This document shows positions 1 through 28,998 of a DNA stretch of 28,998 nucleotides, in pieces. Under the pieces are notes generated by a model. The model searched no databases. It was not told the DNA's origin and worked only from the letters and a program-made list of their open reading frames with translations. Source of the stretch: Promethearchaeia archaeon (GTDB lineage Archaea; Asgardarchaeota; Lokiarchaeia; Sigyniarchaeales; SOKP01); NCBI GenBank assembly GCA_029856105.1, contig JAHQWH010000135.1, positions 1-28,998 of the forward strand. Reading direction: 5' to 3'. Position 1 is the first letter of the stretch. Each line of letters begins with the position of its first letter. A program made the position numbers and the translations under genes.

Positions 1-925
1 CTCCATCTGTTATTGCCCTAATTTTTCCGTAAAAAGAAAAATTGGAAACCGTAAGAATTCTTGATAATAAATCAAATCTAATTAATCTACATATACCGCA
101 AAAGTACTTCATATCGCTTAATTCAGAAGTGAGTTCTTTTAAAATGTTATGTAAATCAACTTTTCTTAATCTGAACTGGTTAAAAGGTATGTAATCCGAT
201 ACTTCTTTCCAATTTGATATCCAGATATCGTTCAGCGCCTTATCTTCTGTAATATCAAATAACACAGGATAAATTTCAGCGCCCCTTCTCATTAATAAAA
301 AACCAGCTATTAAATCGTTTAACCTGCCGACATCCATTACTAATATCTTTTTTACAGGCTCAATTGGCAAGCCCCCCCACTTGCTCTTAATTACTTGAGA
401 AAATATGTATGAAAAGTCTTGCCTTATTTCAATAAAAATTTGTTTCTTTGGGTGAGTTAGATTTACCTTTAAGTTATGATTTGAGAGATTGTCAATGACG
501 GCTTTACCCGCGATTTTAGCCACTTCCATTGATGTATAGTCATGTTTTCCAGATCTTCTAACTCTGAGCGCAAAAGAATCTTCCTTTTCTAAAATTTCTT
601 TAGCTAATTCTATCGTTCTTTCAGTAATATTTTTAAGACTATTCGAAGTTCTAATTGCCGGACTGAGAGAATGCACTCCAAAAGCGTTTTTTAATACTTC
701 GATGGCATTAGAAATATCTTTATTGTTAAAAAAGAAAAATACTCTGGAGGAATCCTTGCTTAATTGATATTTATTAAAGGGAATTCCTTTTCTCTTGAGC
801 ATATTTTTTATATTATTCATTAAGAATTTGAGCATACGGATTTTTACTTTTTGCGATTTCAGCCAAATCTCAGCGTATCTTATTAGTATTAAGTTGTACT
901 GCTCTAGAATAAGGTTTTTTTCCAT
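1..925 (-). CDS. THUMP-domain ThiI-like protein (tRNA 4-thiouridine synthase homolog) with degenerate PP-loop; 3' end runs off the window
   Basis: Not in the ORF track; translated by hand from ATG at 925: MEKNLILEQYNLILIRYAEIWLKS...FGVHSLSPA...SFALRVRRSGKHDYTSMEVAKIAG...KVNLTHPKKQIFIEIR...WGGLPIE...ILVMDVGRLNDLIAGFLLMRRGAEI...FCGICRL...AITDG. This matches the ThiI architecture (NFLD + THUMP + GGLP + adenylation-like domain with CxxC). Open to position 1. Confidence 0.88.
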   Translation of the reverse strand, partial: MEKNLILEQYNLILIRYAEIWLKSQKVKIRMLKFLMNNIKNMLKRKGIPFNKYQLSKDSSRVFFFFNNKDISNAIEVLKNAFGVHSLSPAIRTSNSLKNITERTIELAKEILEKEDSFALRVRRSGKHDYTSMEVAKIAGKAVIDNLSNHNLKVNLTHPKKQIFIEIRQDFSYIFSQVIKSKWGGLPIEPVKKILVMDVGRLNDLIAGFLLMRRGAEIYPVLFDITEDKALNDIWISNWKEVSDYIPFNQFRLRKVDLHNILKELTSELSDMKYFCGICRLIRFDLLSRILTVSNFSFYGKIRAITDG

Positions 926-943
926 GGTATTTCTAATTCTCTT

Positions 944-2542
944 TTAAATTAAAATAGATAGGTAATAGTTTCCAATAACCTTTATCAATCCCGTTCGTAA
1001 GTTATGTTCTTTCAATACAACTAGTCCTTTCTTATAAATTTCAATTTCAATGAAAACCTCTTCAAAATATTTACCCTCAAGGTTTCCACCATTTGAAAAG
1101 ACTGTATTCTCAATTTTAACGTTAAATGAAATGCTCGGCGAGGAATTTAGTACCAGATCTATCTGTGATCTGGCAAATTGAGAAAGAACATCACCTGAAT
1201 CAATTAATTCAGTCCTCCACACGCTCAAAGGCGTTGCAATTAAATTATGAAAAAAACAAACTCCAAAAATTTTCTGATGACTAAGCGACAACACTTTTTC
1301 GATGAACCTATTCAATTTTTTTCGACCAATAAATCCTTCTTTCGAATCTAAAGTCGTAGAGTTCATACCTTGAAAGTATATATTGTCATTTTCATACAGC
1401 GGATCAAATTCTCCAAAGTAGTGTTTCCAGTATTCCCAAGCAAGAGGTTTTGAATCAGAATATCCCGGAACGGCCAAATAAGGATGCTTTAATTGATTTA
1501 GTTTATCCTTAGCTATTTGAAACTCTTCTTTAAAGCTATTCTTAGTAAGATTACCAGCATGAACAACTAAATCAACTTCGTTAATTTTATTAATTTTTTC
1601 AATTGCTTTATCAAAATTATTGAAATTACTCTCAAATAGTTCTGAAACTAAAGAATTTGATATTTGAATAAATCTAGCAATAGGTTTTTGTTTTTTATCT
1701 ATCTGTAATGGAATGTAATAGTTAACTTCGCGGAGAATTTCTCGTTGAGAATTTGAATCTAATACGGGAATCACTTTAAAATTTAGATTGTTACCGTCAA
1801 TATCTATGATTGAATAAGTAAATAATTCACGATACCTAGTTTTGTTACAACAAAAAGTTCCTGCATTAAAAATAAATAAATCTTTCTCGCTGCTACTCAC
1901 AGTATATAAATTAGAAAAATGTCTATGGCCATTTAAAACTAAATCTGCTTTTGCCTCTAAAAGCATTTTAAGCATATCTCCTGAATCATCTATCGCTGAT
2001 CGTTCTTTTCCTGTGTTAGGTATTGGTATTAATTGATGGTGAAAACACACAACCTTGAATTTATTTTCTCTTTCAGGTTTCTCTAGCTTTTTTCTAACTG
2101 ATTCGATTATATTATGATGAATTATTCCTCCAGGTAAATCGGGTTTTGTACTATCTATCCCATATATATAAATATCGTCATCTTCATACGTATAATGTCT
2201 TTTTCCGACCATTTCTTCAAATAATAAATACCCTACATTCATTGCGTCGTGGTTTCCTATTAAAAATATCATTTTTGGACTTTTGGATAAAGGCTCGAAC
2301 TTTTCAAATTGCTCTAATGCATACTCGTAATCTAATAATGTTCCCATTTGAGTAATATCTCCTAAATGCAAGTAAACAGACGCGTCTTTAATCTTATTTA
2401 TTTTTTCCATCCCAACATTAAAGGCGTGAAGGTTAAATGAGCCACCCGATCGAGTAATATGTGTATCAGATATGATTACAAGTCTTTTTTTCGCCTCTAA
2501 CTTCTCCTTTGGATTAATTTTAAAGCTATTTTCGGAGATCAT
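944..2542 (-). CDS. Tandem calcineurin-like metallophosphoesterase (CpdA-like); N-terminal domain intact, C-terminal domain degenerate
   Basis: N-domain motifs SDTH, LGD, GNHD, FHH, GHRH. The second copy has ISNSL, AGN, GYSD, FHN, NSSP at the equivalent positions. Confidence 0.9.
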   Translation of the reverse strand: MISENSFKINPKEKLEAKKRLVIISDTHITRSGGSFNLHAFNVGMEKINKIKDASVYLHLGDITQMGTLLDYEYALEQFEKFEPLSKSPKMIFLIGNHDAMNVGYLLFEEMVGKRHYTYEDDDIYIYGIDSTKPDLPGGIIHHNIIESVRKKLEKPERENKFKVVCFHHQLIPIPNTGKERSAIDDSGDMLKMLLEAKADLVLNGHRHFSNLYTVSSSEKDLFIFNAGTFCCNKTRYRELFTYSIIDIDGNNLNFKVIPVLDSNSQREILREVNYYIPLQIDKKQKPIARFIQISNSLVSELFESNFNNFDKAIEKINKINEVDLVVHAGNLTKNSFKEEFQIAKDKLNQLKHPYLAVPGYSDSKPLAWEYWKHYFGEFDPLYENDNIYFQGMNSTTLDSKEGFIGRKKLNRFIEKVLSLSHQKIFGVCFFHNLIATPLSVWRTELIDSGDVLSQFARSQIDLVLNSSPSISFNVKIENTVFSNGGNLEGKYFEEVFIEIEIYKKGLVVLKEHNLRTGLIKVIGNYYLSILI

Positions 2543-2546
2543 ATTT

Positions 2547-3284
2547 CTATGTATTTTTTAATTTTGCTGGATGACCCAAATAAATTGAATTTTCTCTTAG
2601 AACCTGGTCGTAACTTGTATAAGAATGAGCTGAAAGCTTCGAATTTTGTTCCATAACCGTACCGGGCAGAAGAACGCATTTGGCTCCGATAAGAGCACCA
2701 TTTCCCACTCTTATTTTTCTCAAAATGAAATTATCTTGTTCAATACCAAAACTCAAGATCGTAGAATTCATTCCTATTATAACATTCGCACCAATTGATA
2801 CGAATTCCGAAGAAATCCAACTATTATCGCAAATTGTTTTTTTCCCGATTTTTACGCCAAAAAACCATAAAGTGAACCGATTTTTAAACCATGGAAACGG
2901 ATTTGAAGCCGTAACATATAATGGACATTTTTTAACAATATTCCGTATATTCCAAAAAAGATAATCCCGATCTTCTAAAGATCGTTTGAAATTACCTTCC
3001 TTTGGAACATGTAGTAGGTTAACTATTTTTAAAATTAAAACTGATATTAAAGTCGCACTAAATTGAACTATATAGATCGCGGCTAAAACATTAAGCGGTA
3101 ACAATATAAAGAATAACCAATAATCCGTTTTGCTCCAAAAATAAATAACGTACGAATATTCAAAAATAGAGAGGGGAACAAGGCTAAGAATAATTATTCC
3201 AATATATAAAATTAGATATTTACCTCTGATTCTCTCGTCTATAGGTGATGGTGAATCTCCCTTTAAGCTAACGGGTTGAAACAT
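2547..3284 (-). CDS. Membrane protein with 2 TM helices and a C-terminal left-handed beta-helix (hexapeptide acyltransferase-like) domain
   Basis: Hydrophobic N-terminal half, then FGVKIGKKTI...VSIGANVIIG...IRVGNGALIGAKCVLLPGT...GHPAK hexapeptide repeats. Confidence 0.85.
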   Translation of the reverse strand: MFQPVSLKGDSPSPIDERIRGKYLILYIGIIILSLVPLSIFEYSYVIYFWSKTDYWLFFILLPLNVLAAIYIVQFSATLISVLILKIVNLLHVPKEGNFKRSLEDRDYLFWNIRNIVKKCPLYVTASNPFPWFKNRFTLWFFGVKIGKKTICDNSWISSEFVSIGANVIIGMNSTILSFGIEQDNFILRKIRVGNGALIGAKCVLLPGTVMEQNSKLSAHSYTSYDQVLRENSIYLGHPAKLKNT

Positions 3285-3287
3285 TTT

Positions 3288-4166
3288 TTACTCCTCTTTT
3301 AAATTTAGATCGATTTCATTTTGATTCGCTTCGGCATTTGAAGGCTCTAGTTTAACTTTTTCTGCTTTGTTTTTCGACTCTTCGACAGATTGAATAGGCA
3401 ATGTTAAACTCACTGGAGTTCCTATGTGAATTAAATTACCTTCTAATTCCTGTTCAATTGATGTATAACTATTTACGCCCAATACAGCGAAATCTTGCAT
3501 GATTGTTCCAGGCGAAACTATTGTGTGAGGTCCTACAACGCATGCCTTTCCAATCTTTACTTTTTTAATTAGGATTTTGTCTTGATAAATTAAATGTGAA
3601 AAAATGCAAATATTTAATGAAGTCATCGTAAAATCACCAATTTCTATAAACAAAGGATCTACATACCCTTCATATAAAACTACACTTTTTCCAACCCGAG
3701 TACCGAAAAATCGATAAACAACAATATCAATCCAAGGCAAAGGTAAAGCTCTTGCCAACCATATTGGGAAATATGCCACCCAAAACCTCCTATGCATGTA
3801 CTTCCAGTCCTTACTTCCTCTCTCAAAAATTCCCTCTCGGGGTGGAGAAAGTTTGTTCAGTAGTTTAAAAATTCCGGCAGAAAATAATATGATTGTAAAT
3901 GTGAATAGTAAAATATTACCATATATATTTAGAGGAAGCAATAACCAATAATACCACTCAGCTTTTAACCCAAAAGAATAAAAATCGCTTCCAGTTAAAA
4001 GATAATATAGACCATTGATAAACCATAAGTTAACAAGAAATAAAACTATACCCCCTACAAACAATTGTACAATTATAATCAAAGAAAAAGGGGTTTTGTA
4101 AACTCCAGATGTAGATATAAAATCCATTTCAAATTTGGAGTAATTATCTCTCTCCATTTTGATCAA
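3288..4166 (-). CDS. Membrane protein with 2 TM helices and a left-handed beta-helix domain; paralog of 2547..3284 (likely start ATG at 4157)
   Basis: TM segments, PPREGIFERGSKDWKY linker, FGTRVGKSVV...IEIGDFT...VKIGKACVVGPHTIVSPGT...GTPV repeats. Confidence 0.85.
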   Translation of the reverse strand: MIKMERDNYSKFEMDFISTSGVYKTPFSLIIIVQLFVGGIVLFLVNLWFINGLYYLLTGSDFYSFGLKAEWYYWLLLPLNIYGNILLFTFTIILFSAGIFKLLNKLSPPREGIFERGSKDWKYMHRRFWVAYFPIWLARALPLPWIDIVVYRFFGTRVGKSVVLYEGYVDPLFIEIGDFTMTSLNICIFSHLIYQDKILIKKVKIGKACVVGPHTIVSPGTIMQDFAVLGVNSYTSIEQELEGNLIHIGTPVSLTLPIQSVEESKNKAEKVKLEPSNAEANQNEIDLNLKEE

Positions 4167-4352
4167 TTCTAATCTGATAAGTTATTATTATTATAATGTA
4201 ACAACCGTAAAATAAATAAATTTTACACAATTTTTACTTTAAAGTATTGTTTTTTATAAAAATAGATTTTTAAAACAAACTTATTATAGTTATTATAAAT
4301 ATAAAAAATTAATAACCAAAAAAATCAAAATTCATACATAAAGTGAAAAACA

Positions 4353-5276
4353 ATGTCGATAGACTGGGCTAAAGCAGAAGAAAAACCTGATAAGAAGCAA
4401 GCCGTAGAAGGAAGGTTCTTATTAGACTTAAGAGCGAAAGTTAATGATTTAGAAAAACAACTTAGCGAAACTAAAAATGATTTTAATGGAACGCAAAGTA
4501 ACCTTAAAGCTACTGAGGGAAAACTCGAGGCTGCTACAAAAGATCTTAATAATACTAAATCTGCGCTCGATAGCACCAAAACTGAGTTAAATGAAACTAA
4601 ATCGATGTTAGAACAAGTTAACGGCAAACTGGAAGACAAAATACAAACTGTAAATAATTTGAATTCTGAAATTGAAGGCTTGAAATCTAATCTCGAAAAC
4701 GTAAATAGTAAAACAAGCGAACTTGAAGCGAAATTAGAAAGCAAAGAGCAAGAATTCGAAGCAACTATCTCGAGTTTATCTTCAGAGCTAGACGCATCTA
4801 AAGCTCAAATAAATGGGTTTCAGGACCAATTAGCCGAAATTCAAAGCTCAAACTCAGAAAACGAGATAAAAGTTGATTCTCTAACTTCTGAAATTCAAGA
4901 ATTGAATAGCAAACTTACGAGTACCCAAGAAGAAAACACGAAATTGAACGAACAATTAATGGAATTAAATAACTTATTGCTACAAAAAGACACCAATATT
5001 CAAGAGTTAGGTAGTAATTTAGGTGTTAAAGAAAAACTAATCGAAGCTCAAACTGCTCATCTAGAGGAAGTTGAAACCGAATTAGGCGAATTAAAACCTC
5101 CAGAAATGGGTACGGGTGGTTTTGCTAGCGACGAAAGGACAACTTGCCCCATGTGCGGATCAGTAGGAAAAGAAATCAAGCAAATTGAGGATAAATCAAA
5201 AGTCTTGTCTTATGTTGGCCATATACCCATGTATGCTAAAAAACATGTATGTAAGAAGTGTGGCTACGAATTCTGA
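4353..5276 (+). CDS. Long coiled-coil protein with C-terminal zinc ribbon
   Basis: About 220 aa of heptad repeats followed by CPMCG...CKKCGYEF. Confidence 0.85.
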   Translation: MSIDWAKAEEKPDKKQAVEGRFLLDLRAKVNDLEKQLSETKNDFNGTQSNLKATEGKLEAATKDLNNTKSALDSTKTELNETKSMLEQVNGKLEDKIQTVNNLNSEIEGLKSNLENVNSKTSELEAKLESKEQEFEATISSLSSELDASKAQINGFQDQLAEIQSSNSENEIKVDSLTSEIQELNSKLTSTQEENTKLNEQLMELNNLLLQKDTNIQELGSNLGVKEKLIEAQTAHLEEVETELGELKPPEMGTGGFASDERTTCPMCGSVGKEIKQIEDKSKVLSYVGHIPMYAKKHVCKKCGYEF

Positions 5277-5364
5277 ATTCTGAATTATTATTTCTTTTAT
5301 TTTTCTTATCTAATTTTTAATATTTATTGATTGTTAAGAGCTAATTTAATAGCTAGAGGAAAAT

Positions 5365-5446
5365 TTATTTCTCTTTTATCGATAATAAACAATTAATTAA
5401 AAAAAAATAATTAATTGCTTTCTTTTATATCTCTTTCATCGATAAT
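5365..5446. repeat. 22-bp imperfect direct repeat (60-bp period) flanking a 10-bp perfect inverted repeat
   Basis: ttatttctcttttatcgataat (5365-5386) vs ttatatctctttcatcgataat (5425-5446); caattaatta (5390-5399) / taattaattg (5408-5417) with an A8 loop. Confidence 0.6.
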
Positions 5447-5630
5447 TAAAGACTGGATCGTTAATAATATCCCAAACAGCCCAAGTATTTTTACGGCCCT
5501 TTTTTTACTATTCTTCCATCCAAATAATAATTTTTTTCATTAATATCAAAAATAATATTAATTTCTATAATTATTTGAAATGTTTTTGCATTAAAAAAAA
5601 ATTAATTAGAAAAAAAAGATATTTTTAATT

Positions 5631-7022
5631 TTAGACTCTTGCTTTCTTTTGTTCGTGAATTTCCTCGAGTTTTTCTTTGATTTCCTTAAGCTTTTCACCG
5701 TGTAAGGGGTATTTGTATATTGCCAATATGGCAATTAATAGAGCTATGGCTGGAAATACAAATATTAACACTTTTAATCCTAAGACAACTTCTGGAGTTA
5801 CAAGAGACGGTTCAAAGGTTGTCCAACCAACAGTACTAAAAACTGTGCTTATGGCTAAAATTACTAAAATATTAGAAAACCTAAGGACGAAAGCATTTAC
5901 GCCATAAAATCCCGCTTCTCTACGCATTCCTGTAGCAATTTCGTCTTCGTCTACGATATCCGCAACAACTAGATCAATAATATACAATGAGCCAGATAAA
6001 CCCATCCCTATAAAGAAGAAAACAATCAACCCTGATATGAGTTCATCTATAAACATTAAAGGAAACAGTGATAATATCCAAACAGTCATTGAGATCATCC
6101 ACGCTTTTCTATTACCGAATTTACGAACAATTGGTCTCCACAAGAATGTAATAAAAATCGTAGCTGAAATAAACGTTAAACCTAAAAGTAGTGAAGCCAT
6201 GAATGCGTCTGATTCATTTAAAACGAATTTTGCATAGAGTGGAACGAGAGTAGGAAGCATACCAAATACAAACCAATTTGATGTTTCCGAAACGATATAC
6301 CATCTAAAAGATTTACTCTTAAAGCAAAATTTTATAGTTTTAAAGAAACCAAATGCATTCTTATAATCTTCTCGAAATTCTTGTTTTTCTTTTGGACCAA
6401 ATAGAAGAAAAATTAATGCCCCCACGATTACAATTATTCCGGCTATTATTCCGAACAATTGATATTCAGGTAACGCTGTTGGAACAGAAAAATCTGATAT
6501 TATTAGTCCAGGCAATATAAACGCAAAAATTAAGCCTATAATTGAGAAAATTTGACGAACATTATTTGCTTTCGTTCGTTCTTGCTCGGTCATGAAAACT
6601 TCTGGAAAAAGTGACGTCAGATTTAAACTGAAAGCAGTGTAAAATAGTTCAAAGACGAGAATAATCATTAAAAAATAGTAGAAATTACCAACTTGATTTA
6701 TTGGACCGACAGGCAACGGAGGTGTAAACAGAAAATACATTACTACCGCCAAAGGTACGAAAAATACAACAATATAAGGCAAACGGCGACCCCATTTTGT
6801 GTGAGTTCTATCTGATAAATATCCTATTAAAGGGTCGTTAAACATGTTCCAAACCGTCCATATAAAATATCCTAGAGTGATTAACCATATATTTATTTGA
6901 ACTACAGTAAAATAAAATGTAAAAATTAAAAGAATAAATGCTTGGTAGGCTGTTACATCACTTATTTGACCAAAACTATAGAAAAACGCTTTTTTAAGAG
7001 TTCCAGATTCTTTTTTACTCAA
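5631..7022 (-). CDS. MFS transporter, glycoside-pentoside-hexuronide (MelB/MFS_2) family
   Basis: Many TM segments; WNMFNDPLIGYLSDRTHTKWGRRLPY and ADIVDEDEIATGMRREAGFYG motifs; TTG start with GGTGA RBS 6 nt upstream. Confidence 0.93.
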   Translation of the reverse strand: MSKKESGTLKKAFFYSFGQISDVTAYQAFILLIFTFYFTVVQINIWLITLGYFIWTVWNMFNDPLIGYLSDRTHTKWGRRLPYIVVFFVPLAVVMYFLFTPPLPVGPINQVGNFYYFLMIILVFELFYTAFSLNLTSLFPEVFMTEQERTKANNVRQIFSIIGLIFAFILPGLIISDFSVPTALPEYQLFGIIAGIIVIVGALIFLLFGPKEKQEFREDYKNAFGFFKTIKFCFKSKSFRWYIVSETSNWFVFGMLPTLVPLYAKFVLNESDAFMASLLLGLTFISATIFITFLWRPIVRKFGNRKAWMISMTVWILSLFPLMFIDELISGLIVFFFIGMGLSGSLYIIDLVVADIVDEDEIATGMRREAGFYGVNAFVLRFSNILVILAISTVFSTVGWTTFEPSLVTPEVVLGLKVLIFVFPAIALLIAILAIYKYPLHGEKLKEIKEKLEEIHEQKKARV

Positions 7023-7028
7023 AAATCA

Positions 7029-7033
7029 TCACC
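7029..7033 (-). promoter_or_regulatory. Shine-Dalgarno (GGTGA) for the TTG start at 7022
   Basis: Minus strand reads GGTGA-tgattt-TTG. Confidence 0.6.
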
Positions 7034-7140
7034 AATTAATCAATTTTAATAAATTTGTAATTAATTAATTAAATTCAATTTTTTCTTTAATAAATGTTTA
7101 GTTAAGATATATTTCATTAATCATAATAAAATTAAGAGAT

Positions 7141-8661
7141 TTAAATTTTAAATCTTTTCATCATCCTATATATACTTAGTATAATCGCGTTAACACCGCC
7201 CCCACTTTCGCTTTGTGCACCCACAAACCATAAATTCTCAATTGGAGTCTTGTGAGGAATACCTTGTTTGCCCATGATTGGTGCTATTCCACCAAAAGCG
7301 TGATGATCTAAATTAGTTCTTTGCCGAAAATCTTCTGGAGTCATAATTGTTTTAGTTTTGATGTGGTCTCGAAGGTTAGGAATCCTTTTCTCGGCATATT
7401 CTAACAGTTTATCAGCGTATTCTTCTTTTTTCTCCTCCCAATTTCCTTCTTTTAATGAATCTGGACAAATCGTATATATAGTTATCGCATTATGATCTGG
7501 AGGAGCCATCGATGGAGAATGAAATGAAGGGACATGTACTACAAAACCATCTGCCCCTTCGTGATAAATTCCTTTTAGGCAGCGTTCTACTCCTCCCTCA
7601 ATATCGTATGTCCCATAATAATAAGTACACACTTCTGATAAGTAGGGCGACGGGTTATAATCTACACCTATATGAACCATAAATACAGAATCCATTAAAG
7701 AAATATTTTCGACATCCTCTAAAAATTCTATAGGTAAATCTTTATTTTCAATTAGCTTCAGAAATGTTTCTTTCGCCCCTCCGCTGGCAATTATTAAGTC
7801 TGCAGGGTGTGTTTGGCCGTCGTCAGTTCGTAAACCTGCAACCTTATTGTTTTCAACGAGTATTTTTGAAACCAAACTATTTGTTAAGATTTTTCCTCCT
7901 TTTTGTTGAATATTTTTGCTTAATGCGTCAATTAAAGAACTAATCCCTCCTAAAACATTAAAAAGATGTAAATGCTCAGATTTTTTCGTTAATTTTTTTG
8001 GCATTCGTTTATCGTAAAAAGGTTCTGGATTTAAAGCGAAAACCCCGAGTCCAATAAACTGAGTTGGTTTTACGAAAAAATCTGCCAATATAGAGATAAA
8101 TATGCTTTGAAGCTTTTTGGATTTAAAGAGATGATCCATTAATTTTTGAGCGCTCCAATTTTTTTTGGTAATCAAAGGGAGTAATGTTAGTAATAGAGAA
8201 ATTTTATAACCAAATTTTCTTATTCCTTTTGCTTTTTCCATTTTACGCGCGATTGTCATTAGTTTCATAAAGCGCAGATAATATTTCCAGTATTTTGATA
8301 ATCCTTTAGCGTCCTCTGGAAAAAGTTCCCTTAACTTATCCATTCTCCATTTAAGCCCTTCATACTTCTCAGGCCGTTTTATTTCAAAATCGGGGAAAAT
8401 ATATGTTCGATCGTCCTTTATCACTTCAATTTGATCCAATACTCCCAATTCTTTAAGTACATCACCAACGGGTTCTCCTGCCCCTATCCCCTCGAGTAGA
8501 AGTTGCCCTAAATCCCATTTATATCCGTTCTTTTCGAATGAAGCAGTAACACCTCCAATTTGATTAAATTGCTCAAAAATAGTGACTTCATGGCCATTCT
8601 TTACTAAATATGCCGCAGAGGTTAACCCTGCGATACCAGATCCAATTACACATACTTTCAT
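7141..8661 (-). CDS. FAD-dependent oxidoreductase, phytoene desaturase (CrtI/CrtD)/retinol saturase family
   Basis: N-terminal VIGSGIAGL...IFEQ...GG dinucleotide fold; DSVFMVHIG, PSMAPP, TPEDF and TPIENLWFVGAQ...GGGV motifs. Confidence 0.88.
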   Translation of the reverse strand: MKVCVIGSGIAGLTSAAYLVKNGHEVTIFEQFNQIGGVTASFEKNGYKWDLGQLLLEGIGAGEPVGDVLKELGVLDQIEVIKDDRTYIFPDFEIKRPEKYEGLKWRMDKLRELFPEDAKGLSKYWKYYLRFMKLMTIARKMEKAKGIRKFGYKISLLLTLLPLITKKNWSAQKLMDHLFKSKKLQSIFISILADFFVKPTQFIGLGVFALNPEPFYDKRMPKKLTKKSEHLHLFNVLGGISSLIDALSKNIQQKGGKILTNSLVSKILVENNKVAGLRTDDGQTHPADLIIASGGAKETFLKLIENKDLPIEFLEDVENISLMDSVFMVHIGVDYNPSPYLSEVCTYYYGTYDIEGGVERCLKGIYHEGADGFVVHVPSFHSPSMAPPDHNAITIYTICPDSLKEGNWEEKKEEYADKLLEYAEKRIPNLRDHIKTKTIMTPEDFRQRTNLDHHAFGGIAPIMGKQGIPHKTPIENLWFVGAQSESGGGVNAIILSIYRMMKRFKI

Positions 8662-8773
8662 AGAATTTTCAATTTCAATAATGAATTTTAATGATTAACA
8701 CAAGTCTAATATCAAAATAATTAATTTTAACAATACTTTACTTAATAAATATTTAGTACAATAAAAAAAAAAG

Positions 8774-10177
8774 TTAAATTTTTGATTTTTTTTCTTGATG
8801 AATTTCGTCGCGTTTTTCTTTAATTTGTTTTAAATATTTACCATCTAAAGGGTAAAAATATATCGCAATAATAGCGATTAACAGAGATATTACGGGATAA
8901 ATGACCATTAAACTCCTTAGTTCAAATTCTGGGATGGTAATCGGATTGAATTTAGCCCAATCAGCAATAAGAAACACAGGTCCTATAATTAGAAAAACAA
9001 ACACAGTCGCAAATCGTTGAAAGAAGATGTTAATGCCGTAATATCCCCCTTCACGTCGTGTCCCTGTTTTTACTTCGTCTTCGTCCACAATGTCTGCAAT
9101 AATAATATCAATTATGTATAAAGAGCCAGCTAAACCTATTCCAATTAAGAAGAATACTATAAATGCTACTACTTCCATACCAGGCCCTAGAAAAAATAGC
9201 GGAATTAGAGTTATAATCCAAATTGTCATTGAAATTAACCACGATTTTCTCGGACCTAATTTTTGAACCAATGGTTTCCAAAGTATTGTCATAAAAAGTC
9301 CAGCAGATAAAAAACTAACGCCTAACAAAAGCGAGATCATGAAAGGGTCTTCAAAACCTAAAATAAATTCACCATAAAGGGGAGCTATCACAGGAATCAT
9401 CCCATAAACAAACCAATTAGCGATTTCTGCGGGAATGTAACGCATGAAGCTCTTGTTTTTAAAACTATATTTTAAAGTGTTGAAAAAATTAGGAGCACCT
9501 TTATAATCCTTGCGAAATTCTGTTCTTCCTTTTGGTGATAATATTAAGAAAAGTCCGCCAGCAATAATGACAATTATGGCAACAACTATTCCATAAGTAG
9601 GATATTCTCCAGGTAATGGGCTTGTATAGCTAGAAATAAACATGCCAGGCAAAAGGAAGGCTGCAAGCAATCCAACAATAGCAAAAAGTTGTCTTACATT
9701 ATTACCTTTCGCCCGTTCTTCCTCAGTTATAAAAATTTCTGGGTACAAAGAAGTATAATTTATGTCATACATTGTAAAAAATAATTCAAATACAATGATT
9801 ATAATCATAAAATATATGAAATTTATAGTAGGATCGGTGATACCTATTGAAGCTAGTGGTGTAAACAATAGAATCATAATCACTGCTATCGGAATTAAAG
9901 AAATCATGATCCAAGGGAATCTACGCCCCCATCTAGTATGAGTTTTATCCGATAAATATCCGATAAATGTGTCGTTAAAACTATTCCATATCGACCATAT
10001 GATAAAACCAAGAGAAATTAACACCAAGTTGATTCCAACGACAGCAAAGTAAAACGTAAAAGTCAAAAATGTAAATGCTTGGTAAGAGGCTATATCCGCG
10101 ATTTGGCCAATACTGTAGGAAACTGCGCGTTTATACGAAAATTTTGTTTTTTCAATTCTTTTTTCAGTTTCGCTCAT
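8774..10177 (-). CDS. MFS transporter, GPH (MelB/MFS_2) family; paralog of 5631..7022
   Basis: WNSFNDTFIGYLSDKTHTRWGRRFPW and ADIVDEDEVKTGTRREGGYYG motifs; clearly alignable to the upstream paralog. Confidence 0.93.
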   Translation of the reverse strand: MSETEKRIEKTKFSYKRAVSYSIGQIADIASYQAFTFLTFTFYFAVVGINLVLISLGFIIWSIWNSFNDTFIGYLSDKTHTRWGRRFPWIMISLIPIAVIMILLFTPLASIGITDPTINFIYFMIIIIVFELFFTMYDINYTSLYPEIFITEEERAKGNNVRQLFAIVGLLAAFLLPGMFISSYTSPLPGEYPTYGIVVAIIVIIAGGLFLILSPKGRTEFRKDYKGAPNFFNTLKYSFKNKSFMRYIPAEIANWFVYGMIPVIAPLYGEFILGFEDPFMISLLLGVSFLSAGLFMTILWKPLVQKLGPRKSWLISMTIWIITLIPLFFLGPGMEVVAFIVFFLIGIGLAGSLYIIDIIIADIVDEDEVKTGTRREGGYYGINIFFQRFATVFVFLIIGPVFLIADWAKFNPITIPEFELRSLMVIYPVISLLIAIIAIYFYPLDGKYLKQIKEKRDEIHQEKKSKI

Positions 10178-10380
10178 AAATTACCAATAAAATTTTTAAT
10201 TAAATTGATCTTATTTCTTTTCTTTCTTAATAAACTTTTATTAAAGTTCAAATTAATAACCTCTTTATTATCAAGAATTTTCATTATATCCCTCAAAAAT
10301 TACCTCTAAATTACAATAACATCTATATATCATTCATTAATTATTTACCCATAAGGATTAAGAAAAATTAAAACATCATA

Positions 10381-11229
10381 TTGGTGATTTCATTGAGTGT
10401 TAATATCCAATACATGAAACAATTATTCAGCATATACAGACGGCATTTCTTCTATTTGATGAAAAAAACCGTGCTTAATTTCTACTTTCAATTAACAACA
10501 ATGGAAGATCTCATAAAAAATATGAATTCAGTTCTTGAGCAAAATAACTCTTATATGACATATTTCATCGCATCTTATCTTCTTGAAGATCATCCTGAAA
10601 GAGTAGCTATTTTTAAAAATTCAAAGCATTTGGCCCTACCACATGGTTATAAACATTTCAATCTCCGAGAATGTTCTGAAAATCTAGCACTTCGCGAAAT
10701 TGTGAAAGCTAAGGAAATTTTTGAGGCTTCTGGACTTGAATCTTGGTGTTTTCGAGCCCCCTATGCCAGAAATACATTCAGTAATCTTGGAAAGAATAAA
10801 TTTTATCAAGTTCTCTATGAAACGGGTTATAATTGCTCAAGTTCCGAACTTAAAAATTCTCCGCCTTGGAAACTTATTAATTATAAAATTCCCGAATTTG
10901 TTATAGGAGGACCGAGGGATGATCAAATAATTGATAAATCAGGTATTTGGGATGTAAAAATTATCGCTAAAAAATTTATAAGATTAATTCTCAATACAAA
11001 AGGATCGTTGCTAATATTCGATATGCATCCTATTCGAATGGGGCAGAAAAGGTTCCTCCCCGCATTAGATGCGATCTGTAAATTTGCGAACAAGGATCCT
11101 AACTCCATCTTGATTGATTTTAAAACTGCAGTTAATTCATATCAGGAAGGTCAGAATGAAAATTTTATTTGCATTACTGGGGATATTGATACTTGGACAT
11201 ATTTTGATTACATCAAAAGATTAAAATAA
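10381..11229 (+). CDS. Polysaccharide deacetylase (NodB/CE4)-like protein; start probably TTG at 10393
   Basis: TYFIA, HGYKH, FRAPY, SSS and DMHP motifs; the acidic motif CITGDID is at the C-terminus; GGTGA at 10383-10387 precedes an in-frame TTG at 10393. Confidence 0.75.
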   Translation: MVISLSVNIQYMKQLFSIYRRHFFYLMKKTVLNFYFQLTTMEDLIKNMNSVLEQNNSYMTYFIASYLLEDHPERVAIFKNSKHLALPHGYKHFNLRECSENLALREIVKAKEIFEASGLESWCFRAPYARNTFSNLGKNKFYQVLYETGYNCSSSELKNSPPWKLINYKIPEFVIGGPRDDQIIDKSGIWDVKIIAKKFIRLILNTKGSLLIFDMHPIRMGQKRFLPALDAICKFANKDPNSILIDFKTAVNSYQEGQNENFICITGDIDTWTYFDYIKRLK

Positions 11230-11265
11230 TAAACAATTTAGATAATTGAATAAAAAATAAAAAAA

Positions 11266-11829
11266 ATGAGAAAGAGCATGACCAAATTATCGCGTGAGCA
11301 AGAATTAGAACTTCGAAAAAAACTAACCGAGATTAAAAGAAAGAGGAGAAAATCTCAATTTGGTAGATTAATGGTTCGATTAATGAATATTTTAGCAAGA
11401 CATGTGCCAGGCGGATATTTTAGAGCACGCTTGCATAAAATAAAGGGGGTTGTTGTTGGTGAAAATGTTTGGATTGGAGAAGAGGTTTATATCGATAATG
11501 AGTTCCCCTTTTTAATTTTTCTTGAGGATAATGTTGAGATCGCAGCTTATTCCATGATCATGGCACATAGCAGAGATCTTCATCTCCTAAAACCCGGAAA
11601 GTATGTATCAAACTTGGGATATCCTCCTTCTCCTGTTCGAATTAAGAAAGGGGCTTGGTTAGGATTACATAGTATTGTATTAGGTGGCGTAACCATTGGT
11701 GAAGGATCTGTAATAGCCGCAGGAGCAGTCGTTACAAAAGACGTACCAGACTTCGCTCTTGCAGGTGGGGTTCCTGCAAAAGTATTAAAATATTTACCTG
11801 GTTCTCCAAATTATGTAGAAAAAACATGA
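11266..11829 (+). CDS. Hexapeptide-repeat O-acetyltransferase (maltose/sugar O-acetyltransferase family)
   Basis: GVVVGENVWIG...PVRIKKGAWLG...GVTIGEGSVIAAGAVVTKDVP...GGVPAK signature. Confidence 0.9.
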   Translation: MRKSMTKLSREQELELRKKLTEIKRKRRKSQFGRLMVRLMNILARHVPGGYFRARLHKIKGVVVGENVWIGEEVYIDNEFPFLIFLEDNVEIAAYSMIMAHSRDLHLLKPGKYVSNLGYPPSPVRIKKGAWLGLHSIVLGGVTIGEGSVIAAGAVVTKDVPDFALAGGVPAKVLKYLPGSPNYVEKT

Positions 11830-11870
11830 GGGAGAGACAAATGAATGAATTCCTGACTAAATAATAAGAT

Positions 11871-12091
11871 TTGAATAGATTTAAACGAATTTTTGCCTTA
11901 ATTTGGAGTGGATTAGGATTTCTTTTTAATTTATTTTTTCTTCTGTGCGGATTTACATCTATTATCACTTACTGCTAATCGTTTTAGTAAAATTTTGGGA
12001 ATGTAAAAACTTGGAAAAGAGATTTGGAGAATCTTATAGAAACTATAAAAACAAAATTTCTTTTCTAATTCTTTTACCAGAAAAGCACTAA
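11871..12091 (+). pseudogene. 3' remnant of an isoprenylcysteine carboxyl methyltransferase (ICMT/PEMT-like) membrane methyltransferase gene
   Basis: Frame from 11951 reads IYIYYHLLLIVLVKFWECKNLEKRFGESYRNYKNKISFLILLPEKH*, matching the family C-terminal EExxLxxxFGxxYxxYxxxxxxxIP pattern. An upstream hydrophobic stretch (IFALIWSGLGFLFNLFFLL) is in another frame; no intact N-terminus. Confidence 0.65.
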
Positions 12092-12149
12092 GAAGAAACT
12101 TTTATTAAAGAAATTATTATAATCCTATACTGATATACTCCATAAATAA

Positions 12150-13610
12150 ATGGTTAAAATGGATTTAGAAAAACTCTTTAAACCAAAATCAATGGCAGTA
12201 GTGGGTATTTCAAAAAGAAACCCCCTTAGCCCAGGAAGAATTGTTTTATTAAAAAACGAGTTTGAAATGAATGTTGAGGTTTTTGGAATTTATCCAACGG
12301 GAGGGGATATTGAAGGCATTCAATTGTACGAAAGGTTAGATAAATTACCTGAGATTCCAGATCTCCTCGTTATTGCAGTTGGACCTGACGATACTTTAGG
12401 ATACATCCAAGACTGCGCAGATCTAGGGATTCCTTCAAGCGTGATAATTAGTGGCGGTTTTGCTGAAGTCGGGGGGAAAGGTAAGAAAAGACAACAAATG
12501 TTGGAGAAAATAGCTTTTGATAATAATATAGCCGTTCTTGGTCCTAATTGCATTGGAGTCTATGCTCCTCCTTTAGTAGATACCATTTTCTTACCTACAG
12601 AGCGTATCACGAGACCGCCGAAAGGTTCTGTGGCATTAATAAGTCAAAGTGGAGGAGTATTGGTGGACCAATTTTTCAATAAGTTCAAAGAGAGAAATAT
12701 AGGCGTATCTACCGCAGTTTCCATAGGAAATCGAGCGGTTGTTGACGAAACAATGCTATTAGAATATTTTAGCAAGGTCGACAAGGAAACAACAAACATT
12801 GCGTTCTATTTAGAAGGGTTTAAAGAAGGAAGAGCAAGAAGATTTTTGCAATTAGCAAAAGAATCAGAAGATACTGTTGTAACTTTCTTTGGAGGTAAAA
12901 CTAGGGAAGGAAAAGTAGCTACACAGTCGCATACAGCTAGTTTAGCCGGAAACTATAAAATCCTATCAGCAACATTGAGGCAATATCAAATTATACAGGC
13001 TAATTCTGAAAGAGAGCTATTATCGAGCTTAAAAGTCTATGATGTATTATCCCACAGAAAAAATCCGTTTGGGAAAAATGTTATAACCTATGGAGATGTC
13101 GTGATTGTGTCCGTTTCTGGAGGCCACGGAGTAATTGCATCCGATATGTTGAAAAATTATGGTTTGAATGCAGTTCGACTTGAAAGGCAAGAGAAGAAAG
13201 ACTTAAAAGAGCTTATGAATCCCGCTGCCCGAGAAATTGCATCTTTTAATAATCCAATAGATTTAACAGGTTCAGTGATCGATACCGATATTGAAGATAT
13301 AGTAAGATATTTATCGGATGTTGAGCGAATTGAGTGTATAATATTACTACTGCTTCCTTATCCTCCTAACATCTCGTTTCAAATAGGTCGAAGGATAGCT
13401 AATATTGTTTCTACAAAAAATAAGCCCGTCGTATGTTTTATTCCGTACGTTCCAAAATACGCTTTAATGATCGAATCCCTTGAACTCGCGTACATACCTA
13501 CTTTTCATTCCATTAAGGAAACAGTTCAAGCGGTTTCTGCGCTTAAACATAGAACGCGAATTGATAATGTTAAGAAAGGAAATCTTTTTTGGGACCAAAA
13601 CCCCAAATAA
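12150..13610 (+). CDS. acdA: Acetate/acyl-CoA ligase (ADP-forming) alpha subunit
   Basis: LFKPKSMAVVG, ISGGFAEVG, LGPNCIG, ISQSGG, SIGN, SHT phospho-His site, NNPIDLTG. Confidence 0.88.
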   Translation: MVKMDLEKLFKPKSMAVVGISKRNPLSPGRIVLLKNEFEMNVEVFGIYPTGGDIEGIQLYERLDKLPEIPDLLVIAVGPDDTLGYIQDCADLGIPSSVIISGGFAEVGGKGKKRQQMLEKIAFDNNIAVLGPNCIGVYAPPLVDTIFLPTERITRPPKGSVALISQSGGVLVDQFFNKFKERNIGVSTAVSIGNRAVVDETMLLEYFSKVDKETTNIAFYLEGFKEGRARRFLQLAKESEDTVVTFFGGKTREGKVATQSHTASLAGNYKILSATLRQYQIIQANSERELLSSLKVYDVLSHRKNPFGKNVITYGDVVIVSVSGGHGVIASDMLKNYGLNAVRLERQEKKDLKELMNPAAREIASFNNPIDLTGSVIDTDIEDIVRYLSDVERIECIILLLLPYPPNISFQIGRRIANIVSTKNKPVVCFIPYVPKYALMIESLELAYIPTFHSIKETVQAVSALKHRTRIDNVKKGNLFWDQNPK

Positions 13611-13718
13611 CTCTTAATTTATTTTTTTAAAAATTTATAGGAAAAAAGATTACAAATTTTCTTAAATTAAACTGTAATATAATAATTAAAGAATTTCGCT
13701 TAAAATGTTGATAAAAAT

Positions 13719-14597
13719 ATGGATAACCGTGTTGGATGGATAGGAACAGGCGTTATGGGTAAGTCTATGTGTGCTCATATTTTAAAAGCTGGATATAAAG
13801 TTTCAGTATATAATCGAACGAAAGAAAAAGCTAAAGAATTGATTGATATGGGCGCTGTTTGGTGTTCAAATCCTAAAGAAGTTGCTGAAAAGAGCGATAT
13901 CGTTTTTACCATTGTTGGCTTCCCTCACGACGTCGAAGAAGTTTATCTAGGTGAAAAAGGAGTTCTAAAAGCGATAAAAAAAGGGTCAATTATAGTTGAT
14001 ATGACAACTTCCGAACCTTCTCTTGCTCAAAGAGTATATGAAGAGGCAAAAAAGATAGGCACATCATCTATCGACGCCCCTGTATCTGGAGGAGATGTTG
14101 GCGCTAAAAACGGAACATTAGCAATAATGGCTGGTGGTGATAAAGAGACGTATGAAAAAGTATTCCCTTTTTTCGAGTTAATGGGTAAAAATATCGCATA
14201 TATGGGAAAAGCAGGAGCGGGGCAACATACTAAAATGAGCAACCAAATTCTCATTGCCTCTACTATGATAGGGGTTGTAGAGTCCTTGTTATACGCTTAT
14301 AAAGCAGGAAATGATTTAGGTGAAGTAATAAATGTTATTGGGAAGGGTGCTGCTGGTTGTTGGTCGATAAACAATCTTGGTCCCCGAATTGTAAAAGGTA
14401 ATTTCGATCCAGGCTTTTTTATTAAACATTTCATAAAGGACATGGGCATTGCGTTAAAAGAAGCGAAAAACTTGAATTTATCACTACCAGGTTTAGCTCT
14501 AGCTTATCAATTTTATATTTCAGCCACAGCTTTAGGATTAGAAAACCTTGGAACCCAAGGACTATACAAAGTTCTGGCTAAAATGAATGGGATTTAA
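13719..14597 (+). CDS. NAD(P)-dependent beta-hydroxyacid dehydrogenase (3-hydroxyisobutyrate dehydrogenase / 2-hydroxy-3-oxopropionate reductase family)
   Basis: GWIGTGVMG, DAPVSGGDVGA, GAGQHTKMSNQ catalytic Lys, KDMGIAL. Confidence 0.93.
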   Translation: MDNRVGWIGTGVMGKSMCAHILKAGYKVSVYNRTKEKAKELIDMGAVWCSNPKEVAEKSDIVFTIVGFPHDVEEVYLGEKGVLKAIKKGSIIVDMTTSEPSLAQRVYEEAKKIGTSSIDAPVSGGDVGAKNGTLAIMAGGDKETYEKVFPFFELMGKNIAYMGKAGAGQHTKMSNQILIASTMIGVVESLLYAYKAGNDLGEVINVIGKGAAGCWSINNLGPRIVKGNFDPGFFIKHFIKDMGIALKEAKNLNLSLPGLALAYQFYISATALGLENLGTQGLYKVLAKMNGI

Positions 14598-14629
14598 ATC
14601 AATTATATATCATTATTTTCTTTAATTAT

Positions 14630-15007
14630 ATTATACCCCCTATAATCGTTGAAATCTGTTTTTTATTTCTATTACTAATACAAACACTTCATATTTTTGA
14701 AGAATTAAGCATGGGGATCTATCAAACAATAGAATTTCTTACTATAAAGAAGTATCTTTTTGTATCCTCAATAATAACGAGTCTTTCAATGTTAACTTAT
14801 ATAGCTATAATATTAGAATTAGTTATTGGATACTTCTTCGGGATATTAGTCTCAATTTTCGGGATATTTAACTTTATTATTCATACATTAGGATTTATCA
14901 TGAAAAAAAAGACGAAAGGAACGATTGCTGCGGGTTTTTATACTGGGATCGTCTTAGGAATCTTTGGCGGCGTTAATTTATTTCTATTAATCCAGCTTTT
15001 AATATAA
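14630..15007 (+). CDS. HXXEE-motif membrane protein; true start is upstream of the annotated ATG (14711), probably non-canonical ATT/ATA
   Basis: In-frame upstream translation IIPPIIVEICFLFLLLIQTLHIFEELS-MG contains the HxxEE motif (HIFEE, 14690-14704). There is no ATG/GTG/TTG between the in-frame stop at 14579-14581 and 14711. Confidence 0.65.
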   Translation: MIPPIIVEICFLFLLLIQTLHIFEELSMGIYQTIEFLTIKKYLFVSSIITSLSMLTYIAIILELVIGYFFGILVSIFGIFNFIIHTLGFIMKKKTKGTIAAGFYTGIVLGIFGGVNLFLLIQLLI

Positions 15008-15047
15008 AAGCCGTAAGAATAAATAGACCACTCGTAAATTTAACGAT

Positions 15048-15170
15048 TTAGATGTGATTTTTTACTCTTTTTAATCGCATTCGAATTAACTTCTCGATTT
15101 CTTTTAACTTTTGCAGTTGAGTCTCCTCGCAGAAAGCGTAGGTTATCCCTCCAGCACCTGCTCTTGCAGC
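15048..15170 (-). pseudogene. C-terminal remnant of a second DEAD-box helicase
   Basis: Translates to AARAGAGGITYAFCEETQLQKLKEIEKLIRMRLKRVKNHI*, alignable to TARAGAGGTAYVFCEQQQRKDLKDIEKYIKMSVKVIKKHPYSH* of the neighbouring helicase. Shares gcacctgctcttgcag with the 15462 region. Confidence 0.85.
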
Positions 15171-15346
15171 TACTTTTCCATACTCTAATTAATAAGAGGC
15201 TCATTATAGCTTGTTAAAAAGACGGTCAAGATTTTAAGGATTTTATGGAAGAATTTAACAATTTTACAAAAAATACAACAAAAACACATCAAAAATCAAA
15301 AAAATAAACCAATAAAAAATGAACGAACTTAGAGGATTGAGAGTAA

Positions 15347-16780
15347 TTAATGACTATAGGGATGCTTTTTAATTACTTTTACACTCATTTTAATGTATTT
15401 CTCAATGTCTTTTAAGTCCTTACGTTGTTGTTGTTCACAAAATACATAAGCTGTACCTCCCGCACCTGCTCTTGCAGTCCGTCCAATGCGATGCAAGTAA
15501 GTATCTGGCACATCGGGCATGTCAAACTGGATGACGTGTGAGATGTCATCCACGTCAATGCCGCGCGAAGCAACATCAGTAGCTACTAATACTCGAGTCT
15601 TTCCGTTACGAAATGATTTAAGCGCAGCTTGTCGGGCAGTTTGTGATTTATTTCCATGTATGGGTAGGGCATTTATCTTCTTCCTTTGCAAGAACTTGAC
15701 AATTCTATTTGCACCGTGTTTGGTACGCGAAAAAACTAATGCTCGAGTGACGTTTTTATCTTTTAGTATATGTTCCAACAGTGCTTGTTTCTTCTGTTTC
15801 GATATAATGAAGGCAGCCTGCTTAATGATATCCAATGTAGGATTCTCGGGGGATATATTAATTCTGACGGGATTTTTCATAATATTTTTTGAGAGTTTTA
15901 TTATTTCATTAGGTATTGTTGCAGAAAAGAGCAAGGTTTGACGGTTCTCTTTAGGGATCAACGCGACAATTTTGCGAATATCGTGTATGAAACCCATGTC
16001 CATCATCCTGTCACCTTCGTCTAGAATCAAAACCTCAACATAACCGAGGTTTATATGGCCTTGCCTGATCAAATCAAGTAATCTACCAGGAGTTGCAACC
16101 AAAATGTCTACTCCCTGTTGTAACTTTTTCACTTGTGGGTTTTGTCCAACCCCTCCATAAACAACAGTATTTCTTAGTCCAGTATATTTTCCATAAATAT
16201 TAAAACTGTCTTTAATTTGGATTGCAAGCTCTCTTGTAGGAGCAACTACTAAAACACTGATTTTACGCTTGGTTTTCATGCTATTGTCGTTCTTTATACT
16301 AACTAATCGTTGCAAGACAGGAAGAGCGTAAGCAGCAGTTTTTCCAGTCCCTGTCTGAGCACAACCTAGCATATCTTTTCCATTCAATATAATAGGGATT
16401 GCTTGAGCTTGAATTGGTGTCGGAGCCTCATATCCCGAATCTCTTACTGCCTGTAAAATCTTAGAGTCTAAATCAAGATCAGCAAATTTTAAACCACTAT
16501 CAATTTGGTTGTATTGTAATGGTTTATTTTTTTTTGATATCCTAGATTGCACAACTTCTTCTAACCGTGTTACTTCAATAGCAGCAAGACCTTTTTTTTG
16601 TGGTTGAATTGTGAAAGTAAGACAATCACCACTGATGATACTATTATCTTCGTTTGGTTGCAGTGCAGTATGGTGTAAAAAAATATCCTTACCATCCCTA
16701 TCAAGGGTTATAAATCCAAACCCTTTCTTCTCATCATACCATTTGACCGTTCCGGTCATTCTTTGTGTTTCTTTTAACAT
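15347..16780 (-). CDS. DEAD-box RNA helicase (RhlE-like) with fused N-terminal cold-shock domain
   Basis: CSD: GTVKWYDEKKGFGFI...DIFLHHT. Helicase: Q-motif PTPIQ, AQTGTGKT, PTRELA, TPGRL, DEGD, SAT, HRIGRTARAG. Confidence 0.95.
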   Translation of the reverse strand: MLKETQRMTGTVKWYDEKKGFGFITLDRDGKDIFLHHTALQPNEDNSIISGDCLTFTIQPQKKGLAAIEVTRLEEVVQSRISKKNKPLQYNQIDSGLKFADLDLDSKILQAVRDSGYEAPTPIQAQAIPIILNGKDMLGCAQTGTGKTAAYALPVLQRLVSIKNDNSMKTKRKISVLVVAPTRELAIQIKDSFNIYGKYTGLRNTVVYGGVGQNPQVKKLQQGVDILVATPGRLLDLIRQGHINLGYVEVLILDEGDRMMDMGFIHDIRKIVALIPKENRQTLLFSATIPNEIIKLSKNIMKNPVRINISPENPTLDIIKQAAFIISKQKKQALLEHILKDKNVTRALVFSRTKHGANRIVKFLQRKKINALPIHGNKSQTARQAALKSFRNGKTRVLVATDVASRGIDVDDISHVIQFDMPDVPDTYLHRIGRTARAGAGGTAYVFCEQQQRKDLKDIEKYIKMSVKVIKKHPYSH

Positions 16781-17109
16781 TTTTATTCATACTATTCTTT
16801 CTTTTATGGGTATAACCTACTCATATATCATTGTTTTATTATGGATAAATCTATGAGCGGGAATATTCACTAAAATAATTAAATACCCCATCTCAAAGGA
16901 AGAAATTAGAATTGATGCATTTATCAAAAAAGCATCATTTAAATCGATGAATAAATCTTCAATATTAAGAAGTAATAATTACTAAAAAATAACCCAATAT
17001 TTAGTAAAAAAGAGTTACATCACCTTTATAGTTTAAGTATTCAAAAATTCAATAGTAAATATTTCAGATTTTCTCCCAGATAACCATTGAAAATGTTCTA
17101 CAATTATTA

Positions 17110-18228
17110 TTAACCATAATTTTCAGTCATATAGTTATCAAAATGTTGTAAGGCATCAGGTAAGTTCTTTCGACCAAATCCAATTCTAAAATGAGATGTT
17201 CCATAATCAAATTTAGTGCTTGGCATCAATAGCACACCCTTTTTTTCTAATAAATCAAGACAAAATTCTTCAATATCTTGTTCAATTAACAGCCTTGGAA
17301 AAGCAATCGAACCTGCTTTAGGTCTCACCCAAGCTACATATTTACAATATTTTTCGAAAAATTTATCCAGGAGGTTCAGATTTTTATTAATAATGTCCAA
17401 ATTCCTGTTAATAATTTTGTCTTTATTACGTAAAGCCAATATTGAAAAAAACTCGCTTAAAGCACTATTGCAAATAGTAGTATAATTCTTGAAAGAAGCG
17501 ATTTTTTTGAAAAGTGCTTTATTTTTTGTTGCAATCCATCCAATTCTTAACCCAGCAAGGCCAAATGCTTTTGACATCACATTTATTGATATTCCTTTTT
17601 CGTAAAGGTCGCAAGCAGATGGTAATCTGTCGGCTTTTTTATACTCCAAAAATTTATAAACCTCGTCAGAAAGAACATAAATATCGTTTTCTTTAGCTAT
17701 TTTAAATATTTTTTCGTAATTTTCTTTTGAAATGAGGTACCCTGTTGGATTATGTGGAAAATTTACAACAATACATTTAGTAGAATTTTGGATGTTTGAT
17801 TCTAAAAATTTCAAATCAAGTTCCCAATTGTTCTCATCACTCATTATCCACTTAGTTACCTTACATCCTATAGCGTTAGCGATTTCGTATAGCGATTGAT
17901 AAGCAGGATATTGAACGATCACATGATCTCCTTTCTTTAATAAAACATTCATAAAAACAAATATTCCTTCTTGAGCTCCAGAAAAAACGTTTATCTCTTC
18001 TGGTTTGATGTCGCTATACAATTTAGAGATTTCTTCTCTTAATAAAGGATTGCCAAGAGATTCAGTATAACCCAGCCAAACCTTTTTAAGTTCTCCTAAG
18101 GAATCCTTTTCTAAAGTTAATAGTTCCTCTACGCTAAATGATTCGCAGTCTGAAGAACATAACGAGTATTCAACTGTAAATTCATACTTAGCAAAATATT
18201 CTTCTAACTTGAAGTCCTTAATTCTCAT
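17110..18228 (-). CDS. PLP-dependent aminotransferase, class I/II
   Basis: NFPHNPTG, SDEVY, MSKAFGLAGLRIGW (PLP Lys), FRIGFG. Confidence 0.93.
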   Translation of the reverse strand: MRIKDFKLEEYFAKYEFTVEYSLCSSDCESFSVEELLTLEKDSLGELKKVWLGYTESLGNPLLREEISKLYSDIKPEEINVFSGAQEGIFVFMNVLLKKGDHVIVQYPAYQSLYEIANAIGCKVTKWIMSDENNWELDLKFLESNIQNSTKCIVVNFPHNPTGYLISKENYEKIFKIAKENDIYVLSDEVYKFLEYKKADRLPSACDLYEKGISINVMSKAFGLAGLRIGWIATKNKALFKKIASFKNYTTICNSALSEFFSILALRNKDKIINRNLDIINKNLNLLDKFFEKYCKYVAWVRPKAGSIAFPRLLIEQDIEEFCLDLLEKKGVLLMPSTKFDYGTSHFRIGFGRKNLPDALQHFDNYMTENYG

Positions 18229-18262
18229 TTCATTAAAGAATTAAGATTGGTAAGATTTAAAA

Positions 18263-19078
18263 CTAGGTAACATCGATAATTTTTTCAATTTGTTTGATTG
18301 ATTTTTCTACATATTCATTATCATTTATCGTGAGTTCGATAGCATTTTGGGGGCAAAATTCAACGCACCGACCACACCCCCTACATTCTTCACTAATTTC
18401 AGCACGATTATTAATTATATGAATCGCATCAACAAAACAAATTCCCTTCAAACAGGTTCCGCATCCGATACACCTTTCAGTCACCTTTACACTTACTCCC
18501 GGCATTTTGTGTACTTTGGAGCCAATCTTAGGCGCCAAAACAGGGGCGATACGCCATAGGCAACAGCAAGGGCAGCAGTTACAAATACTGAGGAGTTTTA
18601 AACCCGGGCTTACGCCAAGCCATTGTTTATCTAATCGATTTCTTCCTATCATATGCACTAAACCAGCTTCTTTACATTTTTTTATATGGTCTAGTGCTTC
18701 TTCTTTTGTGACAAGTCGCCCTAATTGAGGATTAATACCTAAAACGGCTTCTCCCAGAAATAAACAGCCTAGATTAATAGGATAGTCTTTACATTGCATT
18801 GATTCTCTACAAATGCATACATTCATTATCCAGTGATATTTAGCTTTATTAATGAAATAATCTAAAACCTTCGAGGGTAGGACCATGTCCGATTCCTTCT
18901 CTACTTCTATATTAATAGAAATTATTTTATCTTGCGTTAAATAAAAAATATTATCTCCTTTAAACAGCAAAAAGTCAATAAATTTTCCAACGATTGGAAC
19001 TCTTGTTAATTTTGCTATTAATTTAATATTAGGAAAAGTTTTTTCCAGCAAATTTACGAACCATAACGGTCTCGCCAT
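18263..19078 (-). CDS. 4Fe-4S dicluster (ferredoxin-domain) protein with Cys-rich CNCCPCCC motif
   Basis: CICR...C...C, CNCCPCCC, CIGCGTCLKGIC and CRGCGRCVEFCP motifs. Confidence 0.88.
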   Translation of the reverse strand: MARPLWFVNLLEKTFPNIKLIAKLTRVPIVGKFIDFLLFKGDNIFYLTQDKIISINIEVEKESDMVLPSKVLDYFINKAKYHWIMNVCICRESMQCKDYPINLGCLFLGEAVLGINPQLGRLVTKEEALDHIKKCKEAGLVHMIGRNRLDKQWLGVSPGLKLLSICNCCPCCCLWRIAPVLAPKIGSKVHKMPGVSVKVTERCIGCGTCLKGICFVDAIHIINNRAEISEECRGCGRCVEFCPQNAIELTINDNEYVEKSIKQIEKIIDVT

Positions 19079-19153
19079 TTTATCTTCAAACCTACTAATT
19101 CTAAAATATTTTAATTTTAATTTCTAATAATCTGTAAGAAAAATTAAACTAAT

Positions 19154-21037
19154 TTAATAAAACATTGTATCTAGTTTTTCTTTCAATTTATGCGGTGGAA
19201 ATTTAGGCTCTCTATCGAAAGTTAATAAACCATTAATTTCTTGAAATTGATCGTAAAGCTCAGTATAACAAAATCCATGAATCCATTCCTTTCTTGCGTC
19301 GAATTCTTTAAGTAATGCTATTACTCTTTCAAATAAAATTTCAGAGTCTTCTATTAATCCACCATAACCCCATTTCTTTTCAACTTTTTCTTTGAAATCA
19401 TAACCAAATCCTCCTATTTCACTGTAAATAATAGGTTCACCTTTGTATTCATATGTTTTTAAATAGGTTTTTGGAACCGAAACTTCATGGCTCCTAATTT
19501 CTTCTTCTAATGTTGCTGGTAAAAAGTTAGTTGTCGAATAAAAGTGTCGGGTACACACATCATTATTCTCCGTATGCCACCATCCATCGTCATCTATAAT
19601 TAATCTAGTAGGATCAATTGATTTTATTAAAAAATATAATGAAGATGTATAATAACCTCTTTTTGGATCCCTTTCGGCTCCAGAGACGCCCCAACCTTCA
19701 TTCAAGGGTGCCCAAACAATAATCGAAGGATGATTATAATCTCGCTCAACTTCAGCTACAAATTCGTTAATAAGTTTAAGTTGCGATTTCACAGAGAAAC
19801 GGTAAGCATTACCAATCTCTCCCCACACTAAAACGCCCATTTTATCGCACCAATACAAAAATCTAGGATCAAAAGCTTTTTGATGTGTTCTTAAACCATT
19901 AAATCCAAAATCTAAAACATATTGAATATCTTTTTTAATGTGATCATCAGAGGGAGGTGTATATAAGCTATCAGGCCAATATCCTTGCACCAAAAACAAT
20001 TTTTGATATAAGGGTTTATAATTTAGCAAAATTTGCTTATTTTCATTCTCTTTTTCTGATATTGATATCTTTCTCATACCAAAATAACTTGATATCCCGT
20101 CATATATCTCACCTGTTTTCTCATTTTGAATTTTTAATGATAGATCGTATAAATTTGGATTTTCTACATCCCAAAGATGTAATAAATTGTTAGGTATTGC
20201 AACCTTGAATTTAAAACGCGATTGATTCTCATGGAACATATTTTTATGGAAAATTTCGATTCTTTCTTTACTAACTTTCTTATTTTTCTTTTTACCGATT
20301 TTCCCGATAAAATCCAGATTAATTTTATCTTGGGTGATTGTTTGATTATCGAATAAAACTTCTATGATAAGAAATAACTCTGAGAAACCTATCCCATTAA
20401 TATTGATTTCAAAAATAACTTCAGATTTATCTATATCTGGTGTAATTTTTAAATCGTTTATTTGGTACTCTGGAGATAAATATTCCAACCAAACCGTTTG
20501 CCAAATACCAGATACTCTCGGATAAAAGATCGTCTCAATATCGGTTTTCCAGAACTGTTTACCTCTAAGAATCTCAAGATCTTGACTTGGATCTTCTACT
20601 CTAACAACTAAAACGTTAGTGTCTTCAAAATAATCCGTTATATCCAGCGAAAATCCGATATACCCTCCTTCATGAGAGCCTACATAATCGCCATTTAAGT
20701 ATATTACACACCTATTATCAACAGCTCCAAAATGAATTAGCACCTTCTTTTTTTTAAATTGACTTGGGATTTCAAATACTCTTCTATACCATATTACTTC
20801 ATGAAAAGAATTGTCTCCGATCCCACTTAATTTACTTTGGAAGCAAAAAGGAACTATTATTTTCTTATCAAAATTGTTTGCACTCTCTTTAAGGTACCAG
20901 CGTTCAATTAATCCTATATTTTTATCATCAAAAGCAAAGTCCCATTCTCCATTAAGATTTATCCAATTATCTGCTCTTACAAATTGGGGTCTTGGGTATT
21001 CCGGTCTAGGTATGTTTTCTTCGCCTAATTTTTCCAT
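19154..21037 (-). CDS. Glycoside hydrolase family 2 (beta-galactosidase/beta-glucuronidase-like)
   Basis: PRPEYPRPQFVR, LNGEWDF, HFGAVD, HEGGY, SGIWQTVWLE, YNHPSIIVW..NE acid/base, YSEIGG nucleophile, YTELYD. Confidence 0.93.
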   Translation of the reverse strand: MEKLGEENIPRPEYPRPQFVRADNWINLNGEWDFAFDDKNIGLIERWYLKESANNFDKKIIVPFCFQSKLSGIGDNSFHEVIWYRRVFEIPSQFKKKKVLIHFGAVDNRCVIYLNGDYVGSHEGGYIGFSLDITDYFEDTNVLVVRVEDPSQDLEILRGKQFWKTDIETIFYPRVSGIWQTVWLEYLSPEYQINDLKITPDIDKSEVIFEININGIGFSELFLIIEVLFDNQTITQDKINLDFIGKIGKKKNKKVSKERIEIFHKNMFHENQSRFKFKVAIPNNLLHLWDVENPNLYDLSLKIQNEKTGEIYDGISSYFGMRKISISEKENENKQILLNYKPLYQKLFLVQGYWPDSLYTPPSDDHIKKDIQYVLDFGFNGLRTHQKAFDPRFLYWCDKMGVLVWGEIGNAYRFSVKSQLKLINEFVAEVERDYNHPSIIVWAPLNEGWGVSGAERDPKRGYYTSSLYFLIKSIDPTRLIIDDDGWWHTENNDVCTRHFYSTTNFLPATLEEEIRSHEVSVPKTYLKTYEYKGEPIIYSEIGGFGYDFKEKVEKKWGYGGLIEDSEILFERVIALLKEFDARKEWIHGFCYTELYDQFQEINGLLTFDREPKFPPHKLKEKLDTMFY

Positions 21038-21148
21038 GAGAAAAAAAAATATATTATAAATAAAAACTTAACCAAATTTAATATTAATAAAAAATTCTGG
21101 AAAGAAAATAAAGAATTTTTCATTGTTATATAGAATATCTAAAGAAAA

Positions 21149-22192
21149 ATGAACCGGTTGGAATTAACACTCTCAGCGATTAAGGATACGCCCGAGAAGA
21201 TACCCTTTAACCCATTTATTATGCACCTTGCAGCCAGCTTGAACAATGTCGATTATAATCGCGAATACTGCCAAAAACCCGAAATTTTGGCTAAAGCCCA
21301 AACAAAATGCTCTGATATTTTTGGAATTGATCATGTGAATGTATCTACAGACGCATACCGCGAAGCTAACGCGTGGGGCGTGGAAATAGATTGGAAGAGC
21401 CATACACCTGTAGCAAAAACTTACTTGAAAATTGATGAATTTGACTCACTCGAAAAACCAGATTTAAATTCAAATCAGAGAATAATGAACAGAGTTAACG
21501 CAGTCAAACTATTGAACGAAAAAGTTGGAGGTGAACAATGCATTATCGGATGGATAGAGGCTCCCTTTGCCGAAATTTGTTGCCTATTCGATTTGGTAAA
21601 TGTTCTGATGTTATGTAAGCATCAAGATTGGGAAAAAAGGATAAGAAATCTCATAAATCGAATACTACCAATACAAAAAGAGTTTGCTAAAATGCAGATC
21701 GAAGTTGGAGCGAATATTATTGGCGCTGGTGATTCCGCGATATCTCAAATTGGTCCAATGCGGTATGAAAAATGCTGTTTAAAGGCAACGAAAGAACTAT
21801 TCGATGATATTCAGAGTAATATTCCGGTGTTGTATCATGTTTGTGGCGATAATTCGGTGATAGATAAGGAAGGGAGAGACATGCTTAAGTTAATATCAAA
21901 TACAAACGCGGCAATTATAGATTTAGATTATCAAGTAGATTTAAAATTAGCTAAAGAGAAGATCGGGACAAATAATTGTATTAGAGGAAATACTAATACA
22001 CAGATATTGGGAAGCACAACTTATTCAATTAGCGATGTTATTAGCGAAGTAGAAAAAACAATCGAATTAGGAAAACCAGGGGGGATGTTTATGTATGCCG
22101 CAGGATGTGAGTGGCCCTGGGAACCATTTTCTATGGCAAGCAGAAATTTAGGAATTGCAAAAACCTTAGTAGAGAAATTTGGAAAATATTAA
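21149..22192 (+). CDS. Uroporphyrinogen decarboxylase-fold protein, MtaA/CmuA-like corrinoid methyltransferase family
   Basis: EANAWG, GWIEAPF, and Zn-ligand motifs YHVCG (HxC) and AAGCE. Confidence 0.8.
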   Translation: MNRLELTLSAIKDTPEKIPFNPFIMHLAASLNNVDYNREYCQKPEILAKAQTKCSDIFGIDHVNVSTDAYREANAWGVEIDWKSHTPVAKTYLKIDEFDSLEKPDLNSNQRIMNRVNAVKLLNEKVGGEQCIIGWIEAPFAEICCLFDLVNVLMLCKHQDWEKRIRNLINRILPIQKEFAKMQIEVGANIIGAGDSAISQIGPMRYEKCCLKATKELFDDIQSNIPVLYHVCGDNSVIDKEGRDMLKLISNTNAAIIDLDYQVDLKLAKEKIGTNNCIRGNTNTQILGSTTYSISDVISEVEKTIELGKPGGMFMYAAGCEWPWEPFSMASRNLGIAKTLVEKFGKY

Positions 22193-22267
22193 TATTGAAC
22201 TTTTGAGTTAATTTTATAAAGATTTAAGTTAATTTTTTTAAATATTAAAGAAGTGTGTTGATTAGAT

Positions 22268-23230
22268 ATGAAAATTGATATTGAAGTTTTGAAAAAGTTA
22301 GAGAAGTCAATTGATACTTCCGATCCAGAAAAAGGAGAAGTACCGATAAAAATTTTAGGTTACGGTGAAATAAGCCTCGTTTTTGAGCTTTTGAATAACC
22401 CAGAGCAAATAGCCTATAAAAGGATTCCAATTTTTGATAATGAGACGCAAGTCGAAAGACACATTTGGGCATATAACGAATATAATAGACTTTTAAAAGA
22501 AGATGTGGGGCTAAATCTGCCTGAGTACGATGTAGCATGGTTTAAAGACGAAGAGGACAAAATTCAATTTTATTGCGTTCAAGAAAAATTCCCCGCAGAA
22601 TCAGTAGGGAATAGGGTAATTCATCAATTGAGCGATCAAGACATTAAAACTTTAATTCTACTTGTAATGAGAGAAATGAAGAAAGTATGGGATTACAGCA
22701 AAAACTATAATACTATAGATTTAGGATTAGATGGTCAAATATCTAACTTTGCACTTATTGGTTTCGATCCTAACAATCCTAAAGTTGATCTTGATACAAA
22801 ACTAATGTATTTCGATACGAGTACGCCAATGTTTAGGGTTAATGGTAACGAAGCAATGGAAGCTGTCCTATTTTTGAAAAGCGCCCCTTCATTTCTTAGG
22901 TGGTTATTAAAAGCTTTATTTCTTGAAGAAACTGTCGGGAGATATTACGATTGGAGGAAGGTTACAATTGATTTAGTCGCAAATTTCTTTAAGGAACAAA
23001 AACCCGAACTTGTCCCTGAACTGATTAACCTTGTTAATAAATTCTTCGAAGAAGAAGCAGGTGATTTCGAGATTGAGCCGTTAACATTAGAAGAAGTTAA
23101 AAAATATTACAAGAGCGACAGTAGTATGTGGGTTATTTTTCAAAGTGTGAGACGTTTTGATAGATTTCTTAAAACTAAAGTCTTTAAGAAAAAATATGAT
23201 TTCTATCTTCCCGGCAAAATTGAGAGGTAG
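22268..23230 (+). CDS. Conserved hypothetical protein, probable protein-kinase-like fold (resembles DUF6206 family)
   Basis: LGYGEISLV glycine loop, AYKR Lys, GLDGQISNF catalytic-loop-like DxxxxN, YFD. Family name recalled, not searched. Confidence 0.6.
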   Translation: MKIDIEVLKKLEKSIDTSDPEKGEVPIKILGYGEISLVFELLNNPEQIAYKRIPIFDNETQVERHIWAYNEYNRLLKEDVGLNLPEYDVAWFKDEEDKIQFYCVQEKFPAESVGNRVIHQLSDQDIKTLILLVMREMKKVWDYSKNYNTIDLGLDGQISNFALIGFDPNNPKVDLDTKLMYFDTSTPMFRVNGNEAMEAVLFLKSAPSFLRWLLKALFLEETVGRYYDWRKVTIDLVANFFKEQKPELVPELINLVNKFFEEEAGDFEIEPLTLEEVKKYYKSDSSMWVIFQSVRRFDRFLKTKVFKKKYDFYLPGKIER

Positions 23231-23274
23231 ATCGCCAAAAAACTTGTAATATTAATGTTAATTTGGAAATTATC

Positions 23275-23847
23275 ATGATTAGAGCATTTATAGCGATCGA
23301 ATTAAAAGACAAAAAAACGATAGAGAAAATTCAGGCTTTCTCATCTCGATTAAAACAAAATCAGCCCAAACTTAAAGTAGTAGAATCAGAAAACCTTCAT
23401 ATGACCGTAAAATTTTTGGGAAACATCACTGAATCCGTGGCACCAAAAATTTATGAAATTTTGAAAGAAGATGTAAACGAAAGCATGTTTCAAGGAAAAA
23501 CTATTGAATATAGTATTAGAGGAGTAGGTCAATTTAACAAATTCGCTGTTTTATGGGTGAAACTTATTGGAGATGTTCAATTTTTACAGCAAATTAAAAA
23601 TACAATAGAACAACTCTTATCTGAGCGATTGAAAATTCAAAAAGATAAAAGAACGGAATTCAAACCGCATCTTACGATAGGAAGATTGAGAAGGGATAAA
23701 GTAAATTATAAAACTTTTGATGTGCTAAAAAAACTAATTAACGAGAATAAAAATCTCGAATTTGGCCCTTTTAATGTAAGCCATGTAAAGCTAAAAAAGT
23801 CTGTTTTAACGCCTACAGGGCCGATATATTCCGATTTGGTATATTAA
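23275..23847 (+). CDS. thpR: RNA 2',3'-cyclic phosphodiesterase (2H phosphoesterase, ThpR/LigT)
   Basis: MIRAFIAIEL N-terminus, two HxT motifs (NLHMTVKFLG, PHLTIGR), KSVLTPTGPIY C-terminus. Confidence 0.92.
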   Translation: MIRAFIAIELKDKKTIEKIQAFSSRLKQNQPKLKVVESENLHMTVKFLGNITESVAPKIYEILKEDVNESMFQGKTIEYSIRGVGQFNKFAVLWVKLIGDVQFLQQIKNTIEQLLSERLKIQKDKRTEFKPHLTIGRLRRDKVNYKTFDVLKKLINENKNLEFGPFNVSHVKLKKSVLTPTGPIYSDLVY

Positions 23848-24543
23848 ATGAACGAAAAACCTATTAAAGCAATTATATGGGATTTGGACGGTACCTTAAT
23901 ACATTTTAAAATTAACTCGGTTAAAGCTCGAAGGAAGGCTATTAAAGTATTAAGAGTTTATGGGATACCAAAGGAAGACCTTTCAATTGAAATACCTATT
24001 TTAGAAAATGTTAAAATATCCAGAGTAATATTTAATGAGTTAGGGTTTTCTTCCGAAAAAATTAAAGAAATTATTAACGAAGTGAATAACGCCGTAATTC
24101 AAGTCGAACACGAAGCCGCCATTAAAGCGACTTTAACTCAGGGTATAGACCAGGTTTTAGAGTTTGCAAAAAAGAAAAGACTTAAACAAGCTGTTTTTAC
24201 GTATAATACACATAGCAACGCAAGAATTTCACTGGAAACAGCAAGTATCTTTCACTACTTTGAAGTCATTGTAGGTCGTGACGATACTAAAAATCTTAAA
24301 CCGCACCCAGATCATTTAAAACACATATGTGAGGAAATAGATGTAAATCCTGATCAAATTGTTGTTATAGGGGATACCGGGCGAGATATTGAAGCAGCGA
24401 TTAACATAGGATCGCGTTCTATCGCTTTAAACACTAAAATTCCAAATTACTTGAAAAGAGAATTCTTCCAGAAAGCTAATATTATTATCGAACCAGAAGA
24501 AATTCCATCTAAATTAATTGAAGCCCTTGAAAAATTTTTATGA
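23848..24543 (+). CDS. HAD-superfamily hydrolase (phosphoglycolate phosphatase-like)
   Basis: WDLDGTL, FTYN, KPHPD, IGDTGRD motifs. Confidence 0.9.
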   Translation: MNEKPIKAIIWDLDGTLIHFKINSVKARRKAIKVLRVYGIPKEDLSIEIPILENVKISRVIFNELGFSSEKIKEIINEVNNAVIQVEHEAAIKATLTQGIDQVLEFAKKKRLKQAVFTYNTHSNARISLETASIFHYFEVIVGRDDTKNLKPHPDHLKHICEEIDVNPDQIVVIGDTGRDIEAAINIGSRSIALNTKIPNYLKREFFQKANIIIEPEEIPSKLIEALEKFL

Positions 24544-24619
24544 CTAATAAAAATAAATTATAAATACAATTTAATCAATTATTGAAATAATTTTAATTAG
24601 ATATTTAATTTATTAAATC

Positions 24620-24871
24620 ATGAATATTACTTTCAAATTAGATGTTTTGAAACCACACAGTCCCGATAACGAACTAATCGGCCGCACTTTAATGAATACT
24701 GAGAGTGTTATGTATGTACAGATTAAGACAGACGAGATAGACCAAAAAACAACCTCAATTTTTCTAACCGTAAAAGGTACGGAAGATCTTACATTGGATT
24801 CAATAAGTGACATTTTAGAAAGCATGAACTGTGCCCTGCATTCGGTTGATGAAGTTATTATTGAAAAATAA
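24620..24871 (+). CDS. DUF211-family archaeal small protein
   Basis: LDVLKPH and LHSVDEV family motifs. Confidence 0.8.
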   Translation: MNITFKLDVLKPHSPDNELIGRTLMNTESVMYVQIKTDEIDQKTTSIFLTVKGTEDLTLDSISDILESMNCALHSVDEVIIEK

Positions 24872-24947
24872 AATTTTTATTATAACAAGATCCTTAATGT
24901 GAATTCTATTCCTTTAGAGTTCCGTTTAAATGATATAGTTTATAAAA

Positions 24948-25310
24948 ATGTCATCACAAAACCCTCCTAATGTAGTAAAAATTCTCCAAGAACAAGGAGA
25001 GATTAATGACGAATTAGACTACGCAATAATGAGTTATTTGATTAAAAATAGAGGAGCGGGATACACTGCGTGTCAACCGCAGCTTGTTGAGCTTGAGGGC
25101 AATAAAAAAGCAATTAAAATGAATCTTGATAATACTTTTATAGATAGCGATAATCAATTGATGGGATTGGGGATTGTTGGCACCCTATATATAGAATTAG
25201 ATGGTCTACAAGTTATTTACAGCACTTCCTCAGAAGATTTAGTAAAAAATATTGAAAAATTAAAGAACGCAGGAGTTCAACCTCAAACTAGACCAAAAGG
25301 TAAATATTAA
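24948..25310 (+). CDS. Hypothetical protein
   Basis: 120-aa ORF, co-oriented in the gene run, with normal composition. Confidence 0.75.
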   Translation: MSSQNPPNVVKILQEQGEINDELDYAIMSYLIKNRGAGYTACQPQLVELEGNKKAIKMNLDNTFIDSDNQLMGLGIVGTLYIELDGLQVIYSTSSEDLVKNIEKLKNAGVQPQTRPKGKY

Positions 25311-25378
25311 TCTAATTTAGTAATTTTTCTTCTGCTATTTTATTATGTTTTATATCAAATCAAAGATTACGTATAATA

Positions 25379-25909
25379 ATGACTGATAACGAGAGTAATA
25401 TAAAGCAACTAATTCAAGAATATCTATTAGATGAAGGTCTTTTAAGAAAAAAAATTCCAATTGATGATAAGAAACTAGAATTTGGCTTTCAATTTATCTT
25501 CCCACCTAGTCCTATAGCACAAAAAATGGTCGCTTTAAAACCTAAAAGTAAAGATTTAGTTATAATTTCTAACCCAATTCAAATAGCCCCTCAACAGGTA
25601 GATGCCTTAAACGCTTTAGAAGATAACAAAAAATTACAATTTTTCATGGATTTGAGAAAATTTTTTCTAATTCGAGATGTTTTTTTCAGGATCGATACTC
25701 AGAAATTTCGCTACGAAATAAGCGATCAAATTTTCCTTAAAAAAGACGGTACTATTTCAAAAAACTCTTTTTTTAAAAGCATACGTAAGGTATTTACATG
25801 TGCAGCTTATTCAAACATGATTTTAACTGAATATTGTATGGGCAAAATCAAACCCGGAGATTATTCTAAATCTAAAGATTTTACTTCAGATTTCTCTCTA
25901 TATTCATAA
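25379..25909 (+). CDS. Conserved archaeal protein, DUF2299-like
   Basis: IQEYLLDEGL N-terminus and IFLKKDGTISKNSFFKSIRKV C-terminal pattern recalled for this family. Confidence 0.6.
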   Translation: MTDNESNIKQLIQEYLLDEGLLRKKIPIDDKKLEFGFQFIFPPSPIAQKMVALKPKSKDLVIISNPIQIAPQQVDALNALEDNKKLQFFMDLRKFFLIRDVFFRIDTQKFRYEISDQIFLKKDGTISKNSFFKSIRKVFTCAAYSNMILTEYCMGKIKPGDYSKSKDFTSDFSLYS

Positions 25910-25926
25910 CAATTAATCTGATGAGT

Positions 25927-25932
25927 AGGTGA
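25927..25932 (+). promoter_or_regulatory. Shine-Dalgarno AGGTGA preceding a putative ATT start at 25939
   Basis: AGGTGA-aatgta-ATT, the same 6-nt spacing as the RBS at 7029-7033. Confidence 0.6.
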
Positions 25933-25938
25933 AATGTA

Positions 25939-26460
25939 ATTTTCGAGAAGTGGCTACAAGCGTTAGGAAAATTAGATTATGTTCAAGGAAAAGCAAAACC
26001 TGATGTTGATTGTATTTTATGCTCTATCAGAATGAATGACGAAAGAGTAGTTTTATTAAAAATTTACGAAGATGAAATCTGCTTTGTTGTGTTAAACTTA
26101 TATCCCTTCAATCCCGGACATCTCATGTGCGTTCCAAACCGTCATATCACAAAATTTACGGAATTAACTAAAGAGGAGCTTTTACATTTAAATAGAACGA
26201 TTCAAGGTTTACAATTATTACTTGATGAATTATACCATCCAATGGGGTATAATATTGGAATTAACCAAGGAAAAGACGCTGGAGCAAGTATAGAACATTT
26301 GCATTTCCATTTAGTTCCAAGATATGGTTCAGAATTAGGATATATTGATATTGTTAGCAAAACGCGAATTGTCCCTGAGGGATTGGATTCCGTCAGGAAA
26401 AAATTAAAAGATAATATCGACAAATTTCTTAATAAGGAATTTTTTGATAAGTTTGAATAA
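25939..26460 (+). CDS. HIT-family nucleotide hydrolase/Ap4A phosphorylase-like protein (N-terminus extended beyond the ORF-track start at 26032)
   Basis: NLYPFNPGHLM, YNIGINQG..AGAS and HLHFHLVPR. The in-frame upstream region FEKWLQALGKLDYVQGKAKPDVDCILC carries the family CxxC. Confidence 0.88.
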   Translation: MFEKWLQALGKLDYVQGKAKPDVDCILCSIRMNDERVVLLKIYEDEICFVVLNLYPFNPGHLMCVPNRHITKFTELTKEELLHLNRTIQGLQLLLDELYHPMGYNIGINQGKDAGASIEHLHFHLVPRYGSELGYIDIVSKTRIVPEGLDSVRKKLKDNIDKFLNKEFFDKFE

Positions 26461-26481
26461 TTCTTAAAACCAAAAGATTTG

Positions 26482-27387
26482 TTACTTTTTATAATTTAAT
26501 ATAAGAACTTCTTTTATCTCTCCACGTTTGGAAGCTTTACTATTAATAACACGTTTAGCTCTTACTACATTTATAATATAATCTTCGTATAATACCATGA
26601 TACTTTTATGACAAGAATTGCTTAGCATTACTTTACTTCCACGACTTGTCAATGTATCAATCACTTCTTTTAATTCAATTTGATTTTCTTCAGTAAAGTT
26701 TTCTTGTGTATAACTCGTGAAATTGGCTGTTTTTGATAAAGGAATATAGGGAGGATCAATATAAAAAAAAGTATTTTCATTGGCATAATCAACACATTTT
26801 TTAAAGGAATCATGTATGATTTCTACATTTTGTAAAACTTCATGAACAGCTCTCAAATTTTTTTCATGACAAAAATTAGGATTTTTGTATTTTCCAAACG
26901 GTACATTAAATTGACCCTTACTGTTTACTCTATATAATCCATTATAACAACACCTATTTAAGTAAATTGTTCTTGATGCTTTTTCAACATCAGACCATTC
27001 TTTAAATTCTTTAGTCCTATCTACATTTCTGATTGTATAATAATATTCTTCTTCATTCTTATGTAGTTTAAGTAATTCTATTAATTCATCTACACTCTCC
27101 TTAATTACTCGATATGCATTTATTAATACAGGATTATTATCTATTAAAACTGCATTTTCAGGTAGAAGATAAAAAAATAACGCTCCACCCCCCAAAAATG
27201 GTTCAACATAAGCTTCAATATCTTTAGGAAGAAAAGAATCGATTTGACTAAGTAATTGACGTTTTCCACCAGCCCATTTTAGAAAAGGAGAAGGAACATC
27301 AACAATTTTTTTGTTTTTCCTATTAATTTCTCTTTTTAATTTCCATTTAGTTTTTTTATCGTAATATTTTAATATTGAATAGTTCAT
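26482..27387 (-). CDS. dam: Dam/DpnM-family N6-adenine DNA methyltransferase
   Basis: PFLKWAGGKRQL, YVEPFLGGG, YLNRCCYNGLYRVNSKGQFNVPFG, DPPY. Confidence 0.93.
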   Translation of the reverse strand: MNYSILKYYDKKTKWKLKREINRKNKKIVDVPSPFLKWAGGKRQLLSQIDSFLPKDIEAYVEPFLGGGALFFYLLPENAVLIDNNPVLINAYRVIKESVDELIELLKLHKNEEEYYYTIRNVDRTKEFKEWSDVEKASRTIYLNRCCYNGLYRVNSKGQFNVPFGKYKNPNFCHEKNLRAVHEVLQNVEIIHDSFKKCVDYANENTFFYIDPPYIPLSKTANFTSYTQENFTEENQIELKEVIDTLTSRGSKVMLSNSCHKSIMVLYEDYIINVVRAKRVINSKASKRGEIKEVLILNYKK

Positions 27388-27623
27388 CTTCTTTTTAAAT
27401 TACTTTATTCCTTTATTATATTAATAACAGTTTTTTATATTATAATTGTTTAGCTCTCACTTTAGATTTTCTTATTTTCCAAGAAATTCAACGACAAAAA
27501 AACATCTTTTCTCATAATGGTTGAAAGGTTATTTAAATTCTTAATAACTAATTAATAAAAACATAATATATTTAAAAGAAAAATTGTATATTTTTCATTA
27601 GATTAATTTTTTAAATTTTCAAT

Positions 27624-28541
27624 TTGAAGATGAATGAAATCAATTCCATAGATAATAATATTGATGATTCTGAAGAATCAGTAAGACGAGCTTTTGATTT
27701 TTTATTAAACCACTCAAGAATACCCGAAGCATTCTCAAAAGAAGAATTTAAAAGGTTTGCTAACTATCAAAATCCAAAGAATTTTAATACTTATTTTTCA
27801 AAAAAGTTTAGACATTTATTAGAAAAAGCACCAAATGAAAAAAATAAATATTTAGTAGCTGGTGTATTCAGGAAATACTCTAGATGGCATAAATTTAGAA
27901 GATATTACTCACAAAGTTCTAAGATTAAGGTGAATTATATCGAAGAATACTATGAAAAACTAATGATTTTTGATTTTTTTATACCTTTAACTAATGAAAA
28001 TGATTTGAGATCATCATTAGATGAACTTTTTTACAGTGATACTGTGAAACTTATGTTAAATAAAATTCTTAAAAATGAACTTAATATAGTATTTCCGATA
28101 AAAAAAAAGGAATCTAAAGAACAATATATCGAGAGAATATGTGAGTGGATCTCTAAGAGATTTGGGGGATATTCAATTGGAACTGCTAGAGGTAGATTTA
28201 AAATAGATGATCTAAAGACTTTTGCTGAAGTAGCACTGCAAAAAACAAAAGGTTTTGATTATTTAATTGATGAAACAACTGCGATTGTACATTTTATTTT
28301 TCATGTTGGGCCCCCTATTAAAAATCAGGTTTTATTTAATATTGAGCAATTTCAAGAAGATTTAGATGAACATAATGATCAAAAAGAGATTGAATTAGAA
28401 GCTAATCAAATAAGATTTATTTTTAAGAATTTATTTGTTAGAAATATACTTGATTTAGTCAATGGTGAAGATGAGATTTGGATGCTTGAAAGTGGTATTA
28501 GAAATTGTTTATATATTTGGAAAAATGAAAACTTTCGATAA
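27624..28541 (+). CDS. Hypothetical protein (AT-rich orphan, divergent from dam)
   Basis: 305-aa uninterrupted ORF with no motif confidently recognised. Confidence 0.75.
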   Translation: MKMNEINSIDNNIDDSEESVRRAFDFLLNHSRIPEAFSKEEFKRFANYQNPKNFNTYFSKKFRHLLEKAPNEKNKYLVAGVFRKYSRWHKFRRYYSQSSKIKVNYIEEYYEKLMIFDFFIPLTNENDLRSSLDELFYSDTVKLMLNKILKNELNIVFPIKKKESKEQYIERICEWISKRFGGYSIGTARGRFKIDDLKTFAEVALQKTKGFDYLIDETTAIVHFIFHVGPPIKNQVLFNIEQFQEDLDEHNDQKEIELEANQIRFIFKNLFVRNILDLVNGEDEIWMLESGIRNCLYIWKNENFR

Positions 28542-28721
28542 AATATACTTTTCGATAATCTCATATTAAGTGAAAATTAAATTATTGTATAGAAGATCTT
28601 AAAATAGTTGACAAAATAAAGAAAAAAAAAGATAAAAATTAGTATTAATCGATCTTTTGAGCTCATTTATCTATTAAAACCTCCCCATTAAAACTAATCA
28701 GAAAGTAAATATTTTACTCAG

Positions 28722-28739
28722 AAAAAAAAGAAAAAAAAA
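28722..28739 (-). terminator. Oligo-U archaeal terminator downstream of the histone gene
   Basis: Minus strand T9-C-T8 run about 25 nt after the TAG at 28764-28766. Confidence 0.55.
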
Positions 28740-28763
28740 TAAAGATTTTAATAATTCAGTTCT

Positions 28764-28998
28764 CTACCTTGTAGCCTTACGAATATCCGCAGCAGTTACA
28801 CGTTTGCACAAATTCCCGAATTGGAAAATATTTTGCGCTTGTCCGCTTTGGTTATTTTAATAGCCTCTTTAGTTGCGTCTGCGGCTGTTTTTTCGAGAAA
28901 ACCGATAAGTTTATCTAGAGCATCGGCAGCCACTAAATCAGCGCCTTCTTTTTTCATCAATCGCCGAATTGGTGCTTTAGCAATATAACTATCAGATT
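28764..28998 (-). CDS. Archaeal histone (HMf-like fold), split by a 29-nt intron-like insertion; exon 1 >28998..28833, exon 2 28803..28764; 5' end outside the window
   Basis: Hand translation: SDSYIAKAPIRRLMKKEGADLVAADALDKLIGFLEKTAADATKEAIKITKADKRK then, after removing 29 nt, RVTAADIRKATR*. This matches archaeal histone alpha1-L1-alpha2-L2-alpha3 (APIRR...AKRK..TAADI). Confidence 0.92.
28804..28832 (-). other. Putative 29-nt bulge-helix-bulge/loop (EndA-type) intron in histone mRNA
   Basis: RNA ...AAGCGC-AA|AAUAUUUUCCAAUUCGGGAAUUUGUGC-AA|ACGU.... A central 4-bp helix GCGC/GUGC is followed on each strand by AAA; there is an intron stem AUUUUC/GGGAAU; cutting after the 2nd bulge nucleotide on both strands restores the frame. 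Confidence 0.75.

What the first reader, a model, noticed from the sequence alone, without database searches (positions are those of the whole stretch)
28764..28998. Histone gene interrupted by a 29-nt bulge-helix-bulge micro-intron: candidate tRNA-endonuclease-type mRNA splicing in a probable Asgard archaeon
Seen in sequence: the minus-strand histone ORF reads ...KITKADKRK, continues as IFSNSGICANV* and stops at 28796-28798. The missing histone end RVTAADIRKATR* lies 29 nt further on in another frame. The RNA 5'-AGCGG ACA A GCGC AAA AUAUUUUC CAAUUC GGGAAUUU GUGC AAA CG UGU AA CUGCU-3' folds into a central 4-bp helix GCGC/GUGC with a 3-nt AAA segment 3' of it on both strands, an intron hairpin (A-U, U/U, AUUUUC/GGGAAU) and an imperfect exon-exon stem (ACA/UGU, AGCGG/CUGCU). 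This is a relaxed BHB/BHL motif. Established knowledge: archaeal splicing endonuclease EndA cuts after the second nucleotide of each bulge and RtcB ligates the exons; protein-coding BHB introns are best known from crenarchaeal cbf5. Applying that rule removes exactly 28804-28832 and gives AAG CGC AAA CGT GTA ACT (K R K R V T), a clean histone L2/alpha3. Both exons look undecayed and a U-tract terminator follows exon 2. Inference: a functional intron in a chromatin gene of a likely eukaryote-related lineage, suggesting an overlooked class of mRNA micro-introns that annotation would call frameshifts.
Basis: partly seen in the sequence, partly recalled or inferred. Interest (0 to 1): 0.96.

Follow-up and report, generated by a model that had tools for sequence, protein, structure and literature searches.

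The report
tRNA-type mini-intron in Asgard histone gene
A histone gene of a Loki-type Asgard archaeon is broken by a 29-base insert shaped like the introns archaea cut out of tRNAs, and relatives and one sequencing run indicate it is spliced out of the messenger RNA, something the papers I could search report for only two archaeal mRNAs.

Summary
Confirmed. Removing window 28804-28832 (minus strand) gives a protein identical over all 67 residues to an uninterrupted Lokiarchaeia (Promethearchaeota) histone. Two other assemblies carry the same insert. Eight related alleles have different 29-30-nt inserts at the same junction; the bulge-helix-bulge central helix covaries with exon codon changes (94% of cells paired), and exon 2 changes almost only synonymously. 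One contig from a run labelled metatranscriptomic matches both exons at 206/206 bases and lacks exactly these 29 nt. The tool flags that run 'probably DNA', so an intronless allele is not excluded. The genome encodes a two-subunit EndA with the broad-specificity loop, plus RtcB. I found nine more 29-33-nt BHB inserts in eight other genes. Corrections: this allele's BHB is relaxed, 4.3 kcal/mol above a slipped fold, and only 2 of 35 genus genomes carry the intron. Best reading: an EndA/RtcB-spliced mRNA intron (0.9). Published archaeal cases found: cbf5 and HVO_1309. This scan noted the same class before on other DNA, including other histone alleles.

The parts
28833..28998 (-). Exon 1 of a Lys-tailed histone gene (5' 25 coding nt lie beyond the window, on contig C57)
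28804..28832 (-). 29-nt intron, phase 2 of the Lys codon in KRK; frameshifts if retained
   Evidence: recovered by a motif-free census; 29 nt left out in run X20
28835..28838 (-). Exon strand of the 4-bp central helix (GCGC)
28832..28834 (-). 5' bulge AAA; predicted cut after the second base
   Evidence: cut rule from PMC2738675
28810..28831 (-). Intron hairpin (weak, -3.1 kcal/mol; compensatory changes in L348 and L104/L349)
28806..28809 (-). Intron strand of the central helix (GUGC)
28803..28805 (-). 3' bulge/loop AAA; predicted cut after the second base
28764..28803 (-). Exon 2: end of loop L2 and helix alpha3, with the true stop TAG
   Evidence: 7-9 nt but 0 aa differences from the nearest intronless genes
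28796..28798 (-). Premature stop met by unspliced message (75-aa product, on record as P0142)
28720..28743 (-). U-rich tract, probable archaeal-type terminator
   Evidence: seen in sequence; function inferred; not flagged by the bacterial-type scan

Best explanation
This is a working intron in the mRNA of a histone gene. The transcript folds a relaxed bulge-helix-bulge/loop; the cell's two-subunit tRNA splicing endonuclease EndA cuts after the second base of each 3-nt bulge, RtcB joins the exons, and the 76-aa histone is made. Unspliced message gives a 75-aa product without helix alpha3. Shown: the insert, the restored frame, covariation, selection on exon 2, the enzymes' genes, one joined contig. 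Inferred: that EndA and RtcB act on this RNA, and that the joined contig is RNA. The intron is one of a class of 29-33-nt inserts in this lineage that are gained, lost or exchanged repeatedly and are probably tolerated passengers.
For: Spliced product 100% identical over 67 aa to intact ortholog L006. Nine distinct same-site inserts in three sequence families: central helix 94.4% of cells paired, compensatory changes at two of its four pairs that track synonymous Arg codons (CGC with GUGC/GUGU, AGA with UCUU/UCUC); whole structure 86% paired against 27-44% when slid 1-3 columns. Inserts at other sites of the same gene also fit the rule (L190, L111, L112, L114 twice 4/4; L192 3/4 by inspection). 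Exon 2: G000 vs L348 5 nt, 0 aa; among intron carriers 303 synonymous vs 27 non-synonymous pairwise codon differences. Run X20 contig: 0 mismatches over 206 nt, 29 nt left out at this junction; nearest intronless DNA gene held is 186/204 identical, and all three DNA copies of this species read carry the insert. EndA alpha is closest to Aeropyrum pernix alpha (E 3e-34) with the crenarchaeal loop aligned without gaps and Lys58 opposite Lys44; a second subunit lacks the catalytic His; RtcB present. Motif-free census of about 1,400 orthologous ORFs: all 10 frame-breaking inserts of 29-33 nt have a 3-4 bp helix and hairpin at the rule site; of 26 stop-free in-frame inserts only one has a 4/4 helix, with almost no hairpin. 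Interrupted genes include single-copy Elf1 and PFK and uL11.
Against: No raw RNA reads, no in vitro cut, no peptide. X20 is one assembled contig from a run the tool calls 'RNA? (probably DNA)'; the DNA run of the same sample (X5) showed no contig of this strain over the gene, so an intronless allele is open. In this allele the BHB form is 4.3 kcal/mol above a slipped fold. Covarying sequences are related, so shuffle counts are not probabilities. The genome has two other intact but distant histones (45-47% identical), so this one is not proven essential.
Confidence: 0.9

Rival explanations
1. Ribosomal bypassing (T4 gene 60 or mitochondrial byps type): the ribosome hops over the 29-nt hairpin and the RNA is not cut.
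For: This allele has matching AAA take-off and landing codons and a hairpin between them; it would also explain selection on exon 2.
Against: Only 2 of 9 same-site alleles have identical take-off and landing codons; no stop follows the take-off codon, which is the usual feature; bypassing does not predict an exon-intron helix covarying at the EndA register or a joined contig.
Confidence: 0.03
2. A dead allele: a recent hairpin insertion with a 5-nt target repeat inactivated the gene, and the X20 contig is an intact sister allele in DNA.
For: GCAAA repeat at both ends; intron absent in 33 of 35 genus genomes; X20 flagged probably DNA; other histones exist.
Against: No decay: exon 2 differs from L348 by 5 synonymous changes and no amino acid; homologous inserts persist in diverged relatives with compensatory hairpin changes; other alleles have no such repeat (L350, L131); single-copy uL11 and Elf1 carry similar inserts; the insert has no second copy in the genome.
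Confidence: 0.04
3. The insert is removed, but by another route (a different nuclease, or reversible DNA excision between the short repeats).
For: Relaxed motif with a competing fold; the joined form may be DNA.
Against: Boundaries follow the EndA rule in alleles with a single possible placement and no repeat (L350, L190); the matching broad-specificity enzyme type is encoded.
Confidence: 0.03

Closest known systems
cbf5 pre-mRNA intron of Desulfurococcales and Sulfolobales (Yokobori 2009, PMC2738675; review PMC10485636)
   Same: Short intron inside a coding sequence, relaxed BHB at the junctions, cuts after the second bulge base, host with a two-subunit EndA carrying the crenarchaeal loop.
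   Different: cbf5 is one gene with one inherited site and cDNA proof. Here: an Asgard lineage, a histone gene with inserts at three to four sites in different relatives, at least 10 inserts in 9 genes of one genome, 29-33 nt, patchy and not following the exon tree; no direct proof yet.
Haloferax volcanii HVO_1309 mRNA intron (as described in PMC10485636)
   Same: Archaeal mRNA cut by the tRNA splicing endonuclease, with spliced RNA seen in RNA-seq.
   Different: Single case, different enzyme type (alpha2); an earlier scan note places it in a 5' UTR, which I did not verify.
Asgard tRNA introns (bioRxiv 10.64898/2026.10.13.758758)
   Same: Same motif and enzyme; repeated gains at sites that can form BHB. 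ARAGORN calls introns in 16 of 23 tRNA predictions here (some calls look wrong).
   Different: tRNA genes only; 'mRNA' does not occur in that paper's text.
Translational bypass elements (T4 gene 60; Magnusiomyces byps)
   Same: Short hairpin inserts that break reading frames of working genes.
   Different: They need matched take-off and landing codons and a stall codon, not met across alleles here.

Membership tests
EndA-spliced (BHB) archaeal mRNA intron | Removal restores a conserved reading frame | tested here: met
   100% identity over 67 aa to L006
EndA-spliced (BHB) archaeal mRNA intron | 4-bp central helix with cuts after the second base of two 3-nt bulges | tested here: met
   4/4 here; 94.4% of cells over 9 alleles; register-specific
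EndA-spliced (BHB) archaeal mRNA intron | Strict flanking helices on both sides (canonical hBHBh') | tested here: not met
   Exon side is an internal loop and the intron side opens with A-U, U/U; slipped fold is favoured by 4.3 kcal/mol. Relaxed forms are what cbf5 has
EndA-spliced (BHB) archaeal mRNA intron | Host encodes a broad-specificity EndA and a ligase | tested here: met
   Two subunits, loop with Lys58 opposite A. pernix Lys44; RtcB
EndA-spliced (BHB) archaeal mRNA intron | Spliced transcript exists | tested here: inconclusive
   One exact joined contig in X20, run type doubtful
EndA-spliced (BHB) archaeal mRNA intron | Cleavage by EndA and ligation by RtcB | not testable with these tools
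   Needs biochemistry
Translational bypass element | Matched take-off and landing codons | tested here: not met
   2 of 9 alleles
Translational bypass element | Stop or stall codon right after take-off | tested here: not met
   Next codons are ATA, CTC or AAT, none a stop; codon rarity not measured
Miniature transposon or duplication footprint | Target-site repeat and further copies in the genome | tested here: not met
   5-nt repeat here but not in L350 or L131; no second copy
Archaeal histone (PF00808) | Histone-fold match | tested here: met
   E 2e-10 for the identical intact ortholog

The most novel reading that the evidence does not exclude
Lokiarchaeia carry an actively spreading class of 29-33-nt mRNA introns that move between alleles and genes, and in the histone gene the balance between the cuttable BHB fold and the slipped fold makes splicing a regulated switch for histone supply, in the manner of XBP1/HAC1. 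The spread between alleles has some support (intron families do not follow the exon tree); regulation has none beyond the two folds.
Probability: 0.15. Interest if true: 0.93.

Novelty: new variant of a known kind. Interest (0 to 1): 0.8.

Why it matters
The papers I could search describe endonuclease splicing for two archaeal mRNAs. Here one Asgard genome has at least ten such inserts in nine genes, including a histone, uL11, RadA and Elf1. If spliced, the archaea closest to eukaryotes routinely cut and rejoin messenger RNA with the EndA/RtcB pair, which bears on how protein-coding introns became tolerated and on the ancestry of RtcB-dependent mRNA splicing such as XBP1 (that link is my inference). 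In practice, databases hold truncated products of these genes (P0142, P0138 and others), so Asgard gene calls need correcting. The claim is directly testable with a 60-nt RNA and two recombinant enzymes.

Tried and rejected
Assembly artefact: rejected (L359, L360). Free-energy folding alone gives no support (z -0.96). De novo genome scan by motif plus ORF joining: 82,380 raw and 222 filtered candidates, too noisy to count. DNA-level pilot on 110 kb aligned found no coding BHB insert. Self-paralog census found none. Run search: no RNA holder on record, not used as evidence. X3 (0.98 of words) gave no contig of this strain in the lay, so it says nothing on the insert. Four other frame-breaking census hits (21, 34, 58, 87 nt) sit within the first 13 codons of the query ORF and look like mis-set starts; set aside. 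Paper searches for Promethearchaeum or Lokiarchaeota with mRNA splicing returned nothing; most subscription papers are not searched. One paper search failed on syntax, so the original Haloferax report was not read. No structure or complex prediction was run; neither bears on the question.

Full report
Verdict. The 29-nt insert at 28804-28832 (minus strand) is very probably an intron cut out of a histone mRNA by the archaeal tRNA splicing endonuclease (confidence 0.9). Direct proof on RNA is still missing; one joined contig points that way.

The sequence. The window is the whole of contig C136. Removing the 29 nt gives an open frame ending KRKRVTAADIRKATR. The start codon is 25 nt beyond the window on contig C57, which overlaps at 100% over 127 nt; the protein is 76 aa with a short Lys-rich tail. 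The spliced product is identical over the 67 residues in the window to the uninterrupted ortholog in G005. Relatives are named Promethearchaeota, that is Lokiarchaeia. An ENA assembly (L359) repeats the gene and insert without a mismatch over 1199 nt, and a second (L360) has two exon differences and the same insert, so this is not an assembly error.

The motif. At the rule placement the central helix pairs 4 of 4. Shuffled or random 29-mers pass the same test in under 0.2% of trials. Two cautions. A 5-nt repeat allows six equivalent placements. And the lowest-energy fold pairs the 5' bulge with UUU; the BHB form is 4.3 kcal/mol higher. So this allele is a relaxed substrate, as cbf5 introns are.

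Relatives at the same site. In a sample chosen by taxonomy, 35 of 42 genus genomes matched the gene; 33 are intact and two (G000, G002) have an insert. Metagenome and protein searches added more, giving nine distinct alleles in three unrelated intron sequence families of 29-30 nt. Across them the central helix is paired in 94.4% of cells. Where the exon uses CGC the intron ends in GUGC or GUGU; where it uses AGA the intron ends in UCUU or UCUC. The whole structure is 86% paired against 27-44% when slid by 1-3 columns. These sequences are related, so the shuffle result (0/500) is not a probability. L350 has only one possible placement, and it is the rule site. Other relatives have 30-32-nt inserts at two further regions of the gene (after YIAK, and in SAAT); L114 has both; five of six have a 4/4 helix.

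Selection. Exon 2 differs from the nearest intronless genes by 7-9 of 37 nt and no amino acid, and from the intron-bearing L348 by 5 nt and no amino acid. The part behind the frameshift is therefore still translated. This rules against a pseudogene. It does not by itself separate splicing from ribosomal bypassing, but only 2 of 9 alleles have matched take-off and landing codons and none has a stop after take-off (features).

The joined form. Run X20 (library labelled metatranscriptomic; tool label 'RNA? probably DNA') has a 254-nt contig that matches 28764-28998 with no mismatch and lacks exactly 29 nt at this junction. The DNA run of the same sample, X5, holds this strain (no mismatch at 27728-27880 and 27935-28256) but showed no contig of it over the histone. 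All three DNA copies of this species that I could read carry the insert, and the nearest intronless DNA gene is 186/204 identical. I read X20 as more likely spliced mRNA than an intronless allele, but it is one contig and the question is open.

The enzymes. The genome has two EndA genes and RtcB. One EndA is closest to the Aeropyrum pernix catalytic subunit (E 3e-34), with the crenarchaeal loop aligned without gaps and Lys58 opposite Lys44. That loop and lysine give the ability to cut relaxed motifs (PMC3241643). The other lacks the catalytic His. That these enzymes act on this RNA is inferred.

Genome-wide. I compared about 1,400 orthologous ORFs (384,000 aa) of G018, G017 and G002 with this genome without using the motif. 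The census recovered the histone insert and six more frame-breaking inserts of 30-33 nt: a thiolase (C39), an FGGY kinase, Elf1 and an alpha/beta hydrolase (C191), phosphofructokinase (C83) and an epimerase (C74). It found three in G018. All ten have a 3-4 bp helix and a hairpin at the rule site; for the hydrolase this needs a 3-nt shift that reads Tyr for the relative's Phe. Of 26 stop-free in-frame inserts only one has a 4/4 helix, with almost no hairpin. Following earlier scan notes I confirmed two inserts in uL11 (C16) and one in radA (C45). That makes at least 10 inserts in 9 genes, a lower bound since only part of the genome was compared and inserts shared with the reference are invisible.

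History. On a tree of the 201-nt spliced sequence, intron carriers are not one clade (p-AU 0.003), nor are two of the intron families (0.002, 0.005). The families were defined before the first tree, but the intronless rows were picked after seeing it and the alignment is short. This fits repeated loss or exchange by recombination; it does not identify a donor or a mechanism of arrival.

Comparison with what is known. It works like the cbf5 intron and meets the testable features of that class except a strict motif. A 2023 review names two archaeal mRNAs spliced this way, cbf5 and HVO_1309; the 2009 cbf5 paper says introns in other protein genes were only predicted. A 2026 preprint covers Asgard tRNA introns only. 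I found no paper on Asgard mRNA introns, within a library that lacks most subscription journals. The mechanism is known; the lineage, the target gene and the multi-gene, patchy distribution are not in what I could search. I file it as a new variant of a known kind. This scan has noted the same class before on other DNA, including histone alleles; those notes were leads, not support.

Scores. Interest 0.8. Most novel reading, a spreading intron class used as a switch for histone supply: probability 0.15, interest 0.93 if true.

Noticed in passing
L350:399-1046, L351: Two tandem histone copies: an intact one, then one with a 30-nt stop-free BHB insert and an altered N-terminus (cluster of 14 proteins, P0061). 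Unspliced message would give a histone with ten extra residues in loop L2.
   Followed up: partly
L114:102-363: Histone allele with two BHB inserts (30 and 31 nt); the first sits 1 nt upstream of the site used in L190 and L192.
   Followed up: partly
G000 C39:31937-31908; C191:9161-9190, 37095-37127, 74089-74120; C83:234-264; C74:8114-8084; C16:9747-9778 and 9829-9857; C45:30690-30660: Nine further BHB inserts in eight genes of this genome; several split conserved motifs (GGGD-CPG of PFK, the Elf1 zinc ribbon, IGGN-IVAH of RadA).
   Followed up: yes
L282:17452-17423, L265:3476-3508, L247:7345-7313 (G018): Three 30-33-nt stop-containing BHB inserts in a relative whose histone is intact; one splits a GHIDHGKS P-loop of a translation-factor-like GTPase.
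   Followed up: partly
window 28764-28998 with C57: The histone has a short Lys/Pro/Ala tail and is nearly invariant across the genus (76-100% identity); the other two histones of the genome are 45-47% identical to it.
   Followed up: partly
window 27624-28541 (+): 305-aa ORF next to the histone has no Pfam match; relatives carry different genes here (D12-class methyltransferase, transposase, LRR protein), so the 3' flank is variable while a TrmB-family gene is conserved upstream.
   Followed up: no
P0139: A 47-aa truncated histone product ending YLEKGL (3 contigs) suggests a further insertion site near codon 45; DNA not fetched.
   Followed up: no
genome-wide: ARAGORN finds only 23 tRNAs, 16 with introns, several with implausible anticodons; multi-intron tRNAs are probably missed or miscalled.
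   Followed up: no

Follow-up and report, generated by a model that had tools for sequence, protein, structure and literature searches.

A predicted BHB mini-intron in a tailed Asgard (Loki-type) histone gene and similar inserts in histone genes of related genomes

Introduction

A BHB motif consists of two bulges of 3 nt, placed on opposite strands with a 4-bp helix between them; each bulge is cut after its second base. A different form of unconventional splicing is that of XBP1/HAC1, in which the mRNA is cut by IRE1 and ligated by RtcB; both isoforms act, and regulation has been shown. Two archaeal mRNAs are among the closest described relatives of the locus analysed here. The cbf5 pre-mRNA of Crenarchaeota carries a BHB intron (Watanabe 2002, as given in PMC7714728; Yokobori 2009, PMC2738675), and a BHB intron is also present in the 5' UTR of the HVO_1309 mRNA of Haloferax volcanii (PMC7714728, PMC10485636). 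In the accessible parts of these sources, cbf5 and the HVO_1309 leader are the archaeal mRNAs named as being cut by the splicing endonuclease, and one paper expects more (PMC7714728, PMC10485636). XBP1/HAC1 splicing is named in the accessible part of PMC13149111. Literature searches, supplements aside, turned up no description of a BHB intron in the coding sequence of a histone or of any other Asgard protein. A preprint on Asgard tRNA introns makes, in its accessible text, no mention of mRNA, cbf5 or histone (bioRxiv 10.64898/2026.10.13.758758), and a preprint of 2026 about the histones of Asgard archaea contains neither the stem splic- nor any of the words intron, frameshift, pseudogene and interrupted. 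Here, a histone gene of a Lokiarchaeia-type Asgard archaeon was analysed together with its counterparts in related genomes.

Results

The host gene and its surroundings

The window, that is, the whole stretch of DNA that was analysed (28,998 nt), is the entire contig C136 of a genome of 3.66 Mb in 238 contigs (G000). The gene at the window end, read on the minus strand, is by its sequence a tailed archaeal nucleosomal histone of a Loki-type Asgard archaeon. It extends past the window end, and its first 25 bases with the ATG, which is preceded by GGAGG, lie on contig C57; C57 and the window end overlap by 127 identical bases. The parts of the gene are as follows.

28833..28998, minus strand: exon 1 (the part inside the window), residues 10-62 and two bases of Lys63; the ATG and the first 9 codons are on contig C57
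28804..28832, minus strand: putative 29-nt BHB mini-intron, between the second and third base of a Lys codon (AA and A), in loop L2
28764..28803, minus strand: exon 2, which opens with the last base of Lys63 and continues as RVTAADIRKATR (helix alpha3), with the TAG stop at 28764-28766
28721..28742, minus strand: oligo-T tract 3' of the stop, by its position and make-up a probable archaeal terminator; all displayed orthologues likewise have T-runs after their stop

Exon 2 (28803-28764) is read in a frame that is shifted by two bases relative to the frame of exon 1. Against PF00808, exon 1 alone matched positions 5-53 of 65 with 30 bits (cut-off 21.4), and an intron-less orthologue identical to the spliced product matched positions 5-64 of 65 with 41.2 bits. 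Two further histone paralogues are present in G000, both uninterrupted.

A TrmB-like gene and, after it, a gene for a Rab-like small GTPase are located on contig C57, approximately 560-2100 nt past the end of the window, and are divergent from the tailed histone gene. Immediately downstream of the latter, at 26482-27387 (minus strand) and 27624-28541 (plus strand) of the window, a D12-class N6-adenine DNA methyltransferase (PF02086, 228 bits) adjoins an ORF of 305 aa. The ORF had no Pfam match, a homologue at the histone 3' flank was seen at none of 13 relatives' loci, and in G002, G004, G015 and G048 its place is occupied by an Alba gene; methyltransferase and ORF may have been inserted there as a mobile element or a restriction-modification unit. 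At 23263-23847 (plus strand), a LigT / 2'-5' RNA ligase-like phosphoesterase (PF02834, PF13563, PF10469) lies beside a HAD hydrolase. Such phosphoesterases are enzymes of the RNA-end-healing type, and this one is on the same contig as the intron-bearing histone. A 477-aa ORF at 15347-16780 (minus strand) encodes a DEAD-box helicase with an N-terminal cold-shock domain (PF00313 + PF00270 + PF00271).

Boundaries and fold of the 29-nt insert

In the initial annotation of the window, the insert was described as 29 nt long and placed in phase 2 of a Lys codon in loop L2, and both length and position were borne out on the minus strand at 28804-28832. The boundary can be slid from -4 to +1 without change of the product (six equivalent placements), and a BHB fits only one of the six, which is the phase-2 position. 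The BHB geometry was used as it is commonly known and was cross-checked against tRNA 37/38 logic. With this geometry, the elements of the insert and its flanks are as follows.

28835..28838, minus strand: H5, the 5' strand of the central 4-bp BHB helix, GCGC, in exon sequence (Arg codon and neighbour)
28832..28834, minus strand: 5' bulge B1, AAA, with the predicted cut after 28833
28810..28831, minus strand: helix h' inside the intron, closed by the loop AAUUC; 7 of 9 scored positions pair in the BHB register
28806..28809, minus strand: H3, the 3' strand of the central helix, GUGC, which pairs with GCGC
28803..28805, minus strand: 3' bulge B2, AAA, with the predicted cut after 28804
28806..28812, minus strand: UUUGUGC, which pairs with GCGCAAA (28838-28832) in a competing non-BHB fold, the minimum-free-energy fold
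28796..28798, minus strand: TAA stop of the unspliced frame, at the end of the tail IFSNSGICANV

All four positions of the central helix GCGC/GUGC pair, one of them as G-U, and helix h' contains one U-U mismatch, at position 2. In the outer exon-exon helix, no pairs form at the four positions nearest the bulges, and an ACA/UGU pairing is reached only with an offset; this gap between helix and bulges makes the motif a relaxed one on its outer side. Relaxed motifs are reported to be accepted by EndA of broad specificity (PMC5829648). When the insert was shuffled in the same exon context, a boundary-matched canonical BHB arose in 155 of 200000 sequences for G000 and in 353 of 200000 for the insert of the related genome G002, with criteria that were chosen after the data had been seen. 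Two other registers were rejected: an intron variant of 35 nt had the wrong BHB topology and L2 would lose two residues, and an alternative of 23 nt would add two residues and had no 3' bulge. The unspliced frame was also read correctly in the annotation, which had the histone end in IFSNSGICANV and a stop: it continues from ...KADKRK into this tail, ends at the TAA (28796-28798) and is open for 73 codons.

Sequence evidence for predicted splicing

Removal of the insert in silico gave a product of 76 aa, which is identical at 76 of 76 positions to the insert-free orthologue of G005, a sister species, and also 100% identical to that of G042. Between exon 2 of G000 and that of intron-less G042, six codons differ synonymously and none by replacement, and the same comparison of G002 with intron-less G048 gave eight synonymous differences and one conservative change. 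Judged by these codons, exon 2 is under purifying selection; the change in it is synonymous only and therefore unlike that of a dead gene. At the level of orthologues, no second copy of the tailed histone was listed in any genome with an interrupted tailed gene.

Two genes with an EndA domain (PF01974, 98.5 and 72.3 bits) are present in G000, on contigs C107 and C12, and encode proteins of 200 and 201 aa. RtcB (PF01139, 558.8 bits) is encoded in an open frame of 545 aa, and a convergent gene for Archease (143.1 bits) adjoins it (contig C191 86017-87795). Asgard EndA is reported as an (alpha-beta)2 enzyme, with a loop that gives broad specificity (PMC5829648). With ARAGORN, an intron was found in 16 of the 23 tRNA genes of G000. 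Among the sequencing runs that share sequence with the region, none was listed as RNA. Alignment of four runs placed two short contigs, neither of which reached the intron or contained a spliced joint; the one with an RNA label, 170 nt long and from a metatranscriptomic run, stops at 28854. A genome-wide scan of G000 for ORF-fusing BHB motifs was given up as too noisy (735032 motifs, of which 48447 were ORF-fusing and 7726 were left after codon-score filters).

In the proposed mechanism, the pre-mRNA would fold into the 4-bp GCGC/GUGC helix with AAA bulges on opposite strands, closed by the intron hairpin. The two-subunit EndA would then cut after the second base of each bulge, and RtcB with Archease would ligate the exons, both as expected from known enzymes, so that the mature mRNA would be translated into the 76-aa histone; if splicing did not take place, only a 73-aa protein without helix alpha3 would be made. 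If the intron is real, the full-length histone needs EndA and RtcB. The premise of the initial annotation, a BHB intron whose unspliced mRNA would give only an alpha3-less product, thus stood, and we consider it very likely that 28804-28832 is a real BHB intron.

Inserts in histone genes of related genomes

An order-wide search was performed in 154 genomes with the G005 protein as query, and odd matches were then fetched. Interrupted orthologues of the tailed histone were found in at least eight genomes, with ten inserts of 29-32 nt at five sites, three of them at the L2 site; eight genomes is a minimum, as matches starting at query residues 9-12 were only partly inspected. The inserts, with their length and site, are as follows.

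G000 (g1): 29 nt, L2
G002 (g1): 30 nt, L2
G084 (g21): 29 nt, L2
G144 (g22): 30 nt, after Lys16 (between YIAK and AP)
G110 (g22): 32 nt, after Lys16
G112 (g22): 30 nt, after Lys16
G112 (g22), second insert: 30 nt, between RRL and M
G103 (g22): 30 nt, after Lys16; stop-free and in frame
G103 (g22), second insert: 32 nt, between VAAE and AL
G130 (g22): 31 nt, in a Thr codon of alpha2

A canonical BHB lies exactly at the ORF-restoring boundaries in 7 of the 10 inserts, and in the remaining three, three of four central pairs form. The insert of G002 occupies the same phase-2 position as that of G000, contains an in-frame TAG and forms a textbook BHB (GAGA/UCUU, bulges AAU and AAA) with a hairpin of 10 positions and one mismatch. 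At the L2 site, the three introns show covariation between the central helix and the exon codon (GCGC/GUGC, GAGA/UCUU and GCGU/GCGU).

Within the genus of G000, the site was read in 32 other genomes, and in 31 of them it contained no insert, the exception being G002. No insert was present at the site in the 18 metagenome loci that cover it (19 loci were found) or in eight loci from two other families. In the whole set, approximately 133 of the 154 genomes gave an orthologue-level match, and approximately 125 orthologues are intron-less. Thirteen genomes gave matches at the level of paralogues only; ten of these were re-searched (all except G001, G009 and G054), and the orthologue was not found in eight, lay at a contig edge in one and was the interrupted gene of G103 in the last.

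The untailed paralogue of 70 aa (contig C163 in G000) is interrupted in copies from g22 and g23, which are mostly extras beside an intact copy. Canonical BHBs restore the ORF in the paralogues of G093, G118 and G142 (four inserts), and the BHB result for G153 is doubtful. In four of the eight interrupted paralogue copies, with two inserts each, the automatic test found no ORF-restoring BHB pair; one of these four, inspected by hand, has a central helix of 4 bp, but next to it lies an internal loop of 2x2. Interrupted paralogues of g22 are often extra copies, and in G093 (contig C27 37038-38147, L097) an intact and an intron-bearing untailed paralogue lie approximately 700 nt apart. Several mini-introns at different sites (L088-L092, L096, L101-L106) have a stem of 7-10 bp and a similar pentaloop (AAUUC, AACUC, ACCUC), and their stems differ. 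The shared loop was rejected as a family mark in G000, where it was carried by 10 of 1839 five-base-loop hits, none of them ORF-fusing and with no excess.

Across the genomes, the inserts are sporadic and spread over many sites of histone genes, which fits elements that are tolerated, spliced constitutively and possibly mobile. Their hairpin form, uniform size and patchy distribution would also suit a small palindromic, MITE-like DNA element that had hit a dead gene, in which case the BHB likeness would be a by-product of any hairpin insert, and the four paralogue copies in which two inserts gave no ORF-restoring BHB pair in the automatic test could be read in the same way. We regard such an origin as quite unlikely, because the residues of exon 2 are kept while its synonymous sites change, no other defect was found in any interrupted copy, the interrupted gene is the sole tailed copy listed in its genome, and the cut sites fall exactly at ORF-restoring positions in the 7 of 10 inserts given above. 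Target-site duplication is also confined to the 0-5 bases produced by BHB symmetry, and among the best 25 matches to the 29-nt insert in G000, all on contig C136, no second copy was found, the best other match being 13 nt long.

A ribosome can also pass over part of an mRNA, as in the translational bypassing of phage T4 gene 60 and of the yeast mitochondrial byp elements. For the insert of G000, the repeat GCAAA is present at both ends, so that take-off and landing at AAA would give the same protein, and the exon-2 frame is open through the insert, as would suit a -1 frameshift into exon 2. That the ribosome bypasses the insert or reaches exon 2 by frameshifting is nevertheless very unlikely when the other inserts are considered. 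In four of the ten no end base is repeated (slide range 0,0), and a further two have a single shared base, so these six offer no matching take-off and landing codons; by bypassing, G002 would lose two residues, and by frameshifting, the in-frame stops in G002, G144 and G112 would stay unsolved. BHB splicing alone covers all cases.

An assembly artefact or a chimera was considered as well, as the insert is 166 nt from the end of contig C136 and the 3' part of the gene resembles the allele of another clade. This source of the insert is extremely unlikely: random error would not yield a boundary-matched BHB, like inserts are present in seven other genomes, and all of the 45 sampled 31-mers of 28500-28998 were recovered in contigs of four runs from three studies (any of which may be the source).

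Control genes and a control genome pair

In the same 154 genomes, S28e gave 149 matches in 146 genomes, of which 148 were full length with no stop or extra length and one was a partial second copy. Alba was searched in the 135 genomes of the family, and the best 150 of 346 matches were all of normal length and had no stop. As a genome pair, 361 kb of G042, the closest relative at the histone locus (approximately 95% identity there), were compared with G000; 226 kb were aligned and contained 16 indels of 15-70 nt, among which, by inspection, there was no 28-33-nt hairpin indel of the histone type. The histone intron itself was missed by this alignment because the 3' flank diverges. Inserts of this kind are apparently not common everywhere, and histone genes look favoured, on a thin base of two control genes and one genome pair and with related genomes that are non-independent. 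The bias hints at something specific to histones, which a purely neutral reading does not explain.

History of the intron at the L2 site

A locus tree was built from exon 1, the spacer and the TrmB-like gene (33 rows). In this tree, G000 groups with the intron-less genomes G042, G017, G005 and G050, and G002 groups with the intron-less G048, G008 and G004, so that two changes are needed. A comparison of window 28760-28860 with L007-L053 showed that the final ~60 nt of the histone gene in G000, together with the 3' flank, resemble the alleles of G002, G048 and G008 and not those of its own clade, and that exon 1 with the upstream region matches G042 and G005. Recombination among species seems to have taken place inside the small histone gene. 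Because the 3' part looks recombinant, the history of the intron (one old intron with many losses versus several gains) is blurred. In a MAFFT alignment of the three L2 introns, G084 and G002 share a core with 13 of 19 aligned columns, and the likeness of G000 to either of them is weak. The 3' part of the histone gene was also observed to be near-identical in G017 and G048, which belong to different clades.

The competing fold and a possible switch

A non-BHB fold of 7 bp that would compete with the BHB had been proposed in the initial annotation. It exists and is the minimum-free-energy fold: the helix GCGCAAA/UUUGUGC (28838-28832 with 28812-28806) gave -22.6 kcal/mol and the BHB-constrained fold -18.3 kcal/mol, so that the non-BHB form is favoured by 4.3 kcal/mol and the predicted BHB share is 0.0014 at 37°C. 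For G002, the BHB itself is the minimum-free-energy fold, with a share of 0.48; the predicted share for G084 is 0.011, and the range over the ten inserts is 4e-6 to 0.48. Four plausible tRNA introns of G000 gave BHB shares of 0.81, 0.0093, 0.0047 and 0.0012, a weak baseline, as ARAGORN boundaries are unreliable in multi-intron genes and 4 of the 13 introns examined looked canonical. Since low shares are common among inserts and tRNA introns, the value for G000 is not unusual, and a low computed share would thus be usual for substrates that are captured by an enzyme.

The same annotation interpreted the intron as regulatory. One part of that interpretation, the BHB intron itself, is supported as a real feature; the other part, in which the frameshift and the two folds form an evolved switch, gained no support. 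The introns at the L2 site are 29, 30 and 29 nt long and those elsewhere 30, 30, 32, 30, 30, 32 and 31 nt, so the frameshift is not a conserved device, and neither is the competing fold, which is absent from the G002 intron. The tails of the unspliced products differ (IFSNSGICANV, NPLTASV, TILASI). With varied lengths, and with one insert that is in frame and stop-less, the frameshift looks incidental to a structure of ~30 nt. Most likely, judging from these comparisons, frameshift and competing 7-bp helix would be by-products of a structured insert of ~30 nt and not a dedicated switch.

In its full form, the regulatory interpretation says that the folds compete, that splicing efficiency, and thereby the amount of full-length histone, would depend on EndA/RtcB activity, on temperature or on stress, and that the unspliced mRNA may give an isoform without alpha3. 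It draws on the existence of both folds, with the non-BHB fold lower in energy, on an unspliced product that is open for 73 codons, on the natural class of alpha3-truncated histones in other archaea (bioRxiv 10.64898/2026.07.02.735847) and on the enrichment of inserts in histone genes over S28e and Alba. We consider it unlikely, because the frameshift and the competing fold are not kept in the other introns of the L2 site, the unspliced tails are not conserved, most orthologues are intron-less, and G000 has two intact histone paralogues. A role as an isoform is not general, because inserts after Lys16 would leave a peptide of just 16 residues. We know of nothing that would mark EndA as a regulated enzyme. 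An IRE1-type KEN domain (PF06479) was not found in G000, and the control genomes also gave no match.

Discussion

The results can be covered by one explanation, which we consider probable: the insert would be a real BHB mini-intron, its frameshift and competing helix would be incidental, and it would belong to a set of 29-32-nt BHB introns that have colonised histone genes. A bolder reading is that histone genes are preferred hosts of mini-introns because the splicing is used, either by tying histone dosage to EndA/RtcB capacity or, at the L2 site, by yielding a nucleosomal and an alpha3-less isoform. We would give this bolder reading a small chance of being correct, and it is kept alive by the histone bias and by the likeness of the unspliced product to the alpha3-truncated class.

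If a histone gene depends on splicing by proteins in the lineage nearest to eukaryotes, this would bear on how introns could initially have become established in coding genes. Gene finders call interrupted genes truncated or split, so surveys of Asgard histones would miscount them. Inserts of ~30 nt that recur at many sites of two histone genes, and not in S28e or Alba, would provide a concrete system for intron gain, site choice and possible regulation, and it is their repeated arrival in histone genes that merits further study.

Compared with XBP1/HAC1, the predicted splicing is likewise protein-only with ligation by RtcB, the introns are of similar length (26 nt in the one, 29 nt in the other), and removal shifts the frame and swaps the C-terminus. 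XBP1/HAC1 differs in that a stress-activated kinase/RNase recognises twin stem-loops, where a BHB would be recognised here, and the frameshift is not kept among the homologous histone introns. The alpha3-truncated, non-nucleosomal histones (bioRxiv 10.64898/2026.07.02.735847; PMC11390915) resemble the unspliced product, which would be a histone fold without alpha3. According to the accessible parts of these two sources, they are separate genes with conserved ends of their own, unlike the truncated tail here, which is not conserved. With the Asgard tRNA introns, as presented in the accessible text of bioRxiv 10.64898/2026.10.13.758758, the histone introns would share machinery and motif as well as repeated independent gains, and both kinds occur in the same genome; the hosts there are tRNA genes, whereas the host here is a histone gene. 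In the HVO_1309 leader, an mRNA is cut by EndA and removal of the intron matters for expression; the histone mRNA is likewise predicted to be an EndA substrate that needs its intron removed. The Haloferax intron differs in lying in a UTR, where no reading frame is at stake, and EndA there is a homodimer.

The case is alike to cbf5, which has a short BHB intron in coding sequence in archaea with (alpha-beta)2 EndA, a relaxed motif, and a patchy presence with gain and loss among related species. The present case differs from cbf5 in its host gene, a histone, in its lineage, which is Asgard (Lokiarchaeia-type), and in the hits at several sites of one 228-nt gene and in a paralogue, and its splicing is a prediction. 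The histone intron would extend BHB introns like that of cbf5 to a further host gene and a further lineage.
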